Shown in pieces: positions 1-64,000 of a DNA stretch of 64,000 nucleotides (the first letter of the stretch is position 1; each line of letters starts with the position of its first letter). The position numbers were made by a program, and so were the translations under genes. The DNA comes from the human T2T-CHM13v2.0 reference genome, Homo sapiens. The notes under the pieces are model-generated. The model saw nothing but the letters and a program-made list of their open reading frames with translations, ran no database searches and was not told where the DNA came from. The DNA is taken from the NCBI RefSeq assembly GCF_009914755.1, contig NC_060927.1, one strand, 5' to 3'.

Positions 1-159
1 GTAATGGCTTTGAGTCTCTCTGGGCTCCCACACAAGGTGGGACAACTAGAATGCCATGCTTATGGGGCATCATCTCATCCTATATGCAAATGAGACAGCA
101 GGGAACAGACAACTCAGATACTGTGCCTAGTTTCTCTGCTCATGTGCATGCTCCATTGT

Positions 160-316
160 CCCCCTCAGACCTCATTTATAAAACATAAGTTCAAAAACAA
201 AATTATTAAGAAGTTTAGGATGGTGACAGCAGACCTTAAACCCAGCATGGGGCCCTTCTGAACGTGGGAGTCTGTGCCAAACTGTGTAGTTCCCGTACCC
301 ATGAAGACCGTCCCGC
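160..316. mobile_element. MER91-like hAT-Tip100 DNA transposon remnant
   Basis: 'aaaattattaagaa...gacagcagac..taaacc...ggggcccttctga...cccatgaag' resembles MER91; related sequence occurs on the opposite strand at ~13377-13515. Confidence 0.55.
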
Positions 317-403
317 TCACTCTCACCAGAAGAGTTCCACATGGGGTTCCAGTTAAAATTTCATTTGAAAAAGAATTTTATGTAATATTTAAAATAATAA
401 ATT

Positions 404-545
404 TCCCAGGTATGGGGTGTTACACACCTGTAGTCCTAGCTACTTGGGAGGATGAGGTGAGAGGACCGCTTAGCCCAGGAGCTCGAGGTTAGAGTGAGCT
501 ATGATCACACCACTGCACTCCAGCCTGAGTGAGCCCCTGTTTCTA
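404..545 (+). mobile_element. Old Alu monomer/AluJ fragment
   Basis: cctgtagtcctagctacttgggagg...ccactgcactccagcctg. Confidence 0.85.
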
Positions 546-858
546 AATTTTTTTTTAATTAGTCTAGATTAAGAGACAAAGTCAAATACCAAAGGAGTTA
601 GGAAGACAATGGAAAGGAGAAAAACAGACTTTCTCAGTCTCTCTTTTCTCCACTATTGAGAATGTGGGGGTGTTAGTGGGGACAGGTCATTATTTCCTCT
701 TAACTCTGCCATAAGAAAAACAACAATGCTCATGCCATGATAAATAGCAACTGACCCTCAGCTTCAGTGTCAGGAGACACTGACGACTGTTGGGGACTGC
801 AGGACAATAATGGGCTCCTGGCCCTCTGAAAGAACAGCCATAGCTCAGCCAGCTGTTG

Positions 859-1058
859 AAGCAATTCTCCTGTCTCAGCCTCCTGAGTAGCTGGGATTAC
901 AGGTGCACGCCACCACACCCAGCAATCTTTTGTATTTTTAGTACAGACAGGGTTTCCCCAAGTTGGTCAGGCTGGTCTCGAACTCCTGACCTCAGGTGAT
1001 CCACCCACCTTGGCCTCCCAAAGTGCTGAGATTACAGGCGTGAGCCACCGAGCCTGGC
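859..1058 (-). mobile_element. AluS fragment
   Basis: Reverse-complement Alu, ending gtgagccaccgagcctggc. Confidence 0.9.
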
Positions 1059-1124
1059 TAAGGTTCGTTTTTCAAGAGATACTCAAAATCTGAAGTCTTA
1101 CATAAAATCTCCCAACTTTTTAAT

Positions 1125-1687
1125 GTTGTTATAGAACCAAACTGGGGACTGCTCACCCAGCACAGTAAAACAAGGTACCTACACCAGGATTTTGCAGTGG
1201 TAGAAAGGAGGTACTTATTTGCACCAAGTAAGGAGGACCAGGTAGCTAACATGTAAATCTTCAGCTCCCTGATGACTTGCAGGTAAGAGTTTTTAAAAGC
1301 AGGGGTAAATTTCAGGAAAGTGAAAGTTAACAGGTAAACTCGTAAATCAGTACATGGATGTTAGACATTGGTTTTGGCTCAAAAGGGCAGGATCTCTTGA
1401 AGTGGGGGCATATAGGTCATAGGTATAATAGATTCAAAGATTTTCTGATTTGCAATTGGTTAAGCAAGAGAAGCTTTGTTTAAAATTTGGGGTCAGCAGA
1501 AAAGAATGTCAGCTCAGACTCCCTTCAGGCCCCTCAGGAAGAAATTCAGAGCAAAGTATGGTGACCAGAGTTCAGTCCTCAGTTCCCCCTTATCTGAGAT
1601 CTACATGCCAGCAAATCCATTTGGTGGGAGGTTGGGTTTCTGAAAAACAACTCAGGGACATATGTTAAAATATTGTATTTAGTCTCT
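1125..1687 (-). mobile_element. ERV1-class LTR remnant (subfamily uncertain)
   Basis: tgtt start; 'tttttaaaagcaggggtaaatttcagg' and 'gggtttctgaaaaacaactcagggaca' resemble MER4-group LTRs. Confidence 0.55.
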
Positions 1688-2113
1688 GATACGGTTTGGA
1701 TATTCGTCCCCTCCAAATCTTATGTTGAAATGTGATCCCCAATGTTGGAGGTAGGGCCTAGTAGGAGGTGTTTGGGTCATGGGGTCAGATCCCTCTTGAA
1801 TGGCTTGGTGTCCTCCCAATGGTAATGAGTGAGTTCTTCCTCTGTTAGTTCACATGAGAGCTGGTTGTTTAAACGAACCTGGCATATCCTCCTCTCTCTC
1901 TTGCTCCCTGTCTCTCCATGTGACACATCTGCTCCTCCTTCTCCTTCACCTTCCACCATGAGTAAAAGCTTCCCACGGCTTCACAAGAAGCTGAGCAGAT
2001 GCTGGTGCCATGATTGTAAAGCCTGCAGAACCGTGAGCCCAATAAACCTCTTTTCTTTATAAATTACCCATCCTCAGGTATTCCTTTATAGCAATGCAAA
2101 ATGGACCAACATA
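1688..2113 (+). mobile_element. MST (MaLR) solo LTR
   Basis: tgatacggtttggat...ccaaatcttatgttgaaatgtgatcccc...aataaacctcttttctttataaattaccc...gcaatgcaaaatggaccaaca. Confidence 0.9.
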
Positions 2114-2269
2114 GTTTCTAAAGGGAAACTTTATTTACATCAATTTTCTCAACTTGCAATTCTTGTAGAAACTATTTGTGAGATATTGTACATTTTTAAA
2201 ATAATAAATCTCCATGTGTATTTTACACTTCCAATATGTCTTAATTTATATTTCAAATATAAAACTCTG

Positions 2270-2627
<358 letters not shown>

Positions 2628-2749
2628 TCAGACTAGCCATATCTGAAGTGTTGGAAAGCCACATGTGGCTAGCAGTTACCATGTTGGACAGGACAAGTCT
2701 ATAATACACAAGAAATTTATTCAGATTAATAATAATAAACTTCGAATGT

Positions 2750-3056
2750 CAATTCCCATAAGTAAATGGGCAAAGGATATGAACAGGCAATTTACAATAG
2801 CAGAAATACTACTAAGATATGAAGAAGTGCTCAAAACCATTACTAATGAGGAAAACCTCAAATTAAATGCATTTATGCCTGGAAAAAAAATCACAAAGTT
2901 GGATAATGATAAGAGTTGGTGAGGATGTGAGTATAAAGAAGCCTCATTTGCCAGTGGGAGGATAGACAGGTGCAGACATTATAAAGAGTGCTTTCATCAT
3001 GTTAAATGAATGACAGCAATTAATTCTGCTCCTAGGTATTTATCCTAAAGAAATTC
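2750..3056 (+). mobile_element. Ancient L1ME ORF2-end/3'UTR fragment
   Basis: aaatgggcaaaggatatgaacaggcaatttaca...gttggtgaggatgtg...ctcctaggtatttatcc. Confidence 0.7.
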
Positions 3057-3357
3057 TTTTATTTTTTATTTTTTTGAGACAGAGTCTCACTTTGTTGCCC
3101 GGGCTGGAGTGTAGTGGCACAACCTGTGCTCACTGAAATCTCTGCCTCCCAGGGTCAAGTGATTCTCCTGCCTCAGCCTCCCAAGTAGCTGGGATTACAG
3201 GTGCATGCCACCAAACCAGGCTAATTTTTGTATTTTTAGTAGAGACACGGTTTCATCATGTTGGCCAGGCTACTCTCGAACTCCTGACCTCAAGTGATCT
3301 GCCTGTCTTGGCCTCCCAAAGTGCTGGGATTATAGTAGTGAGCCACTGTGCCCAGCC
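3057..3357 (-). mobile_element. AluSx-like element
   Basis: Full antisense Alu; TSD tatcctaaagaaattctt at 3041-3058 and 3358-3375. Confidence 0.95.
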
Positions 3358-4839
3358 TATCCTAAAGAAATTCTTACACAGCTTAGACATTTACTTTTCT
3401 GTTGATTGTCCTACCCCGGACTACAAACTCTATGAAAGCAGGGATTTTGTCTTGGCCTTCTCTGTATCTCCAATGTTGGGATCAGGGCTGGCACATAGTA
3501 ATTGCTCAATAAATATTTATAGACTGAATGGAGTATGCCATCGTCATCATAGAAACCCAGTGAGGCAAGCATTTTCTAGATGAGGAAAATGGACCTTAGA
3601 ACAGCCATACCTCCAGCATCACATGTCCAGTTGCCAGCAGAGATGGAGTTAGCACAAAGGCCAACAGCCCAGACTGACTCCCAGCCATCACCTGTTCATT
3701 ATTTTAACATTACTTATTGAGCATCTCATAAAGAAAGACAGCCTATAAGTAACTGGAAAGAGCAACTACATCACCACATTTTCAGGGTTTAAATTAGAGC
3801 ATATCTAAACACAGAAAAGCTTTGCTTGATAAGGCTTCCCTCTAAATTCCTACATATTCCTACATATGTTCTCGGGTCATGCTTTTCCTGAGAGATATTC
3901 TTTTTTTTTTTTTTATTAAAAAAAAAAAAAAAGAAAGAAAGGAATGGAAAGCAAGAAGACTATTTAATAGATTGAAAGCTTTTGTTCTCCTACACACATT
4001 AAGCCGTTCGGTAACAAAACAGGCAGTCTCAGAAAAATAAATCACAGCTTTATTTTACAGCTTTAATCTTAAAAGGGTTAACATCTCCCCACCAGCTTGC
4101 AGGCTTTTTTGGTTTTTGCCTTTCCTTTTCTCTCCATAGCTTTGATGAGTTATCTTCAGAAGATCATGTGAGTACTTGCTTCATTTTCTCAGTTCTTTTT
4201 GGCCATCCATTCCTTGGCAGGTTTCACCCTATTTGGGTATAAGCACCCACTCTACATCTCCTCTCCACCCGCTATTTCGTGCATCAAGTGTTAACGAACT
4301 TTGTAGCAAAACAAATCCATCTGGAAATTGGCATTTCAACGATGTGTTTTTAAAACTGCTGTTCATCATTCCTAGCGTGTGTGCGCATGTGTGAAAAATT
4401 CAGAATACATTTAAGCAGGAAGCACTGGAAAGGCTGGGTGCACATTTTGAAGCCAGAATGCATTTCACAAGGTGGGAGGCACACATAGACTTGAGAGTGC
4501 TGAGGGTTGACTATCGCTTGTATCAGGCATGCTAAATATTTGACCATTTTGAATGAACTTTATTAGTCTGAACATGTTCCACATTCTCTATTTACTGAAA
4601 GATTATTTCCCAATTGCAAAAAGGATTACAGTTATACAAAGTCAAAAATACATATCCTTTTTTCTTCGTTAGTTAATTTATTTATACCCAGCCCTGCCTG
4701 TTGCAAAAAGGATTTGAGGTAGCTCATACACGATTTGATGGACTAGATTATTTGAGGGAGAACTCCTTTCCTATGCTGATTTTTACTTCCAAATAGAGAA
4801 TGCCAGTAAAATTAATAAGTAATGAATCAGAATCACTGA

Positions 4840-5030
4840 AGTTCTTGAAGTGTCTTCATGTGCCAGACTGTGTGCCAAGTATTTCACATTTAACCCTCAC
4901 AACCACCCTTTGAGTAAACACTATTTTTGTCCCCATTTCACAGATAAGGAAAATTAAGTTTAGAGAAGTAGAGTGCAAAACAGTATATAACTAGTAAGGG
5001 ATGAAGCTGGGATTGGAATCCAAACCTGTT
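4840..5030. mobile_element. MIR SINE
   Basis: Core 'cccatttcacagataaggaaa..aagtttagagaag'. Confidence 0.75.
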
Positions 5031-5479
5031 TCAGAGACTCCCCTCCCTATCAACCCTTATCATCTACTTTTCTGATGGGAGGTGTCCTGGCTGAAGAAAA
5101 AGTTCCTAGAGTCACCTGAATCCAGGGAAGCCTTTAGTGATGAGTTGGAGCAGATGGATAACCAAGACTGGAAATGCAGAGATAAAATGTGTGATTGTCT
5201 CGAATTGCTCCTATCCAGTGGGAGGAACAAAACATAATCAATTCCCACATACTGCTGTGCCCCAGGCAGTGACCACGCCCATTTTTCTTAGCGGTCTATC
5301 CACTATCCATTGCACATGGTTGGCACCCAGTAGGTGCTCATTGCATATCTGTTAATTGAATGACTATATTATTGGGTCCACCAACTCAGAAAAGAAACCT
5401 TCCATGGAAGCGAGAATGTCTGAAGAGATAATTATCCTCAGAAATTAGAGCATGGAGCAGGAAATTAAGCAAAGTTACC

Positions 5480-6305
5480 TGTGGGAGACAACCTCTAAGA
5501 TGCCCCCAACGATCCTCCCTCCTGATGATCATGCCCTATATAATGCCTTCTCCTTCACTGTAAGCCAGGTTTATTGATTTGCTTCTAACAACCAGAATAT
5601 GAAGCTGGGATGCGGTGACTCACACATGGAATCAGCACTTTGGGAAGCCAAGGCTGGAGGATCACTTGAGCCCAGGAGTTTGAGGCTGCAGTGAGCCATG
5701 ATGGCATCACTGCACTCCACCTGGATGACAGAGTGAGACCCTGTCTCAACAAAACAAAACAAAACCAAAAACAACAACAACAAAAAAACAAATAGAATAT
5801 GATAGAAGTAATAGGATGTCACTTTTAAGACTATATAATAAAAAAACTGTAGCTTCTGAATTAGTGTCTTTCTGGTGTCTCTCTCTTTCTCTTTCTCTCT
5901 CTCTCTCTCTGTCTTTCATAACACCACTGTTATATCACATGAACACACAGGCGGCCTATGGAGAAGTCTACATGGTGAAAAAAACTAAGGCCTGCCAGCA
6001 ACCATGCAAGGACGCTTAGAAGTGGAACTTCAGAGGCCTGTCAACAGCCACATAAATGGGCTTGGAAATGGATTCTCCAGACCTCCAAAGGAGCCTTAAA
6101 ATGACTACAGCCCCAAGTGTAGACAGGCTGACTGCAACTGCATGAGAGGCCTAAGCCAGATGCATCCAGCCAATCTGTGCCCATATTACTGACCCACAGA
6201 AACTGAAACCACGAATAATAAATGTTTGTTGTTTTAAGCTGCTAGGTTTGGGGTGTAAACATAATAAATACCTAATTTGTTATGCACCAATAAACAACTA
6301 ATACA
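5480..6305 (+). mobile_element. MLT1 (MaLR) LTR interrupted by an Alu monomer at 5605-5790
   Basis: 'gactacagcccc', 'gacccacagaaactg...aataaatgtttgttgttttaagctgctaggtttgggg'; Alu core at 5605-5750. Confidence 0.8.
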
Positions 6306-6634
6306 TTCCCCCATAACTTCCAAGAAAATGAACCAAGGCATATCCATGAGGACTTGTAGCTATGAAAATGGTATAAGAACACTTAATAAAGTGTCCCGTG
6401 TGTTATTTCTGACTGATTCTCCATGGTGATTAGCTATTAACATCCTTACAACAGACAGGAACCATGTGCAGGGACAGCAGAGGAGTGGGGAGGGCTGGGC
6501 CACTTGGTCTCATTCCACAGTCAGTTCTAGGAAGACAGGACCCTCAAGAAGTTGAACATGTCCTGAATTAACAGTTAGCCCTATGGAAAATTCATTTTTG
6601 GCTCCCCAACATCCATAACACTGAAGTTGGGTGA

Positions 6635-7070
6635 TGTATCAATTAGGATTAGATTCTGCTACATGAAACAGGAAACCCCCACGTAACAATGACTTGAGGG
6701 AAAAAGAACATATTTCCCTCTCATGTAGGAGGAAGTTATTTGAGTGCTGGTCTGACCTCTCTATTATGTCATCTGGAACCAGATATTTTGCATCCATCCT
6801 AGAGGACATGCCTAGAGAGCACCCCCTACCTCCCAGTCCACCATGACCTCTGCACTTGTATCTTCATTCCAGCAGCAGTTGGAAGAAAAGGCAAAAAAAA
6901 CAGCACACTCAGCCTTTTAAATAGACTTCCTGGAGTCCCATGCAACCCTTTTGCTTACACCTCACTGACCAGAACTTACTCACATAGGCATACCCAACTG
7001 CAAAGGAGGCTGTGAAATGTGCCCAGATAAAAATCAAGGTTCTATATTGAAAGGAAGGGGAGAACTGATA
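6635..7070 (-). mobile_element. Old MLT1 (J/K/L-like) LTR
   Basis: tgtatcaattaggattag...'ctcactgaccagaactt..tcacat..ccaactgcaaaggaggctg'. Confidence 0.6.
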
Positions 7071-7201
7071 CCAGAGAGACAACTGGTAACCTCTGCTCCA
7101 GGTAACAAGACTGGTGGAGCACCAGAGGGTTTGTCATTCAAATATCTCCATGATCTGACCCACCTCACACTGTCAGAATTATTTCCATCAAAGAGTACTA
7201 G

Positions 7202-7327
<126 letters not shown>

Positions 7328-8519
7328 TAGACATCTTCCTTTATGCCTTCCCATTCTCAAACTTTGGCCAATGCTGGTGCTACCACTGAAGTCCCAGCCC
7401 CTGCCGTCCTCACCTAGCTCCTATGCCACTTCCTCTGGGATTATTTTTTCAATCCTCTCCTTCCTCTGAAAACCCAAAGTACTGATTTGCACTTTTGTCT
7501 AATGGAAAAAAAAATTATGCACTTCCAACTGCCAGACACTGCACTAGGAATGAAAATATAAGTAAGGTAAGGACCCGGTCCTCAAAAAATGTATAATGGT
7601 CCATTGATAAATCATTGTTGAATAATGATGGCTCATCTGCTTTGCAGTATCACCTCAAGCTTTTAGTATACACGGTTTTTATAATCACATGCATAACAAA
7701 AGATGGAATGTGGCCCACATACACCTAAGTCAATAGGATTTCCTCAATAAGTCTCATTGCGTGGCATTATGGTCTACACATGATCCTTCTGTCCTTCATT
7801 CGCACATTTATTTAATATCTACTATGTGCCTGACATTGCACATAGCACAAAAGAAAGGCCCGATCCTTTCCTCAGGGACTTGGGAGAGAGACAGACAAGT
7901 AAATCGGGTATTGCAATGCAGAACAATAAAGCACTAGGTTGGAGATGTATATAGAGTGATAAAAATACTAAACCTAGACTGGAAGTGTTAGGAAAGCTTC
8001 CATGAGAAGCTGGCACTTAATAGTATTCCAGGACAGAGAGAGCATCATCTATAAAAGCCAATAGGTGAAAAAGAGAACATTGTGCTTTCACTGCACAGGA
8101 AGTATTAATAAATCAGTATGGCCAGAATTGAGTACATGAAGTTGGGAAGGGAGAGGATGAGGTTGGAGGTAGACAGGGTATCAAATCAGGAAGGAACAGC
8201 ATTATTAAATGAGAGTAAAAGATATCCCTAAAGAGTGCCTTACAAAATGAAAGTTTCTTTTTTTCTAATAAAACAGTAACTCCTAGGGTAGGCAGTTAAG
8301 ACTGGAACAAAGGCATCATGGGGCCATGACACAGTTGGGGTCTGCTATTGATCTGCTAGGCCACCTTTAGTATGTACTTAACCCTTGTGGCCATGAGACA
8401 GCTACTACACCTTCAGCATCTCATCTGCATACCAGGTGGGAAGTAAAGGAAGGCAAAGGACAAAAGTTATGTACCGTCAAATCCGCCTAGCTTTTCTAGA
8501 AGTCCCATCTTACTACTGA

Positions 8520-8832
8520 TTTTTATTTATTTACTTATTTATTATTAATATTATTTTTAGTCTTGCTCTGCCACCCATGCTGGAGTGTAGTGGTGCAATC
8601 TTGGCTCACTGCAACTTCTGCCTCCCGGCTTCAAGCAATTCTTCTCCCTCAGCCTTCCAAGTAGCTAGGATTACAGGCATGCACCACCACACCCAGTTAA
8701 TTTTGTATTTTCAGTAGAGATGGGGTTTCACCATGTTGACTGGTCTGGTCTCAAACCACTGGGCTCAAGAGATTTGACTGCCTTGGCCTCCCAAAGTGCT
8801 GGGATTACAGGCGTGAGCCACCACACCCAGCC
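8520..8832 (-). mobile_element. AluS element
   Basis: Antisense Alu; TSD actactgatt on both sides. Confidence 0.9.
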
Positions 8833-9267
8833 ACTACTGATTTCTTAGAGGCCGGGACTATGCCACACATCCCTGACAAGGCAACAACTGCTAGAGAGGC
8901 TGGTATATAGAGTTTTAGCTGGGCCCACTGCTGTCCTAACCATCAGGGCTCTGTTCATAAGGAGGAAGCGGACAGGGGATGCTGAAAAGACAGCCATCCA
9001 TGTGCACTCCTGCAGGTCATGGAGAGTCAGCATGGCCCAGTCATAGTTGAAAGACCATTCCTCTGCCACTGGGAAAGGAGGAACCTGAAACAGTTTAAAT
9101 AGGGGAGCAAGGAACTGACCAGATTTGCGATTTAGAAAGTCTTGAAAATGAAGTAAACAGCGGACTGGGGATGGAAGGAAGACAAATCTGGAGACAGAAA
9201 GATCACTGCCAGGAGGCTGTTGTGGGAAGGGCTAGAACTTAGAGCATGAAAATAGGATGAAAAGGTT

Positions 9268-9725
9268 TATAGTGGGCAAAATAGTGTTCCCACCCCAAAT
9301 TCATGTCTACCCAGAACCTCAAAAAGTAACCTTATTTGGAAATAGGGGCTTTGCCAATGGAATTTAGGTAAGGATCCAGATGAGATAATCATGAATTAGG
9401 GTAGGCTCTAAATCCAATGAGAGTATTATATAAGAAACATAAAAGGATACATACACAGAGACACAGAGAAGAGGCAATGTGAAGATGGAAGCAGAGATTG
9501 GAGCAATGCATCTACAAGCCAAGGAACGTCAAGGATGGCCAGCAACCACCAGAAGCTAGGACAGGCACAGAACACTGCTTCTTCAGAGCTGCCAGAAGGA
9601 ACCAACCTTGCTGACATCTTGATTTTGGACTTCTCGACTCATGAACCATGAGAAAATTAATTTCTATTGTTTGAAGCCACTCAGATTGTGGTAATTTGTT
9701 ATAGCAGCTCCAGAAAACTAACACG
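9268..9725 (+). mobile_element. MLT1C/D-like solo LTR
   Basis: ccccaaattcatgtctacccagaacctc...ccttatttggaaatagg...tgtggtaatttgttatagcagc. Confidence 0.85.
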
Positions 9726-10011
9726 AGCTTTACGAAAACATTAAGGAGACAGAATCAACAGGCCTGAGTGGGCACGAAGGAAGATTCTTGGCCAACTGGG
9801 TAAAGGGTGGTGCTTTCGCGGAGATGAGGAATACAAGAAGGAAAGGATGGGGAGAGGAAAAAAATAGGTTCAGTTGCAGACAAGTTGCTTTGAAGGTGCC
9901 TGAGGGATATGCAGTGGTTAGGTCTGGGATGGAGATCAGATTTAGAGCACTTGAAACCATTACAGTGGATGTTGCCCACAAGTTATCTAATATTTTTGTG
10001 GGTTTATGAGA

Positions 10012-10405
<394 letters not shown>

Positions 10406-11774
10406 AGATGAGACTTTCAAATAGGAGATGATTAAGGAACACTATAAGACACTAAACTGTCAAATTGTGAAGCATAACTATTTCAGGAAGCTTGAATTAG
10501 AGGAAATTAATATAAGGTGAAAAAAATGACCCACATCTCTATACTAATTAGGAGGGTTGCTCCATTTTTATTTTTAATTGGCACAAACCTGCATTAGCCT
10601 CTGCCCAAAGAGGCTGTACCAACTCAGAGACTGGTTTGCACCACATGTGTAGAGGCTCACAGAATGCCAGAAAGGACATTAGCCTGTCCAACCTCCTCCC
10701 CTTACAGACAGAAAAGCAGAGGCTTGCAGGGAGACTAATTTGCCCAAAGTCAGTAAGAGGACCATGTGAGACCCCAGCACAGGCTTGGCTTCCAACCTGA
10801 AACTCACATAATAAAGTGCATCACGAAATCCTCATGTGAAGGAAAATGAAGTGTGGTTTGATCTATAAAAGTCAAATGATGAGGAAAATGAACAGATGAA
10901 AATGTTGTCAGTCTCTAGAGCCAGAAAGACTTGGTTTCAAACCCAAATGCCATCCAAGCATATCAGTAAGGATGCTTTTGCTGAAAAAAATGTCAACAGT
11001 AAGAAAGCTATTGGTTGGCATAATTGAAAAAGGCCAGTGGTAGGGAGGGCTTTGATTGTGGTTGGAACAAAGCTCTAACTCTGTTTCTGCTGTTTTCTGG
11101 GCTCTGCTCTTCTCTTCGTAGCTTCACCCATAGACTGGTTTCCCCTAGCAGCCTTAAGTGGGGTCATCTTATCATCCAGAACATACAGCATTAGTAGAGT
11201 GGTGTAGCAAGGGTGGGGAGGTGGGAGCTGTCCACCCTGAGTGCAGACATTAAGGAGACACATTATTTGCAGAGAATTTTAAAACAAGAATGAAACAAAA
11301 TGGGGTCAATGATTATCATCATCATGCAGTGGTGGTTCAAACAAGGTCAATGATAAAATGCTTCTCCCAGCCAGGCCAACTGCAACCACACCCAGTGCTT
11401 TGTATTATGCTCCAGAATTCTCAGCAAAAGTCCCAAGAGCCACACTGGTTGGACTAAATAAAATCATGTGCCTTCCCTTAAGCCAATCATGGCATGCAGG
11501 AGTGTGAAATATGCTGATTGCTTAGCTTAAGCCACATTGTGAAAGGTGGAATCAACTTTTCCAGACCCCTAGAGGTTCCCAGCTGAAACCTAGGGTAGAT
11601 AAGATGGGGAAAGATGAACGGCTGCTGGTGAAGCAACCACCAGATGTTCACAACACCATGTAACCTTGGGTAAATTTTGGACCCAAGTTTCAGTTTTGTG
11701 CCAGACACTCTCCTCAGCATTCTACATGTATGTGAATTCATTTAATCCCCACACCAACCATAGATGGTAGCTAC

Positions 11775-12250
11775 TCAGCCAGGAGCCCAGCAGAAAACAA
11801 ACAGCACACTCAAAATACTTTAAGGAGGGCTTGTTAGCAAAGAGGCTAGTTACAAAGGTGTAGATTGGGCGCAGGTAACAACAGGGGAGAGTGCAGAGCC
11901 TGAGCTATCATTATCCTTACGCCTGCAGGGACATGGAGTGAAATGTCCTGACAGAAGGACATCTATCAGGTTCTAGGAACTTGATAGAAGCTGTGATGTT
12001 TGGCCAGGAGCAAAGTCAAACCAAGGCAACCTGGCAGTGAGGGAAGCCAGGGAAAACTGGGAAATAAATGCCCCATCCTCACTCTCCTCCCTCCCTCCCA
12101 GCTGCAGCAGGAGCTTCCTGTTGGCCAAGATCAACAGGAAGAGGACACGGTAGCCTGCTGCTGATGCCCATACAGCTATCCTTTTGGAGAAGAAATCAGA
12201 GTATAAAGTCTGGAGAGTAGATTTGAAGGGTCAGAGAGAAGATATTCAAC
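11775..12250 (-). mobile_element. Old ERVL-type LTR inserted in a MIR
   Basis: 'ccaggagcccagcagaaaacaaacagcacactcaaa...agttacaaaggtgt'; MIR halves at ~11700-11770 and 12255-12310. Confidence 0.5.
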
Positions 12251-13199
12251 ACACCCCATTTTACAGATGAAGAAACTGAGATTTGGAGAAGTTAAGTCAC
12301 TTGTCTGGTCTAGAGCACACGCTCTTAATCACTATACTATGCAACCTCTCAGAGCAAGTAATACACCAGGCAGAGTTCCTTACATACGGTGCGTGCTTCA
12401 CAGATGTTCTTGTTCTACATCATTGTAGCTTCCACTGGCAAAGAGAACCCACTGATAAAATCAGCGTCCAGGCCTTCACCCAGCAGGGCATTCCCCCCAG
12501 CAAATGAAATAAGGTGCCCCTCCTTCCCCAGGTAGTCAAACCATATCTCCCAGTCCATCCCTATGGTTCCATAGCACCCAGGAGACCACACTATATATGT
12601 CAAAGACATGCTGCTCTTCCTCTCTGCATTTCTAAGCTAACTTGAATCGCTGGCTGCACCACGAAAATAAATCAGAATGTAAGTCTGTGAACACTTTCCA
12701 TTCAAGGTGCAATTGATTTGTTACACAATGCACACGGTAACCAAAGTCACAGACTAAGTAAACAGGGTGACTGACAATATGCACGTATTCTAGCAAGCAA
12801 TGCCTGCATATCCCCTCTCTCCAAGAAAATCAAAGTGTTCGACTGGCTTCTTAATCCAATTCGTGCTCTCCTTGCTCTTGTCAGAAAGGTGGGTGGCAGA
12901 TATTATTTATCATCCCACTGTCACTAGTGGGCTCAGAAGGGTGACATGATTTACCTATTGTCAAACGAGTTTTCATAACAGCCTAACTCCGTTTGACACA
13001 TTTCTTTGAGCAAGCCAAATATGCTGTTGGTCCATACCCTGAATGTGTCAAAATAATTTGCAAGCGACACCCACATTCCCATCCCATTTGATAGAGTTGG
13101 GTTAGTCACTTGGGAGAGTTGCTAGGGAGGTTATTCAGAGAGGAAGAATGCTGGAAAATTAGTGCTACAGGGGCTTTGCCTCACAGGGGTGAGGCTGAT

Positions 13200-13515
13200 A
13201 ATTAATTATAATACTGCTGCCTATGGGCACGGATTGAGGCAGGGCACTGCTACTAAGCCCTGTGCTTGTGTGATAGCCTTTAATGCCCACAAGCACCGAA
13301 TGAGGAGTACTAGCATTTTACCATTTTACAGAAGAGGGATTTGAGTCTAGAGAAATTAAGTAACTCGCCTGGAGGCAGGGCCATGAGACCTTGGAAAGGC
13401 CCGGCGCTTGGTTTAATGTTCTGCTGTCATCGTCTTGAATTTTTTAATAACTTTTCCACAAAGGGACCTGCATTTTCCTTTTGCACTGGGCCCTGCAAAT
13501 AATGTCGCCAGTCAG
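13200..13515. mobile_element. MIR followed by MER91-like hAT fragment
   Basis: MIR core ccattttacagaagaggga; 'cttggtttaatgttctgctgtc...gcactgggccctgcaaat'. Confidence 0.65.
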
Positions 13516-13529
13516 CCTGGGGGCATCTA

Positions 13530-14190
13530 GTCCCCAAGTACTTACATAGAGTATGTCCTGGGTACTGTCTTAAGCAAAGGGGATCAACAATACAAGATGT
13601 TCAAGTTCCCACTCTCATGGAGCTGCTATTCCAATAGGGGAGAAAGATAACAATTAAGGGAACAGCAAGTTAATGACAGATTAGAATGAATGCTATGAAA
13701 AAAGTAAACAGGGGTGATGAGATAAAGTAAATTGGGGTAGAGGTGCCACTTTACAGAGGATGGTCACATCCAAACAGGTGACACTTAAATGAGGTCTGAG
13801 GTTGAGAAGGAGCTGGCCTGGCAGGACCCTGGAGGGGCTCAGCCTGAGGGAGGATGAACAAGGGCTAAGGACTCCCACAGGGCATGAGCCTGATATGTTG
13901 AAAGGCCAGAAAGAAACCTCAGCAATTTCACCTAACTGATGGGCGCCGAAGCAGACAGGGAAAGGAGAGATGCAAGGTGAAGGTGAGAATTAGAAACCAG
14001 ATCGCACGGAGCCTTAGAAACCAGATCACACGAGGCCTCGTAGAGCACAGTTAGGAGCTTGGATTTGATGCTTCTGCCATGGGAGGCCAAGGAAGCATAT
14101 TAAGCAAGGGAGTGACAGGCACTGATGCATATTTTAAGAAGATCACTCAGGCTACTACTGTGTAGAGAACAGATCAGAGGATGTCAAGAG
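13530..14190 (-). mobile_element. L2 fragment
   Basis: 'ctctcatggagct..attc', 'aggtgacactta', 'ggagcttggattt', 'ttttaagaagatcactcaggct'. Confidence 0.7.
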
Positions 14191-14683
14191 ACACATGAGC
14201 AAATCACAACTATAACCTGCCACCACATGTCAGGACAGGCTGGAGAGCATGCGAGGATTCTATGAAGGCATCCAGAGGCCTTGTACATAACTGGTTCACA
14301 TTTTGTGTATCTGTGCATGTGCATATATATTTATACACAATATATGTACATAGATACATATGTCCATTCATAAGGCACCCAGAGAATCCATACATAACTG
14401 ATTCACATTTTATATGTGTGGATATAAATATACACATACACATATTTTAAATAAAATGTTAACAGAACAATACGCACACACAAGTATATTCTATTTCAAA
14501 TTTACATTGAATATATTAATTAAGGGATTCAGATTAACTCATTTTTGTGTATACCTAAGATTTACAGTTCCCTTGCCATCTCTGCTTAAAGAGTCTCCAG
14601 AAATGGCAGGATGAGATGACTAACAACACCATCACCAATACCATTTCCAGGCTTTTCCTAATACCATTAAACCAGAATAAAAT

Positions 14684-15072
14684 ACGGTCATGCATCTCTC
14701 CACAAAGGGGACACTGAGCAACGTGTCATTAGACAATTTGTTAAGGGGACGCTCCACAAAGGGGATGCTCCGCGAAATGTGTCATTAGGCCATTTTGTCG
14801 TTGTACAAACATTACAGAGTGTACTTACGTGAACCTAGATGGTATATAGCCCACACTACACACCTGGTTGTATGCTATAGCTTGTTGCTCCTAGGCCACA
14901 AAACAGTACAGCAAGTTACTATCCTGGACACTGTAGGCAATCATGACACAATGGTACATATTTGCATATCTAAACACAGAAAAGTTACCGTAAAAATATA
15001 GAAGATAAAAATGGTAGATCTGTACAGGGCACTTGCCATGATTGGAGCTTGCAGGACAGGAAGTTGCTTCCA
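14684..15072. mobile_element. Tigger3 (Golem) DNA transposon fragment
   Basis: tacggtcatgc start; 'agagtgtacttac..aacctagatggtat..ctacacacct..ttgctcctaggc'. Confidence 0.8.
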
Positions 15073-15668
15073 CTATGTGCCAGCCACTGTTCTAGGCACT
15101 AGGGGTGTGGTGGCAAACGGAGCTAACGAGGCTCCTGCTGTCGTGGTGCTGCTCATTATATGATGGATTTGAAAACATTTTGTATATGTGTTTGTGCAGA
15201 GAAGGAATGTGCTGCTGCTAAAAAAATTTTGACCATTCAAATGTAGATAACCCCTTACACCACAGTCTTATGTTAAAAAAAATTTAGTGGTAGCAGATCC
15301 ATGGGTATCTTAAAACTGCTTTGGAAGGGAAACTGATATGATTCTAGGGGCTTCTGTCACAGGCAAGATACAAAGAGTGTGGCTTTGACCCAGCAGGGTA
15401 ATTCTTATGTATAAAACATACCTGCCTATTAGAATTGTACCACTTGCTCTTGTTCTTGACAAGTATGCCAATAAAAGCATAGTTAATAGAAACAAAGATT
15501 GCTAAAATTGATAAATGTTTATAATAACCAAATCTGAGCTTGCAACTAAAAAGGAAACCTGGCTAACACCACAGAAATTAAACTGTTCTTGAATCAAAAC
15601 TCTACCTGCAATATTTGTTTTCCCCCTACACTCTCAGTAGTCTCTAGTAAGAGTTTATGATTGTCAAC

Positions 15669-15682
15669 GTTACCATGGCAAC
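15669..15682. promoter_or_regulatory. RFX X-box motif GTTACCATGGCAAC
   Basis: Near-perfect palindromic match to GTTRCCATGGYAAC in non-repetitive sequence. Confidence 0.55.
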
Positions 15683-16099
15683 TTGTTGAGAGGGGCTGCA
15701 AAATGATGCACCTCAGGCTTCCCTATAGCTGATGTTCACCAGTAATGTTCACCTTTGACTAAATGAGAGAAGTACAAAGTCTTGATGTAACCAACATCCT
15801 ATAACAAAGGGCTTGCTTTTGTTTTCTTTGGGGGAATTTTTGCAAGTTATCAGATAATTAAGAAATTGCATCCTAATATGAGTTGAATCCTAGCAAAATT
15901 TCACATTTGTAATCAAAACATGGTGAAAACCCATCAATAGGAACATTTGCTGATCATATTATCATAATTGTTGATTGAATGATAGATGACATTAACAGTC
16001 AAAATGCAGATTTTCTTCTTATTTTAAAAATTCACTCTTCTTTCTAACTTGTGGCCTTACTGTATGAATTTTGAAGCCACTAATTTGGAATTTGTGATT

Positions 16100-16310
16100 C
16101 AAATTCAATCAGAATGTATTGAGTGCCTACCAGGTGCCTTCACATTCATCTTTCATTTAATTCTCTTAGCTACACAACCATTCTAGGAAGTGGATATTAT
16201 CACATCTGTTTTGCAGATGACTAAACAGAAGCTCAGAGAGGTTATGTAATTTGCCCAAGATCACCCAGCAAGAAAAGGGCAAAGCCAATAGTCAAACACT
16301 AGACTGCTCA
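16100..16310. mobile_element. MIR SINE
   Basis: tattgagtgcctac...ttttgcagatga..aaacagaagctcagagaggtta..taatttgcccaagatcac. Confidence 0.85.
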
Positions 16311-16595
16311 TGATATTTCTAACCCCAAGCTAATGTCTACCATTGCTTAGCAATATTTCTTTTACAGACTGATTACGTATAGTATGGTGAGGGGAGATGG
16401 AGGTAGAGCAGGTATTAAAACAAATGAAGAAATCATTTTCAAATATCTCACTCTTTAAAATATAACATCTCTATTCAAATTTCTACAAATGTGAGCATTA
16501 CAAATAGCTCTCGAATTTATTAAAGTAGTCCAGAGATTTTTCTAGAAAATATTTGGCTTACAGTTGAAGATATTTTTGATAAACTTGAAAGAAAC

Positions 16596-17045
16596 TGTGC
16601 TGAATATTCTCCATTTGTCTCTCCAAATCTATCCTCTACCACTCTCCATCCTATTCTATGCTCTGGGAGGCCTTTCTGGATCAGCAAGTCTTCCCTGCCC
16701 TCTGGCTTCCTAATGCGTTCAGTCACTGGGCAGCACTGTAGGATATCAGAGGGCACAAAGAGAGAAAGGCTACTGTGTTTATACAATCCCTGGCTCCCTC
16801 CTTCTAAGTTGGCAGTGACTGCATTTCTCTAATACATACCAAGCTCCTGCCAGACTCTCTTATCCTAGAGCTACAGTTCACATCAGTTTTCAGCAAAAAC
16901 TCCCTCTTCTTGTGCCTTCAGGCCTAAAGAGTGCTAGCACTTTCTATTGCTGCTAAACCTGAATGCTTTGCCATCCTTTGCTGCCTTCTGTTAACACTGC
17001 CTTAAACCTTATCAACGGTAACTTCATTGAGTTCTGTTCTGTCTA
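16596..17045 (+). mobile_element. LTR33-like ERVL LTR
   Basis: tgtgctgaatattctccatttgtc..tccaaatctatcctctacc. Confidence 0.6.
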
Positions 17046-17068
17046 GGCTCTCAAAGTGGGAGTTTAGA

Positions 17069-17662
<594 letters not shown>

Positions 17663-17689
17663 AGAGCTTAAATTATTGATGATTATTGA

Positions 17690-18715
17690 TCGGAGACTTC
17701 ACCTCTTTTCTAACGTAAGCAGTAGCACTATAAATTTTCCTCTTAGCACTGCTTTTGCTGTGACCTATAAATTTTGATATGTTGTATTTTCATTAAGTTC
17801 AGTGTATTTTTTTATTTCCCTTGAGACATCCTCTTTGACCCAAAGATGATTTAGAAATATGTTGTTTATTTCCCAAAGTGTTCGGAGATTTTTCTGTTAT
17901 CTTTCTCATATTGGTCTGATTCTACCGTGGTCAAAGATCACCTTCCACATGGTTTCAGTTCTTTAAAATTTGTTGAGGTTTGCTTTGTGGTTCATGATGT
18001 GGTTTGTCTTAGTATGTGTACTGTGGGCACTTGAAAGGAATGTGTATTCTGCTGTTGCTGGGTACAGTGTTCTATAAATGTCTGTTAGATTCTGTTAGTG
18101 GGTGGTGTTAAGAGTTCTTCTATATCTTTCTGATTTTCTGTCGAGTTATTCTATCATTTGAGAGAGCGGTGTTGGCATTTTCAACGTAATTGTGGATTTG
18201 TCTATTTTATCTTTTAGCTCTATCATTTTTGCTTTACATATTTTGCAGCCCTGTCATTTGGCATCTCCATTACAGCCTGGCAAAGACAGGACCCAAGGCT
18301 TCCCACTCAAGCTTTGCTGGTGGGAGTAGGGGTAGAAATGGGACAATAATTTTTCTATGGGATTTGGCTACTGTCACAGTTATTTTCTAAAGTTTTCTGT
18401 CTTGCAAGGCTGCCCATTTCCAGGTCCTTTGATTCAAGAGAGCAGGCTCTTTTTGGGGCTTGTTTATCTTCACCCATTGTCAGCTTTGGGTTGCCAGTTT
18501 CTCCAGTATCCAGTCTCACATATATGAAGCAAAAAGGAAACCTGGGAGACCCACCACCATCATTTGCATCCTGATGTCCGTAGCCAGTCTGCCTTCTTTT
18601 CTCTACCTTTCAGTCTTCTTATGTGTTTTAAATATAATGTACAGGACTTTTAGTTCTACTTAGCAGAAAAAATATGGTAAAGTGTGTCTATTCCATCTTC
18701 CTAGAAGCAGACGTC
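17690..18715 (-). mobile_element. Old L1M fragments
   Basis: 'tataaattttcctcttagcactgcttt', 'aatgtgtattctgctgttg', 'tgtggatttgtctattt'. Confidence 0.75.
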
Positions 18716-18719
18716 TTTA

Positions 18720-19230
18720 TGTCAGGCAGTTTTACAAAGAAAATTTAATACAGGGAACTAGTTACAAAAGGTTGGATGAACAGAAAAGCCAAATGGCACA
18801 GCGAGGCAAAGCAAAAATTTAATAGCAGAAAGTGGCTATTACCGTAGGATCAGGGCAGACAAAGAGTGAGTGTCGTTAACAGACCCCAGAAGCTAGAGCC
18901 GCCCAATGAGAGATTGGACCAAAGAGGGAGGAACCGTACCACTGAGAGTTTGAATCATGAAGGACAGGCAGCCAATAATGGACTCCTACCCCTTTTCCCA
19001 CCGCAGGTAGAAAGAAAGAGAAAAAAAAATACCCGGTTTCTCCTCTCCTCTCTCCCTTCAGTTGCCTTCCAGTGCCTTTCAATGGCCAAACCAGTCAAAA
19101 GTCACTTGGCAAGGGAGTCAGGGAAATGCCATTGGCAGGGCCCAGCTTCCTGGCCACCAAGCAGAGCAGGGGGAAGTGGGGAACAGGTCTGAGTGGAAAC
19201 AGGCAGATGATGGGCACAGGATTAATAGTT
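18720..19230 (-). mobile_element. Old ERVL-type LTR remnant
   Basis: Motifs similar to the element at 11775 ('ctagttacaaaag', 'ggccaaacc'). Confidence 0.45.
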
Positions 19231-19721
19231 ATTTTAGAGTTGCTGTGGATTTGGAGTCAGAAATCCCTAACAAAACATGGGATAACAGCACAAATATAGT
19301 AAAAATGTCAGAGGCCACAGGAAAATAACATTATTGGGTGTCCCAGTGGGTGTTTGGAATAAAAGATCAGCCTGCCACACTCCAAAATACCCAAGTAATT
19401 TTCCTAAAATCCATCCACTTTCCTCTAGCTATAACTATCTAGTTTGAAAGATAATAAGCCCAAAATGTTTGTTCTTGTAACTGTACTCTTTAGACACCAA
19501 TGTTCTCATAATTGAGGGAAAAATAATCCTAAATGTATTAGGTGTGTTTTCCTCAGTAATTCTTCTTCATGGGGATGGATTCTTTGTGATGTGTCTTCAT
19601 TCATCAGTGAAAGCAATTGCCTGCACAGTCGTTTCCATGTACAGTACTCAGGTGATCTGAGTAGAAGTTGGCTGTGCTTCCTCTTTTAGATGGAGAAACA
19701 AACTTGAATAGCCCACTACAA

Positions 19722-20005
19722 GCTGGGTGCGGTGGCTCACACCTGTAATCTCAGCGCTTTGGGATGCCAAGGCAGGAGGATTGCCTGAAGGAAGGAGACC
19801 TGCCTGGGAAACATAGTGAGACTCCATCTCTAAAAAATATTGTTTTTTAAAAAAATTAGCTGGGTGCTAATTAATTAGGTGGTGTGCAAGCCTGTAGTCC
19901 CAGCTATGTGGGAGACTGAGGCACGTGGATTCCTTGAGCCCAGGAGGGTGACACTGCAATGATCTATGATCACACTGCTACCCTCCAACCTGGGTGAAAA
20001 AAAGA
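19722..20005 (+). mobile_element. AluJ element
   Basis: gctgggtgcggtggctcacacctgtaatc... Confidence 0.9.
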
Positions 20006-21529
20006 GCACTACAAAAATGTTATTTGAACAGGGGAAAAGGTCAACACTACTACAAATAGATGTTCCATGCCTAGAAGTCCCATGAATAGATGAATGCACA
20101 GAGAAGATCAACAGGCTTCAGAGGAACACTACACTGCATCAATGATGCTAATTTGGTGGCAACCCATGTGAAATTTCTGATACATTGGAAAGGGGCTGGC
20201 AGAAAGTTTCAGTTGGCAGACTCTGTGAAATTAACAACAAAGAATGATGAATGGAAGAACTTAAGTATTTTAAAGAATGCTTTCAAAGAATCCATTTTAA
20301 TAAACAATCACTGTATTCATCAAAATTCTTATCCTTTTACTGTATTTTGGAAACCTATTTTTAAACCTGAGAGGATTAAATCAATATTTCTATAAAAATA
20401 TTTTATAACTCAGCTTTGTTAGTATACTTCTCTCAATGGTATAGGAAGTTAGCTCTACACCGTATGAAGGAGTTTATGTACAAGACAAATGAAGCTATGT
20501 CTACTCTCTAAAGTGAATAACTTCTTTGATTGACAGTTTTTTCCTAATTAGCACAGCAAACTATAGCTGACCGTACTAGTGTCGGAAGCCCAGCACAATA
20601 AATTATCCTTCAATTGTCATTCAAAACAAAGTTCAAGAAAGAACTAAACATCAGGCAGCAGGGAAAAAACACACAGAGTACGCATGGTTTATTAATAATG
20701 TACGAGGATGGCCAGCACAGTACTTGAATGAGATGGGGGTGACAAAAGTCAATTAAAATCTTGAGACGGTTTTTTTGAGATATGGAATATTAATTAGAGA
20801 AAGCAACTGCAGAATTGCCTGGCAGAACCAGGCACACATTTGAAATCTTGTTTGTAGTTCAAGAAGCCATTTTTTAAAGAGTCCTTGAGAGACTGAAAAG
20901 ATGCATCTAGAAAAAAAGCAATTAAAATAATTCGGAGCTGGAAGACGTTAGGTCAACTTGGCATGTGTAATGCAAAAGGATACAGTGGTCAGCACGGCGC
21001 TGCAGGAAACCTACTAGGACAGCTACTTCCGTGGGACTCTTTAGTGTTTTTATTTATATTTTTTTCTGACAAAGACCACTTTAAAAACACAAATGGGAGA
21101 AAGGCAGTTACAAGTGTGTAGTGTTGTGAACTATTATGAATCGCCTATTTCAAGCATAAGTGAAAGAAAAGCCATTTCTGCTCTGGTTAAACAAATCATA
21201 TTTGTCTACAATAGGATTAGAGATGCAACAGACTGGAGAGTTTGGCTCTGTTTCTGGGACAGGGGAGATATCCATCTACCCTGAAAAAAAAAATAACTAA
21301 CATCTTTTGAGAGCCTTGTGTACCAGACACTATATAGTATGCTTTCTAATGGTTTATTTCCTACAGAAAGTATGCTACATGAAGGCAGGGAAATTTGCTG
21401 GTTTTGAACTATCATATCCTCCATGGCTGGCACATAGTAGGCACTCAACAAATATTTTACCAATGAAGGGTGCTTCTCTAATGGTTGGATTTGTTATGCC
21501 TGTTTTCCTCTTATAATGAAATATGATAA

Positions 21530-22056
21530 AAATTGGGGTTTACTTCCTCTTAGTGTTCATGCTCTTGTGCCCTTGAGGGCAAACTAGACCTAGTGGCCCA
21601 CTTCTAATGAATAAAATATATGAAAATGATGGAATGTCACCACTGAGATTAGGTTAAAAAATGACTGGGAGTTCTGCCTGGCTGTCTGTTGCTCTCCCAC
21701 TTGCTCTTTCTGATGGAAGCCAGCTGCCCTATGAAGAGGCTCATGTGCCAGGAAACTGAAAGAGGCCTCTGGCCAACAGCCAGTGAGGAACTGAGAGTCT
21801 CAGTCTGACGGCCCATGAGGAACTGGACCCTGACAACAACCATGCGAGAGAGGTCAGAAGACTCTCCAGCCCCAGTTGAACCTTGAGATTACTACAGCCC
21901 TGGCCATGTAATCTTGTGAGAGATCCTAAGCCAGAATTACCCATCCAATCTGTTCCTAGATTTCAGACACACAGAAACTATGAGATAATAAATATTTGTT
22001 GTTTTAAACTGCTAAACTTGAGGGTAATTTGTCATACAGCCAGAGATAACTAATAT
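21530..22056 (+). mobile_element. MLT1F-like LTR
   Basis: 'ggcctctggccaacagccagtgaggaactgag', 'cacagaaactatgagataataaatatttgttgttttaa'. Confidence 0.8.
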
Positions 22057-23049
22057 ATACATCTACGTAAAAGTGTTTATTTTTAAGTTGTTGGGGTATT
22101 CTTTTTTCAAATGGCATTGTAATTTTCTACTTTCTGCTCTTACAGCATGTACTAGTGTTTTTCAAAAAATAACCCTGGTTTGGCAGTGTGGTAACAGCTG
22201 CTTCTTCCATGTCTAATGGATGGCAGTAACGTTTCAACTGAAAATTTATTTTCTCATTCTAAAGTGTTACCTTAGCATATTGACAGTAGGAGCCTTACAC
22301 AGTTCCAAGAAAATCATAATTAAGTCAAAGTTCTAAAAAATACTTTAAAATCCATTAGATTTATTCAACACAGCATTCTACATGTCATAATGACACTAAG
22401 TGCTAAAATTAATCTCTAGACACCTTCCTATTGAAGTTAAACGGGCTCTCTTTATCTAGTTCCTTCTACAGCTCATGACATCTATATGTTGGGTTTTTAT
22501 AATATATAGTAGCCAGACAAATAGCCATACAAATGAGTCCTGTGAATTCACACTAATTCATCATTTTGATCAAAACACAGTTAACCACTGGTTATCTGGC
22601 CCCCAAATTCCAGTGATATCTATACATTATACCTTATTTTTGCACTACCAATGTATAAACTCTTAAATTCTGTAAGATACATCTAATGCTATCGTGCAGC
22701 CAAAATAACTTATTCTTTGAAAGTTGAAGGGTCTTATGAGTTACCATTATGTATAGCAAGTATTATTCTAATCAATTAATGTGGACTTCTTATCATGTAG
22801 CTTTATCCTGGCCCTTTTTCTTGTCTTCCCCTAGACTGTAGGTCTTCTGTTCTACCACTGAAGAGGACCTGACATACAATGAATACTCAGATATATATAT
22901 CTAATAAACTAATACATAAATTCTATGCTTGTTTTTTCATTCAAAGATACTTTAGCATGGTCCTAGCCCTCAAAGATGGATAAAGGAGAGGAAGAAATAC
23001 ACACATAATCATAATGGAAGACAGTAATAGTAATCATAATTACTTAAGA

Positions 23050-23700
23050 AAGTATGTCAAATGATACTGGGTATTTATTTTTAAATATGCAGATCCCTGG
23101 GCCCCAGCCTTCAACTGAACGTTTAATGTAACATTAAATGCTTACATTTAACTTGGCTTAAGAACCATGGACTAGATCAGAGGTTGGCAAACTTTTTCTA
23201 TAAATGTCTAGGTAGAAAATGTTTTGGGCTTTGCAGACCAACATAATCTCTGCTGCAACTAAACTCTGCCATTGTAATGCAAAAGCTGCTGTAGTTAATA
23301 CATAAATAAATGGATATGACCGTGTTCCAATAAAACTTTACAAATGGACATTGACATTTTAAGTTTTTAATTTCTTATAATTTTCACACATCATGAAATA
23401 CTATTCTTCTTCTGATTTTTTCTCAACTATATAAAACTATAATAACCATTCTTGGCTTTTGAGGGGCACAAAACCAGACAGCTGGCCAGATTTGGCCTGC
23501 AGGCCATAGTTGGGCAGTCTTTGGCATAAATGAAAGAGCATGGACTCTGGAATCTTCTTGACCTGAGTTTGTATTCCAGCTCTGCTCTTTATTAGCTGGT
23601 GACTTGAGCAAGCTACTTACCCTATGAGAGCCTGTTTCTTTTTTACCCAAGACAAAGAGAGATTTCAGTTATACCTACTTCATCCATGAGGTGGCAAGAC
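23050..23700. mobile_element. MER5A fragment, MER58B (23177-23525) and MIR
   Basis: 'gcagatccctgggcccca'; 'cagaggttggcaaact...gttccaataaaacttta...ggccagatttggcc..aggccatagtt'. Confidence 0.8.
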
Positions 23701-24784
23701 ACTTGAAGACCAAAAAAAAAAAAAAAAAAAAAAAAGAGGGTGTGGGTACAGGCTAAAAAGCCTGTGTGCTAAAACAATAATCATGCTATTTGAACTACCA
23801 TAGTAAACATGTTTTCTTTTTACATGCCAATCAGGGAACTAATTTGGACATGGATTTAATTAAATGCAGTTGGCTGCATCACTAATATACTCTCTCTCCA
23901 TCATATTCTATTACACAGTAGTCACTTCGTTTTGGGATTTGTTATTGTAATGTGATGAGACCTCACCATAACGTGTCATGGAGTGCACCAGGCAGCATCT
24001 TTTATTTTTATATGACTAGGTTTTAATGGGATTTTACAATTTAGCTCTAGGATGTCTAGCCTGCCAAATCATTCAGCAAATGCTAAGAAAATTGTCTTAA
24101 CTAGCATGCTGCAAGTAAATGCTTCGATTTAATACATCATAAAAATAATAAAAAGAGAAAAATAAAACAGATAGGAAAAAGGGAAAAAATCATTTTGGAG
24201 AAAAGCCTGGCTTTCTCCTGAATTAAGATTTTAGGAAACAAAGTTTACATTTTATTTTTGACAGATGTTATAGCTACTGTGATTATGATTTCCCAACACC
24301 AGCACCCAAAAGAAGACACATTTTTAGTTTAATCACATTTACTTTATACTGTGCCTGACAAGTGTTCATTCATCCAGCCTCATTTCAGCAACTTGTCTCT
24401 GAAAAAGGAAAGTCTTAAAAGAACAATGCCTTAACCCAAAAGAATGAACATCTAAATGATAGAATAAAATGCATTAAACTAGAGGCAAGTAACTAGCGGT
24501 GGGGGCAGTGGAGCAGCAGAGTTACATAGATAGAAAACAAACATACCTCTCTTATTTGCAGGACCCAGAGAAAGAATATAAATTGTGACCACATAACGTG
24601 TCAAATATTTAGAAGTTAGAAATCCATTTAAATCCCACTCAAGGCCTTGCAGTCAATATCTGAAAATAGTCCTCCAGCCTGAATGTTAAAAGCCTGCTAG
24701 ACTGCTTGGTAGCACAAATATGCTGGGCAGGACAGGATAGAAGACGGACCTGGGCTCAGGCCCAGGACTTCTGGGTACTGACTG

Positions 24785-27188
24785 CACTAAAAACTGTTAG
24801 AACTCATAATCAAGTTCAGCACGGTTGCAAGATGCAAGATCAATATACAAAAATCAACTGTATTTCTAGACGTTAGTAATAATTCAAAACCAAATTCAAG
24901 AAAACAACTGCATTTATAATAGCACCGAAAAGAGTAAAATACTTAGACACAAATTTAATGAAAGAAATCCAAAATGAAAACTCTGATTTTGAAAACTTTT
25001 TTTTAAAGAACTCAAAGCCTAAATAAATAGACAAATATTCTATGTTCATGGATTGGAAGATTTAATATTATTAAGATGGCACTACTCCCCAAATTGATCT
25101 ACAGATTCAACACAATTACTATGAGAATCCTAGCTAGATTTTTTAGCAGAAATTTGCAAGCTGATCCTAAAATTCATATGGAAGTGCAAGGGACCCCAAA
25201 TAGCCAAAACAACCTTAAAAAAGGAAGAGCAAAGTTGAAGGATTCATACTTCCCAATTTCAAAACTAACTACAAAATTAGAGTAATCAAGACAATATAAT
25301 ATAAGTCTACATGGATAGATATAGATCAATGGAATAAAATTGATAATTCAGAAACAAAACCTCAAATTTATAGTCAATTAATTTTCCACAGTAGTGCCAA
25401 GACAATTCAATGGAAAACAGTAGTCTTTTCAACAAATGATGCTAAGATATTGACATACCAAAAAATGAGCCTTATTCTCTACCACACAGAACATTGAACT
25501 CAAATTGGATCATAGATCTAAATTTAAGAGGTAAAATTATAAAACTCTTAGAAGAAAACACAGGAGTAAATCTTCATGACCTTGAGCTAGGCAGTCTTCT
25601 TAGACACAACACCAAAAGCACAAATAACAAAAGAAAATTGGGTGAAGTGGATTCATCAAAATTAAGACTTTTGTGCTCCAGAGGACACCATTAAGAACAT
25701 GCAAAGACAGCCCACAGAATAAGAGAAAATATTTGCAACTGAAAGATAGAACTTTCCACCTCAAAATATGTCATTGTGGCACAAGGACTATTTTGAGCTG
25801 AAGGCAATTGAGAAGAAGTAGATACAAGAAATGCTCTCTTCCCTCTCCTTACTGCCTAAAAGCAGGACATAAATGTGGCAACCCTAGACCCTTATCAGCC
25901 CAGAGATGGCACCACAGGACTCTACATAACAAACTTTATAATTAATTCTTATCTACTATTAGTCTCTTATATATTCACCTTCCCATAATTTGTTGCCCTA
26001 GAAACTCAGTCATTTTCCTGTCTTGTAACTTGTCTGAAAATTTATCATTTATTGTTGTTAAGATACTACATAAGCCTAAGTTCCAGTCATCTCTTTGAGT
26101 TACTCATCCCTGAGTTTCTCCTCTGTATATATGATATACACATGTGAATAAATTTCTGACCATTTTTCTCTTGTTAAGCTATCTTTTGTTACAGAGCCCC
26201 AGCTGTGAACCTAGAAGAGTAGAAGGAAAAAGATTTTTTCCTCCCCTACAAAATCATATAACTGATAAGGGATTTGTATCCAAAATACATTTAAAAAACT
26301 TTTACAACTTGGTCATAAAAGACAAATAACCCAAATTTAAAATGGCAAAGAATTTGAACAGACATTTCTTCAAAGAATGTATATAAACAGCCAGTAAGAT
26401 GCTCAACATGAAAAGGCACTCAACACCATTTGGGAAATATAAACCAAAACCAAAATGAGATATCATTTCCCACCCACTAGGATGGCTATAGTTGAAAAGG
26501 CAGACAATAACAAGTGTTTACAAAGATGTGGAGAAACTACAGCTCTTACACATTTCTGGTGTATATGCAAAACAATGCAGCCACTTTGGAAAATAATTTG
26601 GTGATTCCTCAAAAAGTTAAACATAGACTTATCACATGACCTAGCAGTTGCACTCCTAGGTGCCCCAGGGAAGTAACAACACACGCCACACAAAAACTTG
26701 TACATGAATGTTTATGGCAATATTATTCACCATAGCCCAAAATTGGAAACAACTCAAATGTCCACCAAGTAATGAGTGGACAATGGACTATTACTTAGCA
26801 ATAATGAATGAGGACTATTACACACCAATAACGAATGAGGTACTGATCCACGCTATGACATATATGAACCTTGAAAACATTATGCTAAATGAAAGAAGCC
26901 AGTCACAAAAGACCACATATCATATGAATCCATTTATATGAAATGCCTAGAAGAGGTAAATCTAGAGAGATGGAAATTGGATTAGTGATTGCCTAGGGCT
27001 GATGGAGTTGGGAGGAAATGGAGAGTGACTGTACTGGTTTTTTTCAGGTGTAATAAAAATGTTCTAAAATGTATTGTGGTGATGGTTGCATAACTGTGAA
27101 TGTACTAAGAAACAGAATATTATACACTGTAAATGGGTGGATCATATGGTATATGAATATATCTCAATAAAGCTGTTAAAAAAAAAAA
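24785..27188 (+). mobile_element. L1MB7/8-like 3' portion (degenerate ORF2 plus 3'UTR), interrupted by an LTR
   Basis: ORF-track peptides [12 protein letters not shown] and LFTIAQNWKQLKCP; ends atctcaataaagctgtt plus A-tail. Confidence 0.9.
25740..26250 (+). mobile_element. MER34-like ERV1 solo LTR
   Basis: tg...ca termini; 'tattttgagctgaaggcaattgaga', 'gaacctagaagagtagaaggaaaa..ttttcctcccctaca'; L1 resumes on either side. Confidence 0.75.
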
Positions 27189-27380
27189 GGGGAGGGAGGT
27201 TCCAAGATGGCCGAATAGGAATAGCTCCAGTTTACAGCTCCCAGTGTGAGTGATGTGGAAGACAGGTTATTTCTGCATTTCCAACTGAGGTACCCCATTC
27301 ATCTCACTGGGGGTTGTCAGACAGTGGGTGCAGCCCATGGAACAGGGCAGGGCATCACCTCACCCAGGAAGCGCAAGGTG

Positions 27381-27617
27381 TCAGAGAATCCCTTTCCTAG
27401 CCAAGGGAAGCCGTGACAGACGGTACCCGGAAAATCGGGACACTTCCACCCTAATACTGCGCTTTTCCAATGGTCTTAGCAAGTGGCACACCAGGAGATT
27501 ATATCCTGCGCGTGGCTTGGAGGGTCCCAAGCCCATGGAGCCTTGCTCACTGCTAGAACAACAGTCTGAGATCGAACTGCAAGGCATCAGCGAGCCTGGG
27601 GGAGGGGCATCTGCCAT
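27381..27617 (-). CDS. L1 ORF0-like antisense ORF (78 aa, MADAPPPGSLMPCSSISDCC...)
   Basis: Collinear with primate L1 ORF0 (MAGAPPPASLPPCSLISDCC...); ATG at 27617, open to the stop at 27381; expression unknown. Confidence 0.6.
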   Translation of the reverse strand: MADAPPPGSLMPCSSISDCCSSSEQGSMGLGPSKPRAGYNLLVCHLLRPLEKRSIRVEVSRFSGYRLSRLPLARKGIL

Positions 27618-28181
27618 TGCTGAGGCTTGAGTAGGTAAACAAAGTGGCCAGGAAGCTCGAACTGGGTGGAGCCCACTGCAGCTCAAGAAGGCCTGCCTGA
27701 CTCTGTAGACTCCACCTCTGGAGGCAGGGCATAGCTGAACAAAAGGTAGGAGAAACTTCTGCAGACTTAAACGTCCCTGTCTGACAGCTTTGAAGAGAGT
27801 AGTGGTTCTCCCAGCACAGAGTTTGAGATCTGAGAAAGGACAGACTGCCTCCTCAAGTGGGTGCCTGACCCCTGACTAGCCTAACTGGGAGACACCTCCC
27901 AGTAGGGGCCGACTGACACCTCATACAGCTGGGTGCCCCCCTGAGACAAAGCTTCCAGAGGAAGGATCAGGCAGCAACATTTGCCGTTCTGCAATATTTG
28001 CTGTTCTGCAGCCTCCGCTGGTGATACCCAGGCAAACAGGGTCTGGAGTGGACCTCCAGCAAACTCTAACAGACCTGCAGCTGAGGATCCTGACTGTTAG
28101 AAAGAAAACTAACAAACAGACAGGATATCCACACTAAAACCCCATCTCTATGTCACCATCATCAAAGACCAATTCTACTAT

Positions 28182-30778
<2,597 letters not shown>

Positions 30779-31597
30779 ACCATGTTCTCCCTCATAGGTG
30801 GGAATTGAACAATGAGAACACTTGGACATGGGGTGGGGAACATCACACACCAGGGCCTGTCATGGGGTTGGGGGGATGGGGGAGAGATAGCATTAGGAGA
30901 TATACCTAATGTAAATGACGAGTTAATGTGTGCAGCACACCAACATAGCACATGTATACATATGTAACAAACATGCACCTTGTGCACGTGTACCCCAGAA
31001 CTTACAGTATAATATAAATAAATAAACAAACAAAGAAATGATACCATCTAGTTATCTAAGCAACTCAGTCTATCTGGACATCTGCTTAGGGTGACTTGGG
31101 ACAGCCAACTTGAAAAAAGGCAGCTCTGTTTTCTAGCACAGAGGCTGTAATTTTCTCCTCCCAGGTCACCCCTCCCCATACCGCCACACTTACATGCCCT
31201 TGGCCCTGCATCCTCAGGCTCTGGAGACTGGCCCAGTTAGGTTAAAAGCTCCTTCTTCCTTCCTTGCTGTTTACTCAACTTTCTTTCAAGAGTGAAAAGA
31301 AAAACTACCTTTGTGTTTGGATATTTACAATACATGGCGTCCTTTAAAAGTTGGATTTTTCTCTTGCCCATGTGTAAGGGCAGAATCCAAAGGAGCTTCT
31401 GGGAGGCCCGCTACAGCACACATGGAAGGCAGTGGGGATGTTCCTTGACTCAGTTATTTGCCTTTCCTGCTCAGTTAACATGAAGGACCTGTCAATGTCA
31501 TTCTGTTTGAAGGCTGAGCATCACAGAGTAGTTTCCTTGACCCCACACTACTCAGCCATGCACATTTAACTTCAATGTACTTTAACTTAAATTCTAA

Positions 31598-32140
<543 letters not shown>

Positions 32141-32336
32141 GGAAGCTCTGTACTATCATAAAACCAAGGCTTCTAATGCGACAGGGTAAACAGGTTAAGA
32201 AATCATCTCTTCCTAACTTTCACCGTATTCTTTTCTTCTCCTCCTTAGAGAGGAGCCAGGGCTTTATGTACTGGAGTACTGAGCTTCCCTTGCCCAGAGA
32301 AAACTTGAAGACTTTGTTTTTAAAAACCTCAAATTA

Positions 32337-32615
32337 GGCCAGGCATGGTGGCTCAGCCTATAATCCCAGCACTTTGGGAGGCCGAGGCAGGCAGATTACC
32401 TGAGGTCAGGAGTTCAAGACCAGCCTGGCCAACGTGGTGAAACCCCGATGTGCACCTGTGGTCCTAGCTACTCAGGAGCATGAGGAGGAAATCCCTTGAA
32501 GCCAGAGGCTGGAAGTTGCAATGAGCCAAGATTGTGCCACTGCACTCCAACCTGGGCTACAGAGCGAGATTCCAGCCTGGGTTACAGAGTGAGACTCCAT
32601 CTCAAACAAAAAAAA
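32337..32615 (+). mobile_element. AluS with linker deletion and duplicated 3' segment
   Basis: Linker missing at ~32448; tcca(a/g)cctggg(c/t)tacagag(c/t)gaga occurs twice; TSD cctcaaat. Confidence 0.85.
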
Positions 32616-33229
32616 ATCCCTCAAATAACAGAGCAATATAATAATTATAAGAATAGTTGACCTTTACTGAAGGTTTACTAAGTGCCAGGCATGGTGCAAA
32701 GAATGCCTCATGACAATTACATTATTTCTTCCTCACCACAACCTTATGCAGCAGGGATTTATTGTCATTCTCACTTGCCAGGAAACTGAGGCTTAGGGAG
32801 CTCCAAGGCATAGAGAGGTCTGGGGAAAATGATGATTTCAACACAGGAAGGCTGATAACAGAGCCTGTGGCCTTAACTGCCACATGTATTAGAATGCTAG
32901 AACTGGAAGTGCCAGAGATGGAGGTTCTCAAAAATTGAAGTGATGGAAAATAACCTGAACCCAGAGAAAGCTGAATTACCCCAAAACCAGGGAATGAAAG
33001 GGCTCAGTGAAAGTGCAGACGCACGCCCCATTACCTATGATTGACAGGAGCTTTGATGGAGCAAGTATGTGAATCCCTGGGGACTGAGCACTAAGCTTAA
33101 TGTTAAAAGATGGTATGAAGTCCCAGCAGCCACATCTGGCATGGAAGAGAAGAAAGAGGGGCTTCAGAACCAACCTCCCTGAAATGAACCCAGATTAGAG
33201 AGAAACAAAAGAGTCACCACTAATTGAGT

Positions 33230-33385
33230 TTTCTTTTTATTTATCAATTTAATTAATTAATTATTTATTTTAACTTTTAGTTTAGGTTTGGGGGTACATA
33301 TGAAGGTTTGTTACATAGGTAAACACTTGTCACAGAGATTTGTCATGGATATTATTTCATCACCCAGGTATCAAGCCCAGTACCC
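33230..33385 (-). mobile_element. Short 3' end of an older L1PA (PA13-16-like)
   Basis: gggggtacatatgaaggtttgttacataggtaaac...tttcatcacccaggta. Confidence 0.75.
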
Positions 33386-33747
33386 TGATTTTTCTTAATA
33401 CTCATTAAGTCCCTGGAACCATTTTCCAGCCCTGAGGGGAGGGGGTACCCGAAATAACTCTGATTAGGCATCATGCCAAGTAGACTGGTGAGGTCTGAGT
33501 TAGATGTTATTTAATTTGGCAAACTAAAGAAATATGAGTTTCCTTATCATCAAGAATCATAGAACAAATCCATCCTACAAAACTGGGGCTTGAGGGAAGG
33601 GATGGTAAAGAGATGCTACCTGTGGTGATGGAGCAAAGAATAGGAAGCTTAAGTTTCTAGCTTGCATGAGTAGAGTTGGTCATTGAAGGAATGGGCTAGT
33701 TTTGAAGAATAAGAAGTGGAGTGGTGGGAGGTATAAATCATCTAATT

Positions 33748-33922
33748 CAAATTAGCAGGGCATGATGGTACATGCCTGTAGTCCCAGCTACTCAGGAGGC
33801 TGAGGTGGTGTATCGCTTGAGCCCAGGAGTTTGTAGCTGTAGTAAGCTATGATTGCCCTACTGTACTCCAGCCTGGGTGGCAGAGCAAGATTCTGCCTCT
33901 AAAAAATAAATAATAATAATAA
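33748..33922 (+). mobile_element. Alu right monomer (FRAM/AluJ)
   Basis: aattagc...cctgtagtcccagctactcaggagg...A-rich tail. Confidence 0.85.
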
Positions 33923-33949
33923 TCTGATTCAATCTTCATGATCATAGCA

Positions 33950-34389
33950 AAAAGTTACTCAACACTGTCCTAGGAACGCATACTAAACTTGCCTTCTGTT
34001 TCTATGCTAAACAATACTGGGACAAAACAATAAATTACTCAGTTCTTTGCTCCAAAGAATAACTACTCCTGGAAGATTAGACTGTCAACTAATTAAATAG
34101 CTTACTTATCAAAACTAACATCAACATTTGGTTCAAAGTTTCACCTTTTTCCCACCAATCAAAAATTAGTATGCCATAACCTCAGCCCAATTCCAATCAG
34201 TTTCTGCTTTGCAAGACTAGCCTGAAAAATCACCCTAAACTCTACAGATATCTTTCCCTGACCTCTTCCTTCTGAGACACGACTAGAAGTCTATGAACGT
34301 GTTCTCCCTACTGGAATAAGTCTAAAAACTCAGCTTTGCTTGGTCAACAGGCTTTTCTGATGGTCCTTCTGAGGAGTCAGCAGTTGACA
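33950..34389 (+). mobile_element. MER31-like ERV1 LTR
   Basis: 'ccttctgagacac..cta', 'ctcagctttgctt..tcaacagg', ends agttgaca. Confidence 0.6.
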
Positions 34390-35282
34390 ATGCAATTGGA
34401 ACAATTAAAAAATAGTAGGAAATGAATATCATTTAGAGATACTAAGGTAATCACTTGAAAACAGAAATGGTTAAAAGGGTCTCCCTCTGGTGGTGGGGAG
34501 GGGACAGAGCAGGGGACAACTGCATTCATGACAAGTCTTTCTGTACAGCTTTTTAAACATGTGTGCATATTACTTTGATAAAAACATATCAAACATTTTA
34601 AAAATAGTAGTAATGCAGTGGCTGTTAGGCACTTTTCTCCAACCAAGAGAGCCAGCACTACTCCTTCTGGATTTAACCCTAAAAACAATATAATACGGAG
34701 GTAACAAAGAAACATTACAAGTATGTCCATCCCTGTTACACAGACAGAAAAGTCATAGCATAATAAGTATATTTTACAGGCACAGGGATGAGACCAAGGG
34801 CATGGAAATATTGCCAGAGTCTGTGCTGTAGGACTTCCTACAGATTATGATTGTTTCAATGAGTTGACCTAAATGAGTTTGGAATTGGGTCCCACTCCAT
34901 ACCCCCACTTCCATCTGCTCAGGCTACACACATTCCCAGCCAACTTCTACTCTGAACTCACCTCCAACAAGAAAGTGTCACGAGGGAAGAAGTCATTTTT
35001 CTTATAGGACAGACCATCTTCCTGGGCCTCAATTATTTTTTAATCTTAAATCTTAGAAAGGAAATTACCTTTTCAGATTGGAAACCACTTTCTGCCTAGC
35101 TCCAGCTTGAGTTGACCTATGAAGCATTTTGCTATGAGAGTGCTGTGTTCTTAGTATTTGGAAGACTGATGGAACATTGAGGGGAGGTTATGGAAGTAAT
35201 TTGAGAGGTCTCAGCAGACCAAATGCAAATATACTTCTGTTCAAAAAATAAATATGTATGTGAAGAGCTTCTTTGAAAGAAC

Positions 35283-35300
35283 TTGTTTTGTTTTGTTTTG

Positions 35301-35331
<31 letters not shown>

Positions 35332-35620
35332 TGAGGCAGAGTCTCACTCTGTTGCCGAGGCGGGAGTACAGCAGTGTGATCTCAGCTCACTCAGCCTCGA
35401 CCTCCCAGGCTCAAGCCATACTCCCACCTCAGCCTCCCAAGTAGCTGGTACTACAGGCGTGTGCCACCAAGCCCAGTTACTTTTTTGTATTTTTAGTAGA
35501 GGCGACGTTTCTCCATGTTGCCCAGGCTGGTCTCAAATGCCTGAGCCTTAACTCAAGCAATCTGCCCTCCTTGGCTTCCCAAAGTGCTGAGATAACAGGT
35601 GTGTGCCATGGGGTCAGGCC
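35283..35620 (-). mobile_element. AluJ with (TTTTG)n tail
   Basis: Antisense Alu; pentanucleotide tail at 35283-35332. Confidence 0.9.
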
Positions 35621-36313
35621 TTGAAAGTATATTTTTATATACATCCATGTGCACACACACACACACACACAAACACGCGCACAAATACACACAAATGCCA
35701 TAGGCAAAGATCCTTTTTTTCCATTTTAAAAACCATAAAACAAGTTGAGTCTGGATCTCCTTTCCCCCAGACCTTGGAACAAAAAAAAAGCTATTCACTG
35801 AGTCAAGCCTGTCACCCCCACACTTCAGAATCCAACACAGAGTTGGCTCAGATACACTTTCGTGACAGCAGTGTGACTTTTTTGAAAACTTCAACCCCTA
35901 GTTGAGGTAAGGGATATACTAACAAGTGTTTACTCAATAATCATTTGTTCAATAACATCTGCTGCACATCTCTACCTCCCAGGCACAGTACTAGAAACTG
36001 GAGATAGAGGTGGACATGACCAAAGTTCCTGTCCACAAAAAGTTACGGTCTAGTGCTTTTTGAGTAGTAAGTGCATTATAAAAATTTGATGACTAAGTGA
36101 ATTAGTAAAAAATTATGTCTAAAATATAATATAATCACACCTGAGTGGTAGACCTGTCTTTAAAAATATTTTTCATGTCAATAAAAAGAAACTAAATTGG
36201 GAAAATATACTATGATAGGAGATATCTATGAAGATACCTTAGGGAGAAAAGACAGATACAAATCTCTATACACAGTTTTGCTTGTTAATGAGAAATATAT
36301 ACATATATATGTA

Positions 36314-36324
36314 TTTCTTCCATG

Positions 36325-36372
<48 letters not shown>

Positions 36373-36383
36373 CATGGAAGAAA
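36314..36383. repeat. Perfect 70 bp palindrome: tttcttccatggag-(AT)21-ctccatggaagaaa
   Basis: The 14 bp arms are exact reverse complements and the centre is self-complementary. Confidence 0.95.
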
Positions 36384-37009
36384 AAATAAGTCTATAATGA
36401 AGCAATCCAAAGTGTTAACTCTAATTTTTGTTAGAATTAGAAAGTATTCGTTTTCATATTTCTACTTTTCTATTTTTTTCAATTCTTCTGTACTAAACAC
36501 ACATTCTATATATAGGAGGAAATTTTATTTTTAGTAGAGAAAAAAATCACTATGGTAATTCCGCACATAGTAATAGAACTAGAATGAAGAGATCTTCAGA
36601 AAACATACCAGACTGACAAGCTAACCTCATTTCTATCAACTTTTCCTCGGTATCACAAGACAACTTTATTTTTGGTTCTCAAACCTTATATCTGAGCGGT
36701 GTGGGAGTTGCTAATGTACAGAAAAGAAACCAGCAACTCTGGCTCTGGAAGAAAACAGAAGAAACCTTTACAGCAGCACAATCCAGGAAACAATAAGGAA
36801 CTTGTTTAAGGCAGCATACACCTGGCGCAGCAGATCCCTTAAAATCACACAAGCCTGGAAATGTTGTTAAATGGCCTCTTGTTATTTTTATTTCATAAGT
36901 TCCTGAACTCACGAAATTTCTAATAGTACATTTCATATTTAGTTTCTATTAAAGGAAGTTTTCATTCAACATAAATGGTAAGTATCATAGAAGAAACAGA
37001 CAATAGCAG

Positions 37010-37250
37010 TTACAATAATAGCTAATGACTTTTATATGCTTACTATGTTCCAGGCACTGTACTATCCATCGCGCATGCAATTATTTCATGTAAAGGGGAT
37101 TCTGAGCCCCATGAAATAAGTCCCATTCTTATTATACTTAAGGAGGAGGAAACTGAAGAGAGATGATAAGGAACTCACCGAAGATCCTAATGCTCAGTAG
37201 AAGAGCTGGCCTCAAACCCAAGTCTGACTGCACTTCACATCCCTAATGAC
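37010..37250. mobile_element. MIR SINE
   Basis: gcttactatgttccaggcactgt...gaggaaactgaag. Confidence 0.7.
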
Positions 37251-38294
37251 TCAGCTTCTTAATTATTTACTGTTGTTTTTCTGTCCCTGTACCAAGAAAT
37301 TTTCAAATTTTCAATATTGTTTCTAAAAACTGAGAGGGGAGAAAATGCAAAGTTTAAGCTTTAACAACCTCTATTTACCCCTTTCCCATCTTCCTTTCAT
37401 TTTTTTAAAGAAAGTAAGGCTTTGGAGAAGGAAACATCCTAATAACTTCATTAAGGCTGAAAGAATCAGCCGTTACATATTATTTGATTGTTTTCACATC
37501 GTTTTTTGTCTTCTATCTTTTACTGAAGAAACACATGCCACATCATATTTGGTATTTCAACCAGTCTCAAGGGGTTTGATACAGAGAACAGCGTAGGCAG
37601 AATAATGGTCCCTCTGATTAATGTATTGCTTCAACTTAATATTTAGAATGTAGTGGAAACAATCAATAGGCACATACTCTTCTTGGGAGTTACAAATGTT
37701 TATTTAAACAAACTCAATGTTTCCTTTGTGTATACTGCACTCAACAGCTTGAAAATGGTTAGAAAACATCTACACTCTTGAAAATCTCAGGTAAAATGCT
37801 AGTGAATGGGAGAGGAATTGTGTGCGACAACAACAGCATGTACACACTTAAGGAGCATTATTCTCTTCTATTATTTGATACTTGAGTAAACTTGGTACTT
37901 GCTAAGTTGGGTTTGGACAAAATGTCCCACTCCTATTCAAAATCATGACAGCAAAACCGAAGCGGTTTTTCTCAACCTTCAGAGCCCTTAAGAAACATGG
38001 AGACTCATAAGCTCCAACTTCAGAAACTCCAGCTGCACTGGGCACCTGGGAATGAATACTTGACAAGCTTCCCCTGCTATTTGGATGCAGGTGGCATAAT
38101 TCATACTTCAAGAAATACTGCTGTGAATAGGAGTGAATAAAAGCATGGGCTATAGAGTTGGCCATATCTATATTTAAATAATGGACCCTCCACTCACGGA
38201 CATGGTGTCCTGAGTTGAACAACATAATCTCTCTAAGCCTCAGCTTCTATATCCATGAAATAGGAGGATAACAAGAGTATCTTGCAGAGTTGTG

Positions 38295-38297
<3 letters not shown>

Positions 38298-38343
<46 letters not shown>

Positions 38344-38373
38344 AGAGAGAGAGAGAGAGGGGGAAAGAGAGAG
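38298..38373. repeat. Compound microsatellite (GT)~22 (GA)n
   Basis: Seen directly. Confidence 0.95.
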
Positions 38374-38834
38374 AATGTTTGAATATATATATAATTACTA
38401 TTTGAAAAGAGGAATCCTGTAGGCTCTAAAACCCTTGCTGGCTTGCTCTATTTCTCAGTCTTCTCTCAAGGATATTGATTCACCTTTGCATTTTTCTCTT
38501 AGTTAATCTTCCATGAGTATTAATTGTAGTTTGCTTTGATCATGAAGTCCCAAAATTTGTAAAAGCCTTATTAGGCATTCAAACAGTTCCTTCTACATTT
38601 CAAAATATTAGAACATCAGGAGAGTCTACTGCCTAATTTGGCCTTAGTTTGTACAATAATTGTAACTGGTCTCCTCGGATCTGTTCATGCAGAGCATAAA
38701 TCCCTAAGAATGGAAGACCAATTAATTAGTTATTAAAGTATAGTGCAGATGTTTTCTAATAAGAGCATTCTATATATCTATTGATTTTTAAAGGATGCAC
38801 ACACACACAAGTGGACACTAAAATCTTTCTATTG

Positions 38835-39135
38835 CCAGGCGCCGTGGCTCACGCCTGTAATCCCAACAGTTTAGGAGGTCTAGGCAGGGGGATCACTTGA
38901 AGTCAGGAGTTCAAAACCAGCCTGGCTAACATGGTGAAACCCCGTCTCTACTAAAAATACAAAAATTAGCCAGGTGTGGTGGTGCACGCCTGTACTCAGG
39001 AGTCAGCCTGAGAATCACTTAAACCCACAAGGAGAAGGTTGCAGTGAGCTGAGATCGCATCACTGCACTCCAGCCTGGTCGTGACAAAGCAAGACTCTGT
39101 CTCAAAAATATGTAAATAAAATAAAATAAAATAAA
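38835..39135 (+). mobile_element. AluSx-like element
   Basis: Full Alu; TSD aaaatctttctatt. Confidence 0.95.
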
Positions 39136-39213
39136 ATCTTTCTATTATGTTAGAACAATACATTAGTTGGAATTTCAGTTTCTACAACTTATAGAACTTT
39201 TACAAAAACATTA

Positions 39214-39564
<351 letters not shown>

Positions 39565-40078
39565 TTAATTTGAAATTCAGGTTTCCAGGGCATTTGTGGG
39601 TTTGACTTTTTTATTAATATGTAATAGTCATACAGTTAAGCACCTAAATCCTAAGGGCTTAATGAATCTTGGCAAAGTGGGCACACTCCTGTAACCACAA
39701 ATGATATCAAGATATAGAACACCACCAGCACCACAGAAGGCTCCCTGTTGCCCCTCCTGGTCATTACCTCCTCAACAAGTAACCACTGTTCTGACCTTCA
39801 TCACTGTTGGTTAATTTTATTTACTTCCAAATAAATTGGATCATGAAGAATGTACTTCTTTTCTTTCTAGATGTTCCCCTCAACATTATGTCTGTAAGAT
39901 TCATCCATAATTTTGTTTGTACAGTAGTTGCTTTTTAAAAAGTTAATTTATAATATTCTATTGTATGCCAATGTCACAAATTATTTACCCATCTAGGGAC
40001 ATTTGGGTTGTTTCAGTTTGGGGCTATTAAGAGTAAAGTGATACTGAACATTCTTGTCCAGTTTTTTGTTGCTGTTGA

Positions 40079-40363
40079 TTTTTTTTTTTTTTTGAGACAG
40101 TCTTGCTCTGTTGCCCAGCCTGGAGTGCAGTGGCACGAACTCAGCTCACTGGAACCTCTGCCTCCTGGGTTCAAGTGATTCTAGTGCCTCAGCCTAGAGG
40201 CTGAGTTTACAGGCGTGCACCACCACTGCCTGGCTAATTTTTTGTTTTAGTAGAGACGAGGTTTCACTATGTTGCCCAGGCTGGTCTCGAACTTCAGAGC
40301 TCAATCTGCCCACCTCAGCTTCCCAAAGTGCTGGGATTACAGGCATAAGCCACCACACCTGGC
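40079..40363 (-). mobile_element. AluS element
   Basis: Antisense Alu; flanks repeat tcttgtcca. Confidence 0.9.
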
Positions 40364-40605
40364 TCTTGTCCACATTTTTTAGCACATGTGTACTTAGATC
40401 AGGATTTCTGGATGATAGTGTAGGCATTATGTTTAGCTTTAGTTAACACTGCCAAGGAAAATTTTAATACAATGATCTTGTAAATTTACACTCCCACCAG
40501 TGTGTATGAGTTCCAGTCATTCAACGTCCTCAACAATCTTGGTATTCTGTCTTTTTCACATAAGCCATGATGGAGGATGTGTGGTCATGATGCATTGAGG
40601 CTTTA

Positions 40606-40972
<367 letters not shown>

Positions 40973-43449
40973 TTATTTATCTGTATTGGGCATCTGAATA
41001 TTACATTTTTTACGTCATTCTCAAGATTTTGCCCACTTTTCTAGAGTTATCACCTTTTCCTTTTATTTCTCATAAACTTTTTGGAAGAAATAATTTTAGA
41101 TGTACGGAAAAATTGTAAAGATAGTACAAGGCATTCCTATATATCCCTCAGTCACTTTCAGTTAATTTTAACATTTTACATTATCACAGTACATGTGTTA
41201 AAACTTAGAAACCCACATAGGTACTAAACACTCAATACTACTATACTAAACTTCAGGCTTGATTTGGACTTCTGCAGTTTTTCCACTATAATGTCCTTTC
41301 TTCTTCCATATATCAAACCAGATTACCACATTGTTTTCTATTTATCTCATCTCTTTTTTGTTCCTTTTTTCTCCTGTCTTGCATTCTATTTTATTAATCA
41401 AGTAATTATTTTATCATTACATTTTCTCCTTTTTATTACATTATTAGTCATACTTTCTTTTTTGTTCATTTAGTAACATACATCCAGTTATCAATCTACC
41501 TTAGATCAGAAAATGTACCACTTCCCAGATAATGCAAGAATCAACTCCATTCACTCCCTTCCTGCCTTCCATGCTGTTGTTGTCATGGGTTTTAATTCTA
41601 CATATAGTTTCAAACCACTAGACATTATTATTGTTATTTTTAAAGAGTCAGTGTTTATTTAAACTTACCCACATATTTGTCTTTCCCATTGCTCTTCACT
41701 TCTTCCTGCATTTCTACGCTTCCATCTAAGACCATTAACTTCCTGATGAATAACTCCCCTTGTGCTTAATTTTAACATGCATTTTCTGGCAACAATTTCT
41801 CTTCTGTTTTACTTGGATATGAAAGTGAGTTTATTTCCTCTTCATTTGTTTATTTCTTCATTTGATATATTTCTTCATTTAAGGATATTCAAATGAATAT
41901 TTTCATTTCATTTTCATGTATCTGTTTCATCCTTCATTGAAGGATATTTCTTTTGAAAGGAAAACTGTCAGTTTATTGTAACTCTTTTAAAGATGATTTG
42001 TCTTGTTTTCTCTAAATATGACTCAGATTTTCTACTTATGAGTTTTTAGCTCTATTTGCCGTGATATTTTGTATTTATTCTGTTTGGGGTTTGTAGACTT
42101 TCATGAACCTGCAGTTTGAGATCCTTCACTTGTTTTTGAAATTATTTGACCAGCATATCTTCAAATATTTCTTCTCCTCCATTTCCCTCTCCTCCCCTTC
42201 TGGAGCTTCAAATAAACATATATTCAACACTTGTGCCAATTTTTATGTGTACCCTATGCTACTATCTAGATTTTCCATTAATTTTCCTTCTCTGCACTTC
42301 AAACTTAACATTTTCTACTTATCTACTTTCAGCTTACTAATTCTCTATTCTGTTCTCTAATCTGCAGTTAAACTCATTTTTTTACTTCTTAATCCTCTCA
42401 GCTCTAGAATTTCCATTTGACTATGCTTTTATAGATTCTAATTTTCTAGTGATAGTCTCTATTTTTAGAATCTACTTTTTAAATCTATTAATTATAGTTA
42501 GTTAAATAACCTCAATATCCACATCACCTGTAGACCTATTGCTGATTTTTTTTCCTTTTAGCTTTTGTCATTTGGTCAAGTTCCCTGGCAAACCTGATAA
42601 TTTTAGATTGAAGGCTGACATTACACATGAATGATTGTAGAGACTCTGGATGATATTATATTTCTCCAGAGAAGATTTTATTTTCTTCTGCCTAAAAGGC
42701 AGGAAATCCTGATCCAATCAGAGACTGAAATAATTGGAGACTATTTTTAAGACTTTGTGAGGGCTGATCTATTACTGATTTATCCCTATCATCAGTCATA
42801 ACACTTCAGAGGTCTCATTTAAAAGCCTGGGGAATTTACTGAGATCCTTGGCAGGTTCTAAATTATAATTTTTGTTTCTCCCCAGCACTGTGAGACTGCC
42901 AAGAGCTCTGATTAGTTTTTTAGCTAAAAGGCAACTACTTTTTTTTTCTGGGTTTCTTAGCCTCTCGCTCCACACATGCCCAGTTTAAGAATTCGCTAAC
43001 GACTTGAAGGGAAATGGTATAGCAAAAGCTAGGATCACTTCTCTGAAGTTCCCATTTCTTCAGGATTTTGATGCCCTTAAGTTCTGGGTACTTAACTAGC
43101 CCTGAAGTTCAATTTTGGTCTCATCTTAGTGATACTGCTGCAAACTCTAGACCTCTGATTTCTCTTCAGCCTCTATGTCCCACAAGGCAAATTAGCAAAG
43201 ATTCTAAGGGCAAAAGCATTAGCAAATTCAGGACTCGCCCTCTGTTTTTCCTTTTTCTTTGAGATCCTGGCCTCTCAACTTTCAGTTACCTTGGTTATTG
43301 TCTGATGGCTTCAAACAGCTTTTATTTTGTATTTTACTGAGATTTTATATTTGGTCTCAGTGGAGGGTCTGTCTAATTCTAGGGAATTTGGATTAAATTT
43401 ATCCTACTACTTTCTTAGCCAATAAGGAAGTTGAAATCAACCTTCAAAT

Positions 43450-43580
43450 AAGGCAATATTCTGTCCCAGTTTGCCTGGGGTGGTTCTGAGTTATATCTCT
43501 TATCCCAAAATAATTACTAATTATAACTGGTGCCCCCTTTCACTCTCAAAAGTGTCCAGTATGTGCAATAAATTACGTGA
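43450..43580. mobile_element. MER94-like hAT element
   Basis: gtcccagtttgcctggg...gccccctttcactctcaaaagtgtcc. Confidence 0.65.
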
Positions 43581-44490
43581 TTTTCCACCTCTAAAGATGA
43601 TTGCACCTTCTCCCTGCTTCGATTAAAATAACTATTAAATAATTACTTAATTTGTAAAACTGAAGAATGTTATATAACTAACCAATAAAAGAAAACAGGG
43701 TTTCATTTATATTACCTGTGAATGCTTTAGAACTAGTATTTCTTGTATGTACTTGAATATTATCTGGCACATCATTCTGAATCCAACGAAACTTTTCAAT
43801 TTTTAAAGATCAAGGATATTTTCACAGTGTCAAGTAGATAATCAATTCCAATGTTGAAAAACTCATCATATCACGTATGCAAACATGAATACACATATCA
43901 GTATAATATGCCCACTCACAAAAGTCACCTATTTTTCTACATGTATAATTTTCATAGCATCTTAGGACTAGAAGAAATCTTAAAGATGATTGAACTCAGC
44001 CAACATATATATATATAAAATAATTATATATATTATATATACAATCTTCTACAGATAAAGACACTGAGGTCCCACAATTTCAGCTTAGGGTGACCTAAGT
44101 AATTCATCCAACATCACAGCTAGACAGTTATCACAGCTAGATCCTAAACTGTCTTGAGCCCCAGTCCACTACAATTCCCTCACTACATACCGCCCAACCC
44201 AGATTTTTCCGATTGGTAAACTCCTCCTGCTTCTACAATAACAAACACTTCCTGTTTCTATATTCTAGTACACAACAATAAAAGGATTTGAGAAACTTTT
44301 CCTACTAGGATATAAAAGGCAAGATATCTCCTTCTCTGAATTTCATAATCTTTTATGTTTTTATTCATTAAACTTTTGCTGGAATACCCATTGGGTAGCC
44401 CCCAAGGATTTGGAGATGCAGGTGGTTCATTAAGATTCTTTGTTTATTTCAACTGGAAGAATTTACAGACTACATGATTTATTAGGTCGC

Positions 44491-44995
44491 TGTAGTAGAT
44501 ACATCTGGTGCCCTGAGTCACATCTACCCAGCCTTATATCTGATTTTAACCAGGTTGGAATAGATAATTGAATGCATTCTCAGATCTGCTTCACCTGATG
44601 ACGTCTTATCTCTAGGCCACACTGAGAATCTTTACTTTCTGCCCCATGGCCATGTTGGATTCCAGCAGGAGTTTTTTGGCTTATACATATGTGCAGCGAA
44701 AGAACAGGGAGCAACCTTAACCAATGGACAGGAGCTAATGAATAAGCACTCTTGCCGCCCCACAATTGTGTGGACAATTCTGGGAGGCATCCTTCATGCT
44801 TCTTAGGATGCTCCTGTAGAATTAAGCCCTGTTGCCCACAGCAGTAGTCTTGAAACATTATCCTCATGTTTCTCCATTTCTTCCTTTCCAGTCTTGTTCT
44901 TCTTGCTCCCTTATTCCTATCCTCAAAATCATTTTATGTGGTTTGGAGATCATTTTATGTGTTTTATGTGGTTTGGAGGAACCCAAACCACATAA
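44491..44995 (+). mobile_element. LTR16-like ERVL LTR
   Basis: tgtagtagata...ggtgccct; 'ccaatgga..ggag', 'gacaattctgggaggcat', 'ggaggaacccaaac'. Confidence 0.7.
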
Positions 44996-45151
44996 AACTC
45001 AAACACTAAACTCTCCTATTTACGAAATGTCCCTATGTCAAAGCCCTCTCATCTTCATTTTCATACGTGGAGGCTACACCTCCTTAGCTCCTATTTCTAT
45101 GGCATGTCTGCCCAGACAATAAAGCACAACTATGATGAATGTGTTCTATTA

Positions 45152-45170
45152 TAGTGCCATCTAGTGGCAA
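45152..45170 (-). promoter_or_regulatory. CTCF core motif (ttgCCACTAGATGGCActa)
   Basis: Reverse complement of tagtgccatctagtggcaa matches the CCAC(T/C)AG(A/G)(T/G)GGC(A/G) core. Confidence 0.65.
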
Positions 45171-45589
45171 GGATGAATCAAAGCTCACGGCATCTAAGTG
45201 ACCAAGGTATAAGTATTAAACTTCAGCACTGGTAATTTCACATTACATGAGATAGATAGATGCATTCAGGAGCAGACAGACTTACCACAATTCCATTGAA
45301 GGTCAAAAAGATAAATGTTTGTGACAGGATATTAAAATGTTGGGATAATTTTATGATACGTAGGTAACACAAGCTAAGACAATGATAAAGATAATCAAAT
45401 TTCATGCATGGAAAGGCAAAAGCTAATCACCGACAAGGTCAGGTAGAGCTTTACCTCTGTGTTTTAATTTAGCTGAGCATACAGCCATATTAAACACACA
45501 AAGTTGGTTCTCACAGTACAGAAATCCGCCCCACAGTCCGGAGTAAAGAGATCTCAGAATAGAAAACATGAGTATTAACATGAAATAAT

Positions 45590-45850
45590 AAGAGCAGCTA
45601 TCATTTAATGAGTACTTATTATGTTCCAGGCGCTTTACTAAGCATTTTATCCATGTAATCTCACTTAATTTTCACAACAACCCTATGAGGTGGGTACGAC
45701 TGTTATCCTCATTTTTCAGACAAAGAAAGAAAGACTTAGAAAAAATACTAAAGTTCCCAATGTCACACACCCAGTAAAGAACAGAAAAAACATTCAAATG
45801 TAGGTTTATTTGGCTAAAAAGTCTGTTCTCTTATCCATTTCATATTACAT
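45590..45850. mobile_element. MIR SINE
   Basis: tacttattatgttccaggc...cacaacaaccctatgaggtgggtac..ttatcctcattttt. Confidence 0.85.
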
Positions 45851-46387
45851 GCTGCATCATCAATCATGACTAATTCTATGCCAAGTATGTTGTTAGTGAT
45901 CAGTGTTATCTATAAGGACCTTCCATTTTGGAGACAGAGTGCTGAAAACAGTCATGGCCAAATGCCTTGCCTCAGGTCATCTAGAAATCTGTGGCCTGCC
46001 TCAATTACGACTTCTTCTTGCTCACTGTACCCTAGTCAAAACATATAGTCTTCCTCTTGACTGACTTCTGCCAGCAATTAATTTATATCCTCAAGCAAAA
46101 GATCTGATTGCCTTATCTTAGACTGTATAAATGAAAATGCTATTATAAGATTTTCTACAGAAGTATTAAAACTATCTATTCCAGAGAATTAAACTCTGTG
46201 CTATCTTCCGACAGTGAGTTCAGCCAAGTTTTGGGTGATTCAGAACCCAATGGTCATCATATATGTTCCTAGCAGTTCATACCAACACAAGAGATGGATT
46301 TACCATCGCAGGGCAGAGGAGCCTGTCATAAGAGATAGAATCTCCCCAGATATGAACATGTCCCTCTTCTTAATAAAGAGGAAGGCC

Positions 46388-47675
<1,288 letters not shown>

Positions 47676-47679
47676 AGCA

Positions 47680-48069
<390 letters not shown>

Positions 48070-48329
48070 TTAGTTTTTCATCTTTGATAAGAAAAATGAA
48101 ACTAACTTCACAGACTGGTGGTGAGGATTCATCTACACAAATAGCCGAGAATAATACATCATACATAGTAATGCTTGAATGTTTTCTCTCTTCTTATATT
48201 TTTTCTTTGTTTCATAAAGAATTTGAAGTTACTTATAAAAATAATTTCACAAAATGTTACCTATCTTCCTCCTTCCTCTGGTCCAATAAAGACAAATTTT
48301 TGCAGCAAGTTGAACACTGGAGACCTATA

Positions 48330-48850
48330 GGGCTCCAGAAATAAATACTTTTGAAATATCTGGGCTTGCCAATAGAGGACAATTTAGCAATATCTAACAA
48401 CTTACAAATGCAAATGCTGCTTGATCTAGCAATTTCACCTGTGGGAATTTATCCTAGAGATAAATGATTTATGTATAAGCCTATTCATTGCAGCATTAAT
48501 TTTAATAGGAAAAGATTTTTTAAAATCTAAATGTCCATCAGTATAGGATTGGTTATATAAATTATGGTTCATGGTATTCCATATAAGGAAATAATATGCA
48601 GCTTGAAAAAATTCCTGGATATATTTCTAAGTGAGAAAAGCACAGTACAGAATATTATGTATGATATACTACCATTATATGGAAAAGGGGGAGTAAATGA
48701 GTATACATTTATATTTGCTTGTACACATGCATAAAGAAACTCTAGAAAGACACCCCAAAAATGTGTGTTTTCTGGTGGGCAGGGGGAAAACTGGATCCGT
48801 GGGTGACAAGGGTAGAAAGGAGGTTTTTACTCTATTTCACTTTTTGTTAA
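48330..48850 (+). mobile_element. L1ME 3'UTR fragment
   Basis: 'agcaatttcac..tgggaatttatcct', 'aaatgtccatca'. Confidence 0.7.
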
Positions 48851-49709
48851 GCCAATGCAAAAATTGAAGAAAATAGTTGAATTTTTCAAATGTTTAACTT
48901 GGCTTTTATCTAAGTTAAAAATGAGATAAGAAGAGCATGAAGTATGCCATCTTATTCCACATAGCTTCTAATAGACAAATAGAGGTACTGAGTCGTAAAC
49001 TACTAGATTTTTTCCATGTAAAGATCATCATCACATCCTGGAAGCAGAGAGCTATCCATATCTATAACTATTTCCACTATTTCTATTTTGATCACTATTT
49101 GATTTTTCTGATGCTCTTCCAATAAGAGAATAATACAGTAGCTATTCATAGGTCGAACATAGTTTCACCAGTGACTTCTAACATAATGCTAACACATGCC
49201 ACATGCCCTTTCGCTCCTCCTAAGGCAAATGTGTGACCCTTAATTTTGACTATGAATCACATTACTAATTTTTGAAAATATCAAAATCTTACACTTATAA
49301 TCAAACAGAACTCAGAGAACCACAGGGTAAACACTCTACTTACAGAGTTTTATTTAGTGAGTAATTACTTATTTAAACTCTTCTTTTTCCACTTCATGTG
49401 TATCACTCCAGCGAAAGGAAAATTAATTCTTTCTTTTAGAACATTGGAGATGGTCATTCCCTGACTTTTATAAATATACATTCACCAATATGACTTAAAA
49501 ATGTTAAAAACTGACTTATTGATTTCCCAAATCAAATTTGCTACTATCAAAGTATTCCCCCCGGCAGTACATCTCACTACCATTCACCTAGTTGCTCAGG
49601 CCAAAAACCTTGGAGTCAACCTTCATCACAGTCTTTCTCTCACATTCCACATACAATCTGTCAGCAAAATTTGCCAGGTCTTTAATAAAATATTTTTAAA
49701 ATGGTAAGG

Positions 49710-53130
<3,421 letters not shown>

Positions 53131-53317
53131 GCAAATATAGAAAGAGAAAGAGATGACTAGTTTTGTTCACCACTGTATGCGCAAGGGCTACAGCAATACC
53201 TGGAACATGGTAGATACTTTACTTAATTGAATAAATATAAGTTGTGGCCACTCTTATGACTTCAGTTAATCTCTTTGTCTCCTTCTGGCCTTTATATGTA
53301 TCTCCCTCTGACTAGAA

Positions 53318-54267
53318 GAGTGGTTCTCAAAGTCTGCAGACCCCTGGTAGTCCATAAGATCAAAAAGATTTTCATAATACTAAGATATCTGCTTTTTCAC
53401 TGTGCTGACATGGGCACTAATGGTGCAACAGCAGAGGTAGGAAAAGCTATTTGTGCCACAGCATGAATCAAGGCTATGATACCAAGCTGTACTCAAAGTT
53501 GTTGTATTCTTCACTGTCATGTAATTCCAGGGTTTTTTTAAATGCCAGTTTGACTTAAGAATGTCTTTGCCAATTGCAGCTACCAAAGAAAAAGAAAAAT
53601 GAATGTCTTTGCTGAAGGACTATAAATGATTAGTTTTACTAAATCTTGACCCTTGAATACATATCTTCTTAACATTCTGTGTGACAATATGGGAAATACG
53701 TATAAAGTATGTATGTTGTGCAACAACATCCAATGGACGTCCCAGGGTGGGGAGCATTTGTGTGGAGGTTTGAGTTGCAAGATGAACTATGTGCTTTTCT
53801 CATGGAACAAAATAAAGTATGGTTATTTGGACTTGGGTGTTTGGCAGATATTTTGTTAAAACTTTTCTTTAAAGTGAACAAAATTAGCTCTTCAAAACAA
53901 CTGACAGTTTCTGTTGCCAGTGGTAGAATTCAAGTGTTCTAGTACTTGAATTTTTGAAAAATCATATTCACTACTGTGAGCTTAACAATTTCCAGTACTT
54001 AAAAACTCTTCTGATAAGATTGGGGTTAATGTTTATATATGTGATTTTTTTTATTATTCAATGAAATATGTCAACGTTAGGAAGACCTGCAAAAGTCAAA
54101 GATCTACGATTTCCCAAATACTCAATGCACAATGTTGCAAAATTATCTGTAAGTAAAAAAATCCATTCAAAGTGCAAGGCAGATCAATGGATTGTAATTT
54201 AACAGCATACTTAATTAATATGTTTCAGATGCCACAGTGATACAAACCCTTAAAAAACTGCCACTTG
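53318..54267. mobile_element. Charlie1-like hAT transposon, left part
   Basis: agtggttctcaaagt start; 'tttcataatactaaga', 'aaatccattcaaagtgcaag', ends aaactgccacttg. Confidence 0.8.
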
Positions 54268-56103
54268 GGGGTGGAGCCAAGATGGCCGAATAGGAACAGC
54301 TCCAGTCTACAGCTCCCAGCATGAGCAACTCAGAAGATGGGTGACTTCTGCATTTCCAACTGAGGTACCGGGTTCATCTCACTGGGGAGTGCCGGACAGT
54401 AGGTGGAGGACAGTGGGTGCAGCAAACCATGCATGAGCTGAAGCAGGGCGAGGCATCGCCTCACCCAGGAAGCCCAAGGGGTCAGGGAATTCCCTTTCCT
54501 AGTCAAAGAAAGGGGTGACAGACGGCACCTGGAAAATCGGGTCACTCCCACCCTAATACTGCATTTTTGCAACAGGCTTAACAAATGGCACACCAGGAGA
54601 TTATATCCTGTGCCTTGCTCAGAGAGTCCTACACCCACGGAGCCTCGCTCATTAATAGCACAGCAGTCTGAGATCTAACTGCAAGGTGGCAGCGAGGCTG
54701 GAGGAGGGGCGCCTGCCATAGCCGAGGCTTCAGTAGGTAAACAAAGCGGCCGGGAAGCTCAAACTTGGTGGAGCCCACCGCAGCTCAAGGAGGCCTGCCT
54801 GCCTCTGTAGTCTCCACCTCTGGGGGCAGGGCACAGACAAACAAAAGGCAGCAAAAACCTCTGCAGACTTAAATGTCCCTGTCTGACAGCTTTGAAGAGA
54901 GTAGTTGTTCTCCCAGCAGGCAGCTTGAGATCTGAGAACAGGCAGATTGCCTCCTCAAGTGGGTCCCTGACCCCTGAGTAGCCTAACTGGGAGGCACCCC
55001 CAAATAGGGGCTGACTGACACCTCACACGGCCGGGTACTCCTCTGAGACAAAACTTCCAGGGGAATGATCAGGCAGCAGCATTTGCGGTTCACCAATATC
55101 CGCTGTTCTGCAGCCACCGCTGCTGATACCCAGGCAAACAGGGTCTGGAGTGGACGTCCAGCAAACTCCAACAGACCTGCAGCTGAGGGTCCTGACTGTT
55201 AGAAGGAAAACTAACAAACAGAAAGGACACCCACACCAAAAACCCATCTGTACATCACCATCATCAAAGACCAAAGGTAGATAAAACCACAAAGATGGGG
55301 AAAAAACAGAGCAGAAAAATTGGAAACTCTAAAAATCAGAGTGCCTCTCCTCCTCCAAAGGAACGCAGCTCCTCACCAGCAACGGAACAAAGCTGAACGG
55401 AGAATGACTTTGACGAGTTGAGAGAAGAAGGCTTCAGATGATCAAACTACTCCGAGCTAAAGGAGGAAGTTTGAACCCATGGCAAAGAAGTTAAAAACCT
55501 TAAAAAAAATTAGACAAATGGCTAACTAGAATAACCAATGCAGAGAAGTCCTTAAAGGACTTGATGGAGCTGAAAACCATAGCACCAGAACTACGTGACG
55601 AATGCACAAGCCTTAGTAGCTGATGCGATCAACTGGAAGAAAGGGTATCAGCGATGGAAGACGAAATGAATGAAATGAAGTGAGAAGAGACGTTTAGAGA
55701 AAAAAGAATAAAAAGAAATGAACAAAGCCTCCAAGAAATGTGGGACTATGTGAAAAGACCAAATATACGTCTGATTGGTGTACCTGAAAGTGATGGGGAG
55801 AATGGAACCAGGTTGGAAAACACTCTGCAGGATATTATCCAGGAGAACTTCCCCAATCTAGCAAGGCAGGCCAACATTCAAATTCAGGAAATACAGAGAA
55901 CGCCACAAAGATACTCCTAGAGAAGGGCAACTCCAAAACACATAATTGTCAGATTCACCAAAGTTGAAATGAAGGAAAAAATGTTAAGGGCAGCCAGAGA
56001 GAAAGGTTGCATTACCCAAAAAGAGAAGCCCATCAGACTAACAGCTGATCTCTCGGCAGAAACTGTACAAGCCAGAAGAGAGTGGGGGCCAATATTCAAC
56101 ATT

Positions 56104-57608
56104 TTTTTTTTTAATTTTTTTAGTATTTATCGATCATTCTTGGGTGTTTCTCGGAGAGGGGGATTTGGCAGGGTCATAGGACAATAGTGGAGGGAAGGTC
56201 AGCAGATAAACATGTGAACAAAGGTCTCTGGTTTACCTAGGCAGAGGGCCCTGCCGCCTTCCGCAGTGTTTGTGTCCCTGGGTACTTGAGATTAGGGAGT
56301 GGTGATGACTCTTAAGGAGCACGCTGCCTTCAAGCATCTGTTTAACAAAGCACATCTTGCACCGCCTTTAATACATTTAACCCTTAGTGGACACAGCACA
56401 TGTTTCAGAGAGCACAGGGTTGGGGGTAAGGTTATAGATTAACAGCATCCCAAGGCAGAAGAATTTTTCTTGGTACAGAACAAAATGGAGTCTCCTACGT
56501 CTATTTCTTTCTACACAGACACAGTAACAATCTGATCTCTCTTTCTTTTCCCCACATTTCCCCCTTTTCTATTCGACAAAACCACCATCGTCATCATGGC
56601 CCGTTCTCAATGAGCTGTTGGGTACACCTCCCAGACAGGGTGGCAGCCGGGCAGAGGGGCTCCTCACTTCCCAGACGGGGCAGCCAGGCAGAGGCGCCCC
56701 CCACCACCCAGATGGGGCGGCTGGCTGGGCAGGGGCTGCCCCCCACCTCCTGCACTGGGCGGCTGCCAGGCAGAGGGGCTCCTCACTTCCCAGACGGGGC
56801 GGCTGCTGGGCGGAGGGGCTCCTCACTTCTCAGACGGGGCGGCTGGTCAGAGACGCTCCTCACCTCCCAGACGGGGTGGCGGCAGGGCAGAGACACTACT
56901 CAGTTCCCAGATGGGGTCACCGCCGGGCAGAGGCGCTCTTCACATCTCAGACAGTGCGGCGGGGCAGAGGCACTCCCCACATCCCAGACCATGGGCAGCC
57001 GGGCAGAGACGCTCCTCACTTCCTAGATGGGAGGTGAGCGCCTAGAGGCGCTCCTCATTTCCCAGACTGGGCGGCTGGGCAGAAGGGCTCCTCACATCCC
57101 AGAGGATGGGCGGCCAGGCAGAGACTCTCCTCACTTCCTAGACAGGGTGGCAGCCTGGCAGAGGCTGCAATCTCGGCACTTTGGGAGGCCAAGGCAGGCG
57201 GCTGGGAGGTGGAGGTTGTAGCGAGCCGAGATCATGCCACTGCACTTCAGCCTGGGCAACATTGAGCACTGAGTGAGCGAGATTCCATCTGCAATCCCGG
57301 CACCTCGGGAGGCCGAGGCTGGCAGATCACTTGCGGTCAGGAGCTGGAGACCAGCCCGGCCAACATGGCGAAACCCCATCTCCACCAAAAAATATGAAAA
57401 CCAGTCAGGCGTGGTGGCGCGCGCCTGCAATCCCAGGCACTCGGCAGGCTGAGGCAGGAGAATCAGGCAGGGAGGTTGCAGTGAGTCGAGATGTCGGCAG
57501 TACAGTCCAGCCTCGGCTCCGCATCAGAGGGAGACCGTGCAAAGAGGGAGGGGGAAAAGGAGGGGGAGGGGGAGGGGGAGAGCGAGAGGGAGAGGGAGAG
57601 GGAGAGGG
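56104..57608 (-). mobile_element. Full-length SVA, old subfamily (SVA_A/B-like)
   Basis: On + strand: poly-T, SINE-R (~56125-56620), GC-rich VNTR (~56625-57160), Alu-like domain (~57160-57540), (GGGAGA)n hexamer (57545-57608). Confidence 0.95.
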
Positions 57609-58263
57609 CGTCATTCTTTCATGCCTTCTCCAGAGAGTGGCCCCAGGACTTTGCAGCCAGAGGGCTCTTTCTAAAATGCAAATCTCCAGCAGTGAGCCAC
57701 TGCGCTGGAGTAATTCCAGACCTTTGTAATCCCAGCCCTTTGGGAGGCCGAGGCAAGAGGATCACTTGAGGCCAGGAGTTTCAGACCAGCCTGGCCAACA
57801 CGGTGAAACCTCGTCTCTGCTACAAATACAAAAATTAGCCGGGCGTACTGGAGCACATCCATAAGTCCAGCTACTCAGGAGGCTAGGCAGGAGAATCGCT
57901 TGAACCCAGGAGGTGGAGGTTGCAATGAGCAAGACTGCACCACCGCACTTCAGCCTGGGTGACAGAATGAGACTCCATCTCAAAAATAAAAAATAAAGTA
58001 AAAATGCAAATTTCACCAACATCCTAAAGTGGGCTTTCAGTGACTCCTTAAGGTCTCGGGTCCGAGGCCCTTCCCAAGCCTGGACCTCCCAGTCCCCCGA
58101 GCCACCCCCAGCAGCCAGTGTGCCAGATCTGGTCCTATAGAACCAGAAGTGATTTCCTAAACGCATGGTGGCAGCTGGAACCACTGTCCCCCTTCTGCCT
58201 TGACAAGACTCTACATGTCTACACCTTTGTTTCACTTCCTCCCAGAAGCCTTCCTGCAACGTA
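57609..58263 (-). other. SVA 5' transduction (~650 bp: L2-like remnant plus Alu at 57684-58000)
   Basis: Non-L1, non-SVA sequence between the hexamer and the L1 resumption point; enclosed by the aacatt(c/t)tt duplication. Confidence 0.85.
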
Positions 58264-58539
58264 AACATTCTTAAAGAAAAGAATTTTCAACCCAGAATTT
58301 CATATCCAGCCAAACTAAGCTTCATAAGTGAAGGAGAAATAAAATCCTTTACAGACAAGCAAATGCTGAGAGATTTTGTCATCACCAGGCCTGCCCTAAA
58401 AGGGCTCCTGAAGGAAGCACTAAACATGGAAAGGAGCAACCGGTACCAGCCACTGCAAAATCATGCCAAATTGCAAACACCATTGATGCTAGGAAGAAAC
58501 TGCATCAACTAACGAGCAAAATAACCAGCTAATATCATA

Positions 58540-62364
<3,825 letters not shown>

Positions 62365-62594
62365 ACAATGAGAACACATGGACACAGGAAGGGGAACATC
62401 ACACACCGGGGACTGTTGTGGGGTGGGGGGAGGGGGGAGGGATAGCATTAGGAGATATACCTAATGCTAAATGACGAGTTAATGGGTGCAGCACACCAAC
62501 ATGGCACATGTATACATATGTAACTAACCTGCACGTTGTGCACATGTACCGTAAAACTTAAAGTATAATAATAATAAAATAAAATAAAATAAAA

Positions 62595-63215
62595 GAGAAA
62601 AGCATGTTTGTTAAGATAAAACAAAAAAAAAGAAAGAAAGAAAAGAAAGAAAAGAAAAGAAAAGAAAGGAAAAGAAGAGAAAAGAACAGGGCTGGCAAGT
62701 TTTTGCTGCAAAGGGCTAGATAGTACATATTTCTGGTGTTGCAAGTCAAGAAGCAAAATTGAGGCTACTATGTAGGTATTTATAAAACTAGAGAAAAAAT
62801 AAAGATCCACAACATTTTTACTGGTAAAATTCAAAATACAGTAATAATTGGAACTCAGAGAGAGAGTAGAAGGGTGATTGCCAGGGGCTAGGAGTGGGGG
62901 AATGCTGAGATGTTGATCAAAGGGTACAAACTTTTGCTTATAAGATGAGTAATTTCTGGGATTCTAGAGTACAGGATGTACTCTAGTTAATAGTTAATAG
63001 TACTGTATTGTAAACCTGAAATTTGCTGAGAATAGATCTCTAGTGTCACCACCACACACACAAAAAAATAGTTACTATGTGAGGTGATGGACATGTTAAT
63101 TCGACTGTGGTAATCATTTCACAATGCATACCAAATCGTCATGTTGTATGTCTTCAATATATACAATTTTCATTTGTAAATTGTGCCTCAATAACGCCAG
63201 AAAAAAGTATTATTT
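62595..63215 (+). other. L1 3' transduction: ~22 bp unique, second A-rich tail, MER58C-like fragment (62687-62850), L1MA/MB 3' end (62851-63206)
   Basis: Lies between the L1 tail and the 3' TSD copy at 63216-63233. Confidence 0.85.
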
Positions 63216-63233
63216 TTAAAAAACTGCCACTTG

Positions 63234-63645
63234 TCCAGTTCTGATATAATATCAGAAAAGAATTTCCACAATTATCTGAAGAGGCCTTTATTTTCAACTA
63301 TGTATATCTGTGAGGCTAGATTTTCTTATATTTCCACAAAAACAATGTATCATAATAAATTGAATGTAGAAGCAGATAGCAGAATTCAGTTGTCTTTTAT
63401 CAAGCCTAGACATTAAAGAGATTTGCAAAAATATAAAGTAATACCACTCTTTTCATTATGTACTTGTTTTATAAAATATAATTATTTTCACAAAAGTATT
63501 ATTTATGTTAACATGCAACAGGTTTGTTGTTTTATTTTAAAATGTAATAATAAATATTTTTTACTTTTTCAATTTTACTTTTGAAATCAGCAAATACAGA
63601 TAGATATAACTCAATAAGCAAAAAATCTTTGGGGTCCTCAATTAC
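63234..63645. mobile_element. Charlie1-like hAT transposon, right part
   Basis: Continues the left part: 'ccacaattatctgaa', 'tgaatgtagaagcagata', 'cattaaagagatttgcaaaaat', 'tttggggtcctcaat'. Confidence 0.8.
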
Positions 63646-63647
63646 TT

Positions 63648-64000
63648 TTTTAAAAATTGTCATAAAACACACGTAACATAAAATTTACTCTTTTAACCAT
63701 TTTTAGGTGTACAGTTCAACGGCATTAAGTCCATTTGCAGTGTTTTGCAACCATCACCACTATCCACTTCCAGAACTTTTAAATCATCTCAAGCTGAAGC
63801 TCTATACCCATTAAGCAGTAACTCCCCATTTCTCCCTCCTTCCAGCCTCTGGTAACCTCTATTCTACTTTCTGTCTCTACCCATTTTACTCAAATAAGTG
63901 AAATCATACAATATTTATTGTGCCTCATATGAGGTACAATATAAATGTCCTCATATAAGTGGAATCATACAATATTTGTCCTTTTGTGTCTGAGTTATTT
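63648..64000 (-). mobile_element. L1MB 3' end
   Basis: 'ataaaatttac..ttttaaccattttt..gtgtacagttca..ggcattaagt', 'ccatcaccactatcca'. Confidence 0.85.

What the first reader, a model, noticed from the sequence alone, without database searches (positions are those of the whole stretch)
54250..63233. L1 insertion whose TSD encloses a ~620 bp 3' transduction
ttaaaaaactgccacttg occurs at 54250-54267, just before the L1 5' end, and identically at 63216-63233, not after the L1 A-tail. Removing 54268-63233 rejoins the Charlie1 transposon. The intervening MER58C-like and L1MA/MB fragments are far older than L1PA4, yet the duplication is perfect. The simplest reading is that they were carried from another locus by read-through. 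The cargo ends ~20-25 nt after the old L1M poly(A) signal (aataac, 63190-63195), consistent with use of that signal. A repeat annotator would list these as independent old insertions.
Basis: partly seen in the sequence, partly recalled or inferred. Interest (0 to 1): 0.8.

Follow-up and report, generated by a model that had tools for sequence, protein, structure and literature searches.

The report
Old L1 carrying borrowed flanking DNA
A full-length but long-dead L1 retrotransposon landed here together with about 620 bases picked up from two places on chromosome 4, an ordinary and well-known by-product of L1 copying, and the same spot later passed a 1.7-kb piece on to a third place on chromosome 4.

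Summary
TTAAAAAACTGCCACTTG occurs exactly twice in the window (54250-54267, 63216-63233). It brackets a full-length L1PA (from 54268) plus 621 non-L1 bases (62595-63215).

- The cargo has one older copy, at chr4:25.87 Mb. It is 95% identical outside the A-rich part, and there the old DNA transposon continues beyond the cargo.
- The cargo stops about 19-23 nt after an AATAAA that is intact in that donor.
- In 9 of 19 paralogues the two flanks are contiguous with a single copy of the 18-mer.

Amendments:
- The cargo is two nested transductions. A 26-28 bp tag from chr4:41.18 Mb comes first.
- No L1 sits at either donor locus in this assembly.
- No poly(A) separates the cargo from the 3' repeat.
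- Window 61903-63575 was copied (99.82% identical) to chr4:110.66 Mb behind a 1.1-kb fragment of the youngest L1 family. This implies a young L1 nested at 61902/61903 that is absent here, or a template switch.
- The L1 is split by an antisense SVA with a 651-bp 5' transduction from chr17.

This is a known mechanism and a new instance of it, of low to moderate interest.

The parts
54250..54267 (+). 5' copy of the target-site duplication (18 bp as seen). The canonical TT|AAAA nick would make the true duplication the 16 bp AAAAAACTGCCACTTG.
54268..62569 (+). Full-length L1PA-type element. It is about 6.14 kb once the nested SVA block is subtracted. ORF1 is split by the SVA. The longest stop-free stretch in the ORF2 region is 311 aa, so the element is dead.
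   Evidence: Best paralogues are 96-97% identical over the 3' 1.08 kb.
56105..57608 (-). Nested antisense SVA: poly(T), a SINE-R-like part, a VNTR at ~56620-57165, an Alu-like part, and the hexamer repeat ending at 57608. The part names are recalled, not tested.
57610..58260 (-). 651-bp block attached to the SVA 5' end, copied from chr17:74,160,957-74,161,612 (94.8% identity). It is a probable SVA 5' transduction.
62570..62594 (+). First A-rich tail of the L1 (AATAATAAAATAAAATAAAATAAAA). It contains four overlapping AATAAA; the last ends at 62593.
62595..62622 (+). Short first transduction tag. 26 of its 28 nt are identical to chr4:41,177,717-41,177,744 (minus strand). It ends 29 nt after the last AATAAA of the tail.
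   Evidence: The reversed-pattern control gave 0 hits.
62623..62686 (+). A9 run, then a GAAA-rich stretch. From about 62640 it is homologous to the A/GAAA-rich tail of the Alu that precedes the cargo at the donor locus.
62687..63215 (+). Second transduction cargo. It holds the 5' ~165 nt of an old DNA-transposon-like repeat and a 3'-terminal fragment of an old L1M-type element with AATAAC at 63190-63195. It is 95.2% identical to chr4:25.87 Mb (494 of 519 aligned positions, 3 indels).
63216..63233 (+). 3' copy of the target-site duplication. It follows the cargo directly, with no poly(A) run in between.
61903..63575 (+). Segment later copied to chr4:110,657,826-110,659,498 (1673 bp, 3 mismatches, no gaps). 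There it follows the interrupted A-tail of a 1.1-kb fragment of the youngest L1 family and ends in a pure A16 tail.
63549..63554 (+). AATAAA in the flanking old transposon. The chr4:110.66 copy ends 21 nt downstream, at 63575.

Best explanation
A single L1-mediated (target-primed reverse transcription) insertion, roughly 15-25 million years old, placed a full-length L1PA RNA with a 621-nt non-L1 3' extension into an old DNA transposon. It duplicated 16-18 bp of the target.

The extension records two successive 3' transductions.
- First, an ancestor L1 on the minus strand at chr4:41.18 Mb was polyadenylated ~29 nt past its own AATAAA. This added a 26-28 nt tag.
- Second, a descendant sat in the A-rich tail of an Alu at chr4:25.87 Mb. 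Its transcript read through that tail, the first 165 nt of an old DNA transposon and an old L1M 3' end. It was cleaved ~19-23 nt after that L1M's still-intact AATAAA.

Both source L1s are inferred to have been unfixed alleles that were later lost.

Shown: the bracketing repeat, the contiguity of the target, the two donor loci, and the direction of transfer. Inferred: read-through from now-absent source L1s.

Later, less than about 1 million years ago judged from 0.18% divergence, window 61903-63575 was retrotransposed to chr4:110.66 Mb behind a fragment of the youngest L1 family. The most likely route is a 3' transduction from a young L1 nested at the TT|AAAAAG site at 61902/61903, an allele that this assembly lacks.
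For: - The repeat is exact, occurs only twice in the window, and 0 of 100 shuffles reached 2 matches.
- The L1 starts at 54268, within 4 nt of the start of homology in 33 of 39 hits.
- The flanks are contiguous in 9 of 19 paralogues with a single copy of the 18-mer.
- The cargo has only three full-length copies in the genome: the window, chr4:110.66 (527/528) and chr4:25.87 (494/519; K2P 0.050).
- The donor keeps the rest of the old transposon, shown by 8 of 17 paralogues. It also has an intact AATAAA 19 nt before homology ends.
- The 28-nt tag matches 26/28 at one other locus, which is unique non-L1 sequence; the reversed-pattern control gave 0 hits.
- The target reads CCCTT|AAAAAA. By recalled knowledge this fits the L1 endonuclease preference.
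- Best paralogue identity of the L1 is 96-97%, against at least 99.6% for the chr4:110.66 L1 fragment.
- The chr4:110.66 copy ends in A16, 21 nt after an AATAAA in the window's flank.
- Its internal L1 tail carries 5 interspersed T, as expected of a DNA-encoded tail.
Against: - No L1 lies at either donor locus in this assembly. At chr4:25.87 an Alu tail abuts the cargo and there were 0 L1 hits in the 10 kb upstream. chr4:41.18 is unique sequence.
- No young L1 is nested at window 61903. All three source elements are therefore missing.
- There is no poly(A) between the cargo and the 3' repeat beyond the A6 that belongs to the duplicated target. This is unusual for a polyadenylated read-through RNA.
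- The last 2-5 nt of the cargo (TTTTT) do not align cleanly with the donor (TTAATTG).
- No target-site duplication was seen around the chr4:110.66 composite.
- No outgroup orthologue could be examined.
Confidence: 0.78

Rival explanations
1. Template switching during reverse transcription produced a chimeric retrocopy. Priming began on a cellular transcript from chr4:25.87 Mb that ended at the L1M poly(A) site. On reaching that transcript's A-rich 5' part, the reverse transcriptase jumped to the poly(A) tail of an L1 RNA and copied it to full length. The same mechanism could have joined the window transcript to a young L1 RNA at chr4:110.66.
For: - No source L1 is present at any of the three donor positions.
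- Both junctions lie at A-rich stretches (GAAA-rich 62623-62686; AAAAAG at 61903), where a nascent T-rich cDNA could re-anneal to a poly(A) tail.
Against: - A switch after only 26 nt of a chr4:41.18 transcript is far-fetched. By contrast, polyadenylation 29 nt after the L1's own AATAAA explains the tag simply.
- A-rich starts are equally expected of transduced DNA, because it begins with the source element's target-site duplication.
- From recall, known chimeric retrocopies carry the L1 as the 3' partner, not as a full-length 5' partner.
- The internal tail at chr4:110.66 has 5 T among ~52 nt. That fits a genomic tail, not a fresh RNA tail in a copy only 0.18% diverged.
Confidence: 0.13
2. The L1 and the cargo were joined or captured at the DNA level rather than as one RNA. 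Examples are filler DNA captured during double-strand-break repair at the L1 3' junction, or a small duplicative transposition.
For: - A poly(A) tail is missing at the cargo end.
- The last few bases of the cargo do not match the donor cleanly.
Against: - The 3' limit of the cargo falls ~19-23 nt after an intact AATAAA in the donor. Its 5' limit falls in an A-rich tract fused to the L1 tail. These are RNA-processing landmarks.
- A clean 16-18 bp duplication at a TT|AAAAAA site brackets the whole unit.
Confidence: 0.04
3. The old repeat fragments are independent ancient insertions in place, and the 18-bp repeat is chance. This is the default reading of a repeat annotator.
For: The fragments are much more diverged from their paralogues (70-79%) than the L1 is from its own (96-97%).
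Against: - The block is 95% identical to a single other locus that holds its continuation.
- Paralogues of the host transposon are contiguous across the site.
- 0 of 100 shuffles gave two copies of the 18-mer.
Confidence: 0.01

Closest known systems
L1 3' transduction. Recalled from memory: Moran et al. 1999; Goodier et al. 2000; Pickeral et al. 2000; Szak et al. 2003. From a search listing, the abstract of PMC13009371 says about 25% of insertions carry a traceable downstream sequence.
   Same: - L1, then its own weak poly(A) region, then unique downstream DNA of a source locus, with the whole unit bracketed by one target-site duplication at a TT|AAAA-type site.
- The cargo ends a short distance after a downstream AATAAA.
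- Nested tags record successive source loci.
   Different: - No source L1 is present at either donor locus.
- No poly(A) tail follows the cargo.
- The cargo itself consists of old repeats, so annotation hides it.
Transduction-traced young L1 source elements absent from a reference, and young L1 insertions hidden inside older L1s. PMC7026601 and PMC10606232 were seen as search listings and abstracts only. 'Orphan' and non-reference source elements are recalled from memory.
   Same: A 1.1-kb fragment of the youngest L1 family at chr4:110.66 Mb carries 1673 bp of this window. That points to a source nested in the older L1 at 61902/61903, which the assembly lacks.
   Different: - The source allele itself was not observed.
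- Only one offspring exists in this assembly.
- No target-site duplication was seen around the offspring.
Chimeric retrocopies made by reverse-transcriptase template switching (recalled: Buzdin et al. 2002-2003).
   Same: Two unrelated transcripts are joined head to tail at an A-rich point inside one duplication-flanked insertion.
   Different: Here the L1 is the full-length 5' partner. The junctions also look like source-element tails plus target-site duplications.
SVA 5' transduction (recalled: Damert et al. 2009; Hancks et al. 2009).
   Same: 651 bp of chr17 sequence is attached directly to the hexamer end of the nested SVA.
   Different: - No SVA was detected beside the chr17 source within the 3.2 kb fetched.
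- Membership of a published transduction group was not checked.

Membership tests
L1 3' transduction | L1 3' end with its own A-rich tail or poly(A) signal, followed by non-L1 sequence | tested here: met
   The L1 body runs to ~62569 and the tail is 62570-62594. Non-L1 sequence occupies 62595-63215.
L1 3' transduction | One target-site duplication brackets L1 plus cargo, with none at the L1/cargo junction | tested here: met
   An exact 18-mer lies at 54250 and 63216. No other bracketing direct repeat was listed.
L1 3' transduction | The host sequence is continuous once the insertion and one repeat copy are removed | tested here: met
   9 of 19 paralogous loci show contiguous flanks with a 17-18 bp overlap. 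The true empty site in an outgroup was not available.
L1 3' transduction | The cargo derives from a unique locus elsewhere, where it continues into other sequence | tested here: met
   chr4:25.87 Mb matches at 494/519, and the remainder of the old transposon is present there, shown by 8 of 17 paralogues. The tag matches chr4:41.18 Mb at 26/28.
L1 3' transduction | A source L1 lies immediately upstream of the cargo at the donor locus | tested here: not met
   An Alu tail abuts the cargo and there were 0 L1 hits in the 10 kb upstream. The tag locus is unique sequence. This is compatible with lost, unfixed sources but leaves the step inferred.
L1 3' transduction | The cargo ends shortly after a downstream poly(A) signal | tested here: met
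   The donor has an intact AATAAA and homology ends 19-23 nt later. The window copy now reads AATAAC.
L1 3' transduction | A poly(A) tail lies between the cargo and the 3' duplication | tested here: not met
   The sequence reads ..GTATTATTT|TTAAAAAACTG. Only the A6 that is also present in the 5' copy is there.
L1 3' transduction | The target resembles the L1 endonuclease site (TT|AAAA on the L1 strand; recalled) | tested here: met
   The pre-insertion site reads CCCTT|AAAAAACTG.
   No repeat-consensus library was on hand. Only an age class could be assessed: 96-97% to the best paralogues, 93.5% to a copy of the youngest family, and cargo-donor K2P of 0.050.
Template-switch chimeric retrocopy | No source element at the donor, and a junction at a point of microhomology between two RNAs | tested here: inconclusive
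   The sources are absent and the junctions are A-rich. Both facts are also expected under transduction from lost sources.

The most novel reading that the evidence does not exclude
A retrotransposition-competent L1 of the youngest family sits, or recently sat, in some human haplotypes inside this dead L1, at T2T-CHM13 chr3:61,441,902/3. It is in the same orientation at a TT|AAAAAG site. T2T-CHM13 lacks it. Its only trace here is the 1673-bp transduction at chr4:110.66 Mb. The locus would then be a relay in a four-locus pedigree: chr4:41.18, then chr4:25.87, then chr3:61.44, then chr4:110.66.

A bolder side reading concerns the tail-less 3' junction. The old insertion may have been primed on a non-adenylated or U-ended RNA.
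Probability: 0.55. Interest if true: 0.4.

Novelty: new member of a known kind. Interest (0 to 1): 0.3.

Why it matters
- **Annotation.** When the transduced DNA is itself made of ancient repeats, a repeat annotator reports it as separate old insertions. That misdates about 600 bp and hides the true insertion boundaries.
- **Lineage tracing.** The nested tags give a rare multi-step pedigree for an extinct L1 lineage.
- **Lost sources.** The source copies of fixed insertions can themselves be lost.
- **A testable lead.** The chr4:110.66 copy gives a concrete pointer to a young source L1, absent from this assembly, between FHIT and the next gene. Existing human pangenomes can check it.

Tried and rejected
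- **Siblings.** I looked for copies carrying the 28-nt tag or the cargo. Only the window, its chr4:110.66 copy and the two donor loci were found. No further offspring of the 3' flank turned up.
- **L1 upstream of the chr4:25.87 donor.** 0 hits in 10 kb.
- **Duplication around the chr4:110.66 composite.** None was visible. Its 5' flank is essentially unique, with one weak 64-nt hit, so paralogues could not define the empty site.
- **L1 at chr4:41.244 Mb.** It is among the 40 best relatives of the window L1 and lies 66 kb from the tag locus. It lacks the tag and has a different tail, so I treated it as unrelated.
- **Print record of an L1 source at 3p14.2.** One paper held all four search terms, and it concerns gastric-cancer rearrangements (listing only).
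- **Coordinate lookup in the supplements of PMC7026601.** Those tables, and those of pangenome or population insertion catalogues, may list the inferred young L1.
Full report
**Observation**

The 18-mer TTAAAAAACTGCCACTTG lies at 54250-54267 and again at 63216-63233, without mismatch. No third copy exists in the window even with 2 mismatches allowed. Chance expectation is 0.02, and 0 of 100 shuffles reached two matches.

The first copy abuts the 5' end of an L1. When 54200-54620 was searched against the whole assembly, homology to other L1 5' ends began at window 54264-54272 in 33 of the 39 non-self hits listed.

- The L1 body ends near 62569 and is followed by an AATAAA-rich tail at 62570-62594.
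- The second copy of the 18-mer lies 621 bp beyond that tail.
- No direct repeat brackets the L1 alone or the extra 621 bp alone.

The description is correct.

**What the 621 bp are**

A whole-genome search with 62688-63215 gave only three full-length matches: the window itself, chr4:110,658,611-110,659,138 and chr4:25,869,570-25,870,088. Every other listed hit was partial, at 71-77% identity, typical of an old interspersed repeat.

I aligned the part between CAGGGCTGG and GTATTATT:
- window against chr4:25.87: 494 of 519 aligned positions identical (95.2%, K2P 0.050), plus 3 indels;
- window against chr4:110.66: 527 of 528 identical.

At chr4:25.87 the homologous block is preceded by an Alu. 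The 3' part of that Alu's A/GAAA-rich tail is also shared with window ~62640-62686. The block then runs on into different sequence.

The first ~165 nt of the cargo belong to an old DNA-transposon-like repeat, 69-79% identical to the older paralogues listed apart from two short partial hits. In 8 of 17 paralogous copies that part continues directly into sequence homologous to L003 2180-2388. That sequence is present downstream at chr4:25.87 and is missing from the window. So chr4:25.87 is the original context, and the window holds an excerpt of it.

The excerpt ends 19-23 nt after the poly(A) signal of the old L1M-type 3' end. That signal is an intact AATAAA at the donor and AATAAC in the window.

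**A second, older tag**

Between the L1 tail and the A run that precedes the chr4:25.87-derived part lie 28 nt (62595-62622). A pattern search allowing 3 mismatches found this string in three places:
- the window;
- the chr4:110.66 copy;
- chr4:41,177,717-41,177,744 on the minus strand, matching 26 of 28.

The reversed-pattern control gave 0 hits. The chr4:41.18 locus is unique, non-L1 sequence.

The tag ends 29 nt after the last AATAAA of the L1 tail. That is the expected result of polyadenylation just beyond the element. The cargo is therefore two nested transductions: chr4:41.18 first, then chr4:25.87.

**The target**

The 5' flank (53900-54267) belongs to an old repeat family, 67-75% identical to its paralogues. 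In 9 of 19 fetched paralogous loci, the 5' flank plus 18-mer and the 18-mer plus 3' flank map contiguously, overlapping by 17-18 bp. An uninterrupted element thus holds one copy of the site.

The site reads CCCTT|AAAAAACTG. From recalled knowledge of L1 endonuclease preference, this is a canonical nick site, and it would make the true duplication 16 bp.

**Age**

- The 3' 1.08 kb of the window L1 is 96-97% identical to each of the 39 non-self copies listed.
- It is 93.5% identical to the young L1 copy on chr4.
- The longest stop-free stretch in its ORF2 region is 311 aa, and ORF1 is split.

The subfamily itself could not be tested. A perfect 18-bp duplication is not surprising at about 2.5% divergence per copy.

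**Mechanism**

The anatomy is that of a serial L1 3' transduction inserted by target-primed reverse transcription.

Shown:
- one duplication around the whole unit;
- a continuous target;
- two donor loci;
- the direction of transfer;
- RNA-processing landmarks at the ends of both tags.

Inferred: the cargo was read through from L1 copies sitting at the donors. Neither donor has an L1 in this assembly. An Alu tail abuts the cargo at chr4:25.87, with 0 L1 hits in the 10 kb upstream, and chr4:41.18 is unique sequence. The simplest account is that the source copies were polymorphic and were lost, as most new insertions are.

The main rival is template switching of the reverse transcriptase from a chr4:25.87 transcript onto an L1 RNA tail. 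It needs no lost elements, but it explains the 26-nt tag poorly.

**Unexplained detail**

No poly(A) separates the cargo from the 3' duplication. The sequence reads ..GTATTATTT|TTAAAAAACTG, and the five T do not align cleanly with the donor's TTAATTG. Possible explanations are:
- priming at the very start of a short tail, so that the A6 of the target absorbs it;
- later shrinkage of the A run;
- priming on a non-adenylated or U-ended RNA.

None of these was tested.

**Later history of the locus**

chr4:110.66 Mb holds window 61903-63575 (1673 bp, 3 mismatches, no gaps). That segment comprises the last ~670 bp of the old L1, both tags, the 3' duplication copy and 342 bp of the flanking transposon.

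- The copy ends in a pure A16 exactly 21 nt after an AATAAA at window 63549-63554.
- It is preceded by a 1.1-kb 5'-truncated L1 fragment.
- That fragment scores within 18 bits of its 1963-bit self-match against all 39 other listed copies, so it belongs to the youngest L1 family.
- The fragment's A-tail of ~52 nt carries 5 T.

The copied segment begins at the A run of cATT|AAAAAGTCAGG, again an endonuclease-type site. The window is uninterrupted there.

The best reading (about 0.55-0.65) is a 3' transduction from a young L1 nested at 61902/61903 in an allele that this assembly lacks. Template switching is the alternative. The 0.18% divergence makes the event recent, probably human-specific. No duplication was found around the composite, and its flank is too unique for a paralogue test. 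It is the only offspring in this assembly.

**Also present**

The L1 is interrupted at 56105-58263 by an antisense SVA (part names recalled). Attached to the SVA's 5' hexamer end are 651 bp (57610-58260) that are 94.8% identical to chr17:74,160,957-74,161,612. This is a probable 5' transduction. Again no SVA was detected at the source within the 3.2 kb fetched.

**Literature**

Three full-text searches returned general work on L1 transduction and source elements. I saw only listings and abstracts.
- The abstract of PMC13009371 states that about 25% of insertions carry a traceable transduction.
- The search for 3p14.2 together with L1 source terms found one unrelated paper.
- Supplementary tables could not be opened. 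They may list the inferred young L1.
- The classic papers named in this report are recalled, not read here.

**Verdict**

It is a clear new instance of a well-known mechanism. It has a two-step tag, missing sources, a tail-less junction, and a recent onward transduction that points to a young L1 absent from this assembly.

Noticed in passing
window 61903-63575; L011 8703-10000 and L002 1-2403 (chr4:110,656,702-110,659,514): A 1.1-kb fragment of the youngest L1 family on chr4 is followed by 1673 bp copied from this window (99.82% identical) and a pure A16 tail. This implies a young source L1 nested at window 61902/61903 that this assembly lacks, or a template switch. No target-site duplication was seen around the composite.
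   Followed up: yes
window 56105-58263: An antisense SVA splits the L1 ORF1 region. Attached to the SVA 5' end are 651 bp (57610-58260) that are 94.8% identical to chr17:74,160,957-74,161,612, a probable SVA 5' transduction. No SVA-specific hit was found in the 3.2 kb fetched at the chr17 locus. The flanking repeat is short (AACATT).
   Followed up: partly
L058 (chr4:41,243,400-41,245,400, minus strand): One of the 40 best relatives of the window L1 lies only 66 kb from the chr4:41.18 tag locus, on the same strand. It lacks the tag and has a different tail. I treated this as coincidence, but nearness at that scale is unexpected.
   Followed up: partly
L003 2020-2190 (chr4:25.87 Mb donor locus): Just after the point where cargo homology ends, the donor carries an antisense Alu fragment flanked by AGGACAATTTT repeats. 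It may have inserted after the transduction event.
   Followed up: no
window 63190-63195 versus L003 ~1996-2001: The poly(A) signal presumed to have been used reads AATAAC in the window and in the chr4:110.66 copy, but AATAAA at the donor. The change therefore arose in the window copy after insertion and before the recent onward copy.
   Followed up: yes

What the first reader, a model, noticed from the sequence alone, without database searches (positions are those of the whole stretch)
56098..58272. Antisense SVA with ~650 bp 5' transduction inserted into L1 ORF1
L1 ORF1 breaks at ccaatattcaacatt and resumes at aacattcttaaagaaaag (58264), giving a ~9 bp TSD at a ttctt/aaag endonuclease-like site. 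The insert is not only SVA: 57609-58263 is foreign DNA upstream of the hexamer. On the minus strand the hexamer is directly preceded by aaagaatgacg, which looks like the source element's own 5' TSD. That points to contiguous transcription from an upstream promoter rather than splicing into the SVA. SVA 5' transduction is a known phenomenon; whether this group is described I cannot tell.
Basis: partly seen in the sequence, partly recalled or inferred. Interest (0 to 1): 0.75.

Follow-up and report, generated by a model that had tools for sequence, protein, structure and literature searches.

The report
Jumping gene records a vanished parent
An old SVA jumping element on human chromosome 3 carries 653 bases copied from chromosome 17, where no SVA sits today, most likely because its parent copy there was read from an upstream promoter and later lost; this is a known kind of event, not a new mechanism.

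Summary
A full-length SVA (VNTR pattern SVA_B/C-like) lies antisense in ORF1 of an old L1. It has a poly(A) tail, a 9-bp (possibly 11-bp) target-site duplication and a 653-bp leader (57609-58261) directly before the hexamer. The leader's only other full copy found is chr17:74,160,956-74,161,613, colinear and unspliced, 3.3% non-CpG divergent, the same age as the SVA. Best reading (0.70): read-through 5' transduction from a chr17 SVA allele that was later lost. The leader ends 10-11 nt after an endonuclease-like site (chance 2-9%) and starts 38-70 nt below a CCAAT/CRE-like/GC-box cluster (post hoc). Template switching (0.17) is not excluded; ape orthologues could not be searched. Source-less SVA transductions are described in print, so this is a new member of a known kind. 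In passing: a young L1 on chr4 carries 1,673 bp of this window at 99.8% identity, pointing to a second absent source element at 61903.

The parts
54252..54266 (+). 5' TSD of the host L1 (15 bp; exact second copy at 63218-63232)
54267..62600 (+). Host full-length old L1, interrupted in ORF1 by the SVA; ORF1 already has 20 stops in the frame read before the insert (3' end approximate)
   Evidence: ORF1 4.05-5.45% non-CpG from 6 relatives
56098..56106 (-). 3' copy of the SVA insertion's TSD (one base homogenised to A beside the poly(A))
56107..56121 (-). Poly(A) tail of the SVA (T-run on +)
56122..56624 (-). SINE-R domain (boundaries approximate)
56625..57165 (-). VNTR, 14 units of 37-42 bp; no unit of 47 bp or more
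57166..57542 (-). Alu-like domain of the SVA
57543..57608 (-). CCCTCT hexamer array, 11 copies
57609..57609 (-). G before the hexamer (donor has A): cap-derived G of the inferred source, or CpG decay at the donor
57610..57620 (-). Candidate 5' TSD of the inferred source SVA (10-11 bp, one mismatch to the chr17 empty site), starting at a TG/AAAGA endonuclease-like site
57609..58261 (-). 653-bp leader, colinear copy of G000:C17:74160956-74161613 (+)
57687..58000 (+). Alu inside the leader (antisense to the SVA), with its own 14-bp TSD (57673-57686 / 58001-58014); also present at the donor, so it predates the copying
58264..58272 (-). 5' copy of the SVA insertion's TSD; L1 ORF1 resumes here

Best explanation
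The insert is one L1-machinery insertion of an SVA joined to 653 bases copied from chromosome 17, and it most likely came from a read-through transcript of a parent SVA that once sat at that chromosome 17 site and has since been lost. Steps: (1, inferred) about 10-12 million years ago an SVA_B/C-like element inserted at chr17:74,161,602-612 and duplicated the 10-11 bases now seen just before the hexamer. (2, inferred) RNA polymerase II started about 650 bases upstream, below a CCAAT/CRE-like/GC-box cluster, and read without splicing through an older Alu into the SVA. (3, shown by the hallmarks: TSD, nick site, poly(A)) the RNA was reverse-transcribed into ORF1 of an already dead L1 on chr3, antisense. 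(4, inferred) the daughter persisted, while the parent allele never fixed or was sorted out of the human lineage, leaving an empty site. No function of the chr3 copy is claimed.
For: Single full donor, colinear over 653 bp with one 5-bp indel. Same age: leader vs donor 20 of 613 non-CpG sites (3.3%, 95% CI 2.0-5.0); SVA vs 28 relatives 2.1-5.1%, median 3.1%. Donor homology runs up to the hexamer, with no poly(A) at the junction, no AATAAA/ATTAAA in 900 bp from the leader start, and no GT near the leader end. An endonuclease-like site lies 10-11 nt before the junction; a matrix from 49 Alu TSDs (of 126 full-length Alus) gives an equal or better site at 8.5% of non-Alu positions (7-20 nt), 5.3% (9-16 nt), and 2.3-3.8% within 5 kb, against 22 of 28 real SVA junctions. 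G precedes the hexamer, as in 21 of 28 relatives; PMC2912911, PMC6139936 and PMC3287187 attribute such a G to the cap. Three of 10 textbook promoter motifs lie at -70 to -38 from the leader start; 6 of 1,846 non-Alu windows (3 loci, this one included) reach three. Precedent: 16% of transduction-bearing polymorphic SVAs had no source in the references, read as lost or rare alleles (PMC12593883, section 10); SVAs lost by lineage sorting are documented (PMC6139936, passages). Analogy in this window: a chr4 L1 carries 61903-63575, starting exactly at TT/AAAAAG, with no source L1 there.
Against: The parent SVA is not seen: no hexamer array and no VNTR/SINE-R hit in chr17:74.10-74.22 Mb, and no sibling. 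The endonuclease site is weaker than the median real junction (5.1 vs 6.2 bits); in the 4-6 bit band the ratio is only 5 of 28 vs 10.7% (about 1.7-fold). The G count is inflated because my boundary rule allows only A or G there; the G may also be CpG decay at the donor, and a template switch at the cap would give it too. The promoter motifs were chosen after seeing the sequence, the CRE pattern admitted a CpG-decayed form, and there are no transcript data. The insert does not begin with a cap-type G. The one mismatch in the candidate source TSD makes it share 7 bases with the chr3 target site, which this model must treat as coincidence.
Confidence: 0.7

Rival explanations
1. Template switch or RNA ligation: L1 reverse transcriptase copied an SVA RNA to its capped 5' end and then jumped to an unspliced chr17 RNA, so no SVA ever sat on chr17.
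For: No SVA and no SVA remnant at the donor; singleton. Same orientation, same age and the G at the junction fit equally well. Precedent: U6/L1 and other chimeras (PMC13174262, passages); a proposed CKS1B-SVA switch (PMC12593883, section 7 legend and passages).
Against: It needs a chr17 RNA ending, without poly(A) or a polyadenylation signal, 10-11 nt after an endonuclease-like site (chance 2-9%). There is at most a 2-base microhomology, after a mismatch. The published SVA case joined the foreign RNA at the 3' side.
Confidence: 0.17
2. DNA-level capture: during repair of the 5' junction of an ordinary SVA insertion, 653 bp of chr17 DNA were copied in as filler.
For: The chr3 TSD ends in four bases that also occur at the donor where the leader starts, and the internal junction shares 7 bases with the chr3 target. 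The leader is unspliced genomic sequence.
Against: The 5' junction is not a clean microhomology join (extra or mismatched bases at 58261-58263). The model does not explain the promoter-like cluster just upstream or the endonuclease-like site at the leader end.
Confidence: 0.07
3. Two independent insertions at one spot: a tailless chr17 retrocopy first, then an SVA at its end.
For: The bases before the hexamer resemble the bases after the poly(A) (both A-rich). The age intervals are too wide to separate events a few million years apart.
Against: The sequence before the hexamer matches chr17 (9 of 10), the sequence after the poly(A) matches the L1 empty site, and one TSD brackets both parts. The ages agree.
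Confidence: 0.04
4. Exon trapping: the leader is an exon spliced into the SVA.
For: An acceptor-like pyrimidine run ending in AG lies one base before the leader start at the donor.
Against: No GT within -15..+40 of the leader end at the donor. The join is at the very start of the hexamer, with the Alu-like domain intact, unlike SVA_F1 and pt_SVA_D6, where an exon replaces it (PMC6139936, passages).
Confidence: 0.02

Closest known systems
SVA 5' transduction by upstream transcription initiation (Damert et al. 2009, not readable here; summarised in PMC4859970, passages: about 10% of SVAs)
   Same: Full-length SVA, contiguous unspliced upstream DNA inside one TSD pair, poly(A) tail, endonuclease site.
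   Different: No source element at the donor and no group, only a singleton. The leader (653 bp) is longer than the mean of 172 bp for polymorphic 5' transductions (PMC12593883, section 7). The element is old (B/C-like).
Source-less SVA transductions (PMC12593883, section 10: 16% of 217 transduction-bearing insertions)
   Same: The origin can be mapped but holds no SVA; read as a lost or rare source allele.
   Different: Those are polymorphic SVA_D-F1 insertions; this one is about 3% diverged and predicted to predate the gorilla split, so the source could survive only in apes, if at all.
SVA_F1 (MAST2) and pt_SVA_D6 (STK40) exon-trapped subfamilies (PMC6139936, passages)
   Same: Host DNA at the 5' end of an SVA.
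   Different: They arose by splicing, lost the hexamer and much of the Alu-like domain, and expanded to 84-94 copies; here the SVA is whole, the join is unspliced, and there is one copy.
Template-switch chimeras (U6/L1; L1PA5-MAP3K13 chimera without a source L1, PMC13174262, passages)
   Same: Foreign sequence 5' of the retroelement, in one TSD pair, source element not found.
   Different: Those partners are small RNAs or spliced mRNAs; here the partner is unspliced intergenic DNA ending at an endonuclease-like site.

Membership tests
SVA retrotransposon (L1-mobilised) | [quoted passage not shown] | tested here: met
   (best relatives 93% over 1,436 bp)
SVA retrotransposon (L1-mobilised) | TSD of 4-20 bp at a TTTT/AA-like site (PMC3287187, passage) | tested here: met
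   9 bp with one mismatch (or 11 bp with two) at TTCTT/AAAG; empty site read from L1 relatives
SVA 5' transduction, read-through type | Non-SVA sequence inside the TSDs, 5' of the hexamer, mapping to a donor locus | tested here: met
SVA 5' transduction, read-through type | Contiguous with the donor, not spliced | tested here: met
   colinear with one 5-bp indel; no GT near the leader end
SVA 5' transduction, read-through type | Source SVA directly downstream of the donor | tested here: not met
   none in 120 kb of this one assembly; other haplotypes and apes not testable; two papers' supplements gave no row, one of them cut short
SVA 5' transduction, read-through type | Source element's 5' TSD retained before the hexamer | tested here: inconclusive
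   endonuclease-like site at 10-11 nt, chance 2-9%, weaker than the median real site
SVA 5' transduction, read-through type | Transcription start at the leader's 5' end | not testable with these tools
   no CAGE or RNA data; only a post hoc motif cluster
5'-transducing SVA group (two or more members) | Siblings sharing the leader | tested here: not met
   0 of 26 other exact 15-mer sites homologous or followed by a hexamer
SVA_B / SVA_C subfamily | Longer units (41-47 bp) present, a short unit before the terminal unit, no long-unit arrays of SVA_D-F (PMC4432496, passages) | tested here: met
   one 42-bp unit, a 37-bp unit before the terminal one, none of 47 bp or more; judged by lengths only, unit consensus figures not seen
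SVA_B / SVA_C subfamily | 5' ABCA array | tested here: inconclusive
   units run 40, 39, 37, 39; the fourth is aberrant
SVA_B / SVA_C subfamily | Diagnostic SINE-R positions; absence from orangutan | not testable with these tools
   no repeat library or ape genomes are held

The most novel reading that the evidence does not exclude
No SVA ever sat on chr17: the L1 reverse transcriptase jumped from the capped 5' end of an SVA RNA onto an unspliced, non-polyadenylated promoter transcript. This would be a route by which SVAs gain 5' sequence in trans, and would mean that some of the 'lost source elements' assumed in SVA catalogues never existed.
Probability: 0.17. Interest if true: 0.5.

Novelty: new member of a known kind. 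Interest (0 to 1): 0.3.

Why it matters
Modestly. The mechanism is known. If the best reading holds, the copy is a dated record of an extinct SVA allele and of a promoter that was active in the ancestral germline at a now intergenic chr17 site, and it predicts the exact base where an ape haplotype may still carry the parent. That makes the usual assumption behind source-less transductions testable at one locus. The by-product may be more useful: the window pinpoints a probable human L1 source element at chr3:61,441,903 that this assembly lacks.

Tried and rejected
Sibling search: the leader's unique 5' part gave 2 matches of 2 candidates; its 3' part 3 of 3, the third a 38-bp piece on chr12 with no SVA; the junction 20-mer occurred once; a 15-mer at the leader end occurred 28 times, and the 26 other sites share only 6-17 of 45 upstream bases and lack a hexamer; none of 29 related SVA loci carries the leader. 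These searches skip common words and score only the best candidates, so a very short or diverged sibling could be missed. Protein-coding role: a 140-aa ORF in the donor runs into the Alu and has no Pfam match; rejected. Bidirectional promoter of the neighbouring zinc-finger gene: its start codon is 9.4 kb away and there is no CpG island at the donor; not supported. Ordering host L1 and insert by divergence: 3.3% vs 4.05-5.45%, p=0.12, not significant; the order rests on nesting. Literature: 9 searches; the listings for SVA with CDC42EP4, CPSF4L or 17q25.1 showed no paper on this locus. Damert 2009, Hancks 2009 and Hancks & Kazazian 2010 are not held, and their tables may well list this element. 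Supplements: PMC12593883 (2 files) gave no coordinate match, with GRCh38 numbers estimated by me; PMC12350158's table is cut inside sheet 18, so the transduction tables 19-20 were not seen. Earlier scan findings were not available.
Full report
OBSERVATION. On the minus strand the insert reads: TSD (58272-58264), a leader (58261-57609), an 11-copy hexamer array (57608-57543), the Alu-like domain, a 14-unit VNTR (57165-56625), SINE-R, poly(A), and the second TSD copy (56106-56098). Of 6 fetched L1 relatives, 3 show the empty site exactly, 1 differs by a base and 2 were not picked up by my pattern. The TSD is 9 bp with one base turned to A beside the poly(A), or 11 bp with two differences. The nick site reads TTCTT/AAAG, in line with the TTTT/AA consensus (PMC3287187, passages seen).

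DONOR. The leader's unique 5' part has 2 matches among 2 candidates in the assembly: itself and chr17:74,160,957 (94%). Its 3' part has 3 of 3, the third a 38-bp piece without SVA. The whole leader is colinear with chr17:74,160,956-74,161,613, including an older Alu with its own TSD, with 32 substitutions in 653 columns and one 5-bp indel. The donor is on the + strand, 13.5 kb beyond the stop codon of a minus-strand Cdc42-effector gene (Pfam BORG_CEP and PBD) and 9.4 kb from the start codon of a minus-strand CCCH zinc-finger gene. The names CDC42EP4 and CPSF4L are recalled, not given by a call.

The donor continues with ordinary sequence and an Alu; 120 kb around it hold no hexamer array and no VNTR/SINE-R hit. 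There are no siblings: the junction 20-mer is unique, 0 of 26 other exact matches to a 15-mer at the leader end are homologous or followed by a hexamer, and 0 of 29 related SVA loci carry the leader. The genome searches are lower bounds for repeats.

AGE AND SUBFAMILY. Leader vs donor: 20 of 613 non-CpG sites (3.3%, CI 2.0-5.0). About three of these come from one micro-inversion, so the figure is slightly high. SVA vs 28 relatives (of 29 fetched; one partial match left out; 40 of 7,866 candidates were scored): 2.1-5.1%, median 3.1%. The two parts therefore have the same age within error. The VNTR has a 42-bp unit, a short unit before the terminal one, and no unit of 47 bp or more, which fits SVA_B or SVA_C by the text of PMC4432496 (passages seen, figures not). 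That paper gives 11.56 and 10.88 Myr for them and says SVA_B is absent from orangutan. The assignment is by unit lengths only.

THE INTERNAL JUNCTION. Donor homology runs to the hexamer: the insert has GAAAGAATGACG, the donor GAAAGAAGGACA. There is no GT within -15..+40 at the donor, no poly(A) at the join, and no polyadenylation signal in 900 bp from the leader start. A spliced exon and a finished mRNA are both unlikely. A matrix built from 49 Alu TSDs (of 126 full-length Alus) scores the site 10-11 nt before the join at 5.1 bits. Random positions do as well 9.3% of the time (all), 8.5% (non-Alu), 5.3% (non-Alu, 9-16 nt) and 2.3-3.8% within 5 kb; 22 of 28 real SVA junctions do. Against this, the score is below the real median (6.2), and in the 4-6 bit band the ratio is only 5 of 28 against 10.7%. 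The evidence is therefore between about 2-fold and 9-fold. The G before the hexamer matches 21 of 28 relatives (the other 7 have A; my boundary rule allows only these two) and the cap-derived G reported in PMC2912911, PMC6139936 and PMC3287187 (passages seen), but CpG decay at the donor or a switch at the cap would also give it. One oddity remains: the single mismatch in the candidate TSD makes it share 7 bases with the chr3 target site.

THE 5' END. Upstream of the leader start the donor has a CCAAT box at -70, a CRE-like octamer at -55 and a GC-box-like motif at -38. With a panel of 10 recalled promoter motifs, 6 of 1,846 non-Alu windows (3 loci, this one included) reach three; this trio occurs at 2 places in 120 kb, here and in a CpG island at 74.2019 Mb. 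The test is post hoc and no RNA data were available. A repeat ends about 85 bases upstream (one search shows it is multi-copy); it resembles a MaLR-type LTR from recall only, and could be an alternative promoter. The insert does not begin with a cap-type G, so it may be slightly truncated.

MECHANISM. Shown: one L1-type insertion; a contiguous leader from one donor; equal ages; no source in this assembly. Inferred: a parent SVA at chr17, an upstream start, and loss of the parent allele (0.70). Template switching (0.17), DNA capture at the 5' junction (0.07), two separate insertions (0.04) and exon trapping (0.02) are the rivals. Only ape or population haplotypes can decide, and none are held here.

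COMPARISON WITH WHAT IS KNOWN. About 10% of SVAs carry upstream-initiated 5' transductions (PMC4859970, passages). In 543 polymorphic SVAs, 217 carried transductions and sources were found for 84%; the rest were read as lost or rare alleles (PMC12593883, sections 7 and 10 read, other passages seen). Loss of SVAs by lineage sorting is described (PMC6139936, passages), as is a source-less L1 chimera (PMC13174262, passages). PMC10681720, PMC9132208, PMC3484675 and PMC12350158 were seen as passages only. The element works like a read-through 5' transduction and meets the structural tests; the test 'source present at donor' is not met in this assembly, and 'member of a group' is not met. Whether this locus is in print is open: 9 searches showed nothing on it, but the three primary papers could not be read and the one large table was cut short.

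BY-PRODUCT. The host L1 has an exact 15-bp TSD that closes at 63218-63232, so it carries about 600 bp of 3'-transduced DNA, 93% identical to chr4:25.87 Mb, where an Alu and no L1 precedes it in the 1.2 kb fetched. Separately, a 1.1-kb 5'-truncated L1 at chr4:110.657 Mb, with the ACA triplet in its 3' UTR (the Ta mark as given in PMC12350158; exact position not checked), is followed by its poly(A), then 1,673 bp identical to window 61903-63575 at all but 3 sites, then a second poly(A). The copied stretch starts exactly at TT/AAAAAG, where this assembly has no young L1. That points to a human source L1 at chr3:61,441,903 absent from this haplotype, and shows the same 'empty donor beginning at an endonuclease site' pattern, as an analogy and not as proof.

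VERDICT. Real, well-formed, and a new member of a known kind. Interest 0.3.

Noticed in passing
window 61903-63575; L082:3203-6016 (G000:C4:110656702-110659515): A young 5'-truncated L1 on chr4 (ACA triplet in the 3' UTR) carries this 1,673-bp stretch as a 3' transduction, 3 mismatches only, starting at a perfect TT/AAAAAG site and ending about 20 nt after AATAAA. No young L1 sits at 61903 in this assembly, so a polymorphic or lost human source L1 is predicted at chr3:61,441,903. Not found in the truncated supplement searched.
   Followed up: partly
window 62618-63217, TSDs 54252-54266 and 63218-63232; L083:1200-1789: The host L1 carries its own 3' transduction of about 600 bp, 93% identical to chr4:25.87 Mb; there an Alu, and no L1, precedes it in the 1.2 kb fetched: a third transduction without a visible source.
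   Followed up: partly
window 57690-57702: Micro-inversion in the leader's Alu: the three-base loop of a 5-bp hairpin is reversed relative to the donor, beside the only indel; it accounts for about three apparent substitutions.
   Followed up: no
window 56127-56132: The SVA's polyadenylation signal carries a substitution; 28 of the 30 SVA loci examined have the canonical hexamer.
   Followed up: no
L003: about 1930-3373 (G000:C17, upstream of the donor): A multi-copy repeat broken by several Alus ends about 85 bp before the leader start, on the same strand; it resembles a MaLR-type LTR from recall only and is a possible alternative promoter.
   Followed up: no
[quoted passage not shown]: Two related SVAs differ from the others at the start of the Alu-like domain (the match begins only at query base 28), suggesting a distinct old sub-lineage.
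   Followed up: no
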